Below are positions 1 to 36,299 of a stretch of DNA of 36,299 bases, piece by piece. The stretch is taken from the UHGV virus genome UHGV-0160579; one strand, given 5' to 3'. This DNA is from a virus. How positions within the stretch are numbered: the first letter of the stretch is position 1; every line of letters begins with the position of its first letter. Made by a program: the position numbers and the translations under genes. Below the pieces are notes generated by a model that was given only the letters and a program-made list of their open reading frames with translations, was not told where the DNA came from and ran no database searches.

Positions 1-3
1 ATC

Positions 4-39
4 TTCCCCAAAACTTTCCCCAAAACCCTTCCCCAAAAC
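4..39. repeat. Three tandem copies of the 11-mer TTCCCCAAAAC (4-14, 16-26, 29-39) just downstream of the int stop codon; possible arm-type integrase-binding sites or att-proximal repeats
   Basis: Direct reading of bases 1-45; the att core itself cannot be defined from this window alone. Confidence 0.5.
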
Positions 40-49
40 TGGCTATTTT

Positions 50-1192
50 CTATGCTGTTTTGATATCTACGATAATCCAGTCTTTACCACGATCATCATT
101 GTATCGGTCGGTCATTTTTCTGGATTTATGGCCTAACAACTTTTGCGTATCCAGACCCTGTTCCCGATATAACCGTTCTGACAGAGATCGCTGCTCATGA
201 AATGTGGGCGCAGTTCCTTGCTCCCATTTTATGCCACATTTTTCCCGGGCCTTTTTAAAAGCCGTTGTCAGAGTATTCGCAGAAACCTGGTCTCCTCTGT
301 TTGCTTGAGAGGTAGTGTGACGGTAATGGACCAGATATTTACTAACAACAGCATCCCTGCACTGAGATATAACTTCACGAAGGGTAATATTCAGAGCATC
401 GCATTTCAGGTTAAGCGGAATAGCAAGTTTTGAACCGGTTTTTTCCTGAGTAATGTGCAACATGTCGTCCCATATATCAGAGAATTTCAAATTGCAGATA
501 TCGCCTAAACGTTGTCCAGTAACAAGAGCAAGTAGCATGCCGCATTTTAAATAGGGCTGCCGTCTGCTTACGCTGTCAAATATTGCCTGCCATTCGGGCA
601 GTGACAATCTTTGGCGGTTTACTCGATTTCGCGGTTGTTTTGTTGCCTGCGCTGGGTTAAATCCTGGCGGAACATGTCCTGCGTGTTGTGCTTCTTTGAA
701 GACGTCGATCAACACCATTCTCACGACTTGCGCCATCCTGTTATGACCTTCAGCCTTTACAGCATCAATTATTTCGGCAATATCAAGTGCGGTAATATCC
801 TTGAGGTGTTGCATTCCACAATGCTCACGGAAAAGACGAATGGGTTTGCCTTTTTGCCGATAGGAGTTGGGTCTTAGTTCATTATGTTGCAGCCTGTCCT
901 CTTGGATAGAAATATATTTATCAAGCCATTCTGTCACCGTAATGTCTGAGCGCCTGCCTTTCATTCTTTCCAGACGCTCATTGACGCTTAATATTTGTCT
1001 GGTACGTTGTTCAGCAATAATGGTATTTGCTTCAGTAGCAACTTGTTTTGCTTCATTCTCATCAGTTCCTAAGCTATGAAAACGACCGGATAGTGGATGT
1101 TTGTATTGCCAATATACCTTTCCGGTTCGCTTATCTAATTTGCAATATAAATTGGGTATAGAGATTTTGTGAGATCGGGGTCTAGCAGCCAT
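50..1192 (-). CDS. int: Tyrosine-type site-specific integrase (phage integrase family)
   Basis: 380 aa ORF with ATG start; C-terminal catalytic region has the R...H..R...Y pattern (HEQRSLSERLY...LLGHKSRKMTDRY); first gene at the prophage left end with xis overlapping its start. Confidence 0.9.
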   Translation of the reverse strand: MAARPRSHKISIPNLYCKLDKRTGKVYWQYKHPLSGRFHSLGTDENEAKQVATEANTIIAEQRTRQILSVNERLERMKGRRSDITVTEWLDKYISIQEDRLQHNELRPNSYRQKGKPIRLFREHCGMQHLKDITALDIAEIIDAVKAEGHNRMAQVVRMVLIDVFKEAQHAGHVPPGFNPAQATKQPRNRVNRQRLSLPEWQAIFDSVSRRQPYLKCGMLLALVTGQRLGDICNLKFSDIWDDMLHITQEKTGSKLAIPLNLKCDALNITLREVISQCRDAVVSKYLVHYRHTTSQANRGDQVSANTLTTAFKKAREKCGIKWEQGTAPTFHEQRSLSERLYREQGLDTQKLLGHKSRKMTDRYNDDRGKDWIIVDIKTA

Positions 1193-1418
1193 CAGCGATT
1201 ATCCTTTGGAGTTTTGGGTTTGCGTTTATTGGGAGTTGCGGTTCTGCAAGCGTTCCTACAAAACGGGAATTTCGGTCAATCATCCAGTAGCGACCAACTT
1301 TTATAGCGGGTGGGGCCATCATTTTCCCTTGCGCGTATTTTTTCAGAACTCGCTCACTTGGTGCTAAGTCCCCAAATTCTTCTTTAGCCCAGTCCTGTAA
1401 AGTGATTAGTCGAGACAT
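1182..1418 (-). CDS. xis: Excisionase-like small DNA-binding protein
   Basis: 78 aa ORF immediately upstream of int, overlapping it by 11 nt; strong RBS (GAGGAGGA) before the ATG; position and size typical of Xis. Confidence 0.7.
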   Translation of the reverse strand: MSRLITLQDWAKEEFGDLAPSERVLKKYAQGKMMAPPAIKVGRYWMIDRNSRFVGTLAEPQLPINANPKLQRIIADGC

Positions 1419-1557
1419 TTGTCCTCCTCTTAGCTGCTGAGGGAGTTTGTGACCGATATATCTGACATGATATTAAGCTCATGGCAGGTACATCTCTTGA
1501 CTGGTCATAGAGATAAATTTAATGCTGAGAAATGCAGTATTGAATTTATCAATTTTT

Positions 1558-1797
1558 CTATTTCCTGCGCATGTCACGTAACTTCTTAATGTGTTCTGCC
1601 GTTTCGATCTCTTCTGCTATCCGATCTGCATCAGCTTTATTCACAGGTTCAAAGTCATGATTAAAGCGGAACATGCTGGCGATACATGTTCTGCCTTTTC
1701 GGATGTAGTGAACTTTGTTGTGGGTAGAACGCAGGATTTTGCAGGGAGTGCCGTGGTGGTCGACGTACCAGGTGTTAGGGTCAATCACTCTGAACAT
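1558..1797 (-). CDS. Hypothetical phage protein (79 aa)
   Basis: ORF with ATG start, co-oriented with the early-left operon; no function recognised. Confidence 0.5.
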   Translation of the reverse strand: MFRVIDPNTWYVDHHGTPCKILRSTHNKVHYIRKGRTCIASMFRFNHDFEPVNKADADRIAEEIETAEHIKKLRDMRRK

Positions 1798-2107
1798 TCT
1801 TGACCTTGTGTTGTGCGGATTGATATTCAGTGCTGATATTCACCTTTATAGCGAACACCTTTACCGGTTTATCGCCAAAGTGCGGATGTGTGATTGTCTT
1901 CACTTCATATCCGTCATACGGAACATCAATTCTGCGACTGGAATCGTCGCGCTTCGGATATCCCTTTGTGATAATCAGGCGGTCATATTCCCGGAACATA
2001 ATTCGCTTATTCCAGTAGTCATTACACAAGCGATACTCTTCCGTTTTCTCTCCGCGAATCATGGCATCGAAGTATTCACTTTTAACAGCAAGTTGCAGGT
2101 TAGCCAT
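1781..2107 (-). CDS. ASCH/PUA-like domain protein (possible RNA-binding)
   Basis: N-terminal ...AVKSEYFDAMIRGEKTEEYR... resembles the ASCH-domain signature; the ORF track start at 2110 is GTG and the first ATG is at 2107. Confidence 0.55.
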   Translation of the reverse strand: MANLQLAVKSEYFDAMIRGEKTEEYRLCNDYWNKRIMFREYDRLIITKGYPKRDDSSRRIDVPYDGYEVKTITHPHFGDKPVKVFAIKVNISTEYQSAQHKVKNVQSD

Positions 2108-2328
2108 CACTTAATCCCCCTTTGTTTGCGGATAAGCTCCAGATCTTGCTGGCAACTGGCGCAAGTCCGACAACCCTGAACGGCCAGGCGTCTTCGTTCA
2201 TCTATCGGATCGCCACACTCACAACAATGAGTGGCAGATACAGCCAGGTAGTTCAGGCGGCGCATTTTTATTGCTGTGTTGCGCTGTAATTCTTCTATTT
2301 CTGATGCTGAATCAATGATGTCTGCCAT
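2107..2328 (-). CDS. TraR/DksA-family C4 zinc-finger protein
   Basis: 73 aa; CxxC...CxxC motif (CCECGDPIDERRRLAVQGCRTCASC) characteristic of phage TraR-like proteins. Confidence 0.8.
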   Translation of the reverse strand: MADIIDSASEIEELQRNTAIKMRRLNYLAVSATHCCECGDPIDERRRLAVQGCRTCASCQQDLELIRKQRGIK

Positions 2329-2380
2329 CTTTCATTAATCCCTGAACTGTTGGTTAATACGCTTGAGGGTGAATGCGAAC

Positions 2381-2404
2381 AATAAAAAAGGAGCCTGTAG
2401 CTCC
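2381..2404 (-). terminator. Putative intrinsic terminator on the minus strand (GGAGC-CTGTA-GCTCC hairpin followed by a T-run in the minus-strand sense)
   Basis: Inverted repeat at 2390-2404 with the complement of AATAAAAAA (2381-2389) immediately 3' on the minus strand. Confidence 0.35.
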
Positions 2405-2634
2405 CTGATAATTTTGCTTTTCATGTTCATCGTTCCTTAAAGACGCCGTTTAACATGCCGATTGCCAGGCTTAAATGAGTCGGTGTGAATCCCTTCAGCG
2501 TTACCGTTTCGCGGTGCTTCTTCAGTACGCTACGGCAAATGTCATTGACGTTTTTGGAAACTGCTGTCTGACTTTTTTGATTTCAGAATTAGCCTGACGG
2601 GCAATGCTGCGAAGGGCGTTTTCTTGCTGAGGTG

Positions 2635-2718
2635 TCACTGAACAAGCCCCATGTCGGCAAGCATAAGCACACAGAATATGAAGCCCGCTGCCAGAAAAAT
2701 GCATTCAGTGGTTGTCAT
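2635..2718 (-). CDS. Small hydrophobic peptide (27 aa, MTTTECIFLAAGFIFCVLMLADMGLVQ)
   Basis: Short ATG ORF absent from the >=60 aa track; its stop abuts the start region of the next ORF; could be a small membrane peptide. Confidence 0.3.
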   Translation of the reverse strand: MTTTECIFLAAGFIFCVLMLADMGLVQ

Positions 2719-2906
2719 ACCTGGTCTCTCTCATCTGCTTCTGCTTTCGCCACCATCATTTCCAGCTTTTGTGAAAGGGATGTGGCTAACGTATGAAATT
2801 CTTCGTCTGTTTCTGCTGGTATTGGCACAAACCTGACTCCAATTTGAGCAAGGCTATGTGCCAAATCAATACTCGTTCTTAACTCAACAGGAGATGCTTT
2901 GTGCAT
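2715..2906 (-). CDS. Hypothetical protein, resembling the lambda b-region small ORF orf63
   Basis: 63 aa ORF in the exo-to-xis interval; recalled similarity to lambda orf63, not verifiable here. Confidence 0.45.
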   Translation of the reverse strand: MHKASPVELRTSIDLAHSLAQIGVRFVPIPAETDEEFHTLATSLSQKLEMMVAKAEADERDQV

Positions 2907-3067
2907 ACCGCCCCCCGTTTATTATTTATCTCCTCAGCCAGCCGCTGGGCTTTCAGCGGATTTCGGATAACAGAAAGACCGTGAAATACCCAGCCTCGCT
3001 TTGTAACGGAGTAGACGAAAGTGATCGCGCCTACCCGGATATTATCGTGAGGATGGGTCATCGCCAT
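2879..3067 (-). CDS. Hypothetical protein, resembling lambda orf60a
   Basis: 62 aa ORF directly downstream of exo, with ATG at 3067 or 3061; recalled similarity to lambda orf60a. Confidence 0.45.
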
Positions 3068-3738
3068 TGCTCTCCAAATACAAAACCAATTTCAGCCAGT
3101 GCTTCGTCCATTTTTTCGATGAACTCCGGCACCATCTCGTCAAAACTCGCCATGTACTTTTCATCCCGCTCAACCACGACATAATGCAGGCCTTCACGCT
3201 TCATTCGTGGGTCATAGTTGGCAAAGTACCAGGCATCTTTTCGTGTCACCCACATGCTGTACTGCACCTGGGCCATGTAAGCCGACTTTATGGCCTCGAA
3301 ACCACCGAGCCGGAACTTCATGAAATCCCGGGAGGTAAACGGGCATTTCAGCTCAAGGCCATTGCCGTCACTGCATAAACCATCGGGAGAGCAGGCGGTG
3401 CGCATACTTTCGTCGCGATAGATGATCGGGGATTCAGTAACATTCACGCCGGAAGTGAATTCAAACAGGGTTCTGGCGTCGTTCTCGTACTGTTTTCCCC
3501 ACGCCAGCGCCTTAGCATTAACTTCCGGAGCCACACCGGTGCAAACCTCAGCCAGCAGGGTGTGGAAGTAGGACATTTTCATGTCAGGCCACTTCTTTCC
3601 TGAGCGGGGCTTTGCTATCACGTTGTGAACTTCTGAAGCGGTGATGACGCCGAGCCGTAATTTGTGCCATGCATCATCCCCCTGTTCGACAGCTCTCACG
3701 TCGATCCCGGTACGCTGCAGGATAATGTCCGGTGTCAT
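3058..3738 (-). CDS. exo: Lambda exonuclease (Red-alpha), 5'-3' dsDNA exonuclease
   Basis: 226 aa; near-identical over its length to the lambda Exo sequence as I recall it ([65 protein letters not shown]...). Confidence 0.95.
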
Positions 3739-4520
3739 GCTGCCACCTTCTGCTCAGTGGCTTTCTGTTTCAGGAATCCAAGAGCTTTCACTGCTTCGGC
3801 CTGTGTCAGTTCTGACGATGCGCGAATGTCGCGGCGAAATATCTGGGAACAGAGCGGCAATAAGTCGTCATCCCATGTTTTGTCCAGGGCAATCAGCAGA
3901 GTGTTAATCTCCTGCATGGTTTCATCGTTAACCGGAGTGATGTCGCGTTCCGGCTGACGTTCTGCAGTGTATGCGGTATTTTCGACAATGCGCTCGGCTT
4001 CATCCTTGTCATAGATACCAGCAAATCCGAAGGCCAGACGGGCACACTGAATCATGGCTTTATGCCGTAACATCCGTTTGGGATGCGACTGCCACGGCCC
4101 CGTGATTTCTCTGCCTTCGCGGGTTTTGAATGGTTCGCGGCGGCATTCATCCATCCACTCGGTAACGCAGATCGGATGATTGCGGTCTTTGCGGTAAATC
4201 CGGCATGTACATGATTCATTGTCCTGCTCAAAGTCCATACCATCAAACTGCTGGTTTTCATTGATGATGCGGGACCAGCCATCAACGCCCACCACCGGAA
4301 CAATGCCGTTCTGCTTATCAGGGAAGGCGTAAATTTCTTTCGTCCACGGATTAAGGCCGTACTGGTTGGCGACGATCAACAATGCGATGAACTGCGCATC
4401 GCTGGCATCACCTTTAAATGCCGTCTGGCGAAGAGTGGTGATCAGTTCCTGTGGGTCGACAGAATCCATGCCGACACGTTCAGCCAGCTTCCCTGCCAGC
4501 GTTGCGAGTGCTGTACTCAT
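3735..4520 (-). CDS. bet: Red-beta single-strand annealing protein
   Basis: 261 aa; matches lambda Bet ([66 protein letters not shown]...); overlaps exo start by 4 nt. Confidence 0.95.
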
Positions 4521-4525
4521 CCGTT

Positions 4526-4822
4526 TTATACCTCTGAATCAATATCAGCCTGATGGTGAGCAATGGTTTCAACTATGTACCGGATGTGTTCTGCCATGCG
4601 CTCCTGAAACTCAACATCGTCATCAAACGCACGGGTAATGGCTTTTTTGCTGGCCCCGTGGCGTTGTAAATGATCGATGCATAGCGATTCAAACAGGTGC
4701 TGGGGCAGGCCTTTTTCCATGTCGTCTGCCAGTTCTGCCTCTTTCTCTTCACGGGCGATCTGCTGGTAGTGACGCGCCCAGCTCTGAGCCTCAAGACGAT
4801 CCTGAATGTAATAAGCGTTCAT
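4526..4822 (-). CDS. gam: Gam, RecBCD inhibitor (short GamS form)
   Basis: 98 aa; matches the C-terminal 98 residues of lambda Gam ([21 protein letters not shown]...HHQ.DIDSEV). Confidence 0.9.
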
Positions 4823-4897
4823 GGCTGAACTCCTGAAAATGGCTGTGAAAATATCGCCCGCGAAATGCCAGGCTGATTAGGAAAACAGGAAAGGGGG

Positions 4898-5041
4898 TTA
4901 GTGAATGCTTTTGCTTGATCTCAGTTTCAGTATTAATATCCATTTTTTATAAGCGTCGACGGCCTCACGAAACATCTTTTCATCGCCAATAAAAGTGGCG
5001 ATAGTGAATTTAGTCTGGATAGCCATAATTGTTTGATCCAT
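4898..5041 (-). CDS. kil: Kil (host-killing / FtsZ inhibitor), 47 aa
   Basis: Internal ATG at 5041 gives [47 protein letters not shown], matching lambda Kil; the track ORF extends upstream without support. Confidence 0.8.
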
Positions 5042-5174
5042 TTTTTGGGACTCCTGGCTGATTAAGTATGTCGATAAGGCGTTTCCATCCGTCACGTAAT
5101 TTACGGGTGATTCGTTCAAGTAAAGATTCGGAAGGGCAGCCAGCAACAGGCCACCCTGCAATGGCATATTGCAT
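5010..5174 (-). CDS. cIII: CIII (protects CII from FtsH degradation), 54 aa
   Basis: Hand translation from the ATG at 5174 gives [54 protein letters not shown], matching lambda CIII; below the 60 aa track threshold; overlaps kil as in lambda. Confidence 0.85.
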   Translation of the reverse strand: MQYAIAGWPVAGCPSESLLERITRKLRDGWKRLIDILNQPGVPKNGSNNYGYPD

Positions 5175-5246
5175 GGTGTGCTCCTTATTTATACATAACG
5201 AAAAACGCCTCGAGTGAAGCGTAATTGGTATGCGGTAACGCCGCGC

Positions 5247-5615
5247 TCAGGCGGCCTTGATAGTCATATCATCTGAATCAAATATTCCTGATGTATCGAT
5301 ATCGGTAATTCTTATTCCTTCACTACCATCCATTGGAGGCCATCCTTCCTGACCATTTCCATCATTCCAGTCGAACTCACACACAACACCATATGCATTT
5401 AAGTCGCTTGAAATTGCTATAAGCAGAGCATGTTGCGCCAGCATGATTAATACAGCATTTAATACAGAGCCGTGTTTATTGAGTCGGTATTCAGAGTCTG
5501 ACCAGAAATTATTAATCTGGTGAAGTTTTTCCTCTGTCATTACGTCATGGTCAATTTCAATTTCTATTGATGCTTTCCAGTCGTAATCAATGATGTATTT
5601 TTTGATGTTTGACAT
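5247..5615 (-). CDS. ea10: Ea10-like early protein (122 aa)
   Basis: 122 aa ORF in the lambda ea10 position between cIII and ral; same size as lambda Ea10. Confidence 0.7.
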   Translation of the reverse strand: MSNIKKYIIDYDWKASIEIEIDHDVMTEEKLHQINNFWSDSEYRLNKHGSVLNAVLIMLAQHALLIAISSDLNAYGVVCEFDWNDGNGQEGWPPMDGSEGIRITDIDTSGIFDSDDMTIKAA

Positions 5616-5797
5616 CTATTCATATCCTCATAGATAAAAAATCGCCCTCACACTGGAGGGCAAAGAAGATTTCCAATAATCAGAACAAGTCGGCTCCTGT
5701 TTAGTTACGAGCGACATTGCTCCGTGTATTCACTCGTTGGAATGAATACACAGTGCAGTGTTTATTCTGTTATTTATGCCAAAAATAAAGGCCACTA

Positions 5798-5998
5798 TCA
5801 GGCAGCTTTGTTGTTCTGTTTACCAAGTTCTCTGGCAATCATTGCCGTCGTTCGTATTGCCCATTTATCGACATATTTCCCATCTTCCATTACAGGAAAC
5901 ATTTCTTCAGGCTTAACCATGCATTCCGATTGCAGCTTGCATCCATTGCATCGTTTGAATTGTCCACACCATTGATTTGTATCAATAGTCGTAGTCAT
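5798..5998 (-). CDS. ral: Ral, restriction alleviation protein
   Basis: 66 aa; matches lambda Ral (MTTTID.NQWCGQFKRCNGCKLQSECMVKPEEMFPVMEDGKYVDKWAIRTTAMIARELGKQNNKAA). Confidence 0.9.
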   Translation of the reverse strand: MTTTIDTNQWCGQFKRCNGCKLQSECMVKPEEMFPVMEDGKYVDKWAIRTTAMIARELGKQNNKAA

Positions 5999-6068
5999 AC
6001 GGATAGTCTTGGTATTGTTCCATCACATCTTGAGGATGCTCTTCGAACTCTTCAAATTCTTCTTCCAT
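5982..6068 (-). CDS. Small acidic ORF (28 aa, MEEEFEEFEEHPQDVMEQYQDYPYDYDY), lambda orf28-like
   Basis: Hand-translated short ORF between ral and sieB; position and length match lambda orf28. Confidence 0.35.
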   Translation of the reverse strand: MEEEFEEFEEHPQDVMEQYQDYPYDYDY

Positions 6069-6211
6069 ATATCACCTTAAATAGTGGATTGCGGTAGTAA
6101 AGATTGTGCCTGTCTTTTAACCACATCAGGCTCGGTGGTTCTCGTGTACCCCTACAACGAGAAATCGGATAAACTCTATTCACCCCTACAGAGAGCAAAA
6201 GAGAAACGCCG

Positions 6212-6793
6212 ATGAACAACTCATGGTGGCAGGAACTAATGCATTTTTTCCTGCAAGGAATGACACTTAAACAGTTGATTCATATGCTAATCATCCTGAT
6301 CATATTGATTATTGTTATGCCGGTAAGCGTAAAAGAATGGATAAACCTGCATAATCCAGAAATCCTTCCTCATTACTGGATGTATTACATCCTGTTGTTT
6401 TGCGTTAGCTATGTGCTTAACGGCGTTGTTAATTCCGCTTATCACGCTGTGACTGAAAGAATTGAGGTATTCGCTGCTCAGAAGCGCAAATCTAAAGAAG
6501 AAAAATATGTGCAAGATTTGTTTGATTCGTTAACTCTTGGAGAAAGAGCGTATTTGGCATTCGCTGTAGCCGCTAATAACCAGCTACAAACGGAAAAGGG
6601 CGCTCATGAATCAATTTCATTGCTCAAAAAAGGACTCCTCGTTCGAAGGCCTCCTGCTGTTGGATATCCTGATACCGACCGTTTCGTTATCCCTGAAAGC
6701 TATAGACATGAGTGCTACATTAGGTTTGCCGGGAAGGCAGACAGCCTTATGGATGAACTTATCGCTCAGGATAAGCATGGCAAAAACAAGTAA
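6212..6793 (+). CDS. sieB: SieB superinfection exclusion protein (membrane)
   Basis: 193 aa; matches lambda SieB (MNNSWWQELMHFFLQGMTLKQLIHMLIILI...); hydrophobic N-terminal segments. Confidence 0.9.
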   Translation: MNNSWWQELMHFFLQGMTLKQLIHMLIILIILIIVMPVSVKEWINLHNPEILPHYWMYYILLFCVSYVLNGVVNSAYHAVTERIEVFAAQKRKSKEEKYVQDLFDSLTLGERAYLAFAVAANNQLQTEKGAHESISLLKKGLLVRRPPAVGYPDTDRFVIPESYRHECYIRFAGKADSLMDELIAQDKHGKNK

Positions 6794-6809
6794 TTAGCAA
6801 ATGAATTTA

Positions 6810-7082
6810 TCATCTCGCCGTCAGTTGTTTTGATTTCCGGTAGCCTGCCGCGTAAAGAGCTACGTTCGGAAGACAAGTTGAACCTTCATATTTTCTGGTC
6901 AACGTTGTCAGAGTTATCACTTCTGCTCTCATTGCTGGTTTGAGCTTGCATTGCAAGACCACTCGTGAAGGGGTTGGCCTGTGTAGCTTGTCGGAGCTGA
7001 TCGCCTCCTGACTTTGCAGATTTGCGCGACGAGCTCTACGGCGAGAAGCTGCGGTGCCTTTAAATTCTGTTTTTCTGGACAT
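6810..7082 (-). CDS. N: N-type transcription antiterminator with an arginine-rich motif (P22 gp24-like C-terminus)
   Basis: Start placed at the internal ATG at 7082, preceded by RBS GGGAGGA; N-terminus MSRKTEFKGTAASRRRARRANLQ is an arginine-rich RNA-binding motif; C-terminus ...VALYAAGYRKSKQLTAR resembles P22 gp24; nutL lies upstream. Confidence 0.8.
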   Translation of the reverse strand: MSRKTEFKGTAASRRRARRANLQSQEAISSDKLHRPTPSRVVLQCKLKPAMRAEVITLTTLTRKYEGSTCLPNVALYAAGYRKSKQLTAR

Positions 7083-7180
7083 GGATTCCTCCCGAATAAA
7101 CTTTGGCGATGCAATCTCGAAGCTCCTCCTGAGACGGTTGCTTCGGCATTGCATCCCACAGCTTATGTGGTTGGGTGATC

Positions 7181-7226
7181 TGGCTTTTCAGCCACGTAGT
7201 CGAGAGTCGACGTTGTTTAAAGAGCC
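7181..7226 (-). promoter_or_regulatory. nutL (boxA GCTCTTTAA and boxB hairpin TGGCTGAAAAGCCA, read on the minus strand)
   Basis: The boxB stem-loop matches the nutR boxB pattern (TCGCTGAAAAGCGA) at 9894-9907; boxA resembles the CGCTCTT consensus. Confidence 0.6.
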
Positions 7227-7264
7227 TGCCAGTCTGTTCCATTTGGCTTCCAGCGTCCTGCTGA

Positions 7265-7320
7265 CGGTTAAATAGTACGATATGTACTTTACAAGATCAA
7301 TACAATTTGTTGTAAGTTGG
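7265..7320 (-). promoter_or_regulatory. pL promoter with overlapping OL operators (-35 TTGATC, 17 nt spacer, -10 TACTAT on the minus strand; 15-bp palindrome AGTACGATATGTACT at 7275-7289)
   Basis: Sigma70-like hexamers at the correct spacing; the palindrome overlaps the -10 and is repeated in related form at OR (9592-9606). Confidence 0.5.
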
Positions 7321-7486
7321 CGTGGTTTTTTATAACGCTTTGTATTTAATAGTGTTGTTTTTTAGCGTGGATGTATTGCCTCGGCGATGTAAGGAGAGAT
7401 CAGAATTGCGTGGTTTAGTGGGTTGCATCTATTTATTTTTCAATAAATATAATTGGTTATGTGTTTTTAGGTGGGCGAACGTGAGG

Positions 7487-7516
7487 CAAAGAAAACCCGG
7501 CGCTGAGGCCGGGTTG
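7487..7516 (-). terminator. Intrinsic terminator ending the cI accessory operon (AACCCGGC-GCTGA-GCCGGGTT hairpin followed by a T-run on the minus strand)
   Basis: GC-rich 8-bp stem with the minus-strand T-tract (TTTTCTTT) located 3 nt past the stop of the 250-aa gene. Confidence 0.65.
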
Positions 7517-7518
7517 TA

Positions 7519-8271
7519 TTATGCTGCAAGTCTCTTAACCCAAGTCTCTCTTTTGGAGAATGGTAGAACTTGGCTTGATTCATGGAAGAGTAAGGAGAGT
7601 TGTTGCATTTGATCACCAATTGCTTCGCTGTCTATAACAACAAATCTGTTGTTATACTCCTCACTTGAAGCTTTAAGATCAATTAGTTTCCCAAGCAATG
7701 AGTAAGCACTATTCCAGCTTCCTCCGTGTTTCACGCTTGATGTAAAAACGTATTTAGGTATGTCGGTTTTTATTGTTACAGGGACGGTAATTTGATGTCC
7801 ACTCAAGCCATATACGTTTTCACGAAGAGAAAGTGCGTCTCTAAGCTCTGTGTGATATAGATAATCAATAACCATACTTTCAAACTTTTCAGCTTGAACT
7901 GGCTGATACCAGTCTAACGACAAAGTTGATGCGAGTATACCAGCTCTAATTATGTTCGATGTAATCGCACCGACATCCTTTTCTGTTGCCCAAGCAATGA
8001 TTTCTCCTCGAGCATTGAGTTCTGCGCCTTCTTTAAGCAGTAATTGTCGTATCTCATCAAGTCGTTTTTTGGTAAGCGAGATCCCTCTTGCCTCCATATT
8101 CATTAAGGCATCGCATCTGTCACTAACTAAATACCTACCATTGACTTCACGGATAAAGGCACCGACATGCTCTCCATCATCACAGTAAGTGAATGGACTG
8201 ATAATTCTCAAGGTCTTGCCTATTGGATGGCATTCGAAACCTAGTTGTGAGATCACTGTTGAGCACATCAT
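7519..8271 (-). CDS. Uncharacterised protein (250 aa), second gene of the two-gene cassette downstream of cI; candidate phage-exclusion component
   Basis: ATG start overlaps the stop of the upstream gene (ATGA coupling); AT-rich codon usage unlike neighbouring lambda genes; no transmembrane segment or catalytic motif recognised by eye; occupies the rexB-equivalent slot. Confidence 0.75.
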   Translation of the reverse strand: MMCSTVISQLGFECHPIGKTLRIISPFTYCDDGEHVGAFIREVNGRYLVSDRCDALMNMEARGISLTKKRLDEIRQLLLKEGAELNARGEIIAWATEKDVGAITSNIIRAGILASTLSLDWYQPVQAEKFESMVIDYLYHTELRDALSLRENVYGLSGHQITVPVTIKTDIPKYVFTSSVKHGGSWNSAYSLLGKLIDLKASSEEYNNRFVVIDSEAIGDQMQQLSLLFHESSQVLPFSKRETWVKRLAA

Positions 8272-8825
8272 ATTCCAAACCCCATTTGCCCCGACTCATC
8301 TTCAAGCGGTAAAGGTATTCTCCCAGAGTAAGTTATGTTCAGATGTTTACAGAAGTAATTCCAATACCCTACCAGGTCATCTGGGTTTATGTCATCTTCG
8401 ATTGGAAACGCTATTCTATCACTATAGTATCCAGCTTCTTCATAGTATACATGGTAGTGAGCACCGTAAATGATATCTTGGTACTTCGGATGATCGACCT
8501 TGTAACTATTCGTGTGTTTGTCAAAGTGATAGGTATCTACCGCGAAAACCCTCTTGTTATGATAGAAAGCAATAATATTTATTTTAGGGTAAGAAATCGG
8601 GTCATCAGGTTCTGAATCCTGATCTGGTTTCCATTTCAGTTCAAACTTTAGCCCTTGTATAGGTATACAATCCTCATCCAAGGGGATGATATGGGCTTGT
8701 AGCCACATATCAGAGCGACTTGGTTTCTGTTTCCATTTAACGCCAGAAAAGTTAACTATTTTTTTACAATAAAGTACTTTATCAACTTCTACTTGGCTTG
8801 GCTGATAATCATCTATTTTTGCCAA
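8268..8825 (-). CDS. Uncharacterised acidic, Tyr/His-rich protein (185 aa), first gene of the two-gene cassette downstream of cI; candidate phage-exclusion component
   Basis: ORF starts 39 nt after the cI stop on the same strand; AT-rich; contains a His/Tyr-rich stretch (YHFDKHTNSYKVDHPKYQDIIYGAHYHVYYEE); no similarity to RexA recognised. Confidence 0.75.
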   Translation of the reverse strand: MAKIDDYQPSQVEVDKVLYCKKIVNFSGVKWKQKPSRSDMWLQAHIIPLDEDCIPIQGLKFELKWKPDQDSEPDDPISYPKINIIAFYHNKRVFAVDTYHFDKHTNSYKVDHPKYQDIIYGAHYHVYYEEAGYYSDRIAFPIEDDINPDDLVGYWNYFCKHLNITYSGRIPLPLEDESGQMGFGI

Positions 8826-8864
8826 TGTTTACCGCCCTGTAAATTGTAGATAAAAGTGGTTTCA

Positions 8865-9518
8865 TCACCCAAACGTCTCTTCAGGCCATTGGCTGGCGAT
8901 AACTTTCCCCACAACGGAACAACTCTCATTGCATGGGATCATTGGGTATTGTGGGTTTAGTGGCTGTAGAAACACCTGACCGCTATCCCTGATCAGTTTC
9001 TTGAAGGTAAATTCATCACCACCAAGTCTGGCTATGCAGAAATCGCCGGGCTCAACAGCTTGCTCAGGGTCAACCAGAATTAACATCCCGTCAGGAAAGC
9101 TGGGTTTGGAACCTGTTGGTGCGGTCATTGAGTTACCTTCAACCTCAAGCCAGAATGCAGAGTCACTGGCTTTTTTGGTTGTGCTTACCAATCTCTCCGC
9201 ATCGCCTTTGGTAAAGGTTCTGAGTTCTGGAGAGAACATCCCAGCCTGAACATGAGAAAAAACAGGGTACTCATATTGTTTTTTAACTGGGGCCGATGAG
9301 TATTCGCCAACAGGTGAAAATGTCCCGTCGTGGTTGAATGATATGTTATCAATACCAAGGTATTTAAACACCACACCAATATCACTAAGAGATGGATGAC
9401 GAGATCCGCGCAACCAGTGTCCAATCCCACCCTGCGTCATACCTAGCTCTTCGGCTAACTTCTCTTGAGTTATGCCGAGCTCTTTCATTCTGGATCTAGC
9501 CAGTTCATACCATTTCAT
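8865..9518 (-). CDS. cI: CI-type prophage repressor (N-terminal HTH, C-terminal S24 LexA-like autopeptidase domain)
   Basis: HTH region [23 protein letters not shown]; C-terminal ...[32 protein letters not shown]...KKL... resembles the P22 C2 and lambda CI cleavage domains (Ser/Lys dyad); the track start at 9566 is TTG, and ATG candidates are 9560, 9524 and 9518 (9518 has the best RBS spacing). Confidence 0.85.
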
Positions 9519-9524
9519 TTTCAT

Positions 9525-9635
9525 GTCCTTATTATTACGCTCTGTACTGGAACCATCCATGCACAATGTGTATTTTTACTTGTATTCGCAAAGTACATAT
9601 TGTATTTTTTTATTCGTGTTTACTATGGAGGGCAT
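9525..9635. promoter_or_regulatory. Divergent OR/pR/pRM control region (pR -35 TTGTAT 9580-9585, -10 TATTTT 9603-9608; candidate operator AGTACATATTGTATT at 9592-9606)
   Basis: Intergenic region between divergent cI and cro; promoter hexamers at 17-nt spacing; operator-like element related to the OL palindrome. Confidence 0.45.
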
Positions 9636-9851
9636 ATGAGCAACCTACGAAAATATCGAGAGTCACTGAATATCTCTCAAACAACACTTGCTAAGGCAGT
9701 TGGATGCACACAGGGAGCTATCGGACATTGGGAATCTGGTCGTCGCTTCCCAGACCTTAAAACATGCCGTGCTCTTGTTGCGTGCCTAAACAAGTTAGGC
9801 GCAAAAGTCAGTCTTGATGACGTGTTCCCGCCGGAACACAAAGCCGCTTAA
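9636..9851 (+). CDS. cro: Cro-like HTH repressor (71 aa)
   Basis: ATG at 9636 preceded by GGAG; HTH ISQTTLAKAVGCTQGAIGHWESG; divergent from cI; the track ORF starting at 9465 is an unsupported upstream extension. Confidence 0.85.
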   Translation: MSNLRKYRESLNISQTTLAKAVGCTQGAIGHWESGRRFPDLKTCRALVACLNKLGAKVSLDDVFPPEHKAA

Positions 9852-9861
9852 TAAGCGGATC

Positions 9862-9907
9862 CGCTCTTTGTAACAACGGACATTCGTCCTACGTCGCTGA
9901 AAAGCGA
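9862..9907 (+). promoter_or_regulatory. nutR (boxA CGCTCTTTGTAA 9862-9873; boxB hairpin TCGCTGAAAAGCGA 9894-9907)
   Basis: boxA consensus and a GAAAA-loop boxB hairpin downstream of cro, mirroring the nutL elements. Confidence 0.6.
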
Positions 9908-9992
9908 GTTCCAAGATATCTGACCAACTAAGGCCATATGCGTTTCCACGCATACCTTTCAACTAACTATTCACTATTGGAAATCTTAAGAA

Positions 9993-10289
9993 ATGGAAAG
10001 AACAAGTTACAGCAAACTATCACAGCGTGACGTTGATCGCGCAGAAACAGATTTACTTATCAATCTGTCAGCTATTACCCAGCGCGGTCTGGCAAAGATG
10101 ATTGGCTGTCATGAATCGAAGATAAGCAGAACGGACTGGAGATTTATTGCTTCGGTCTTGTGTGCTTTCGGAATGGCATCAGACATCAGTCCGATTAGCA
10201 GGGCTTTTAAGTATGCGCTTGATGGACTCACCAATAAAAAACGCCCGGCGGCAACCGAGCGTTCTGAACAAATCCAGATGGAATTCTGA
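9993..10289 (+). CDS. cII: CII transcriptional activator
   Basis: 98 aa; C-terminal half ...LTNKKRPAATERSEQIQMEF matches lambda CII; N-terminal half divergent with HTH ...GLAKMIGCHESKISR. Confidence 0.85.
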   Translation: MERTSYSKLSQRDVDRAETDLLINLSAITQRGLAKMIGCHESKISRTDWRFIASVLCAFGMASDISPISRAFKYALDGLTNKKRPAATERSEQIQMEF

Positions 10290-10321
10290 GGTCATTACTG
10301 GATCAATCCACAGGAGTCATT

Positions 10322-11221
10322 ATGACAAATACAGCAAAAATACTCAACTTCTGCAGAGGTAACTTTGCCAAACAGGAGCGTAATGTGGCAGATCTCGATG
10401 ATGGTTACGCCAGACTATCAAATATGCTGCTTGAGGCTTATTCAGGCGCAGATCTGACCAAGCGACAGTTTAAAGTGCTGCTTGCCATTCTGCGTAAAAC
10501 CTATGGATGGAATAAACCAATGGACAGAATCACCGATTCTCAACTTAGCGAGATTACAAAGTTACCCGTCAAACGGTGCAATGAAGCCAAGTTAGAACTC
10601 GTCAGAATGAATATTATCAAGCAGCAAGGCGGCATGTTTGGACCAAATAAAAACATCTCAGAATGGTGTATCCCTCAAAACGAGGGAAAATCCCCTAAAA
10701 CGAGGGATAAAACATCCCTCAAATTGGGGGATTGCTATCCCTCAAAACAGGGGGACACAAAAGACACTATTACAAAAGAAAAAAGAAAAGATTATTCGTC
10801 AGAGAATTCTGGCGAATCCTCTGACCAGCCAGAAAACGACCTTTCTGTGGTGAAACCGGATGCTGCAATTCAGAGCGGCAGCAAGTGGGGGACAGCAGAA
10901 GACCTGACCGCCGCAGAATGGATGTTTGACATGGTGAAGACCATCGCGCCATCAGCCAGAAAACCGAATTTTGCAGGGTGGGCTAACGATATCCGCCTGA
11001 TGCGTGAACGTGACGGACGTAACCATCGCGACATGTGTGTACTGTTCCGCTGGGCATGCCAGGACAACTTCTGGTCCGGTAACGTGCTGAGCCCGGCCAA
11101 ACTCCGCGACAAGTGGACCCAGCTCGAAATCAACCGTAACAAGCAACAGGCAGGTGTGACAGCCTGCAAACCAAAACTCGACCTGACAAACACTGACTGG
11201 ATTTACGGGGTGGATTTATGA
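10322..11221 (+). CDS. O: Replication initiator O
   Basis: 299 aa; matches lambda O protein (MTNTAKILNF.RGNFA.QERNVADLDDGYARLSNMLLEAYSGADLTKRQFKVLLAILRKTYGWNKPMDRITDSQLSEITKLPVKRCNEAKLELVRMNIIKQQGGMFGPNKNISEWCIPQNEGKSPKTRDKTSLKL...); contains the ori iterons. Confidence 0.95.
   Translation: MTNTAKILNFCRGNFAKQERNVADLDDGYARLSNMLLEAYSGADLTKRQFKVLLAILRKTYGWNKPMDRITDSQLSEITKLPVKRCNEAKLELVRMNIIKQQGGMFGPNKNISEWCIPQNEGKSPKTRDKTSLKLGDCYPSKQGDTKDTITKEKRKDYSSENSGESSDQPENDLSVVKPDAAIQSGSKWGTAEDLTAAEWMFDMVKTIAPSARKPNFAGWANDIRLMRERDGRNHRDMCVLFRWACQDNFWSGNVLSPAKLRDKWTQLEINRNKQQAGVTACKPKLDLTNTDWIYGVDL
10671..10800 (+). repeat. ori-lambda: four ~18-bp iterons (TCCCTCAAAACGAGGGA-type inverted repeats at 10671-10687, 10691-10707, 10714-10731, 10738-10756) followed by an AT-rich unwinding region
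   Basis: Repeats read directly from sequence inside O; followed by an A-rich tract 10761-10800. Confidence 0.9.
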
Positions 11222-11919
11222 AAAACATCGCCGCACAGATGGTTAATTTTGACCGTGAGCAGATGCGTCGGATCGCCAACAACATGCCGGAACAGTACGA
11301 CGAAAAGCCGCAGGTACAGCAGGTAGCGCAGATCATCAACGGTGTGTTCAGCCAGTTACTGGCAACTTTCCCGGCGAGTCTGGCTAACCGTGACCAGAAC
11401 GAACTGAACGAAATCCGCCGCCAGTGGGTTCTGGCTTTCCGGGAAAACGGGATCACCACAATGGAACAGGTTAACGCAGGAATGCGCGTAGCCCGTCGGC
11501 AGAATCGACCATTTCTGCCATCACCCGGGCAGTTTGTTGCATGGTGCCGGGAAGAAGCATCCGTTATCGCCGGACTGCCAAACGTCAGCGAGCTGGTTGA
11601 TATGGTTTACGAGTATTGCCGGAAGCGAGGCCTGTATCCGGATGCAGAGTCTTATCCGTGGAAATCGAACGCGCACTACTGGCTGGTTACCAACCTGTAC
11701 CAGAACATGCGGGCCAATGCGCTGACTGACGCGGAATTACGACGCAAGGCTGCCGATGAACTGACCTGTATGACAGCGCGAATTAACCGTGGTGAGACGA
11801 TACCTGAACCAGTAAAACAACTTCCTGTCATGGGCGGCAGACCTCTAAATCGTGTTCAGGCGCTGGCGAAGATCGCAGAAATTAAAGCTAAGTTAGGACT
11901 GAAAGGAGCAAGTGTATGA
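11218..11919 (+). CDS. P: Replication protein P (DnaB helicase loader)
   Basis: 233 aa; matches lambda P (MKNIAAQMVNFDREQMRRIANNMPEQYDEKPQVQQVAQIINGVFSQLLATFPASLANRDQNELNEIRRQWVLAFRENGITTMEQ...). Confidence 0.95.
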   Translation: MKNIAAQMVNFDREQMRRIANNMPEQYDEKPQVQQVAQIINGVFSQLLATFPASLANRDQNELNEIRRQWVLAFRENGITTMEQVNAGMRVARRQNRPFLPSPGQFVAWCREEASVIAGLPNVSELVDMVYEYCRKRGLYPDAESYPWKSNAHYWLVTNLYQNMRANALTDAELRRKAADELTCMTARINRGETIPEPVKQLPVMGGRPLNRVQALAKIAEIKAKLGLKGASV

Positions 11920-12206
11920 CGGGCAAAGAGGCAATTATTCATTACCTGGGGACGCATAATAGCTTCTGTGCGCCGGACGTTGCCGCGCTAACAGGCGCAA
12001 CAGTAACCAGCATAAATCAGGCCGCGGCTAAAATGGCACGGGCAGGTCTTCTGGTTATCGAAGGTAAGGTCTGGCGAACGGTGTATTACCGGTTTGCTAC
12101 CAAGGAAGAACGGGAAGGAAAGATGAGCACGAACCTGATTTTTAAGGAGTGTCGCCAGAGTGCCACGATGAAACGGATATTGGCGGTATATGGAGTTAAA
12201 AGATGA
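11916..12206 (+). CDS. ren: Ren (Rex exclusion escape)
   Basis: 96 aa; matches lambda Ren (MTGKEAIIHYLGTHNSFCAPDVAALTGATVTSINQAAAKMARAGLLVIEGKVWRTVYYRFAT.EEREGKMSTNL.FKECRQSA.MKR.LAVYGVKR). Confidence 0.9.
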   Translation: MTGKEAIIHYLGTHNSFCAPDVAALTGATVTSINQAAAKMARAGLLVIEGKVWRTVYYRFATKEEREGKMSTNLIFKECRQSATMKRILAVYGVKR

Positions 12207-12230
12207 CCATCTACATCACTGAGCTAATAA

Positions 12231-12262
12231 CAGGCCTGCAGGTAATCGCAGGCCTTTTTATT
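12231..12262 (+). terminator. tR2-like intrinsic terminator (GGCCTGC-N8-GCAGGCC followed by TTTTTATTT)
   Basis: GC-rich hairpin plus T-tract between ren and ninB, the lambda tR2 position. Confidence 0.7.
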
Positions 12263-12279
12263 TGGGGGAGAGGGAAGTC

Positions 12280-12720
12280 ATGAAAAAACTAACCTTTGAA
12301 ATTCGATCTCCGGCACATCAGCAAAACGCTATTCACGCAGTACAGCAAATCCTTCCAGACCCAACCAAACCAATCGTAGTAACCATTCAGGAACGCAACC
12401 GCAGCTTAGACCAAAACAGGAAGCTATGGGCCTGCTTAGGTGACGTCTCTCGTCAGGTTGAATGGCATGGTCGCTGGCTGGATGCAGAAAGCTGGAAGTG
12501 TGTGTTTACCGCAGCATTAAAGCAGCAGGATGTTGTTCCTAACCTTGCCGGGAATGGCTTTGTGGTAATAGGCCAGTCAACCAGCAGGATGCGTGTAAGC
12601 GAATTTGCGGAGCTATTAGAGCTTATACAGGCATTCGGTACAGAGCGTGGCGTTAAGTGGTCAGACGAAGCGCGACTGGCTCTCGAATGGAAAGCGCGAT
12701 GGGGAGATCGGGCTGCATGA
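12280..12720 (+). CDS. ninB: NinB (Orf; recombination mediator)
   Basis: ATG at 12280 after RBS GAGAGGGAAG; matches lambda NinB (MKKLTFEIRSPAHQQNAIHAVQQILPDPTKPIVVTIQERNRSLDQNRKLWACLGDVSRQVEWHGRWLDAESWKCVFTAALKQQD...). Confidence 0.9.
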   Translation: MKKLTFEIRSPAHQQNAIHAVQQILPDPTKPIVVTIQERNRSLDQNRKLWACLGDVSRQVEWHGRWLDAESWKCVFTAALKQQDVVPNLAGNGFVVIGQSTSRMRVSEFAELLELIQAFGTERGVKWSDEARLALEWKARWGDRAA

Positions 12721-13244
12721 CTATCAAATCAAATACGCCAGCACACGACAAGGACTGCTGGCAAACGCCGCTTTGGCTTTTTGATGCACTGGATATTGAG
12801 TTTGGATTCTGGCTGGATTCGGCAGCGAGCGACAAAAATGCTCTGTGCGCTCACTGGCTAACTGAGGACGACGACGCGCTCAATTCTGAGTGGGTAAGCC
12901 ACGGTGCAATCTGGAATAACCCACCGTACAGCAATATCAGGCCGTGGGTGGAAAAAGCCGCTGAGCAGTGTATACAACAGCGACAGACGGTAGTGATGCT
13001 TGTGCCAGAGGATATGTCTGTCGGATGGTTCAGCAAGGCTCTGGAGAGTGTTGACGAAGTTCGTATTATCACTGATGGACGGATTAATTTTATCGAACCA
13101 TCGACAGGGCTGGAGAAGAAGGGAAACAGCAAAGGCTCCATGCTGCTGATTTGGCGACCGTTCATCAGTCCTCGACGGATGTTTACTACCGTATCCAAAG
13201 CGGCATTGATGGCGATCGGGCAGGGCGTCAGGAGGGCTGCATGA
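12717..13244 (+). CDS. Orphan DNA N6-adenine methyltransferase (Dam-like)
   Basis: 175 aa from the ATG at 12717 (ATGA overlap with ninB stop); catalytic NPPY motif ([10 protein letters not shown]); no adjacent restriction endonuclease gene. Confidence 0.85.
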
Positions 13245-13417
13245 GACGACAGCGACGAAGCATCACCGACATAATCTGCGAAAACTGCAAATACCTTCCA
13301 ACGAAACGCTCCAGAAATAAACGCAAGCTAATCCCAAAAGAATCTGACGTAAAAACCTTCAATTACACAGCCCACCTGTGGGATATCCGGTGGCTAAGAT
13401 ATCGTGCGAGGAAATGA
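13241..13417 (+). CDS. ninE: NinE
   Basis: 58 aa from the ATG at 13241; [58 protein letters not shown] matches lambda NinE. Confidence 0.85.
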
Positions 13418-13419
13418 CA

Positions 13420-13761
13420 ATGGATTATTCACAGTTAAGTGATTTTGAAATTAACAGAATGGTAGGAGACATAATTTTTAAAGGCCTTTGGGCAAGTAAA
13501 CCGGAAACATCAGGGAATAACACCAACAAATGGTATTACGGAAATGCTGATACAACTTTTGAGCCATTAAATCATTTGCCTGACTACTGCAATGATCCGA
13601 GCGCTTCATGGCCGATTATTGAGAAATACAGGATTTCTATCTTAGACCAGTTAACTGAATGGTGTGTGGATGCAAAAGGCGTAAGCCCAATATTTGATAC
13701 CAGACCTCTCCGCGCCGCCATGATTGTCTTTCTCCTGATGCAGGAGGCCAATAATGCTTAG
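13420..13761 (+). CDS. Hypothetical phage protein (about 113 aa), AT-rich
   Basis: ORF following ninE; start chosen at the ATG with the best RBS spacing (13420; alternative 13414); no motif recognised. Confidence 0.55.
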
Positions 13762-13948
13762 CCCATCTCAATCCCTTCAATACCTGAAAGAAAGCATAGA
13801 GCGGGCTTCAATGTGCACAGAGTGGATTCTATCTAGGTTTAGCGCATACAGAAGATTGCCGGTAAAGGGCATGCCAAGCAAGTCGATGCTGCATATGCAA
13901 AAGAATGCGCGCTGGAAGGTATGGCGAGAACACAGGTTATGTGGCTGA
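13754..13948 (+). CDS. NinF-like protein with a divergent C-terminus
   Basis: N-terminus [18 protein letters not shown] matches lambda NinF, but the remainder lacks the Cys-rich NinF tail I recall; good RBS (CAGGAGG). Confidence 0.5.
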
Positions 13949-13967
13949 AAGAGGGGGTTATTAAGGC

Positions 13968-14330
13968 GTGAATACCTACAGCATCACATTACCCTGGCCT
14001 CCGAGCAATAATCGCTATTACCGCCATAATCGCGGGCGCACGCACGTCAGCGCAGAGGGGCAGGCATACCGCGATAACGTCGCCCGAATCATTAAAAACG
14101 CAATGCTGGATATCGGCCTGGCTATGCCTGTGAAAATCCGCATTGAGTGCCACATGCCGGATCGCCGTCGCCGTGACCTGGATAATCTGCAAAAAGCCGC
14201 TTTTGACGCACTCACTAAAGCAGGTTTCTGGCTGGATGATGCTCAGGTCGTTGATTACCGCGTTGTGAAGATGCCTGTTACCAAAGGTGGGAGGCTGGAA
14301 CTGACCATCACCGAAATGGGGAATGAATGA
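13968..14330 (+). CDS. rusA: RusA Holliday-junction resolvase
   Basis: 120 aa, GTG start; matches E. coli DLP12 RusA ([46 protein letters not shown]...) with the catalytic acidic residues (DLDN, D..DD). Confidence 0.95.
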
Positions 14331-14467
14331 TGTTTGAGTTTAATATGGCAGAACTTCTTCGCCACCGCTGGGGGCGTCTGCGCTTATATCGTTTCCTCGG
14401 TTCTGTTTTGACCGATTACCGAATACTGAAGAATTACGCCAAAACCCTGACAGGAACAGGAGTATGA
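14327..14467 (+). CDS. Small protein (46 aa), YlcG-like by position between rusA and Q
   Basis: Hand-translated [49 protein letters not shown] with ATGA overlap to the rusA stop; size and position match DLP12 ylcG. Confidence 0.4.
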
Positions 14468-14552
14468 AGTCAGAGATAACAATCAACTAATACTGTTTTG
14501 TTGATTTTTGCTTGTAATTGGCGTTCTGGTCTGATTTTTGTGGAGTAAGTTG

Positions 14553-14936
14553 ATGCGTGATATTCAGATGGTTCTTGAGCGTTGGGGTGCGTGGGCGGCT
14601 AATAATCATGAAGATGTGACCTGGTCGTCCATTGCCGCCGGTTTTAAGGGATTAATTCCTTCAAAAGTAAAATCTCGCCCGCAATGTTGTGACGATGACG
14701 CGATGATCATTTGCGGGTGCATGGCCCGTCTGAAAAAGAACAACAGCGATTTACACGATTTATTAGTAGATTATTATGTATGTGGTATGACATTCATGTC
14801 ACTGGCAAGTAAGCATTGCTGCTCGGATGGTTATATCGGGAAAAGGTTACAGAAGGCTGAGGGCATAATTGAAGGGATGTTAATGGCATTAGATATCCGG
14901 TTAGATATGGATATCGTTGCTAATAATTCTAATTGA
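14553..14936 (+). CDS. Q: Late-gene antiterminator Q (non-lambda Q family, phage 21/82/DLP12-like)
   Basis: 127 aa from the ATG at 14553 (RBS TGGAG); Cys-rich zinc-binding region ([12 protein letters not shown]...C...CC); located between rusA and the lysis region. Confidence 0.8.
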
Positions 14937-14968
14937 TATGCAATTGTTTACTAAAAGTTATTAAAAAT

Positions 14969-14986
14969 GGGGCGTGGAAACGCCCC
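14969..14986 (-). terminator. Candidate minus-strand terminator downstream of the porin gene (GGGGCGT-GGAA-ACGCCCC hairpin with a minus-strand T-run)
   Basis: Inverted repeat followed on the minus strand by the complement of TTAAAAAT (14961-14968). Confidence 0.4.
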
Positions 14987-15073
14987 CAAAATAAAGGGTA
15001 ATATATAACAGAAGGTTTATATAGTAAGAAGCAAGGTAGTGCTTCTAAAGGAAGTGGCTTGAGGGCTCCACTT

Positions 15074-15112
15074 ATATGTTGCGGAGGCAAAGCCTCCCGC
15101 AACATATCTTTT
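15074..15112 (+). terminator. tR'-like intrinsic terminator downstream of Q (ATATGTTGCGGAGGC-AAA-GCCTCCGCAACATAT hairpin followed by CTTTTT)
   Basis: Long perfect inverted repeat with a plus-strand T-tract; the late promoter pR' is expected in the roughly 130 nt between Q and this element. Confidence 0.65.
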
Positions 15113-15124
15113 TCGTAAGTCAGA

Positions 15125-16207
15125 TTAGAACTGATAAACCAGACCTACAGCGACGATGTCGTCGGTATCAATACCAGCTGTTTTGGTAAACTTACTATCG
15201 TCAATTAAGTTGATTTTGTAATCAACAAAAGTGGACATGTTTTTATTAAAGTAGTAAGTAGCACCGACATCGACATACTTGACTAAGTCTCGGTCACCAT
15301 GAACACCAAGGTCTTTACCTTTTGACTGAAGGTAAGCAACAGATGGACGCAGACCGAAGTCAAACTGATATTGTGCTACTGCTTCAAAGTTTTGTGCTTT
15401 GTTTGCAATATGGTTATTACCAAAAACGGTCATATTCTGAGTTTCAGAATATGTGGTAGCCAGATAGATATTGTTCGCATCATATTTCAGGCCTGCAGCC
15501 CATACTTCCGCATTTTTGCCGGAGGCATTGAATTTGCTCTTACCATAGGCGACCTGACCGTCAGTGCGATCTGATTTAGCATAGGTTGCACCCACGCCGA
15601 ATCCTTCATACTCATAAGTAGTGGAGAAACCGAAACCATCACCATTGGCTTCAGTTACGTCAGTGCGGTCATTTTTACCCTGATACTGAGCAGCAAAGTT
15701 CAGGCCATCGACCAGACCAAAGAAGTCGTTGTTACGATAAGTTGCAACACCAGTAGTGCGACCAGTCATGAACACATCTGTTTGGGTCCAGGTATCACCA
15801 CCGAATTCTGGCAGAACGTCAGTCCACGCACCGATGTCGTATGCTACACCGTAGTTACGGCCGTAATCGATTGAGCCGTAATCACCAAATTTCAGGCCTG
15901 CAAATGCAAGACGGGTTTTGTCTTTGGAAGAACCTTGAGATTCAGCACGGTTGCCTTTGAATTCATATTCCCACTGACCGAAACCAGTCAGTTGATCGTT
16001 GATTTGGGTTTCACCTTTGAAGCCAAGACGGGCATAAGTAGTATCACCATCATCTGCATCATTAGAGGAGAAGTAGTGCTTGGCATTAACTTTCCCGTAT
16101 AGATCCAGCTTGTTACTGTCTTTATTATAAATTTCAGCTGCCTGAGCAGACATCGCCATCAGTACTGATGCAGCTACAGCAGAAATTGCCACTGTTAATT
16201 TTTTCAT
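15125..16207 (-). CDS. nmpC: Outer-membrane general porin (OmpC/OmpF family; NmpC/Lc-type phage porin)
   Basis: ATG at 16207 gives a signal peptide [23 protein letters not shown], porin-type beta-barrel sequence and C-terminal ...VAVGLVYQF; the track start at 16267 is an unsupported extension; located between Q and the holin as in DLP12 and PA-2. Confidence 0.9.
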
Positions 16208-16633
16208 TGTACGCCCTTTTTTTGAACTATTATTAAAAAATGATGTCACTGCGCGATAAATATTCATCTAATCAATGTGATTATTTCAAGATGTAAGTTT
16301 TAGTTTCTCATTTAATTTGTGAAGTAGATCTCTATTTTTATCTGAACCTTTTCTATCTAATCCTATTCATGGCTCTTGTCTGAACAAAAATAAATCTATT
16401 AGCTAATTTATATTAATGGCACTTATTTATAAGTGCTCTATAATTCTTTAGCTTAATTTAAACAAACTAAAAATAACATCGGAAATTATTAACTGGTTAT
16501 TTGTTGAAGTTTTCTTATGCATTTGTGGTGGTGTTTTGAACACTCGGTGGCATTCTCACAAATATCATTTAGTAGTTTACGTACGTAAAAAATTGGTTAT
16601 GCTGTTAAGAGTGGTTACTTCGTCACACAGCTT

Positions 16634-16667
16634 AAACCCGCCGTCGAGCGGGTTTTTCCATTTTTTG
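16634..16667 (+). terminator. Intrinsic terminator-like hairpin (AAACCCGC-CGTCGA-GCGGGTTT followed by TTCCATTTTTT) upstream of the holin
   Basis: GC stem plus T-tract on the plus strand in the AT-rich spacer between porin and holin. Confidence 0.5.
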
Positions 16668-16795
16668 AGTCTCGATATTAGCTGATAACCCAATACCTGA
16701 GTTATTCACTGACTCCGAATCTGTTACGTTTCTGCCTTTATTGCGATACGTAGTATCCCCTTAATTTACACCCGCTTTGTCTGCGAGGTGGGGTT

Positions 16796-17011
16796 ATGAA
16801 ATCCATGGATAAGTTAACAACGGGTGTCGCCTATGGTACCTCAGCAGGTAGTGCCGGGTACTGGTTTTTACAGTTGCTCGATAAAGTCACGCCCTCACAG
16901 TGGGCGGCAATAGGTGTGCTGGGTAGCCTGGTATTTGGCCTGCTGACGTACCTGACAAACCTTTATTTCAAGATTAAAGAAGATAAGCGCAAGGCTGCGA
17001 GAGGTGAATAA
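16796..17011 (+). CDS. S: Class II holin (phage 21 S-like, pinholin type)
   Basis: 71 aa; two transmembrane segments and a charged C-terminus; matches the phage 21/DLP12 EssD holin pattern ([25 protein letters not shown]...[35 protein letters not shown]). Confidence 0.9.
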
Positions 17012-17508
17012 TGCCTCCATCATTACGAAAAGCCGTTGCTGCTGCTATTGGTGGCGGAGCAATTGCTATAGCATCAGTGTTAATCACTGGCCCAAGTGGT
17101 AACGATGGTCTGGAAGGTGTCAGCTACATACCATACAAAGATATTGTTGGTGTATGGACTGTATGTCACGGGCATACAGGAAAAGACATCATGCTCGGTA
17201 AAACGTATACCAAAGCAGAATGCAAAGCCCTCCTGAATAAAGACCTTGCCACGGTCGCCAGACAAATTAACCCGTACATCAAAGTCGATATACCGGAAAC
17301 AATGCGCGGCGCTCTTTACTCATTCGTTTACAACGTGGGTGCTGGCAATTTCAGAACATCGACGCTTCTTCGCAAAATAAACCAGGGCGATATCAAAGGC
17401 GCATGTGATCAGCTACGTCGCTGGACATATGCTGGCGGTAAGCAATGGAAAGGTCTCATGACTCGTCGTGAGATTGAGCGTGAAATCTGTTTGTGGGGTC
17501 AGCAATGA
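17011..17508 (+). CDS. R: SAR endolysin (lysozyme, glycoside hydrolase family 24, signal-anchor-release type)
   Basis: 165 aa; N-terminal Gly/Ala-rich weakly hydrophobic SAR segment ([20 protein letters not shown]); T4-lysozyme-like catalytic region; overlaps the holin stop. Confidence 0.9.
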
Positions 17509-17999
17509 ACAGAGTAACCGCGATTATCTCCGCTCTGGTTATCTGCATCATCGTCTGCCTGTCATGGGCTGTTAATCATTACCGTGATAACGCCATTACC
17601 TACAAAGCCCAGCGCGACAAAAATGCCAGAGAACTGACGCTGGCGAACGCGGTAATTACTGACATACAGATGCGTCAGCGTGATGTTGCTGCGCTCGATG
17701 CAAAATACACGAAGGAGTTAGCTGATGCGAAAGCTGAAAATGATGCTCTGCGTGATGATGTTGCCGCTGGTCGTAAGCGCCTGCGGGTCAACGCCACCTG
17801 CCCCGGTACCGTGCGTGAAGCCACCGGCACCTCCAGCGTGGATAATGCAACCGGCCCCCGACTGGCAGACACCGCTGAACGGGATTATTTCATCCTCAGA
17901 GAACGGTTGATGACAATGCAGAAGCAGCTGGAAGGGGCGCAGGAATATATCCGCACTCAGTGCACTAAGCTGGCTTTTTATTATCCGGAGGATACATGA
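17505..17999 (+). CDS. Rz: Rz i-spanin (inner-membrane spanin subunit)
   Basis: ATG at 17505 (the track start at 17493 is GTG); N-terminal transmembrane segment, coiled-coil-rich periplasmic domain; Rz1 embedded in the +1 frame. Confidence 0.85.
17725..17910 (+). CDS. Rz1: Rz1 o-spanin (outer-membrane lipoprotein, embedded in Rz)
   Basis: RBS AAGGAG 7 nt upstream of the ATG; lipobox LVVSAC followed by a proline-rich mature region; fully embedded in Rz out of frame. Confidence 0.85.
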
Positions 18000-18220
18000 A
18001 GAAATTACGGGTAACCGTAGAACCTTTTCAGGGAACAATTCCGTTCCGTATTTTGCAGCGTGGTCGTGTTCTTGTTGAAGGTTCGTTCAGTGGTAAATGT
18101 ACGCAATTACACTCCCGGACCTTTCAGGTGAATGCCACGAATGAAGAGCTAACCGTGGAGTGTACGATGAATGCCGCTAAATGCCGCATGGTATCCGCTG
18201 CATTACAGCCAGTGTGTTGA
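17996..18220 (+). CDS. Hypothetical protein (74 aa) translationally coupled to Rz
   Basis: ATG overlaps the Rz stop (ATGA); RBS CCGGAGGA; no function recognised. Confidence 0.5.
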
Positions 18221-18576
18221 GCGACCTTATTATCCATGCGCGGTATTGTCGCCGTATTCTTGCATTAACAGAGACCGCAGCCCGACAGGGAGACTCCTCT
18301 GCGCGAGTGTGCGGGGATAATCAAAAACGATACACACCGGGGTTTACCGCGTTAACGGAGCGCGGCGTTGTCCCCTCATAGTCGCCTGTCCGGTGCGATG
18401 GTGGAAGAAGCCGGATGTTTATCACTATTAATTGATGACACAGAAATGGATTCATTGAATTTCAGCACGTTTTTGTATTCGTGTTATTGAACATCTGTTT
18501 ATTTTACTTTTAACATATTGATAATAAAAAGAGCTGTAAATCTTTAGATGAGTCGATTTTGTCCGGGGAAGTTCAA

Positions 18577-18717
18577 ATGGATTTTATGCTGACGGTTTCT
18601 GGTGTGGTTATCCTGTCCATTGCTTATACTGCAGATAAATATGGCTGCCATTTGTTATCACGTATTGGCGCTTATTGTTCGTTGATGCTGATTTTCTCGT
18701 CGCTTTTTTTTGAGTAA
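18577..18717 (+). CDS. Possible small hydrophobic peptide (46 aa)
   Basis: Hand-translated ORF MDFMLTVSGVVILSIAYTADKYGCHLLSRIGAYCSLMLIFSSLFFE with RBS GGGGAAG; lies in an AT-rich, otherwise non-coding stretch. Confidence 0.25.
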   Translation: MDFMLTVSGVVILSIAYTADKYGCHLLSRIGAYCSLMLIFSSLFFE

Positions 18718-18849
18718 GTTATATTAATTATAACAAATAATTTTCTGTGTTATTTTTTCAGGCTATCCCGTCAGAGGGGAAGCCTGTACTGCCGGGGAGC
18801 GAATGGAAAACTGATGTGTCCGGTAACTGCGTGTTCTGTGAACACCATG

Positions 18850-19035
18850 TTACTTAATTATGTAATTCATACCCGAACTCTCTGTTGACAGCCTTCTTCT
18901 GCAGGCTTCAATAACCCACGCTGAAAAGTTTCCTGAACCTTTCAGATCAAGAGCGATGTTAATTTGTTCAATCATCTGGTTTGGAAATCGGATGTTGCGG
19001 GTTGTTGTTCTGCGGGTTCTGTTCTTTGATGACAT
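18850..19035 (-). CDS. Small basic protein (61 aa), DUF3950/YlcI-like by position
   Basis: ATG with RBS GGGGAA; basic N-terminus (SSKNRTRRTTTRNIRF) suggests nucleic-acid binding; upstream of cos as ylcI is in DLP12. Confidence 0.45.
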   Translation of the reverse strand: MSSKNRTRRTTTRNIRFPNQMIEQINIALDLKGSGNFSAWVIEACRRRLSTESSGMNYIIK

Positions 19036-19241
19036 AATGTTTCCCCATATTCAGTGTTGCTGATTTGTATTGTCTGAAGTTGTTTTTACGTTAAGTTGAT
19101 GCAGATCAATTAATACGATACCTGCGTCATAATTGATTATTTCTCGTGGTTTGATGGCGTACACACATGTTGTGATAAACCTTATATAGATGATAATCAT
19201 TATTATTTCGCGGGTCCTTTCCGGCGATCCGACCGGTTACG

Positions 19242-19253
19242 GGGCGGCGACCT
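19242..19253 (+). other. cos: cosN cohesive-end site (GGGCGGCGACCT)
   Basis: The sequence CGGGGCGGCGACCTCGCGGGTTTTCGCTATTTATGAAA matches the lambda cos region as I recall it. Confidence 0.85.
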
Positions 19254-19293
19254 CGCGGGTTTTCGCTATTTATGAAATTTTTCCGGGGAAAAT

Positions 19294-19405
19294 CATGTCG
19301 GTACTTCTCGAACATAACTATTTGTTTTTTCTAATATCGAATCCGTAAAAGGTCCGACATGAAAACGCCTAAAAAAGTCATTTTCGGGCACTTTCATGTC
19401 GGACC
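19294..19405 (+). promoter_or_regulatory. cosB-like terminase-binding region: three copies of CATGTCGGNAC (19294-19304, 19352-19362 inverted, 19395-19405), two forming a 14-bp inverted repeat (19351-19364 and 19392-19405)
   Basis: Repeats read directly from sequence between cosN and the terminase small-subunit gene; they differ from lambda R sites. Confidence 0.55.
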
Positions 19406-19429
19406 CTGTATTTATTGTGAGACTGTTTC

Positions 19430-19949
19430 ATGAAGGTTAATAAAAAGAAACTTGCCGAAATTTTCAACGTGGATCCGCGAACGATTGAACGCTGGCAGTC
19501 TCAGGGACTCCCTTGCGTCTCCGGAGGTAGTAAGGGCGTTGAATCTGTATTTGATACCGCCATGGCAATTCAGTGGTATGCGCAGAGGGAAGCTGATATC
19601 GAAAATGAAAAACTCCGTAAAGAGGTTGAGGATTACAGGGCTGCCAGCGAGGCAGATCTCCAGCCTGGGACTATTGAGTACGAACGCCATCGACTTACGC
19701 GTGCGCAGGCCGACGCACAGGAGCTGAAAAATGCCAGAGACTCCGCTGAAGTGGTGGAAACCGCATTCTGTACTTTCGTGCTGTCGCGGATCGCAGGTGA
19801 AATTGCCAGTATTCTCGACGGGATCCCCCTGTCGGTGCAGCGGCGTTTTCCGGAACTGGAAAACCGACATGTTGATTTCCTGAAACGGGATATCATCAAA
19901 GCCATGAACAAAGCAGCCGCGCTGGATGAACTGATACCGGGGTTGCTGA

Positions 19950-19975
<26 letters not shown>
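19430..19975 (+). CDS. nu1: Terminase small subunit (Nu1 family)
   Basis: 181 aa; N-terminal winged-HTH region, C-terminal ~100 residues match lambda Nu1 (…[104 protein letters not shown]). Confidence 0.95.
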
Positions 19976-23656
<3,681 letters not shown>

Positions 23657-23676
<20 letters not shown>

Positions 23677-24976
23677 TCTCCCGCATATTGCCAGCATGGC
23701 CTTTAATGAGCCGCTGATGCTTGAACCCGCCTATGCGCGGGTTTTCTTTTGTGCGCTTGCAGGCCAGCTTGGGATCAGCCGCCTGACGGATGCGGTGTCC
23801 GGTGACAGCCTGACTGCCGGAGAGGCACCCGCGACGCTGGTGTTATCCGTTGATGATGACGGACCACGACAGGCCCGCAGTTATCAGGTCATGAACGGCA
23901 TCGCCGTGCTGCCGGTTTCCGGCACGCTGGTCAGCCGGACGCGGGCGCTGCAGCCGTATTCGGGAATGACCGGTTACAACGGCATTATCGCCCGTCTGCA
24001 ACAGGCTGCCAGCGATCCGATGGTGGACGGCATTCTGCTGGATATGGACACGCCCGGCGGGATGGTGGCGGGAGCATTTGACTGCGCTGACATCATCGCC
24101 CGTGTGCGTGACATAAAACCGGTATGGGCGCTGGCCAACGACATGAACTGCAGTGCAGGTCAGCTGCTTGCCAGCGCCGCCTCCCGACGTCTGGTCACGC
24201 AGACCGCCCGGACAGGCTCCATCGGCGTCATGATGGCTCACAGTAATTACGGCGCTGCGCTGGAGAAACAGGGCGTGGAAATCACGCTGATTTACAGCGG
24301 CAGCCATAAGGTGGATGGCAACCCCTACAGCCATCTTCCGGATGACGTCCGGGAGACACTGCAGTCCCGGATGGATGCAACCCGCCGGATGTTTGCGCAG
24401 AAGGTGTCGGCATATACCGGCCTGTCCGTGCAGGCTGTGCTGGATACCGAGGCTGCAGTGTACAGCGGTCAGGAGGCCATTGATGCCGGACTGGCTGATG
24501 AACTTGTTAACAGCACCGATGCGATCACCGTCATGCGTGATGCACTGGATGCACGTAAATCCCGTCTCTCAGGAGGGCGAATGACCAAAGAGACCCAATC
24601 AACAACTGTTTCAGCCACTGCTTCGCAGGCTGACGTTACTGACGTGATGCCAGCGACGGAGGGCGAAAACGCCAGCGCGGCGCAGCCGGACGTGAACGCG
24701 CAGATCACCGCAGCAGTTGCGGCAGAAAACAGCCGCATTATGGGGATCCTCAACTGTGAGGAGGCTCACGGACGCGAAGAACAGGCCCGCGTGCTGGCTG
24801 AAACCCCCGGTATGACCGTGGAAACGGCCCGCCGCATTCTGGCCGCAGCACCACAGAGTGCACAGGCGCGCAGTGATACTGCGCTGGATCGTCTGATGCA
24901 GGGTGCACCGGCACCGCTGGCTGCAGGTAACCCGGCATCTGATGCCGTTAACGATTTGCTGAACACACCAGTGTAA
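23657..24976 (+). CDS. C: Head maturation protease / minor capsid protein C (ClpP-like serine protease fold)
   Basis: GTG start after RBS GAGGAGGA gives 439 aa (VTAELRNLPHIASMAFNEPLMLEPAYARVFFCALAGQLGIS...) matching lambda gpC; the track ORF starting at 23522 is an unsupported extension overlapping B. Confidence 0.9.
24371..24976 (+). CDS. nu3: Scaffolding protein Nu3 (in-frame internal start within C)
   Basis: In-frame ATG at 24371, 714 nt into C, the same offset as lambda Nu3 within C as I recall the lambda map. Confidence 0.55.
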   Translation: MDATRRMFAQKVSAYTGLSVQAVLDTEAAVYSGQEAIDAGLADELVNSTDAITVMRDALDARKSRLSGGRMTKETQSTTVSATASQADVTDVMPATEGENASAAQPDVNAQITAAVAAENSRIMGILNCEEAHGREEQARVLAETPGMTVETARRILAAAPQSAQARSDTALDRLMQGAPAPLAAGNPASDAVNDLLNTPV

Positions 24977-24985
24977 GGGATGTTT

Positions 24986-25318
24986 ATGACGAGCAAAGAA
25001 ACCTTTACTCATTACCAGCCGCTGGGCGGCAGTGACCCGGCACATACGGCAACCGCGCCCGGCGGATTGAGTGCGAAAGCGCCTGCAATGACCCCGCTGA
25101 TGCCGGATACCTCCACCCGTAAGCTGGTTGCGTGGGATGGCACCACCGATGGTGCTGCTGTTGGCATTCTTGCTGTTGCTGCTGACCAGACCAGCACCAC
25201 GCTGACGTTCTACAAGTCCGGCACGTTCCGTTATGAGGATGTGCTCTGGCCGGAGGCTGCCAGCGACGAGACGAAAAAACGGACCGCGTTTGCCGGAACG
25301 GCAATCAGCATCGTTTAA
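24986..25318 (+). CDS. D: Capsid decoration protein D
   Basis: 110 aa from the ATG at 24986 (RBS AAGGGA); matches lambda gpD. Confidence 0.95.
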
Positions 25319-25335
25319 CCTTACCCTCATCACTA

Positions 25336-25362
25336 AAGGCCGCCTGTGCGGCTTTTTTTACG
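25336..25362 (+). other. Stem-loop (GCCGC-CTGT-GCGGC followed by TTTTTTTA) between D and E
   Basis: Read from sequence; terminator-like structure inside the late operon, presumably read through by Q-modified polymerase. Confidence 0.35.
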
Positions 25363-25372
25363 GGATTTTTTT

Positions 25373-26398
25373 ATGTCAATGTACACAACCGCCCAGCTGC
25401 TGGCGGCAAATGAGCAGAAATTTAAGTTTGATCCGCTGTTTCTGCGTCTCTTTTTCCGTGAGAGCTATCCCTTCACCACGGAGAAAGTCTATCTCTCACA
25501 AATTCCGGGACTGGTAAACATGGCGCTGTACGTTTCGCCGATTGTTTCCGGTGAGGTTATCCGCTCCCGTGGCGGCTCCACCTCTGAATTTACGCCGGGA
25601 TATGTCAAGCCGAAGCATGAGGTGAATCCGCAGATGACCCTGCGTCGCCTGCCGGATGAAGATCCACAGAATCTGGCGGACCCGGCTTACCGCCGCCGTC
25701 GCATCATCATGCAGAACATGCGTGACGAAGAGCTGGCCATTGCCCAGGTGGAAGAGATGCAGGCCGTTTCTGCCGTGCTCAAGGGCAAATACACCATGAC
25801 CGGGGAAGCCTTCGATCCGGTTGAGGTGGATATGGGCCGCAGTGCGGCGAACAACATCACGCAGTCCGGCGGCACGGAGTGGAGCAAGCGTGACAAGTCC
25901 ACGTATGACCCGACAGACGATATCGAAGCCTACGCGCTGAACGCCAGCGGCGTGGTGAATATCATCGTGTTTGATCCGAAAGGCTGGGCGCTGTTCCGTT
26001 CCTTCAAGGCCGTCAGGGAGAAGCTGGATACCCGTCGCGGCTCTAATTCCGAGCTGGAGACAGCGGTGAAAGACCTGGGTAAAGCGGTGTCCTACAAGGG
26101 GATGTATGGCGATGTGGCCATCGTCGTGTATTCCGGACAGTACGTGGAAAACGGCGTCAAAAAGAACTTCCTGCCGGACAACACGATGGTGCTGGGGAAC
26201 ACTCAGGCACGCGGTCTGCGCACCTATGGCTGCATTCAGGATGCGGACGCACAGCGCGAAGGCATTAACGCCTCTGCCCGCTACCCGAAAAACTGGGTGA
26301 CCACCGGCGATCCGGCGCGTGAGTTCACCATGATTCAGTCAGCACCGCTGATGCTGCTGGCTGACCCTGATGAGTTCGTGTCCGTACAACTGGCGTAA
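25373..26398 (+). CDS. E: Major capsid protein E
   Basis: 341 aa from the ATG at 25373; matches lambda gpE (MSMYTTAQLLAANEQKFKFDPLFLRLFFRESYPFTTEKVYLSQIPGLVNMALYVSPIVSGEVIRSRGG...). Confidence 0.97.
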   Translation: MSMYTTAQLLAANEQKFKFDPLFLRLFFRESYPFTTEKVYLSQIPGLVNMALYVSPIVSGEVIRSRGGSTSEFTPGYVKPKHEVNPQMTLRRLPDEDPQNLADPAYRRRRIIMQNMRDEELAIAQVEEMQAVSAVLKGKYTMTGEAFDPVEVDMGRSAANNITQSGGTEWSKRDKSTYDPTDDIEAYALNASGVVNIIVFDPKGWALFRSFKAVREKLDTRRGSNSELETAVKDLGKAVSYKGMYGDVAIVVYSGQYVENGVKKNFLPDNTMVLGNTQARGLRTYGCIQDADAQREGINASARYPKNWVTTGDPAREFTMIQSAPLMLLADPDEFVSVQLA

Positions 26399-26439
26399 TC
26401 ATGGCCCTTCGGGGCCATTGTTTCTCTGTGGAGGAGTCC

Positions 26440-26835
26440 ATGACGAAAGATGAGCTGATTGCCCGTCTCCGCTCGCTGGGTGAGCAACTGAACCGTGATG
26501 TCAGCCTGACGGGGACGAAAGAAGAACTGGCACTCCGTGTGGCAGAGCTGGAAGAGGAGCTTGATGACACGGATGACGCTGCCGGTCAGGACACATCTGT
26601 CAACCCGGAAAATGCGCTGACCGGACATGAAAATGAGGTGGTATCAGCGCAGCCGGATACCGTGACTGATACGGCTGCTCTGGTCACGGTCGTGGCACTG
26701 GTGACGCTGCATACTGATGCACTTCACGCCACGCGGGATGAGCCTGTGGCATTTGTGCTGCCGGGAACGGCGTTCCGTGTCTCTGCCGGTGTGGCAGCCG
26801 AAATGACAGAACGCGGCCTGGCCAGAATGCAATAA
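26440..26835 (+). CDS. FI: DNA-packaging / head assembly protein FI
   Basis: 131 aa from the ATG at 26440 (RBS GGAGGA); matches lambda FI. Confidence 0.9.
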   Translation: MTKDELIARLRSLGEQLNRDVSLTGTKEELALRVAELEEELDDTDDAAGQDTSVNPENALTGHENEVVSAQPDTVTDTAALVTVVALVTLHTDALHATRDEPVAFVLPGTAFRVSAGVAAEMTERGLARMQ

Positions 26836-26846
26836 CGGGAGGCGCT

Positions 26847-27200
26847 GTGGCTGATTTCGATAACCTGTTCGATGCTGCCATTGCCCGCGCCGATGAAACG
26901 ATACGCGGGTACATGGGAACGTCAGCCACCATGACATCCGGTGAGCAGTCCGGTGCTGTGATACGTGGTGTTTTTGATGACCCTGAAAATATCAGCTATG
27001 CCGGACAGGGCGTGCGCGTTGAAGGCTCCAGCCCGTCCCTGTTTGTCCGGACTGATGATGTGCGGCAGCTGCGGCGCGGCGACACGCTGACCATCGGTGA
27101 GGAAAATTTCTGGATAGACCGGATTTCGCCGGATGATGGCGGAAGCTGTCATCTCTGGCTTGGTCGGGGCGTACCGCCTGCCGTTAACCGTCGTCGCTGA
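26847..27200 (+). CDS. FII: Head completion protein FII
   Basis: 117 aa, GTG start; matches lambda FII. Confidence 0.9.
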   Translation: MADFDNLFDAAIARADETIRGYMGTSATMTSGEQSGAVIRGVFDDPENISYAGQGVRVEGSSPSLFVRTDDVRQLRRGDTLTIGEENFWIDRISPDDGGSCHLWLGRGVPPAVNRRR

Positions 27201-27211
27201 AAGGGGGATGT

Positions 27212-27790
27212 ATGGCCATACAGGGTCTTGAGCAGGCCGTTGAAAACCTCAGCCGTATCAGCAAAACGGCGGTGCCCGGTGCCTCCGCAATGGCCATTAA
27301 CCGCGTTGCTTCATCCGCGATATCGCAGTCTGCGTCACAGGTTGCCCGTGAGACAAAGGTACGCCGGAAACTGGTAAAGGAAAGGGCCAGGCTGAAAAGG
27401 GCCACGGTCAAAAATCCGCAGGCCAGAATCAGGGTTAACCGGGGGGATTTGCCCGTAATCAGGCTGGGTAACGCGCGGGTTGTCCTGTCCCGACGCAGGC
27501 GTCGTAAAAAGGGGCAGCGTTCATCCCTGAAAGGTGGCGACAGCGTGCTTGTGGTGGGAAACCGTCGTATTCCCGGCGCGTTTATTCAGCAACTGAAAAA
27601 TGGCCGGTGGCATGTCATGCAGCGTGTGGCCGGGAAAAACCGTTACCCCATTGATGTGGTGAAAATCCCGATGGCGGTGCCGCTGACCACGGCGTTTAAA
27701 CAGAATATTGAACGGATACGGCGTGAACGTCTTCCGAAAGAGCTGGGCTATGCGCTGCAGCATCAACTGAGAATGGTAATAAAGCGATGA
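27212..27790 (+). CDS. Z: Tail completion protein Z
   Basis: 192 aa; matches lambda gpZ. Confidence 0.9.
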   Translation: MAIQGLEQAVENLSRISKTAVPGASAMAINRVASSAISQSASQVARETKVRRKLVKERARLKRATVKNPQARIRVNRGDLPVIRLGNARVVLSRRRRRKKGQRSSLKGGDSVLVVGNRRIPGAFIQQLKNGRWHVMQRVAGKNRYPIDVVKIPMAVPLTTAFKQNIERIRRERLPKELGYALQHQLRMVIKR

Positions 27791-28182
27791 AACATACTGA
27801 ACTCCGTGCAGCCGTACTGGATGCACTGGAGAAGCATGACACCGGGGCGACGCTTTTTGATGGTCGCCCTGCTGTTTTTGATGAGGAAGATTTTCCGGCA
27901 ATTGCCGTTTATCTCACCGGCGCTGAATACACGGGCGAAGAGCTGGACAGCGATACCTGGCAGGCGGAGCTGCATATCGAAGTTTTCCTGCCTGCTCAGG
28001 TGCCGGATTCAGAGCTGGATGCGTGGATGGAGTCCCGGATTTATCCGGTGATGAGCGATATCCCGGCACTGTCAGATTTGATCACCAGTATGGTGGCCAG
28101 TGGCTATGACTACCGGCGCGACGATGATGCGGGCCTGTGGAGTTCAGCCGATCTGACTTATGTCATTACCTATGAAATGTGA
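27787..28182 (+). CDS. U: Tail terminator protein U
   Basis: 131 aa; matches lambda gpU. Confidence 0.93.
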
Positions 28183-28189
28183 GGACGAT

Positions 28190-28930
28190 ATGCCAACACC
28201 AAATCCTCTGGCACCGGTGAAAGGGGCCGGGACCACACTGTGGGTTTATAACGGGAGCGGCGACCCTTATGCAAACCCGCTTTCAGACAATGACTGGTCG
28301 CGTCTGGCAAAAATTAAAGACCTGACGCCCGGCGAACTGACCGCTGAGTCCTATGACGACAGTTATCTCGATGATGAAGATGCGGACTGGACCGCGACCG
28401 GGCAGGGGCAGAAATCCGCCGGAGATACCAGCTTCACGCTGGCGTGGATGCCCGGAGAGCAGGGGCAGCAGGCGCTGCTGGCGTGGTTTAATGAAGGTGA
28501 TACCCGTGCCTATAAAATCCGCTTCCCGAACGGCACGGTCGATGTGTTCCGTGGCTGGGTCAGCAGTATCGGTAAGGCGGTGACGGCGAAGGAAGTGATC
28601 ACCCGTACGGTGAAGGTCACCAATGTGGGCCGTCCGTCAATGGCAGAAGATCGCAGTACGGTGACGGCGGCAACCGGTATGACCGTGACGCCTGCCAGCT
28701 CCTCGGTGGTGAAAGGGCAGAGCACCACGCTGACCGTGGCCTTCCAGCCGGAGGGCGCAACTGACAAGAGCTTCCGTGCGGTGTCAGCGGATAAAACAAA
28801 AGCCACCGTGTCGGTCAGTGGTATGACCATCACCGTGAACGGCGTTGCTGCAGGCAAGGTCAACATTCCGGTTGTATCCGGTAATGGTGAACTTGCTGCG
28901 GTTGCAGAAATCACTGTCACCGACAGTTAA
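28190..28930 (+). CDS. V: Major tail tube protein V (with C-terminal Ig-like domain)
   Basis: 246 aa from the ATG at 28190 (RBS GAGGA); matches lambda gpV. Confidence 0.95.
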
Positions 28931-28945
28931 TCCGGAGAGTCAGCG

Positions 28946-29368
28946 ATGTTCCTGAAAACCGAATCATTTGAACATAACGGCGTGACCGTCACGCTTTCTG
29001 AACTGTCAGCCCTGCAGCGTATTGAGCATCTCGCCCTGATGAAACAGCAGGCAGAACAGGCGGAGTCAGACAGCAACCGGCAGGTTACTGTGGAAGACGC
29101 CATCAGAACCGGTGCTTTTGTGGTGGCGATGTCCCTGTGGCATAACCATCCGCAGAAGACAAAGCAGCCTTCCATGAATGAAGCCGTTAAACAGATTGAG
29201 CAGGAAGTGCTTACCACCTGGCCCGCGGAGGCAATTTCTCATGCTGAAAACGTGGTGTACCGGCTGTCCGGTATGTATGGGTTTGTGGTGAATGATGCCC
29301 CTGACCAGGCAGAGGACTCCGGGCCTGCAGAGCCTGTTTCTGCGGGAAAGTGTTCGACGGTGAGCTGA
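28946..29368 (+). CDS. G: Tail assembly chaperone G
   Basis: 140 aa; matches lambda gpG; slippery site near its 3' end. Confidence 0.93.
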   Translation: MFLKTESFEHNGVTVTLSELSALQRIEHLALMKQQAEQAESDSNRQVTVEDAIRTGAFVVAMSLWHNHPQKTKQPSMNEAVKQIEQEVLTTWPAEAISHAENVVYRLSGMYGFVVNDAPDQAEDSGPAEPVSAGKCSTVS

Positions 29369-29784
29369 GTTTTGCCCTGAAACTGGCGCGAGAGATGGGG
29401 CGACCTGACTGGCGCGCCATGCTTGCCGGGATGTCATCCACGGAGTATGCCGACTGGCACCGCTTTTACAGTACCCATTATTTTCATGATGTTCTGCTGG
29501 ATATGCACTTTTCCGGGCTGACGTACACTGTGCTCAGCCTGTTTTTCAGCGATCCGGATATGCATCCGCTGGATTTCAGTTTGCTGAACCGGCGTGAGGA
29601 TGACGAAGAGCCTGAAGATGATGTGCTGATGCAGAAAGCGGCAGGGCTTGCCGGAGGCGTTCGTTTTGGCCCGGACGGGAATGAAGTTATCCCCGCTTCC
29701 CCGGATGTGGCGGACATGACGGAGGATGACGTAATGCTGATGACAGTATCAGAAGGGATCGCAGGAGGAGTCCGGTATGGCTGA
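28946..29784 (+). CDS. T: Tail assembly chaperone G-T fusion produced by programmed -1 ribosomal frameshift at GGGAAAG (29344-29350)
   Basis: Slippery heptamer GGGAAAG present near the end of G; the -1 frame is open to 29784 and encodes a gpT-like sequence (…LSFALKLAREMGRPDWRAMLAGMSSTEYADWHRFY…). Confidence 0.85.
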
Positions 29785-32338
29785 ACCGGTAGGCGATCTG
29801 GTCGTTGATTTAAGTCTGGATGCGGCCAGATTTGACGAGCAGATGGCCAGAGTCAGGCGTCATTTTTCCGGTACGGAAAGTGATGCGAAAAAAACAGCGG
29901 CAGTCGTTGAACAGTCGCTGAGCCGACAGGCACTGGCTGCACAGAAAGCGGGGATTTCCGTCGGGCAGTATAAAGCTGCCATGCGTATGCTGCCTGCGCA
30001 GTTCACCGACGTGGCCACGCAGCTTGCAGGCGGGCAAAGTCCGTGGCTGATCCTGCTGCAACAGGGGGGGCAGGTGAAGGACTCCTTCGGCGGGATGATC
30101 CCCATGTTCAGGGGGCTTGCCGGTGCGATCACCCTGCCGATGGTCGGGGCCACCTCGCTGGCGGTGGCGACCGGTGCGCTGGCGTATGCCTGGTATCAGG
30201 GCAACTCAACCCTGTCCGATTTCAACAAAACGCTGGTCCTTTCCGGCAATCAGTCGGGTCTGACGGCAGATCGTATGCTGGTCCTGTCCAGAGCCGGGCA
30301 GGCGGCAGGGCTGACGTTTAACCAGACCAGCGAGTCACTCAGCGCACTGGTTAAGGCGGGAGTAAGCGGTGAGGCTCAGATTGCATCCATCAGCCAGAGT
30401 GTGGCGCGTTTCTCCTCTGCATCCGGCGTGGAGGTGGACAAGGTCGCTGAAGCCTTCGGGAAGCTGACCACTGACCCGACGTCGGGGCTGACGGCGATGG
30501 CGCGCCAGTTCCATAACGTAACGGCGGAGCAGATTGCGTATGTTGCTCAGTTGCAGCGTTCCGGCGATGAATCCGGGGCATTGCAGGCGGCGAACGAGGC
30601 CGCAACGAAAGGGTTTGATGACCAGACCCGACGCCTGAAAGAGAACATGGGCACGCTGGAAACCTGGGCAGACAGGACAGCACGGGCATTCAAATCCATG
30701 TGGGATGCGGTGCTGGATATTGGTCGTCCTGATACCGCGCAGGAGATGCTGATTAAGGCAGAGGCTGCGTTTAAGAAAGCGGACGACATCTGGAGTCTGC
30801 GCAAGGATGATTATTTTGTTAACGATGAAGCGCGGGCGCGTTACTGGGATGATCGTGAAAAGGCCCGTCTTGCGCTTGAAGCCGCCCGAAAGAAGGCTGA
30901 ACAGCAGAGTCAACAGGACAAAAATGCGCAGCAGCAGAGCGATACTGAAGCGTCACGGCTGAAATATACCGAAGAGGCGCAGAAAGCTTACGAACGGCTG
31001 CAGACGCCGCTGGAGAAATATACCGCCCGTCAGGAAGAACTGAACAAGGCACTGAAAGACGGGAAAATCCTGCAGGCAGATTACAACACGCTGATGGCGG
31101 CGGCGAAAAAGGATTATGAAGCGACGCTGAAAAAGCCGAAACAGTCCGGCGTGAAGGTGTCTGCGGGCGATCGTCAGGAAGACAGTGCTCATGCTGCCCT
31201 GCTGACGCTTCAGGCTGAACTCCGGACGCTGGAGAAGCATGCCGGAGCAAATGAGAAAATCAGCCAGCAGCGCCGGGATTTGTGGAAGGCGGAGAGTCAG
31301 TTCGCGGTACTGGAGGAGGCGGCGCAACGTCGCCAGCTGTCTGCACAGGAGAAATCCCTGCTGGCGCATAAAGATGAGACGCTGGAGTACAAACGCCAGC
31401 TGGCTGCACTTGGCGACAAGGTTACGTATCAGGAGCGCCTGAACGCGCTGGCGCAGCAGGCGGATAAATTCGCACAGCAGCAACGGGCAAAACGGGCCGC
31501 TATTGATGCGAAAAGCCGGGGGCTGACTGACCGGCAGGCAGAACGGGAAGCCACAGAACAGCGCCTGAAGGAACAGTATGGCGATAATCCTCTGGCGCTG
31601 AATAACGTCATGTCAGAGCAGAAAAAGACCTGGGCGGCTGAAGACCTGCTTCGCGGGAACTGGATGGCAGGCCTCAGGTCCGGCTGGAGCGAGTGGAAAG
31701 AGAGTGCCACGGACAGTATGTCGCAGGTTAAAAGTGCTGCCACGCAGACCTTTGATGGTATTGCGCAGAATATGGCGGCGATGCTGACCGGCAGTGAGCA
31801 GAACTGGCGCAGCTTCACCCGCTCCGTGCTGTCCATGATGACAGAAATTCTGCTTAAGCAGGCAATGGTGGGGATTGTCGGGAGTATCGGCAGCGCCATT
31901 GGCGGGGCTGTTGGTGGCGGCGCATCCGCGTCAGGCGGTACAGCCATTCAGGCCGCTGCGGCGAAACTCCATTTTGCAACCGGAGGATTTACGGGAACCG
32001 GCGGCAAATATGAGCCAGCGGGGATTGTTCACCGTGGTGAATTTGTCTTCACAAAGGAGGCAACCAGCCGGATTGGCGTGGGGAATCTCTATCGGCTGAT
32101 GCGCGGCTATGCCACCGGTGGTTATGTCGGTACACCGGGCAGTCTGGCTGACAGCCGGTCGCAGGCGTCCGGGACGTTTGAGCAGAATAACCATGTGGTG
32201 ATTAACAACGACGGCACGAACGGGCAGATAGGTCCGGCTGCTCTGAAGGCGGTGTATGACATGGCCCGCAAGGGTGCCCGTGATGAAATTCAGACACAGA
32301 TGCGTGATGGTGGACTGTTCTCCGGAGGTGGACGATGA
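29777..32338 (+). CDS. H: Tail tape-measure protein H
   Basis: 853 aa; matches lambda gpH; coiled-coil-rich middle and Gly-rich C-terminal region. Confidence 0.95.
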   Translation: MAEPVGDLVVDLSLDAARFDEQMARVRRHFSGTESDAKKTAAVVEQSLSRQALAAQKAGISVGQYKAAMRMLPAQFTDVATQLAGGQSPWLILLQQGGQVKDSFGGMIPMFRGLAGAITLPMVGATSLAVATGALAYAWYQGNSTLSDFNKTLVLSGNQSGLTADRMLVLSRAGQAAGLTFNQTSESLSALVKAGVSGEAQIASISQSVARFSSASGVEVDKVAEAFGKLTTDPTSGLTAMARQFHNVTAEQIAYVAQLQRSGDESGALQAANEAATKGFDDQTRRLKENMGTLETWADRTARAFKSMWDAVLDIGRPDTAQEMLIKAEAAFKKADDIWSLRKDDYFVNDEARARYWDDREKARLALEAARKKAEQQSQQDKNAQQQSDTEASRLKYTEEAQKAYERLQTPLEKYTARQEELNKALKDGKILQADYNTLMAAAKKDYEATLKKPKQSGVKVSAGDRQEDSAHAALLTLQAELRTLEKHAGANEKISQQRRDLWKAESQFAVLEEAAQRRQLSAQEKSLLAHKDETLEYKRQLAALGDKVTYQERLNALAQQADKFAQQQRAKRAAIDAKSRGLTDRQAEREATEQRLKEQYGDNPLALNNVMSEQKKTWAAEDLLRGNWMAGLRSGWSEWKESATDSMSQVKSAATQTFDGIAQNMAAMLTGSEQNWRSFTRSVLSMMTEILLKQAMVGIVGSIGSAIGGAVGGGASASGGTAIQAAAAKLHFATGGFTGTGGKYEPAGIVHRGEFVFTKEATSRIGVGNLYRLMRGYATGGYVGTPGSLADSRSQASGTFEQNNHVVINNDGTNGQIGPAALKAVYDMARKGARDEIQTQMRDGGLFSGGGR

Positions 32339-32664
32339 AAACCTTCCGCTGGAAAGTGAAACCCGGGATGGATGTGACATCGGCTCCTTCCGTCAGGGAG
32401 GTGCGCTTTGGTGATGGCTATTCCCAGCGTGCGCCTGCCGGGCTGAACGCTGACCTGAAAACGTACAGCGTGACGCTGTCTGTCTCCCGTGAGGAGGCCA
32501 CGGCGCTGGAGTCGTTTCTGGCTGAGCACGGGGGCTGGAAGGCCTTTCTGTGGACGCCGCCTTATGGTTACAGGCAGATAAAGGTGACCTGCGCAAAATG
32601 GTCGTCGCGGGTCAGTATGCTGCGTGTTGAGTTCAGCGCAGAGTTTGAACAGGTGGTGAACTGA
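32335..32664 (+). CDS. M: Minor tail protein M
   Basis: 109 aa; matches lambda gpM. Confidence 0.93.
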   Translation: MKTFRWKVKPGMDVTSAPSVREVRFGDGYSQRAPAGLNADLKTYSVTLSVSREEATALESFLAEHGGWKAFLWTPPYGYRQIKVTCAKWSSRVSMLRVEFSAEFEQVVN

Positions 32665-33362
32665 TGCAGGATATCCGGCAGGAAACACTGAATGAATGCA
32701 CCCGTGCGGAGCAGTCGGCCAGCGTGGTGCTCTGGGAAATCGATCTGACAGAGGTCGGTGGAGAACGTTATTTTTTCTGTAATGAGCAGAACGAAAAAGG
32801 TGAGCCGGTCACCTGGCAGGGGCGACAGTATCAGCCGTATCCCATTCAGGGGAGTAGTTTTGAACTGAATGGCAAAGGCACCAGTACGCGCCCCACGCTG
32901 ACGGTTTCTAACCTGTACGGTATGGTCACCGGGATGGCGGAAGATCTGCAGAGTCTGGTCGGCGGAACGGTGGTCCGGCGTAAGGTTTACGCCCGTTTTC
33001 TGGATGCGGTGAACTTCGTCAACGGAAACAGAGACGCCGATCCGGAGCAGGAGGTGATCAGCCGCTGGCGCATCGAGCAGTGCAGCGAACTGAGCGCGGT
33101 GAGTGCCTCCTTTGTACTGTCCACGCCGACGGAAACGGATGGCGCTGTTTTTCCGGGGCGTATCATGCTGGCCAACACCTGCACCTGGACCTATCGCGGT
33201 GATGAGTGCGGTTATAACGGTCCGGCTGTCGCGGATGAATATGACCAGCCGACGTCCGATATCACGAAGGATAAATGCAGCAAATGCCTGAGCGGCTGTA
33301 AGTTTCGCAATAACGTCGGCAACTTTGGCGGCTTCCTTTCCATTAACAAACTTTCGCAGTAA
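32664..33362 (+). CDS. L: Minor tail protein L
   Basis: 232 aa; matches lambda gpL; C-terminal Cys cluster. Confidence 0.93.
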   Translation: MQDIRQETLNECTRAEQSASVVLWEIDLTEVGGERYFFCNEQNEKGEPVTWQGRQYQPYPIQGSSFELNGKGTSTRPTLTVSNLYGMVTGMAEDLQSLVGGTVVRRKVYARFLDAVNFVNGNRDADPEQEVISRWRIEQCSELSAVSASFVLSTPTETDGAVFPGRIMLANTCTWTYRGDECGYNGPAVADEYDQPTSDITKDKCSKCLSGCKFRNNVGNFGGFLSINKLSQ

Positions 33363-33366
33363 TCCC

Positions 33367-34110
33367 ATGACAGAGACAGAATCAGCGATTCTGGCGCACG
33401 CCCGGCGATGTGCGCCAGCGGAGTCGTGCGGCTTCGTGGTAAGCACGCCGGAGGGGGAAAGATATTTTCCCTGCGTGAATATCTCCGGTGAGCCGGAGGC
33501 GTATTTCCGGATGGCTCCGGAGGACTGGCTGCAGGCAGAGATGCAGGGTGAGATTGTGGCGCTGGTCCACAGCCACCCCGGTGGTCTGCCCTGGCTGAGT
33601 GAGGCTGACCGGCGGCTGCAGGTGCAGAGCGATTTGCCGTGGTGGCTGGTCTGCCGGGGGGCGATTCACAAGTTCCGCTGTGTGCCGCATCTCACCGGGC
33701 GGCGCTTTGAGTACGGGGTGACAGACTGTTACACACTGTTCCGGGATGCTTACCATCTGGCGGGGATTGAGATGCCGGATTTTCATCGCGGGGATGACTG
33801 GTGGCGTCACGGTCAGAATCTCTATCTTGACAATATGGAGGCTACTGGTTTTTACCGTGTCGCACTGACAGAGGCGCAGCCGGGCGATGTGCTGCTGTGC
33901 TGTTTTGGTTCATCGGTGCCGAATCACGCCGCCATTTACTGCGGCGACGGTGAGCTGCTGCACCATATTCCTGAACAACTGAGTAAACGAGAGAGGTATA
34001 CCGACAAATGGCAGCGACGCACACACTCCCTCTGGCGTCACCGGGAATGGCACGCATCTGCCTTTACGGGGATTTGCAACGATTTGGCCGCCGCATCGAC
34101 CTTCGTGTGA
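33367..34110 (+). CDS. K: Tail tip assembly protein K (MPN/JAB plus NlpC/P60-like domains)
   Basis: ATG at 33367 gives MTETESAILAHARRCAPAESCGFVV..., matching lambda gpK; HSHP motif of the JAB domain present. Confidence 0.9.
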   Translation: MTETESAILAHARRCAPAESCGFVVSTPEGERYFPCVNISGEPEAYFRMAPEDWLQAEMQGEIVALVHSHPGGLPWLSEADRRLQVQSDLPWWLVCRGAIHKFRCVPHLTGRRFEYGVTDCYTLFRDAYHLAGIEMPDFHRGDDWWRHGQNLYLDNMEATGFYRVALTEAQPGDVLLCCFGSSVPNHAAIYCGDGELLHHIPEQLSKRERYTDKWQRRTHSLWRHREWHASAFTGICNDLAAASTFV

Positions 34111-34649
34111 AAACGGGGGCTGAAGCCATCCGGGCACTGGCCACACAGCTCCCGGCGTTTCGTCAGAAACTGAGCGATGGCTGGTATCAGGTACGGATTG
34201 CCGGGCGGGATGCAGGAGAAACCGAATTATCATCCCGTCTTAATGAGCCGCTGGCAAATGGTGCCGTGATCCACATCGTGCCGCGTCTTGCGGGAGCAAA
34301 AAGTGGCGGTGTGTTTCAGGCGGTGCTGGGTGCGGCGTTGATTGCTACGGCAATCTGGATGCCGGGGATCAGTATCGCTTTCAGTGACATTCTCTTTTCA
34401 ATGGGTGCGGCGATGACGCTTGGTGGTGTGGCGCAGATGCTGGCACCGAAAGCCAGAACTCCCCGTACACAGACAACGGATAACGGCAAACAGAACACCT
34501 ATTTCTCCTCACTGGATAACATGGTTGCCCAGGGCAATGTCCTGCCTGTTCTGTACGGTGAAATGCGCGTGGGGTCACGTGTGGCATCTCAGGAGATCAG
34601 CACGGCAGATGAAGGGGATGGTGGTCAGGTTGTGGTAATTGGGCGGTAA
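34008..34649 (+). CDS. I: Tail tip assembly protein I
   Basis: 213 aa; N- and C-terminal regions match lambda gpI, central region divergent; overlaps K out of frame as in lambda. Confidence 0.85.
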   Translation: MAATHTLPLASPGMARICLYGDLQRFGRRIDLRVKTGAEAIRALATQLPAFRQKLSDGWYQVRIAGRDAGETELSSRLNEPLANGAVIHIVPRLAGAKSGGVFQAVLGAALIATAIWMPGISIAFSDILFSMGAAMTLGGVAQMLAPKARTPRTQTTDNGKQNTYFSSLDNMVAQGNVLPVLYGEMRVGSRVASQEISTADEGDGGQVVVIGR

Positions 34650-34722
34650 TATTATTTTACTCATGTTCTAACTAATTTAATATTTATATCGAACACTGAT
34701 AATTATTCTATTGGTTAGCTAT

Positions 34723-35061
34723 ATGAACAAAACGATTTTATTCTGCACGATTATTGCCTTAACAGGATGTAAATCTTTGGATTACGTAAAATCCGGAAAA
34801 CCTGTAATGGAAGGTAATTCATTAAAAAATATTGATGAATTGTCAGGCTGCATATCCAGACAATGGGCTGGTAATGGAACACCTATAACATCCCTTCCTA
34901 TTGAGAATGGGGTAAGCCTTTTAGTTCCACAGGCTATGGGGGGATATGATGTTGTGCTTGATATCAAAAAAGCAGGAAATGGCAGTAGTTTTACTCTTTA
35001 TGAACGTGTACCAGCATTAACGCCAAAAATTTTTGCTGATAGTGTTAATGCATGTAAATAA
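34723..35061 (+). CDS. Small lipoprotein inserted between tail genes I and J; candidate receptor-masking / superinfection-exclusion protein
   Basis: ATG at 34723 gives signal peptide MNKTILFCTIIALTGCK with lipobox LTGC; strongly AT-rich compared with flanking tail genes; followed by its own terminator; lambda has no gene at this position. Confidence 0.7.
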   Translation: MNKTILFCTIIALTGCKSLDYVKSGKPVMEGNSLKNIDELSGCISRQWAGNGTPITSLPIENGVSLLVPQAMGGYDVVLDIKKAGNGSSFTLYERVPALTPKIFADSVNACK

Positions 35062-35085
35062 TAGTTAATCCTGTCGTAACTCATG

Positions 35086-35113
35086 AGCCGCCTTTTGGGC
35101 GGCTTTGTTGTTT
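35086..35113 (+). terminator. Intrinsic terminator after the lipoprotein gene (AGCCGCC-TTTT-GGCGGCT followed by TTGTTGTTT)
   Basis: 7-bp GC-rich stem with a downstream T-rich tract, 25 nt after the lipoprotein stop. Confidence 0.6.
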
Positions 35114-35127
35114 ATGGAGTGTGAGGA

Positions 35128-36249
35128 ATGGGTAAAGGAAGCAGTAAGGGGCATACCCCGCGCGAAGCGAGGGACAACCTGAAGTCCACGCAGCTGCTGA
35201 GTGTGATCGATGCCATCAGCGAAGGGCCGGTTGAAGGTCCGGTGGACGGATTAAAAAGCGTGCTGCTGAACAGTACGCCGGTGCTGGACAGTGAGGGGAA
35301 TACCAATATATCCGGTGTCACGGTGGTGTTCCGGGCAGGTGAGCAGGAGCAGACACCGCCGGAGGGATTTGAATCCTCCGGCTCCGAGACGGTGCTGGGT
35401 ACGGAAGTGAAATATGACACGCCGATCACCCGGACCATCACGTCGGCAAACATTGACCGTCTGCGCTTTACCTTCGGTGTGCAGGCACTGGTGGAAACCA
35501 CCTCAAAGGGGGACCGGAATCCGTCGGAAGTCCGCCTGCTGGTTCAGATACAGCGTAACGGTGGCTGGGTGACGGAAAAAGACATCACCATTAAGGGCAA
35601 AACCACCTCGCAGTATCTGGCCTCGGTGGTGGTGGATAACCTGCCTCCGCGCCCGTTCAATATCCGGATGCGCAGGATGACACCGGACAGCACCACAGAC
35701 CAGCTGCAGAACAAAACGCTCTGGTCGTCATACACCGAAATCATCGATGTGAAACAGTGCTACCCGAACACGGCACTGGTCGGCGTGCAGGTGGACTCGG
35801 AACAGTTCGGCAGCCAGCAGGTGAGCCGTAATTATCATCTTCGCGGGCGCATTCTGCAGGTGCCGTCGAACTATAACCCGCAGACGCGGCAATACATCGG
35901 TATCTGGGACGGGACGTTTAAACCGGCATACAGCAACAACATGGCCTGGTGTCTGTGGGATATGCTGACCCACCCGCGCTACGGCATGGGTAAACGTCTT
36001 GGTGCGGCAGATGTGGATAAATGGGCGCTGTATGTCATCGGCCAGAATTGCGACCAGTCGGTGCCGGACGGTTTTGGCGGCACGGAGCCGCGCATCACCT
36101 GTAATGCGTACCTGACCACACAGCGCAAGGCGTGGGATGTGCTCAGTGATTTTTGCTCACTATTAATATTAATTGGGATGCAGAAGCAGTCCAGACAGTT
36201 GCGGCCGGTGATCCTGTGCGAACTGGGGATTCGTCTCCAACCGGCTTAA
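35128..36249 (+). pseudogene. J: Tail tip / host-specificity protein J, N-terminal ~344 codons only; the frame ends at a stop at 36249 after the sequence departs from lambda J at about 36160
   Basis: Residues 1 to ~344 match lambda J (MGKGSSKGHTPREA.DNLKSTQLLSVIDAISEGP.EGPVDGLKSV...KAWDVLSDFCS); thereafter the DNA does not match lambda J as recalled and the frame stops; full-length J is about 1130 aa. Confidence 0.6.
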
Positions 36250-36299
36250 CACCGGTGAGATCTCAACAACGTTTTTCCAGGGTTCACGCATCAGCTGCG

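Follow-up and report, generated by a model that had tools for sequence, protein, structure and literature searches.

Genes that lie directly after the repressor gene of a prophage often serve to exclude other phages, as is the case for rexAB of lambda, BstA, and the stk gene of 933W. BstA (Salmonella BTP1) and Stk (933W) are single-gene, repressor-adjacent systems that are expressed in the lysogen and exclude heterologous phages. Candidate defence genes have also been catalogued at other kinds of loci. The PDC systems are 145 untested ‘phage defence candidates’ that are embedded in BREX, DISARM, and type I restriction-modification (R-M) loci (Payne et al., bioRxiv 10.1101/2024.01.29.577857) and that were left out of a later paper as unvalidated.

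Here, we examine a cassette of two genes, called A and B in what follows, that stands immediately downstream of the cI repressor gene in a 36,299-nt stretch of viral DNA (UHGV virus genome UHGV-0160579; ‘the window’ denotes this whole stretch). The original prediction, made from the sequence by eye, had placed the cassette in the slot that is occupied by rexA-rexB in lambda and had proposed it as a candidate novel phage-exclusion system. We consider it moderately probable that the cassette is a lysogen-expressed accessory operon (moron) that protects the lysogen against other phages. This reading draws on the operon layout, the fixed position after the repressor, the moron signature, the relationship to the candidate system PDC-M24, the defence-candidate neighbours found in the same slot, and the nuclease-like domain of B. 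Searching the literature by domain (DUF1828, DUF6978), by PDC-M24, and by RefSeq accession or phage name retrieved no study of A or B, and we found no experimental work on these proteins or on PDC-M24 in the literature.

The immunity region and its operon

The window is a lambdoid prophage or phage, in which (left first) a long minus-strand ORF, exo, bet, gam, kil, cIII, sieB, and N precede the immunity region, which is followed by the O/P replication genes, the nin region, Q, and the lysis, head, and tail genes. The features discussed here are collected in Table 1. RefSeq annotates A and B at identical coordinates, and its start for cI gives 8865-9560. The cI gene, which has 98.5% nucleotide identity to the cI of VT2-Sakai, Stx2 II, Nil2, and 2851, heads the presumed pRM/pRE operon.

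Table 1. Coordinates of the cassette and adjoining features in the window.
Feature	Position	Strand	Description
cI repressor	8865..9566	-	233 aa; HTH_3 (E 2e-10) and Peptidase_S24 (E 1e-28)
cI-A spacer	8826..8864	-	39 nt, from cI stop to A start; terminator-free
Gene A	8268..8825	-	185 aa; TTG start
A stop/B start overlap	8268..8271	-	ATGA
Gene B	7519..8271	-	250 aa; ATG start
Intrinsic terminator	7485..7516	-	Stem 7515..7494; T-rich tail
Exchanged module	7517..8866		1350 bp without homology to VT2-Sakai

The arrangement that had been described for the locus, with cI followed after a short gap by A and then B on one strand, was reproduced from the ORFs and their spacing, as was the overlap between A and B, which implies translational coupling of the two genes. 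Within the spacer, a weak Shine-Dalgarno-like element (GGGCGG) lies 7 nt 5' of the start codon of A, and a sequence scan found no terminator-like site between cI and A. The strong intrinsic terminator that had been noted after B is likewise present; its stem begins 3 bases past the B stop codon and consists of 8 pairs, 6 of which are G-C, and the equivalent site in the VT2-Sakai record is annotated as ‘terminator for pRM transcript’. Judged from sequence, this layout predicts that A and B are co-transcribed with cI. The position adjoining cI bears on expression in the lysogen and not on what the proteins do.

Other elements were considered and set aside. Promoter-like matches in the region numbered 5, with 6.2 expected from shuffled sequence, and are not above chance; an internal promoter for B, comparable to lambda pLIT, was rejected because consensus matches are no commoner than in shuffled sequence. 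No Rfam RNA families were detected in 6000-10500. Plus-strand ORFs inside the cassette (78-94 aa) were dismissed as spurious, being antisense within genes under purifying selection.

A homologous slot with exchanged cargo

Positions 7400 to 7515 of the window align at ~90% identity with lambda 35714-35826, the sequence immediately past rexB, so that the cassette occupies a slot homologous to that of rex in lambda. The edges of the slot coincide exactly with the stop codon of cI on one side and with the lambda-type terminator on the other, in agreement with the proposed placement of the cassette in the rexAB position. Relative to VT2-Sakai, homology resumes sharply on both sides of the exchanged module (93.2% identity at 6810-7516 and 96.6% at 8867-10329), and VT2-Sakai, which has the same cI, carries unrelated cargo (H0093/H0092) in the position of the cassette.

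The GC content of the cassette is 39.6% (38.2% in A and 40.6% in B), versus 46.3% in cI and 50.6% in the window. The low GC content, the clean replacement relative to VT2-Sakai, and the mixing with different repressor types (see below) together sustain the earlier description of the cassette as an AT-rich, horizontally exchanged moron. In pairs with unsaturated synonymous sites, A has a dN/dS of 0.12-0.15 and B one of 0.06-0.08, so that A evolves about twice as fast as B. This purifying selection on both genes rules out the possibility that the cassette is a non-functional remnant.

The proteins encoded by the cassette

PADLOC returned matches of A and B only to PDC-M24A and PDC-M24B, respectively, and the PHROGs families of the two proteins (2017 and 1960) are both of unknown function. 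NCBIfam contained no match for either protein. Sequence and profile searches against all solved structures yielded only spurious repeat-protein or chance matches, and Foldseek against viral structure predictions returned one uncharacterised Siphoviridae protein (E 3.9e-5), which is uninformative. Maximum 19-residue hydropathy is 0.45 in A and 1.19 in B, and neither protein contains a transmembrane-like hydrophobic stretch; A is acidic (pI 5.27) and contains 16 Tyr and 8 His. These values confirm what had been read by eye, namely an acidic, Tyr/His-rich A protein and the lack of obvious transmembrane segments in both A and B.

Protein A belongs to a very small family, as indicated by the recovery of only 20 proteins in an exhaustive profile search of 1.84 billion representatives; a word-indexed search found only ~25 clusters, all from Enterobacterales. 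In an alignment reaching down to 21% identity, the residues K22, W31, R92, D97, N106, G121, H123, H125, F158, and P173 are invariant, and H104, W155, and Q180 are nearly so. The AlphaFold2 model of A is confident (pLDDT 85.9, pTM 0.83) and mostly beta, and the predicted fold has no match among solved structures. In this model, D97, H104/N106, and H123/H125 are located on three separate beta strands (91-97, 103-105, and 123-126), and from the alternating pattern of these residues we infer that they may face one side as a metal or active site. A starts with TTG in E. coli and with GTG in six other lineages; of the 9 sequences read, which include the window, 7 have such a weak TTG/GTG start.

Against Pfam DUF6978, A scores 22.0 bits and its relatives 16.8-22.9 bits, below the cut-off of 29.6, and A is probably a remote relative of this family, judging by sequence, rather than a member of it. 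The PADLOC match of A to PDC-M24A is similarly weak and partial (E 4.8e-4, 18 bits), covering residues 104-163 (~55 residues, about a third of the protein). Weak PDC-M24A/DUF6978 matches of this kind, and no others, were obtained for 5 of 10 distant members of the A family, and the matches of A and its relatives span the conserved H..N...HxH core. The A protein of a Pseudomonas phage (see below) has no PDC-M24A match.

Protein B is better conserved than A, with homologues that reach Aeromonas and Thorsellia (47% identity). It matches Pfam DUF1828 at residues 26-110 with 33.5 bits, above the cut-off of 22, and PF08861 is precomputed for nearly all B homologues. Its match to PDC-M24B (PDLC04540, E 4.7e-10) aligns residues 2-249 with positions 4-254 of a 256-position profile, and the Pseudomonas homologue also matches PDC-M24B (E 3.5e-5). 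The statement that the two proteins resemble nothing recognisable stands as far as RexA and RexB are concerned, but it fails for B, given its above-threshold match to DUF1828 and its full-length match to PDC-M24B.

Two domains can be distinguished in B. The N-terminal one, DUF1828 (about aa 1-120), is predicted to fold like type III secretion chaperones and YbjN, and the C-terminal domain (about aa 125-250) has a predicted PD-(D/E)xK restriction-endonuclease-like fold with an alpha-beta-beta-beta-alpha-beta core. No sequence-level match of B to solved nucleases was found. The residues G155, S157, G158, H159, P164, T177, W186, G194, D198, and R209 of the C-terminal domain are invariant even when the Pseudomonas homologue is included. 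B contains no canonical D...(D/E)xK motif; strands 2 and 3 carry neither a conserved acidic residue nor a conserved lysine, and the Pseudomonas homologue does not retain K173. Because of these absences, nuclease activity of B is putative, and catalysis by this predicted domain, if any, would be non-canonical, perhaps at an active site that has migrated. The earlier remark that nuclease motifs are lacking is accordingly right about the canonical catalytic motif, but it missed the restriction-endonuclease-like fold of the C-terminal half. Most B homologues end in -LAA, and the Pseudomonas homologue ends in -ALAA. LAA is the end of the ssrA tag that is recognised by ClpX, and in sequence the B tail resembles that end.

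The logic of a toxin and a labile neutraliser would suit the weak start of A and the LAA tail of B. The cassette could accordingly be read as a toxin-antitoxin-like addiction module, in which A would be a low-expressed toxin and B its labile neutraliser, and which would stabilise the prophage or the cassette itself, with defence absent or incidental. The tight coupling of the pair, with a stop/start overlap in all loci, and the protein-holding chaperone fold of the N-terminal domain of B also point this way; however, Pfam, NCBIfam, and PADLOC link neither protein to a known family of toxins or antitoxins, and no autoregulatory domain that would bind DNA was found. In addition, B is large (250 aa) and is the slower-evolving partner, whereas antitoxins usually evolve fast. 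We regard an addiction module as improbable, and the idea moreover overlaps with the defence reading, as many toxin-antitoxin systems also defend.

Linkage to repressors and distribution

Whether homologues of the pair co-occur, and whether they recur downstream of cI in other prophages, had been raised with the original prediction as a way to check it, and both proved to be the case. Profile HMMs built in this analysis were used to score 88 related loci, of which 80 came from IMG/VR, 7 from genomes, and 1 from a Pseudomonas phage. The genome loci, obtained in a scan of one genome per species, are from Izhakiella, Yersinia, Providencia (two species), Xenorhabdus, Pantoea, and Thorsellia. The Pseudomonas phage is D3-like and was found by tblastn of phage records; its B protein has 29.5% identity, and its A gene, which overlaps the B gene by ATGA, is unannotated. 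A overlaps B in all 88 loci. Of the 8 junctions that were read directly, 7 have the 4-nt ATGA overlap that is also found in the window, and the Pantoea-type lineage has an overlap of 13 nt.

An HTH-S24 repressor gene is located upstream of A on the same strand in 87 of the 88 loci, at a distance of 29-769 nt. At 70% identity, these repressors form 35 clusters, compared with 9 for A and 6 for B, and a single B cluster (>=95% identical, that is, at least 95%) is paired with up to 5 repressor types. The association of few cassette types with 35 repressor types indicates that the pair is tied to the post-repressor position and not to immunity specificity. In two lineages, an extra gene is inserted between the repressor gene and A; in one of them, this gene matches another PADLOC candidate, PDC-S43/DUF3024 (E 1.4e-38). 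All loci examined are prophage immunity regions. No relatives were found on plasmids, and the viral contig scan, the metagenome scan, and plasmids provided no genomic context for the distant A relatives.

The cassette occurs in 239 of 5426 complete E. coli genomes (~4%), including those of Nissle 1917, ATCC 25922, and the type strain ATCC 11775. It is 100% identical in these three strains, in many extraintestinal pathogenic strains, and in phages ev017, ev207, PhiR57_1, and PhiR63_2; in an Stx1a phage, identity is 98.9-100%. The Nissle 1917 copy resides in a defective prophage that is no longer inducible and that is IS-truncated next to sieB.

Linkage to RecA-cleavable HTH-S24 repressors at 87 of 88 loci, together with the nuclease-like predicted fold of B, which is that of a DNA enzyme, could suggest that A and B act on the prophage itself, either by modulating its life cycle in a Rex-like switch role or by processing DNA in induction or the SOS response. 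A precedent exists, in that a passage of PMC12315714, citing Thomason et al. 2021, gives the lambda Rex proteins a second role of assisting the lysogenic-to-lytic transition. We nevertheless consider this reading very unlikely, as the 35 repressor types exclude dependence on a specific repressor or operator, VT2-Sakai and ~55 other records with the same cI manage without the cassette, and the cassette has been kept with 100% identity in the non-inducible Nissle 1917 prophage.

Extraintestinal and commensal E. coli commonly carry the cassette, as might be expected if it conferred a phage-unrelated benefit on the lysogen, such as stress tolerance or host regulation, as has been reported for some YbjN-family proteins. 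We give little credence to a lysogenic conversion function of this kind: defence candidates are the only specific matches in the databases, the slot carries defence candidates elsewhere, and every locus examined places the family in a prophage immunity region, with no relatives on plasmids.

These data also qualify the claim of novelty. PDC-M24 already catalogues distant relatives of the pair, the proteins fall into PHROGs 2017 and 1960 and into DUF1828, and published phages and 239 E. coli genomes already hold the cassette. It does not correspond to a named validated system, and it is not categorically new either.

A possible mode of action

A role of the cassette in defence gains indirect support from the retention of its position at 87 of 88 loci with 35 repressor types, from the other cargo in the slot that matches defence candidates, and from the PDC-M24 matches. 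The single steps by which such defence might be achieved, as outlined below, are held with considerably less confidence than the defence role.

In the prophage state, the cassette would be made from pRM, and A and B may form a complex. Chaperone-like folds of the type predicted for the N-terminal domain of B are used to hold partner proteins, and this domain could bind A or a phage protein. A toxic or antiviral activity might be provided by the nuclease-like domain of B, through a non-canonical site around the SGH loop, D198, and R209; alternatively or additionally, it might be provided by the D97/H104/N106/H123/H125 cluster of A, on neighbouring beta strands. Sensors in defence systems often evolve fast, and the faster evolution of A relative to B fits a sensor role for A. 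Infection would then shift the A:B balance or conformation and free the activity, with abortive infection or direct attack on phage nucleic acid as the outcome.

A more specific proposal is that the cassette is a new abortive-infection system, in which A would be a metal-binding effector enzyme of unprecedented fold restrained by B, B would be degraded all the time by ClpXP on account of its ssrA-like -LAA tail, and shut-off of host gene expression or titration of B by a phage protein would free A; under the same proposal, the Nissle cassette would be one of the factors that make this strain resistant to lambda and Stx phages. We regard this combination as unlikely. Bury et al. 2018 (PMC5987069) ascribed part of the resistance of Nissle to lambda and Stx phages to a ‘phage repressor’ gene of this prophage and concluded that a further factor, besides the cloned gene, has to be involved in blocking these phages. 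That study was considered as a prior test of the cassette and was rejected as such, because its primers map to cII (9947-10315) and not to cI or the cassette.

Significance

Two elements of the present case are already known, namely that cargo operons after repressor genes exclude phages and that a distant A-B relative has been catalogued as a candidate. The A-B family itself, its exclusive repressor-proximal association, the unmatched fold of A, and the degenerate nuclease domain of B are undescribed. If the cassette is active, it would provide the first functional evidence for the PDC-M24 class and would represent a new defence protein pair, whose partners would be a protein with a fold unlike solved structures (A) and a protein with a nuclease fold that lacks a nuclease motif (B).

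Nissle 1917 is both a probiotic and an engineering chassis, and the cassette is a direct candidate for the additional resistance factor that was inferred for this strain (Bury et al. 2018; PMC5987069). Carriage of the cassette in Nissle, in pathogens, and in an Stx1a phage could shape the outcomes of phage therapy and the spread of Stx phages. In addition, the repressor-proximal slot is hereby documented as a point of cargo exchange in Enterobacterales and Pseudomonas phages.

Comparison with known systems

The cassette shares with lambda rexA-rexB the slot between the cI stop codon and a homologous terminator upstream of pL, and both consist of two genes on the cI strand that are presumably made from pRM in the lysogen. 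The proteins differ. A and B have no sequence similarity to RexA or RexB, the absence of any Rex match in Pfam, PADLOC, and NCBIfam bearing out what had been concluded by eye; RexB is a multi-pass membrane protein, whereas A and B are without a hydrophobic segment; and RexA reportedly resembles the DNA-binding protein RdgC in structure (PMC12315714), whereas A matches no solved structure and B has different folds. With BstA and Stk, the cassette has in common that it is variable cargo directly downstream of a repressor gene, but the proteins are unrelated, and BstA and Stk are encoded by single genes rather than two.

In regard to the predicted fold of its C-terminal domain, B can be set beside PD-(D/E)xK effector nucleases of defence systems, namely the type II restriction enzymes NgoMIV, PspGI, and Cfr10I and the nuclease domain of Can2/Card1, but the catalytic carboxylates and lysine of these proteins are not conserved in B. 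The invariant positions of B are instead the SGH loop, T177, D198, and R209.

The cassette differs from PDC-M24 in that the match of A is partial and below curated thresholds, in that the A family is very small, and in that the context is a prophage immunity region and not a restriction or BREX locus. The two are alike in that both comprise two adjacent genes on one strand in the same order, a DUF6978-like gene (A) followed by a DUF1828-containing gene (B), and B matches PDC-M24B over its full length.

The Nissle 1917 prophage and the identity of its reported protective gene

In the E. coli Nissle 1917 locus (L002, 5112-6717), the segment comprising cI and the two cassette genes, A (185 aa) and B (250 aa), is 100% identical to that of the window. 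The Nissle prophage is truncated on its left side by an IS3-family ISEc52 element adjoining sieB, and its integrase is partial. Bury et al. 2018 (PMC5987069) reported that a gene of this strain named 'phage repressor' (pr, EcN_1294) protects K-12 from lambda and Stx phages. Because the cloning and qPCR primers of that study map exactly to window positions 9947-10315, pr is the homologue of cII in this type of prophage and not cI.

Sequence features of the cassette proteins

In E. coli, A has TTG as its initiation codon; six further lineages use GTG, and ATG is found only in Thorsellia and in Pseudomonas phage VB_PaD_phPA-G. A weak initiation codon thus looks conserved. In the GenBank record of the Pseudomonas phage (PP083311.1), the A homologue is unannotated, and its open reading frame shares the ATGA overlap with the annotated B homologue. 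The latter (29.5% identical) terminates in -ALAA, and -LAA is the terminus of B in most homologues. This ending is similar to the part of the ssrA tag that ClpX recognises; B may, judging by that likeness, be proteolytically unstable.

The A-B junction is also encoded on a 518-bp contig (L010, NZ_JBHSON010000334.1) of an assembly designated 'Actinomadura rugatobispora', whose B shares 82% identity with its E. coli counterpart. This contig most likely represents contaminating enterobacterial DNA in an actinomycete assembly.

Locations of features in the window and in related loci (L003-L012)
Feature	Location	Strand	Remarks
B C-terminus	window 7519-7527; L012 4745-4753		-LAA / -ALAA end
A start codon	window 8823-8825; A starts of L003-L008		
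A homologue	L012 3486-4004		Pseudomonas phage VB_PaD_phPA-G, PP083311.1
SieB superinfection-exclusion gene	window 6212-6793	+	Pfam E 2.5e-22
380-aa ORF	window 15125-16267	-	between Q region and lysis genes, opposite strand
cII gene	window 9993-10289	+	within primer-mapped stretch
DUF3024 protein	L003 5044-5385		PADLOC candidate PDC-S43, E 1.4e-38
216-aa protein	L012 2680-3330		weak match to PDC-S48
114-aa hydrophobic ORF	L009 5010-5354		
H0093 and H0092	L011 2180-2997 (VT2-Sakai)		occupy cassette slot

Other cargo and comparison with known morons

Additional cargo separates the repressor from A in some lineages (L003, L012, and L009). Stx phages that share this cI have different cargo in the slot, uncharacterised like A-B; one of its VT2-Sakai products, H0093 (173 aa), had no match in Pfam or PADLOC. 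Elsewhere in the window, sieB adjoins N on the opposite strand and, at 41% GC, is AT-rich like the cassette; it is a second exclusion-type moron of the same early-left region. The Nissle prophage equivalent of the 380-aa ORF is annotated as the porin OmpC; morons of this type are known from lambdoid phages.

Follow-up and report, generated by a model that had tools for sequence, protein, structure and literature searches.

A very probable GATC N6-adenine methyltransferase, allelic to M.EcoVT2Dam, encoded between ninB and ninE of a lambda-like prophage

The window analysed here, a stretch of 36,299 nucleotides from the virus genome UHGV-0160579, derives from a lambda-like prophage. Its left arm holds int, xis, small exo-xis ORFs, exo, bet, gam, kil, an ea10-like gene and ral; the immunity region comprises sieB, N, a two-gene candidate defence pair, cI, cro and cII, and is followed by O, P, ren, the nin genes, Q, a porin gene, lysis genes and lambda-like structural genes. 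Within the nin region, in a neighbourhood of ren, ninB, ninE, ninX and rusA, lies a gene for a phage N6-adenine DNA methyltransferase (12717..13244, + strand; 528 nt, 175 aa). The reading frame runs from an ATG at 12717 to a TGA at 13242-13244, and its length and NPPY motif (residues 68-71) are as the initial annotation had given them. A program-made list of open reading frames places the start at an upstream GTG (12657). We favour the ATG form, in which the Pfam match begins at residue 4; full-length homologues range from about 170 to 185 aa, 175 itself being a frequent length, and the RefSeq annotation is likewise of 175 aa.

The gene is tightly packed between its neighbours. Upstream, ninB (12280..12720, +; PF05772, E 1.1e-54; phrog_72) encodes the Orf recombination mediator, and its stop codon overlaps the methyltransferase start in an ATGA at 12717..12720; downstream, the methyltransferase stop and the start of ninE (13241..13417, +; PF05322, E 1.8e-41) share a second ATGA at 13241..13244. 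Junctions of this ATGA type have been described for the nin regions of lambdoid phages (PMC8022706). A Shine-Dalgarno-like GGGGAG (12701..12706, +) lies within the 3' end of ninB, 10 nt 5' of the methyltransferase ATG. The initial annotation held the gene to be translationally coupled to ninB and ninE; both overlaps are indeed present, and from them we infer that the three genes would be translated in step.

Several minor features of this slot can be noted alongside. An identical 11-nt sequence, GGGCTGCATGA, occurs at 12710-12720 and 13234-13244, that is, at the ends of ninB and of the methyltransferase gene, so that NinB and the methyltransferase both terminate in RAA. We considered this repeat as the mark of a mobile cassette and rejected the idea, as the left copy is no more than the ninB 3' end, which is conserved and found also at the lambda ninB/ninC junction; an exact-pattern scan of viral contigs returned no direct ninB-ninE junction with an end of the GGGCTGCATGA type. 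The repeat may be microhomology left by module exchange. Two GATC sites, at 12706-12709 and 13214-13217, each lie inside one of the near-repeated 11-mers GGAGATCGGGC and GGCGATCGGGC, one overlapping the Shine-Dalgarno region of the methyltransferase gene and the other situated 24 nt 5' of the ninE start. In lambda, ninC and ninD occupy the slot held here by the methyltransferase gene. Lambda NinC, which directly follows ninB, is labelled 'phosphoadenosine phosphosulfate reductase', and the same label is attached to a 228-aa protein of Salmonella phage FSL SP-088 (NC_021780, 2462-3148) that aligns with methyltransferase residues 3-168 at 25% identity; in the FSL SP-088 case the label is probably a misannotation.

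Profile searches place the protein firmly in a single family. PF05869 ("Dam") matches residues 4-169 over profile positions 1-167 of 169 (E 3.7e-65; 219.1 bits against a cut-off of 28.1), and the NCBIfam equivalog TIGR01712 ("phage N-6-adenine-methyltransferase") is matched over its whole length (profile 1-165 of 165; E 1.2e-79; 265.6 bits against 97.05); these full-length matches above curated cut-offs uphold the original assignment as an N6-adenine methyltransferase. The protein also matches phrog_111 ('DNA methyltransferase'; E 8.3e-88), its best PADLOC model is 'orphan methyltransferase', and a scan up to E = 10 returned no Pfam family other than PF05869. Alignment shows the catalytic motif to be intact: NPPY (motif IV; codons 12918..12929, +), D34, T17-P18 and some 40 further positions are invariant in 38 homologues of 59-86% identity, and NPPY is also kept in the proteins of VT2-Sakai, HP1 and T1. 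The invariant D34 sits within the segment FWLDSAAS (residues 31-38; codons 12807..12830, +), predicted to form the first Rossmann strand, which by comparison with gamma-class enzymes would correspond to the AdoMet-binding motif I.

Two more distant relatives, the cloned or purified Dam enzymes of phages T1 and HP1, are GATC methyltransferases without a restriction partner. Both belong to PF05869 (T1 Dam, AAP49979, 237 aa, E 1.7e-70; HP1 Dam, orf13, 173 aa, E 7.1e-75). Their identity to the window protein lies in the range of 32-35% (33% by BLASTP for T1 Dam, 35% for HP1 Dam), and they share with it NPPY, an LD..A motif containing D34, the TP pair at T17-P18, and the R122, F125 and K139 positions. 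The Dam of T1, a virulent phage, is extended by about 45 aa at its N terminus and contains an insertion of 14 aa; HP1 is a P2-like Haemophilus phage. Literature cited in PMC7556043 likewise describes both enzymes as GATC methyltransferases lacking a restriction partner. E. coli Dam, T4 Dam and DpnM, in contrast, are alpha-class enzymes of about 260-280 aa in which FxGxG, the recognition domain and DPPY follow in that order; in the window protein NPPY stands some 30 residues past motif I without a recognition domain inserted, and only PF05869 was matched (E up to 10). The window enzyme is thus unrelated to the host Dam beyond the common methyltransferase fold, though its predicted site is the GATC of the host enzyme.

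Other groups of adenine methyltransferases were considered and set aside. The non-specific Hia5/Hin1523 group, which we had first suspected, consists of alpha-class DPPY enzymes of a different family (Drozdz et al.), Hia5 itself having FxGxG, then a recognition domain, then DPPY. M.EcoGII, a beta-class enzyme of 349 aa, also belongs to a different family; M.EcoGI and M.EcoGII are typified by about 350 aa with DPPY towards the N terminus, FxGxG towards the C terminus and the recognition domain between them, whereas the window protein has 175 aa and the opposite motif order. M.EcoGII and Hia5 are prophage-borne orphan m6A methyltransferases thought to modify phage DNA after induction (PMC5778455, PMC3299994), but they are about twice the size of the window enzyme, carry DPPY and have no sequence specificity. 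As to the relaxed-specificity PhiOS31_p25/phiP27 enzyme, the phiP27 homologue is a 352-aa protein encoded 3' of Q and lies outside the PF05869 family. The rRNA methyltransferase of Stx prophage PA8 described by Koudelka's group (M.EcoPA8orf6770P) resembles the window enzyme in being a small prophage protein annotated as a GATC DNA methyltransferase, but it is an MT-A70 protein with DPPW, encoded near int, and therefore a different gene; it needs a partner, PNB-2, and prefers 16S rRNA (PMC10810198). The window protein has NPPY instead of DPPW and no MT-A70 match, which separates it from M.EcoPA8orf6770P and from the Tn1549 Dam, a further member of MT-A70.

An AlphaFold2 model built from the 38-sequence alignment (mean pLDDT 85.9, pTM 0.85) predicts a compact alpha/beta fold in which strand 31-36 bears D34 and strand 64-68 ends in NPPY, consistent with a class I (Rossmann-like) fold whose AdoMet-binding strand precedes motif IV. 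A sequence search of the PDB found no related entry (best E 0.31, to SdiA) and hence no solved structure for the PF05869 family. The nearest PDB folds are the catalytic domains of N6-adenine methyltransferases, namely that of M.TaqI, and PCIF1, in whose NPPY/NPPF amino-methyltransferase core motif I precedes motif IV, as here, but which show only 14-17% identity and have large extra substrate-recognition domains that the window protein lacks. The model and its nearest folds thus point to a protein reduced to the amino-methyltransferase core, its motifs in gamma-like order and without a recognition domain of its own. Our guess for the DNA-contacting element is the conserved segment 121-140, with G121, R122, F125, K139 and G140.

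The sequence specificity of the enzyme can be approached through a nearly identical protein. The product of orf32 of phage VT2-Sakai has the same length and agrees with the window protein at 174 of the 175 residues, both genes being 528 nt long; the single difference (D51 in the window protein, A51 in VT2-Sakai) falls in a variable column without a majority residue. The orf32 gene sits between homologues of ninB (nin146) and ninE (nin60). Because it is the only annotated methylase gene in the 50 kb examined of the 61-kb VT2-Sakai genome, we equate it with M.EcoVT2Dam, an enzyme reportedly cloned from a Stx2 phage by Radlinska and Bujnicki in 2001 and said to be GATC-specific. M.EcoVT2Dam, whose gene is also present in 933W and Phi24B, shares with the window gene the ninB-ninE slot and the 528-nt size; VT2-Sakai differs in having stx 3' of Q, where the lambda-like window prophage has a porin gene. 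Later papers, all citing Radlinska & Bujnicki 2001, list M.EcoVT2Dam as a cloned, GATC-specific orphan methyltransferase (PMC6602927, PMC7139368, PMC7556043).

Given the 174/175 identity to the orf32 product and these citations, homology by way of M.EcoVT2Dam predicts the adenine of GATC as the target of the window enzyme. This also settles how far the term 'Dam-like', used in the initial annotation, is appropriate: it is apt for function, because a characterised enzyme of 99.4% identity is cited as GATC-specific, but not for ancestry, which is with the HP1/T1/VT-2 family of PF05869 and not with E. coli or T4 Dam. On sequence comparison, we consider it very probable that the gene encodes an active, stand-alone, AdoMet-dependent GATC N6-adenine methyltransferase of the PF05869/TIGR01712 family, allelic to M.EcoVT2Dam; the biological roles considered below are extrapolated from that assignment.

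When the gene would be expressed can be judged from its operon context. An intrinsic terminator lies between ren and ninB (12232..12265, +), with a G+C-rich stem of 8 bp at 12232-12255 followed by a T run, the position being that of tR2 in the ren-ninB interval of lambda; the name tR2 and the dependence on N we take over from established lambda biology. Promoter-like sites between 9500 and 15200 numbered 7, against 7.6 +/- 2.9 in shuffled sequence, and none was seen just 5' of the methyltransferase gene. With the terminator in place and no excess of promoters, the gene should therefore be delayed-early and N-dependent within the pR operon, and silent under CI repression. The dam gene of Phi24B (528 nt), 100% identical to the window gene, was among five CMAT-identified genes followed by qPCR, of which four showed lytic-cycle-linked expression, lom being the exception (PMC3342100). 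There is little support for the earlier suggestion that the enzyme can also change the gene expression of the host in the lysogen: the target duplicates that of host Dam, and effects on the lysogen are unlikely because the gene lies behind the tR2-like terminator in the delayed-early pR operon.

We envision the following course of events. Transcription from pR would reach the gene only upon N-mediated read-through of the tR2-like terminator, such that in the lysogen the gene would be silent and its activity redundant with host Dam. During lytic growth, the phage enzyme, made together with the replication and recombination genes, would complete the GATC methylation of the fast-replicating progeny DNA left under-methylated by host Dam. 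Virion DNA of lambda, P22 and L is under-methylated at Dam sites (PMC3299994, PMC8022706), and in lambda, which is without the methyltransferase gene, about 50% of Dam sites in virion DNA are methylated (PMC3299994). Once fully methylated, progeny DNA would resist methylation-sensitive GATC cutters of the MboI/DpnII type, a protection that would persist when the phage has grown in hosts poor in Dam, and it would cease to be a substrate for MutH nicking or SeqA binding. Our literature search found no paper testing deletion of the nin-region methyltransferase gene.

One property of the window counts against this account. GATC is under-represented, with 102 sites against 148 +/- 12 expected from dinucleotide-preserving shuffles (all 100 shuffles gave higher counts), a depletion that would be needless if methylation protected the DNA fully and is mildly odd for a phage with its own GATC methylase. 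Methylation data must be read with the same target in mind: as the predicted site is that of host Dam, no new motif is to be expected in a dam+ lysogen, and the lack of one in methylome studies of dam+ strains is uninformative on the activity of the gene. Strain 95NR1, which has two copies of the gene, shows only the methylation motifs GATC, CTGCAG and CRARCAG.

A pair of linked ideas would shift the emphasis, namely that GATC is read in an unusual manner (for example by a dimer, or by the conserved 121-140 hairpin) and that the main role is shielding recombination and replication intermediates from MutH and SeqA and not anti-restriction. The shielding idea is hinted at by the gene neighbourhood, with ninB (Orf) and rusA here and a Holliday-junction resolvase gene in T1, yet we hold the pair to be rather improbable. 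In T1 (AY216660, 38540-39737) the Dam family member is encoded directly 3' of the Holliday-junction resolvase gene, and here the methyltransferase gene lies between ninB (Orf) and rusA (12280-14330); adjacency to recombination genes in two unrelated phage types could be coincidence.

Four further readings bear on activity, substrate or partnership. Non-specific prophage m6A methyltransferases that are silent in lysogens do exist in E. coli and Haemophilus (PMC5778455, PMC3299994, PMC7556043), and the window protein has no recognisable target-recognition domain, so one might picture an adenine methyltransferase of relaxed or no specificity, comparable to M.EcoGII or Hia5, that gives broad protection against many restriction systems. 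We give this little credence: the known non-specific enzymes are of other classes (Hia5 alpha; M.EcoGII beta, 349 aa; the phiP27 homologue 352 aa), whereas the window protein matches PF05869 only, and for the 99.4%-identical enzyme GATC specificity is cited in PMC6602927. Marginally less probable still is that the real substrate is RNA, such as rRNA, possibly with a partner protein, as for the other Stx-prophage methyltransferase annotated as Dam.

It seems very remote that the gene has lost its activity and persists as a passenger of the nin region. The nin region is dispensable in lambda, and there is decay nearby, the ninX-rusA interval of the identical Nissle region containing a fragment of DUF1364; but the methyltransferase reading frame is full length, all family-invariant residues (NPPY, D34 and T17-P18 among them) are kept, and copies of at least 95% DNA identity occur in 244 phage records, isolated phages among them. 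We assign a similarly negligible probability to the gene serving as the methylase of a restriction-modification system, with the nuclease encoded elsewhere in the prophage. Room for such a nuclease is left by the window itself, which stops inside tail genes short of the far right end of the prophage. However, no restriction endonuclease domain was detected among the scanned left-arm, immunity and nin genes of the 36-kb window, and none is annotated by RefSeq in the near-identical prophage of E. coli Nissle 1917 from sieB to the tail genes, so that over this range the gene is an orphan, as originally proposed. Moreover, the ninB-ninE slot is constant across phages with unrelated late regions, and a GATC-cutting nuclease needs no dedicated methylase in a dam+ host. 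Two other genes mentioned with the methyltransferase in the initial annotation, ral (5798..5998, −; PF11058, E 1.7e-48) for anti-restriction and gam (4526..4822, −; PF06064, E 1.4e-63) for anti-RecBCD function, were both recovered in the early-left operon by full-length Pfam matches.

The gene is widespread. Its 528 nt are 100% identical in phages ev207, ev017 and PhiR57_1, and the 244 phage records with copies of at least 95% DNA identity include many Stx1 and Stx2 phages, HK140 and Sf101; at the protein level, the 933W enzyme is 99.4% and that of phage 434 98.3% identical. The ninB-ninE slot is retained in VT2-Sakai, 933W, 434, HK140 and Sf101, whose late regions are unrelated. A literature search on the ECOR-derived phages bearing the identical gene returned nothing relevant. 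Among complete E. coli genomes, 1566 of 5426 (about 29%) carry a copy of at least 95% DNA identity, and identical copies are found in Nissle 1917, ATCC 11775 and NU14 under the RefSeq name "phage N-6-adenine-methyltransferase". The gene carries little weight as a discovery: it has a curated NCBI pipeline name, was reportedly cloned in 2001 and is present in some 29% of complete E. coli genomes, which makes it both known and very common.

Elsewhere in the prophage, further features deserve mention. Between cI and N, in the slot of lambda rexAB, lie two overlapping genes (7519-8271, −, and 8268-8825, −). PADLOC matches them to a candidate defence pair, over the full length for PDC-M24B (E 4.7e-10) and with E 4.8e-4 for PDC-M24A; Pfam yields only DUF1828 and a weak DUF6978 for them, and the Nissle 1917 prophage has this pair as well. 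An OmpC-family porin gene (15125-16267, −), situated between the gene for the Q antiterminator (14538-14936) and those for lysis, is named ompC in the RefSeq annotation of the Nissle prophage; among prophage porins it resembles Lc and NmpC. Within the early-left operon, the exo-xis region encodes a 73-aa DksA/TraR-type zinc-finger protein (2107-2328, −; PF01258, E 6.7e-9). In the ninX-rusA interval, at about 13754-13971, an N-terminally truncated DUF1364 gene is annotated in the identical Nissle region, which suggests a deletion scar in the nin region. Positions 1-25000 of the window are intact in no complete E. coli genome of the collection, the best match being split into six pieces that cover 92% at 98.6% identity; the prophage is thus a mosaic of common modules. 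Its Nissle 1917 relative adjoins icd and has lost the left arm to an IS3-family insertion.

Follow-up and report, generated by a model that had tools for sequence, protein, structure and literature searches.

The closest described relatives of the locus studied here are the nmpC porin gene of the cryptic prophage DLP12 in E. coli K-12, which is accompanied by ipeX, and the lc gene (protein 2) of the lambdoid phage PA-2. In DLP12, the genes run in the order rusA-ylcG-quuD, the porin gene on the opposite strand, and essD-rrrD-rzpD, and the lysis cassette is reported to be controlled by Q. The lc gene occupies the same place beside the lysis genes. PA-2 lysogens are the textbook example of host porins being replaced by a phage porin.

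The small RNA IpeX is described in the review literature as 167 nt long, of DLP12 origin, part of the porin transcript and driven by the porin promoter. It is also linked to PA-2. IpeX is reported to repress OmpC and OmpF, and its mode of action is disputed: base pairing and Hfq dependence stand against no base pairing or Hfq independence. Castillo-Keller et al. are said to have located IpeX in the 3' UTR of the prophage porin in 2006. In K-12, the nmpC promoter (PnmpC) lies within positions -199 to -1, is active and starts at a G (5' RACE). It is regulated by Crp, OmpR and IHF, and is reported to be Crp-activated.

We analyzed a window of 36,299 nucleotides, the virus genome UHGV-0160579, at the region between its Q antiterminator gene and its lysis genes. 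The locus is a known lambdoid-prophage porin gene of the nmpC/lc type with the attached sRNA IpeX; it is intact, real, ordinary and already known. Its best explanation is very probably an nmpC/lc-type lysogenic-conversion cassette of a lambda-like prophage, placed between Q and Q's late promoter.

The porin gene and its neighbors

The region contains the following features.

14553-14936, plus strand: Q antiterminator gene of the QuuD type, 127 aa (Pfam Phage_antitermQ, PF06530, E = 8e-54; PHROG 79)
14958-15124, minus strand: porin 3' UTR, the putative IpeX region, 167 nt that follow the stop codon and close with the terminator U-tract (K-12 homology and length)
14960-14986, minus strand: predicted intrinsic terminator of the porin/IpeX transcript, hairpin 14969-14986 with a 7-pair stem (6 GC pairs), then ATTTTTAATA (terminator scan)
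15074-15117, plus strand: putative intrinsic terminator after Q, hairpin 15074-15112 followed by CTTTTT
15125-16207, minus strand: porin gene, 360-aa precursor, an allele of the NmpC/Lc family (Pfam Porin_1; signal peptide encoded at 16139-16207)
16208-16572, no strand assigned: AT-rich upstream regulatory region of the porin, about 365 bp, 27.7% GC
16249-16289, minus strand: probable porin promoter, -35 TTGAAA at 16289-16284, -10 GAATAT at 16265-16260, start at G 16254 or 16252 (pattern search; exact hexamers putative)
16315-16335, no strand assigned: CRP-like site TGTGA-N6-TCTCT, centered about 72 bp upstream of the probable start (identical to the annotated CRP site in the PA-2 lc record J02580)
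16577-16612, plus strand: probable late promoter PR', -35 TTTACG at 16577-16582, -10 TATGCT at 16599-16604, start at about 16611-16612 (homology with Stx phages)
16634-16667, plus strand: predicted tR'-like intrinsic terminator, hairpin 16634-16655 with an 8-pair stem, then TTCCATTTTT (terminator scan), 23-56 nt past the probable PR' start
16796-17011, plus strand: holin (Pfam Phage_holin_2_1)
17011-17508, plus strand: lysozyme (Pfam Phage_lysozyme)
17493-17999, plus strand: Rz (Pfam Phage_lysis)
17725-17910, plus strand: Rz1 (Pfam Rz1)

The open reading frames and the Pfam matches of the neighbors place the porin gene on the opposite strand between Q and an S21-type lysis cassette, as the original prediction had it. 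The phage-21-type holin-lysozyme-Rz cassette spans 16796-17999. The gene order of Q, minus-strand porin and S21-type holin also agrees with the predicted DLP12 nmpC or PA-2 lc arrangement. The Q gene is annotated as quuD in identical prophages, and the solved Q21 is a distant match to its product. The list of open reading frames gives this gene an upstream TTG start at 14538.

The minus-strand reading frame extends from 15125 to 16267, and we take its true start as the ATG at 16207, which is preceded by the Shine-Dalgarno sequence AAGGG at 16214-16218. PGAP calls the identical 1083-bp gene in an identical prophage. The in-frame ATG at 16267 is not taken as the start, since it precedes the probable transcription start. 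The protein matches Pfam Porin_1 (E = 2e-151) over profile positions 1-337 of 337, and is thus a full-length general-diffusion porin of the OmpC/OmpF type. The mature chains of the solved OmpC, OmpF and PhoE structures (PDB) align end to end with residues 24-360. From this alignment we deduce a 23-residue signal peptide, which ends in AQA and is followed by AEIYNK. At the C-terminus, the sequence VYQF provides the aromatic end residue for outer-membrane assembly. An OmpC/OmpF-family porin with an intact signal peptide had been proposed from the DNA, and the gene carries neither a frameshift nor a truncation.

The alignments suggested with the original prediction were run against NmpC, Lc, OmpC and OmpF. 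The porin is 90.7% identical to K-12 DLP12 NmpC (with IS5 removed) and 90.7% identical to PA-2 Lc. The identity is 62% to OmpC, PhoE and OmpN (62.4% for OmpC) and 59% to OmpF. Its first 148 residues are the same as those of K-12 NmpC. The allele here is five residues shorter than K-12 NmpC, and the differences fall in five or six short patches, which by the OmpC/OmpF topology would be the surface loops L3-L8. PA-2 Lc carries a different loop allele, with 365 aa against 360 aa here. Moreover, the gene here is intact, whereas K-12 DLP12 nmpC has an IS5 near its 3' end that parts the porin promoter from the ipeX region.

The chromosomal porins OmpC, OmpF, PhoE and OmpN share the Porin_1 fold family, the signal peptide and the C-terminal Phe with the protein here, and automatic annotation suggests that the gene could be the host's own ompC or a chromosomal paralogue. 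PGAP names it ompC, and the protein passes the NCBIfam 'porin OmpC' model with 521 bits (cut-off 484). However, this is a subfamily model and not an equivalog, and the protein falls below the PhoE and OmpF equivalog cut-offs. At 59-62% identity, the chromosomal porins are far from this phage-borne gene, which has Q and the holin gene of a complete lambda-like prophage as its neighbors and occurs in inducible phages. We consider a chromosomal origin extremely improbable; the broad subfamily model is the one test of OmpC orthology that the protein passes, and the identity to K-12 OmpC and the prophage location speak against it. The reading as a cassette of the nmpC/lc type is favored.

The probable porin promoter, its AT-rich surroundings and the distribution of the cassette

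The region upstream of the porin gene is 94% identical to K-12 overall, with scattered differences, and the CRP sites annotated in PA-2 lc are identical here. By homology with PnmpC, the porin would be transcribed from the promoter listed above. A promoter scan with a threshold of 9/12 reported neither this promoter nor PR', as both score below the threshold. About 600 bp of very AT-rich DNA had been described upstream of the holin. An AT-rich stretch does exist, but it covers only about 365 bp; the other 223 bp, between this stretch and the holin, have 42.6% GC. The 3' flank of the porin has 39.4% GC.

The porin cassette is present in 2464 of 5426 complete E. coli genomes (~45%). Carriers include Nissle 1917, ABU 83972 and many UPEC/APEC strains. 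Many UPEC/APEC chromosomes, and inducible phages such as ev017 and PhiR57_1, share the whole stretch from Q through the porin to the holin at 100% identity, and 13 phage records encode the identical porin protein.

These data bear on the idea that the porin is a silent passenger. It would be quiescent, for example through H-NS acting on the AT-rich upstream region, would have little effect on the lysogen, and would persist by hitch-hiking or only for the sake of IpeX. Indeed, DNA of 27.7% GC would be a natural H-NS target. The title of one reference calls nmpC a quiescent porin gene in E. coli B, and another paper contends that the cell gains nothing from nmpC or even suffers from it. Copies disrupted by IS5 occur in K-12 and phage 434, and other genomes carry IS1 or IS5 insertions. 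On the other hand, the same intact reading frame recurs without change in hundreds of genomes and phages, and the allele differences form short patches with in-frame indels, unlike random decay. PnmpC transcripts are detectable in K-12 in glycerol medium. In the ExPEC strain UTI89, transcripts of OmpD, a porin of this type whose allele may differ, are seen and respond to micC deletion. A silent passenger is unlikely in our judgment, though it is the strongest rival to an expressed conversion cassette.

The putative IpeX region and the hairpins

The 167-nt stretch at 14958-15124 is 96% identical to the intergenic region between nmpC and quuD of K-12 DLP12. It lies directly 3' of the porin coding sequence, has the length reported for IpeX, and ends in an intrinsic terminator. 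The RNA folds into five stem-loops with -53.6 kcal/mol (z = -7.1), and this stable structure is conserved. On this comparison, the stretch appears to correspond to IpeX, which the original prediction overlooked.

The P1-like phage P7 provides a divergent copy. Its nmpC product is 81% identical to the porin here, its 5' UTR is homologous, and an IpeX-like 3' UTR with a terminator follows. The context is unrelated: in P7, a plasmid prophage of the P1 type, nmpC is flanked by odaA and ssb. The homology is confined to positions 16269-14993 of our window, so that P7 shares neither the AT-rich upstream region nor the setting of Q and PR'. The hairpins of the IpeX region persist in this copy with some two-sided changes. 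Such changes keep the pair in 9 of the 57 predicted pairs, but all of them come from P7, the one divergent sequence, which makes for slender covariation evidence.

A search of Rfam over 13500-18500 (E <= 1) returned only a chance sub-threshold hit of sau-19 on the 15074 hairpin, with no sign that Rfam holds an IpeX family. The K-12 RefSeq record has no ipeX annotation. With neither an Rfam match nor a K-12 annotation, the exact placement of IpeX in the 3' UTR follows the reviews, the location attributed to Castillo-Keller et al. and the length match, and we take 14958-15124 as its putative position.

We then considered the reported targets. RNAduplex, given the whole of IpeX and the leaders of ompC and ompF, predicted implausibly long duplexes without a clear signal, and contiguous complementarity was counted in its place. 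IpeX positions 113-122 are complementary to ompC -21 to -12 over 10 nt, and 8 of 1000 shuffles reach as much. For ompF, the complementary stretch is 9 nt long and matches positions 122-130 to the Shine-Dalgarno region (58 of 1000 shuffles). The original prediction had paired the phage porin with repression of the host porins; this accords with the literature, in which the reported agent is IpeX.

All three hairpins predicted on the two strands of the region were found. The region contains three terminator-like sites against 1.8 +/- 1.3 in shuffles. As this count is not above chance, the significance of the hairpins rests on their conservation. The 15074 hairpin has 15 pairs with one bulge, and its T-run is on the plus strand only. 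It folds with -22.8 kcal/mol (z = -3.7; none of 200 shuffles reaches this) and is conserved in K-12, and the minus-strand copy of its stem forms the first stem-loop of the IpeX region. By position and strand, we infer that the plus-strand transcript from Q stops at the 15074 hairpin, and the minus-strand porin/IpeX transcript at the 14969 hairpin.

The probable late promoter PR' and the cassette as a whole

In Stx phages, a Q-PR'-tR' cassette gives rise to the sRNA StxS. Their Q gene is homologous to the one here, with about 75-77% DNA identity over the first 348 nt; the C-terminus here diverges after about 14885. The -35 element of the Stx-phage PR' overlaps the end of Q, whereas nothing promoter-like is found directly downstream of Q here. 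The homologous block lies about 1.64 kb away, with the cargo in between. This block (16573-16657) matches the sequence directly after Q in Stx phages, an early-transcribed block with a hairpin in which the PR' start has been mapped. It is also homologous to the sequence upstream of S in Shigella phage SfII, and it is 100% identical to K-12. The counterpart in Sakai Sp5, TTTACG-N16-TATCAT, agrees with the PR' start published there and with the 258 nt given for StxS; a uniform coordinate offset of 142 nt brings both the published start and the published 3' end in the Sakai Stx phage into line with the sequence features. K-12 DLP12 lacks 17 bp (16732-16748) located upstream of the holin.

On the strength of this homology, the most likely site of PR' is downstream of the porin, and its transcription would run away from that gene. 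The Q switch most likely works as usual, as in DLP12, with cargo between Q and its promoter. The Q protein belongs to a known antiterminator family. K-12, Stx phages and SfII all retain the 16634 hairpin, and no other terminator-like site separates PR' from the holin here. By pattern match and conservation, this hairpin is a predicted intrinsic terminator ahead of the late genes. It may be a weak terminator or part of a pause or loading site, because the 3' end of the Sakai Stx PR' transcript maps 258 nt downstream and not at the homologous first hairpin. Nothing ahead of the holin in our window corresponds to the second Sakai terminator at +258.

The three hairpins had been thought to insulate the antisense porin jointly from Q-dependent late transcription. 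They are all real and conserved, and the 15074 hairpin would stop unmodified plus-strand transcription from entering the porin in antisense. However, with the PR'-like block downstream of the porin on the plus strand, late transcription would begin beyond the gene, which leaves the porin outside the late operon by position. The T-run of the 16634 hairpin is on the plus strand, past the PR' start and facing the holin, so this hairpin is better viewed as a tR'-like target of Q than as a shield of the porin. The 14969 hairpin would act as a terminator for minus-strand transcription alone. In addition, polymerase modified by Q reads through terminators by definition, and hence no terminator could serve as insulation against it. 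We consider joint insulation highly improbable.

In SfII, the gap between Q and PR' holds a two-gene candidate defence system (PADLOC PDC-M53), which is also on the opposite strand. This leads us to a tentative reading in two joined parts, which we put forward as possible rather than probable. The gap may be a reusable cargo slot for protection of the lysogen against other phages, and the 15074-15112 hairpin may serve both strands, ending the Q transcript on one and, on the other, forming the 5' stem by which processed IpeX is delimited or protected. Two other candidates for comparison were rejected. In Lambda_2E9, Q is followed by a minus-strand Blc lipocalin gene, but a tR'-like terminator comes right after Q and no PR' block follows blc, which makes the arrangement a different one. 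The prophage NC-SV likewise integrates at icd, but its svsR sRNA lies in cI and is not related to this locus.

Based on the literature and on homology, we propose how the nmpC/lc-type cassette would work. The cassette would be read toward Q from its own sigma-70 promoter in the AT-rich, CRP-responsive region. One transcript would carry both the porin, with its Sec signal peptide, and the structured 167-nt 3' UTR, from which IpeX would be released to lower the production of host OmpC and OmpF. In a lysogen that expresses it, the phage porin would replace the host porins and alter permeability, and OmpC and OmpF would be lost as receptors for other phages and colicins. The terminator at 14960-14986 would stop the porin/IpeX transcript ahead of an antisense run into Q, and that at 15074-15117 would stop unmodified plus-strand transcription leaving Q. 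Q-dependent late transcription would start downstream of the cassette, where PR' and its tR'-like terminator probably lie (~16577-16667), and never cross it. For the phage's own receptor binding, we note that the corresponding end of J falls outside the window.

Nothing here is new in principle, and the locus matters mainly for annotation. Pipelines name the gene "ompC" or "OmpD" and leave IpeX unannotated, so that a prophage cassette can be mistaken for a host porin. Studies of permeability, phage receptors or the uptake of antibiotics can be misled by such a mix-up. That a lysogen may swap OmpC and OmpF for a phage porin with variable surface loops is worth knowing in phage therapy and wherever antibiotics enter through porins.

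A porin of the NmpC/Lc type

Taken together, the genes of the window are those of a lambda-like prophage, with sets for recombination, immunity, replication, nin, lysis and head/tail functions. The porin locates between Q and the lysis genes.

14553-14936, plus strand: Q antiterminator gene (PF06530)
16267 to 15125, minus strand: porin open reading frame (ORF scan)
16796-17011, plus strand: phage-21-type holin (domain match)
3' of the holin, plus strand: lysozyme, then Rz/Rz1 (domain matches)

The porin starts at the ATG at 16207, with an AAGGG ribosome-binding site 7 nt upstream, and PGAP calls the same 1083-bp gene in the identical prophage of strain ABU 83972. The ATG at 16267 was rejected as the start, since it precedes the putative transcription start and differs from the PGAP start. 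The Pfam Porin_1 profile aligns in full with the 360-aa product (E = 2e-151). Solved chains of OmpC, OmpF and PhoE align to it from residue 24 through the last residue, so the signal peptide should be cleaved after ...SAQA; the C-terminal residue is Phe, as usual. The full-profile match and the end-to-end alignment with solved porins revealed no frameshift or truncation in the ORF, in line with the original prediction of an intact OmpC/OmpF-family porin with a signal peptide.

The protein shares 90.7% identity with K-12 NmpC (IS5 removed in silico) and 90.7% with Lc of phage PA-2, and only 59-62% with OmpC, OmpF, PhoE and OmpN. The gene order equals that of the PA-2 record and of DLP12 (quuD / nmpC / essD-rrrD-rzpD), which supports the proposed nmpC/lc arrangement. 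The automatic name 'porin OmpC' derives from a broad NCBIfam subfamily model, and the porin scores below the PhoE and OmpF equivalog cut-offs. After 148 identical residues, it departs from NmpC only in five or six short patches. Two of these contain in-frame indels, and comparison with OmpC/OmpF topology suggests that the patches are surface loops. Several loop alleles occur in phages, at 100%, 94%, 91% and 81% identity to the window porin.

Within the coding sequence, the sense (minus) strand at 15431-15453 holds a terminator-like hairpin with a T-run (10 pairs, only 3 GC), probably a chance match. The plus strand at 16188-16194 reads GCCACTG, and codons 5-7 of the porin mRNA therefore read CAGUGGC, the complement of the RybB 5' seed. 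The nmpC mRNA is cited among the RybB targets in E. coli.

The late promoter and the hairpins around the porin

16289-16284 (TTGAAA) and 16265-16260 (GAATAT), minus strand: putative porin promoter by pattern; its transcripts would begin at a G, 16254 or 16252
16315-16335: candidate CRP site, identical to the PA-2 record annotation, ~72 bp upstream of the putative start
16577-16582 (-35, TTTACG) and 16599-16604 (-10, TATGCT), plus strand: putative PR' by homology to Sakai, start near 16611-16612
14969-14986: hairpin with a T-run on the minus strand (terminator scan)
15074-15112: hairpin with a 15-pair stem and a single bulge, followed by CTTTTT on the plus strand alone (-22.8 kcal/mol, z = -3.7)
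16634-16655: hairpin with a T-run on the plus strand, 23-44 nt past the putative PR' start

In K-12, the nmpC promoter is contained in the 199 bp before the start codon, and its transcripts, detectable in glycerol medium, start at G; it is described as activated by Crp and repressed by OmpR, IHF and MprA. The strongly AT-rich DNA expected around the porin is present upstream of it, but extends over 365 bp (16208-16572, 27.7% GC) rather than about 600 bp; the remaining 223 bp up to the holin have 42.6% GC.

The block at 16573-16657 is ~78% identical to the sequence directly 3' of Q in Stx phages and also has a match in Shigella phage SfII, located upstream of the holin. It is 100% identical to K-12, with variable AT-rich DNA adjoining it. 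The homologous block of the Sakai Stx2a prophage carries TTTACG-N16-TATCAT. For Sakai, the PR' start has been published, and the StxS precursor is 258 nt with a mapped 3' end. A uniform 142-nt offset on the paper's coordinates fits both ends, placing the start 7-8 nt past the -10 element and the 3' end in the T-run of a second terminator. By this homology, we infer the position of PR' in the window. The 1986 annotation of PA-2 lists a further 'CRP site', whose sequence is identical to 16610-16630, the first 20 nt transcribed from the putative PR'; Stx phages and SfII share the conserved block that holds it. Because it lies inside the early-transcribed part, it is likelier to belong to the Q loading region than to be a CRP site, and it may serve in Q binding or pausing.

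The Stx-phage -35 element overlaps the 3' end of the Q gene. The window Q is homologous to Stx-phage Q up to ~14885, where the likeness ends; likeness to the Q of phage Lambda_2E9 ends near 14912. The last 8-17 Q codons thus seem to belong to the recombination joint with the porin cassette. Since the PR' block lies beyond the porin, ~1.64 kb of cargo appears to separate Q from its promoter, with the porin predicted to lie upstream of PR' and to point away from it. Q reportedly controls the DLP12 lysis cassette. At 16732-16748, upstream of the holin, 17 bp (CTGCCTTTATTGCGATA) are missing in K-12 DLP12, in an otherwise nearly identical leader.

All three hairpins named originally were found, but their proposed role, insulating the porin from Q-dependent late transcription, was misread. 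Q-modified polymerase ignores terminators and would start beyond the gene, so none of them can insulate the porin from such polymerase. The hairpin at 14969-14986 would instead end the porin/IpeX transcript and so protect Q from antisense transcription. That at 15074-15112, with its T-tract on the plus strand only, should stop unmodified transcription leaving Q; read on the minus strand, its stem is the first IpeX stem-loop. The only terminator-like site before the holin, 16634-16655, is likely tR', overridden by Q. Its strength is uncertain, because the homologous Sakai hairpin is not at the mapped 3' end. In the Sakai Sp5 prophage (869-890 of its locus), a hairpin that resembles a strong terminator, with a long T-run, lies only 23-45 nt past the PR' start, yet the published StxS precursor ends 258 nt downstream; short products may have been overlooked, or else termination there is inefficient.

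The porin 3' UTR as the IpeX region

The original prediction overlooked IpeX, a DLP12 sRNA credited with host-porin repression. IpeX is reported to be 167 nt long, to be driven by the porin promoter within the porin transcript and then processed, and to lower OmpC and OmpF. Counted from the porin stop codon (15125-15127), the U-tract of the minus-strand terminator ends (~14958) after 167 nt as well, and the window 3' UTR shares 96% identity with the K-12 nmpC-quuD intergenic region, the two differing mostly in hairpin loops. On sequence grounds, the porin 3' flank corresponds to the IpeX region. An Rfam search gave no match for this region, and the K-12 RefSeq record carries no ipeX annotation.

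The region folds into five stem-loops, the last being the terminator (-53.6 kcal/mol, z = -7.1 versus shuffles). In the 81% identical porin copy of phage P7, the homologous 3' UTR keeps the stems, some by two-sided changes; this covariation is thin evidence, because P7 is only one divergent sequence. Positions 113-131 of IpeX form a single-stranded stretch. Its complementarity to the ompC leader, immediately 5' of the Shine-Dalgarno, spans 10 nt (8/1000 shuffles), and that to the ompF Shine-Dalgarno region 9 nt (58/1000 shuffles). On the mode of action, published papers conflict about pairing and the need for Hfq.

P7 (1138-2448 of its locus), a P1-like phage, carries the nmpC-type porin together with a homologous 5' UTR and the IpeX-like 3' UTR. 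The surroundings are unrelated, with odaA on one side and ssb on the other. The porin transcription unit therefore seems to move as a module, without the AT-rich upstream region.

Distribution and the cargo between Q and PR'

Many UPEC, APEC and ABU chromosomes carry the 2.6-kb Q-porin-holin stretch at 100% identity, as do inducible phages including ev017 and PhiR57_1. The cassette alone (14937-16572, coverage of at least 80%) is present in 2464 of 5426 complete E. coli genomes, at identities of at least 99% in 655 of them, Nissle 1917 included.

Likeness to ev017 stops near 17935, within the Rz gene. The window holds only small ORFs without a Pfam match at 17996-18850, followed by a DUF3950 gene (18850-19035, minus strand) and Nu1 (19430-19975). 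In the prophage of ABU 83972, which is nearly identical elsewhere, an iss/bor lipoprotein gene lies on the minus strand after Rz.

The porin finding is real and was correctly named. The locus is a textbook lysogenic-conversion cassette that many E. coli genomes carry; for this allele, its expression, the replacement of host porins and resistance to phages are predictions.

In Lambda_2E9 (1992-2574 of its locus), a tR'-like terminator comes directly after a related Q, and a Blc lipocalin gene on the minus strand comes next; this is other cargo in another position, after tR' and not before PR'. In SfII, the gap from Q to the PR'-like block holds two 'hypothetical' minus-strand genes (829-2443 of its locus), placed and oriented like the porin. 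They match the two components, A (2e-32) and B (3e-54), of PDC-M53, a candidate defence system in PADLOC. This pair hints, as a modestly new angle, that the gap between Q and PR' may be a general cargo slot for functions protecting the lysogen from other phages.

Follow-up and report, generated by a model that had tools for sequence, protein, structure and literature searches.

The window, as we refer to the whole 36,299-nt stretch of DNA analysed here, carries a tail operon with the gene order of phage lambda (H, M, L, K, I, J), and in this operon an additional gene lies between I and J. This arrangement raises the question of what the additional gene is, whether it belongs to the tail module, and what it could do for the phage or its host. 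A sequence-only reading of the same DNA had taken it for a lipoprotein moron with its own terminator and for a candidate exclusion factor resembling Cor and Llp. The junction and its flanks consist of the following features:

34008..34649, + strand: tail-tip gene I, the upstream flank (ORF list; 81% identical to lambda I by tblastn)
34650..34722, + strand: AT-rich leader of the cassette, 73 nt (sequence; promoter scan empty on the + strand)
34723..35061, + strand: prolipoprotein gene of the PHROG 914 family, 112 aa plus stop (ORF list, profile match, alignments, dN/dS)
35062..35084, + strand: short 3' untranslated stretch, present in the filled junction only (lambda alignment, junction variants)
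35085..35113, + strand: GC hairpin (35085-35105) and T-rich tract (folding, terminator scan, lambda alignment)
35114..35127, + strand: ribosome-binding region of J, GGAG...GAGGA, common to lambda (lambda alignment)
35128..36159, + strand: 5' part of the tail-tip/host-specificity gene J, the downstream flank (ORF list, similarity searches)

The AT-rich insert between I and J, noticed earlier from the letters, is present at 34650-35113, with a GC content of 0.34 against 0.57 in the flanks. Along the window, GC dips to 0.34-0.39 over positions 34600-35099, compared with 0.56-0.60 on both sides, and by gene it is 0.36 for the lipoprotein gene, 0.57 for I and 0.58 for J. The contrast with lambda that had been drawn stands in part: the gene is absent there, but lambda I and J are not strictly adjacent, being separated by a 60-nt spacer that, in the junction alignment, already contains a homologous hairpin/T-tract. 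Because the spacer of lambda holds this homolog, we do not count the hairpin as cargo of the insert, and the net gain over lambda comes to ~417 nt. Among IMG/VR contigs anchored on the start of J, the I-J spacer exists in two states, 60 nt (83 loci) or 476-478 nt (65 loci, many of which were retrieved via the lipoprotein), with no intermediates. The two states also differ synonymously at the 3' end of I, which reads GTA ATT GGG CGG TAA in the window, the haplotype linked to the filled junction, and GTG ATT GGT CGC TGA at empty junctions. Filled junctions were found at 350 places in 338 of the 5,426 complete E. coli genomes (about 6%); lambda-type I-J junctions number ~8,700, in 4,212 E. coli genomes, and the lipoprotein gene is missing from ~96% of them. 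These data support an additional gene of foreign base composition at a junction that most lambda-type prophages leave empty, and it is very likely that positions 34650-35084 are an accessory cassette between I and J in the tail operon of a lambda-like prophage, encoding a 112-aa prolipoprotein of PHROG 914. The idea that the 60-nt spacer of lambda is a scar left by deletion of the cassette was rejected: the likeness at the left junction (CAAAATG-TTTTAT, compared with the ORF start) was reached by 841 of 2000 dinucleotide shuffles.

The same junction takes other cargo in other lambda-like tail modules, as seen in phage mEp021, where an HNH endonuclease gene fills the I|J slot (L209, 45958-46524). 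Upstream of the insert, the frames of K and I overlap by 103 nt (window 34008-34110), as they do in lambda. In the search for RNA elements in the insert, Rfam returned only a sub-threshold match to GcvB, at 19.6 bits versus a gathering score of 42, and this reading was rejected. On the downstream side, similarity to J stops at ~36159, and the final 140 nt of the window (36160-36299) had no match in the 5,426 E. coli genomes, PLSDB plasmids or IMG/VR; this segment, at which the window ends, could represent either an assembly joint or DNA inserted into J.

The ORF in the insert extends from the ATG at 34723 to the stop codon at 35059-35061 and encodes 112 aa (N-terminus MNKTILFCTIIALTGCK). The ORF list places the start at an in-frame TTG upstream, at 34711; all homologs align from the ATG at 34723. 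This is the sole long ORF in the gap, and it lies on the same strand as the tail genes. The 112-aa ORF as originally read is confirmed by three results: ORFs of at least 112 codons appeared in 8 of 5000 dinucleotide shuffles of the insert, dN/dS values from between-clade comparisons are 0.08-0.31, and a match to PHROG 914, annotated as function unknown, spans the entire protein (E 7.3e-33, residues 1-112 versus profile positions 1-118 of 118). The dN/dS values point to purifying selection on the gene. In the E. coli clade, 56 of the 59 copies are intact, and frameshifted or truncated copies were encountered at L068, L069, L070, P0002 and P0018. This is a real, constrained gene.

The family is larger than a word-based search, which recovered ~20 enterobacterial relatives, would suggest: an exhaustive profile search of 1.84 billion representatives yielded 125 clusters at 50% identity, nearly all of them 105-125 aa long with a lipobox near residue 16. 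A second search with this profile contributed little more. Relatives from all genomic contexts also match PHROG 914, and the RefSeq label is hypothetical protein (WP_001332187.1). In an 80-sequence alignment, only Cys16, Cys43 and Cys111 are invariant; in the close clade, 31 columns are. No stretch of the family-wide alignment is conserved strongly enough to scan for loci with it. Pfam contains no family matching the window protein at E values up to 1 and none matching any of the 80 relatives; NCBIfam returned only VirB7, via the signal peptide; and PADLOC returned no family for the window protein and two marginal single-member matches among the 80 relatives. Overall, the sequence searches of Pfam, NCBIfam, PADLOC and PDB produced signal-peptide matches only (VirB7, FlgP, PslD, Llp).

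The lipoprotein signal peptide with an LTGC lipobox that was recognized at the outset is borne out. The signal peptide (34723-34767) has a positive n-region and a hydrophobic core (M-N-K-TILFCTIIA-LTGC), and its lipobox, L13-T14-G15-C16 at 34759-34770, fits the [LVI][ASTVI][GAS]C test, with Cys16 invariant in 80 of 80 sequences. The precursor would be a Sec export substrate that receives its lipid on Cys16 and is then processed by signal peptidase II, and the mature protein, Cys16-Lys112, has 97 aa, a mass of 10.3 kDa and a pI of 7.9. Lipoproteins with a residue other than Asp at position +2 are sorted by the Lol system to the outer membrane. The +2 residue is Lys in the window protein and K/A/S/T/G/E/V, never Asp, across the 125 clusters; under the +2 rule, the protein should be an outer-membrane lipoprotein, and all sequence hallmarks of one are present. 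The three invariant cysteines, with Cys43 encoded at 34849-51 and Cys111 at 35053-55, form the pattern expected of a lipidated cysteine plus one disulfide, and the periplasmic portion is predicted to be an ~10-kDa α/β domain held by a Cys43-Cys111 disulfide. The AF2 model built on the family alignment is a compact α/β structure with a mean pLDDT of 83.6, exceeding 88 beyond residue 20. The fold search placed Flpp3 nearest, a Francisella lipoprotein whose deposited structure is labelled a virulence determinant, and the best viral model is a Pseudomonas phage protein. With Flpp3 (DUF3568, Francisella tularensis), the protein has in common only the α/β (helix-grip / TBP-like) fold, at 6-9% identity, and Pfam DUF3568 matched none of the 80 family members.

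In the E. coli clade, the gene always occupies the I|J slot; carriers among the matches listed include UTI89, S88, APEC O1, IHE3034, NU14 and the type strain ATCC 11775. The gene is 99-100% identical within this clade while I and K fall to ~91% identity and the tape measure to 26%. Tape-measure proteins of prophages with an identical lipoprotein (L012-L070) are 26-98% identical to that of the window (29777-32338). These comparisons show strong mosaicism inside one tail operon.

Other members of the family occupy other slots in the tail module, always on the strand of the tail genes. The K|I slot is used by six lineages that are at most 45% identical to one another, namely, the Klebsiella/Kluyvera group, L071, L082, L086/87, Fraca/LMessi and the forest-soil contig L090 (26% identity), and the slot between the G/T chaperone genes and the tape-measure gene H is used by one lineage, of the Enterobacter type. 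In L090 (640-1100), the GC content of the gene, 0.59, equals that of the flanks (0.58-0.62), so that the AT-rich contrast seen in the window is not general; a hairpin/T-run still precedes I in this contig, and the L090 member is an integral late-operon gene. Taken as a whole, the family has the appearance of an old accessory component of the tail-tip block that is expressed with the late operon, and the AT-rich I|J copy in E. coli looks like a derived relocation.

Isolated phages with this gene are few: INPHARED has no record with this DNA at the megablast level, and tblastn among isolated phages found only Fraca and LMessi. In both of these (Fraca, L091 5725-6336; LMessi, L092 5647-6336), a phrog_2320 gene followed in tandem by a phrog_914 gene lies between K and I. 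The phrog_2320 product, annotated as function unknown, has an IVGC lipobox in LMessi; the Fraca CDS is shorter and has no signal peptide. In two metagenomic phages (L086 1420-5939 and L087 2197-5939), the K-I gap has widened to ~4.5 kb and contains genes for Arc-type repressors together with antirepressor-like genes of the Bro-N / KilA-N / ANT kinds; the lipoprotein gene closes the series, just upstream of I. The scan of species-representative genomes produced a single Kluyvera locus. Outside tail modules, a 38%-identical copy is located in Shimwellia blattae (CP001560; L083 7001-7339) between yidB and eco (ecotin), with no phage genes nearby and a host-like GC content of 0.62; it could be either the chromosomal origin of the phage gene or a copy that was domesticated from a phage. 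Of the other non-tail copies, one lies in a phage replication module and one in an integrase-bearing island.

The GC hairpin and T-tract downstream of the ORF are present as described, with nine pairs at 35085-35105 (-21 kcal/mol, z -2.6) followed by the T-rich tract; however, they do not appear to be the gene's own terminator, as had been proposed, given that this element precedes J in lambda and in all related tail modules that were compared, irrespective of whether these carry the gene. The lambda homolog (NC_001416, about 15470-15495) differs by a compensatory G-C to A-T change in the stem and is followed by the same ribosome-binding site, and the same hairpin/T-run is found in the 83 empty I-J junctions. 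A hairpin-T-run-ATGG design also lies 5' of J in the Klebsiella-, Kluyvera-, Enterobacter- and Fraca-type modules, in which the lipoprotein gene is elsewhere (for example, L003 6990-7053, L008 12285-12336 and L091 6992-7044; also L204). These modules contain a second hairpin of like design after the lipoprotein gene and before the next tail gene. A hairpin/T-run follows the lipoprotein gene in every slot, and at I-J it is present without the gene as well. The window contains only one other perfect hairpin/T-run on the + strand, at 26401-26418. On comparative grounds, the hairpin/T-tract appears to be a pre-J element of lambda-like tail modules, conserved with compensatory stem changes even among distant relatives, rather than a cassette-specific one; it could act in transcription attenuation or mRNA stabilization, or as a recombination joint.

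A promoter for the gene was not detected either. The sigma-70 scan of the + strand upstream of the gene found none in the window, L003 or L008, which represent three clades, although such a consensus scan could miss a weak or non-canonical promoter. The best hexamers by eye are TTTACT (34656-61) and AATATT (34679-84), 17 nt apart, with 8 of 12 matches; the Shine-Dalgarno sequence in the leader, GGTTAG, is weak. Relatives follow the upstream gene at a distance of 6 nt (Fraca) or 32 nt (Klebsiella type), and in L090 the gene start overlaps the K stop as ATGA. Given that no promoter was found and that relatives start either within 6-32 nt of K or on its stop codon, the gene would be transcribed together with the tail genes from the late promoter, with weak expression in lysogens possible. 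The term moron fits in that there is an extra gene between I and J with a deviating base composition; a promoter of its own was not detected, and the hairpin/T-run that follows it also occurs at I-J where the gene is absent.

Cor (phi80/N15/HK022/T1; phrog_1119) is, like the window protein, phage-encoded, equipped with a lipobox signal peptide and located in a siphophage tail region, and for both proteins an outer-membrane lipoprotein is predicted that faces the periplasm and contains a disulfide. However, hhalign pairs the two over 30 columns only, that is, the signal peptide and ~12 tether residues; phrog_1119 was not matched by the window protein; and the Cor precursor has 77 aa versus 112 aa. 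Their positions differ too: cor lies downstream of J near fibre genes, whereas the window gene is upstream of J, and its relatives are upstream of I or H. Known exclusion lipoproteins are encoded beside the receptor-binding gene or the receptor-binding end of J, which is not the case for the window gene or for its relatives, most of which are on the other side of I. In Fraca (L091), a PHROG 914 member and an annotated cor downstream of J (11579-11812) occur together.

Llp of T5 (PDB 8A60 chain B) is likewise a small phage lipoprotein, periplasmic, with an intramolecular disulfide and expressed in lytic growth, and it keeps phages from adsorbing to infected cells and debris (PMC9586334, PMC12685063). 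The sequence match between Llp and the window protein is confined to residues 1-19 of the latter, and fold searches with the window model returned neither Llp nor Cor. The mEpimmI proteins Lpp021 and Lpp010 as well as Rtp45 are lipoproteins encoded in siphophage structural gene clusters, as is the window protein; they act on OmpA-, LamB- and LptD-dependent phages, so that the strategy extends beyond FhuA (PMC11893012, PMC12685063), and lipoprotein exclusion by mEp021 and mEp010 has been validated experimentally (PMC11893012). Unlike the window gene, those for Lpp021 (mEp021 gp81, 72 aa) and Lpp010 (mEp010 gp116, 82 aa) follow immediately after J and are read from the opposite strand, and profile comparison of these proteins with the family aligned the signal peptide and lipobox only. 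HK97 gp15 (YebO-like) is also the product of an extra tail-operon gene, in the slot between chaperone and tape measure that the Enterobacter-clade homolog occupies; it mediates exclusion that does not act on the receptor and has chromosomal homologs (PMC3594210), but it is a small inner-membrane protein, not a lipoprotein, and its sequence is unrelated to that of the window protein. Finally, lambda Bor/Iss is an outer-membrane lipoprotein of a lambdoid prophage, of similar size, involved in serum resistance, and Pfam Lambda_Bor (PF06291) matched neither the window protein nor any of the 80 relatives. The bor gene adjoins the lysis genes, not the tail module. By sequence and by modelled fold, the window protein is unrelated to Cor, Llp and the mEp exclusion lipoproteins, and it is larger; the likeness to Cor and Llp in sequence is limited to the signal peptide and lipobox region, and the relationship stays an analogy.

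It is by this analogy that we tentatively propose a role in envelope-level exclusion, exerted from the periplasmic face of the outer membrane. We rank it first because of the precedent of Llp, Rtp45, Cor and the mEp lipoproteins: the characterized small outer-membrane lipoproteins in siphophage structural modules are all periplasmic-side exclusion factors, which prevent both renewed infection and the wasting of progeny particles on debris (PMC9586334, PMC12685063, PMC3594210, PMC11893012). Through lytic or lysogenic conversion, the infected or lysogenic cell and its debris would become refractory to lambda-like siphophages. The lipoprotein might deform an outer-membrane receptor, as Llp, Cor and Rtp45 do, or it might interfere with the entry of the tail-tip proteins gpI and gpH into the outer membrane, which these proteins are proposed to enter, forming a periplasmic channel, after receptor binding (PMC11101478, PMC12617516). 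A narrower version, in which the protein blocks the phage's own receptor in the manner of Cor and Llp by binding the periplasmic face of the protein that J recognizes, appears doubtful. It would agree with the predicted location and small size, which match those of Llp, Cor and Rtp45 (PMC9586334, PMC12685063), and with the position of the gene in the tail module, adjoining J; furthermore, in 21 of the 27 loci with an identical lipoprotein and a full-length J, the J genes are of one C-terminal type. Yet these 27 loci include four J C-terminal types, one of which is essentially unrelated, its last 250 residues being only 12-17% identical; gene I stands between the lipoprotein gene and J in most lineages, and the entire H-M-L-K-I block does so in one; Fraca has a family member together with cor; and homology to Cor, Llp, Lpp021 or Lpp010 ends with the signal peptide. 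As to whether the gene travels with particular J domains, a check proposed in the sequence-only reading, the protein is 99-100% identical alongside at least four J C-terminal types. The specificity of the lipoprotein, we infer, is not tied to the receptor-binding domain of the accompanying J, and the at least four J types together with the coexistence with cor in Fraca argue against simple blocking of the phage's own receptor.

The protein could instead be a lysogenic-conversion factor for the benefit of the host, through changes to the envelope that affect serum or complement resistance, stress tolerance or host interaction in the way of Bor/Iss or Flpp3, which we regard as rather unlikely. 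Here, the ExPEC strains UTI89, S88, APEC O1, IHE3034 and NU14 are among the best matches listed, a list that takes no account of phylogeny; Flpp3, the closest fold, was deposited as a virulence determinant; there are chromosomal and island-borne homologs outside tail modules; and the strong AT-richness of the E. coli copy is a frequent trait of conversion genes acquired by horizontal transfer. However, no promoter was found that would allow expression from a repressed prophage, the Pfam Bor profile gave no match, and the deep synteny with K and I, including soil-metagenome phages, is a better fit to a phage-centred role. The embedding in the late operon, with translational coupling to K in L090 and gaps of 6-32 nt in Fraca and the Klebsiella type, as well as the conservation beside tail-tip genes across 26-54% identity, would also suit a helper of the lytic cycle, for instance, one that remodels the outer membrane or the peptidoglycan linkage for release. 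Such a helper is improbable, given that the gene is missing from lambda and from ~96% of the similar E. coli I-J junctions, so that it is dispensable for lytic growth; moreover, these phages have separate lysis cassettes, and tail assembly is cytoplasmic, out of reach of a secreted lipoprotein. Least credible is a functionless passenger, a hitch-hiking or decaying ORF linked to the tail genes: the few frameshifted or truncated copies and the weak ribosome-binding site in the E. coli clade would be in line with it, but the low dN/dS, the three invariant cysteines and the 31 invariant columns of the close clade, the uniform length across 125 clusters, and the near-identity of the gene where I and K have diverged to ~91% and the tape measure to 26% all speak against it.

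Returning to envelope-level exclusion, a more specific and frankly speculative proposal, which we consider doubtful as formulated, is that PHROG 914 constitutes a new class of siphophage exclusion proteins that do not mask receptors and are anchored in the inner leaflet of the outer membrane. In such a non-masking mechanism, the lipoprotein would act after adsorption by intercepting gpI, a plug with two hydrophobic helices, along with the C-terminal end of the tape measure as these enter the membrane. Interception of gpI and gpH would explain why the family keeps company with I down to 26% identity, why it is indifferent to the J domain and how a family member and Cor can occur in one phage. 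It would also follow that the conserved hairpin/T-run ahead of I and J marks recombination joints through which the gene moves between slots.

Phage outer-membrane lipoproteins are the best-understood route of superinfection exclusion in siphophages. To our knowledge, the characterized phage exclusion lipoproteins are all 6-7 kDa in size and encoded beside the receptor-binding gene; the PHROG 914 family is unrelated to these, is larger, is predicted to adopt another fold, and is tied to gene I and not to the receptor-binding domain. If there is no phage-related phenotype, the protein would be one more prophage accessory lipoprotein. If exclusion proves true, it would represent a mechanistically distinct class and could report on how gpI and gpH cross the outer membrane. 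The presence of the gene in model uropathogenic, meningitis and avian strains could affect their susceptibility to therapeutic phages.
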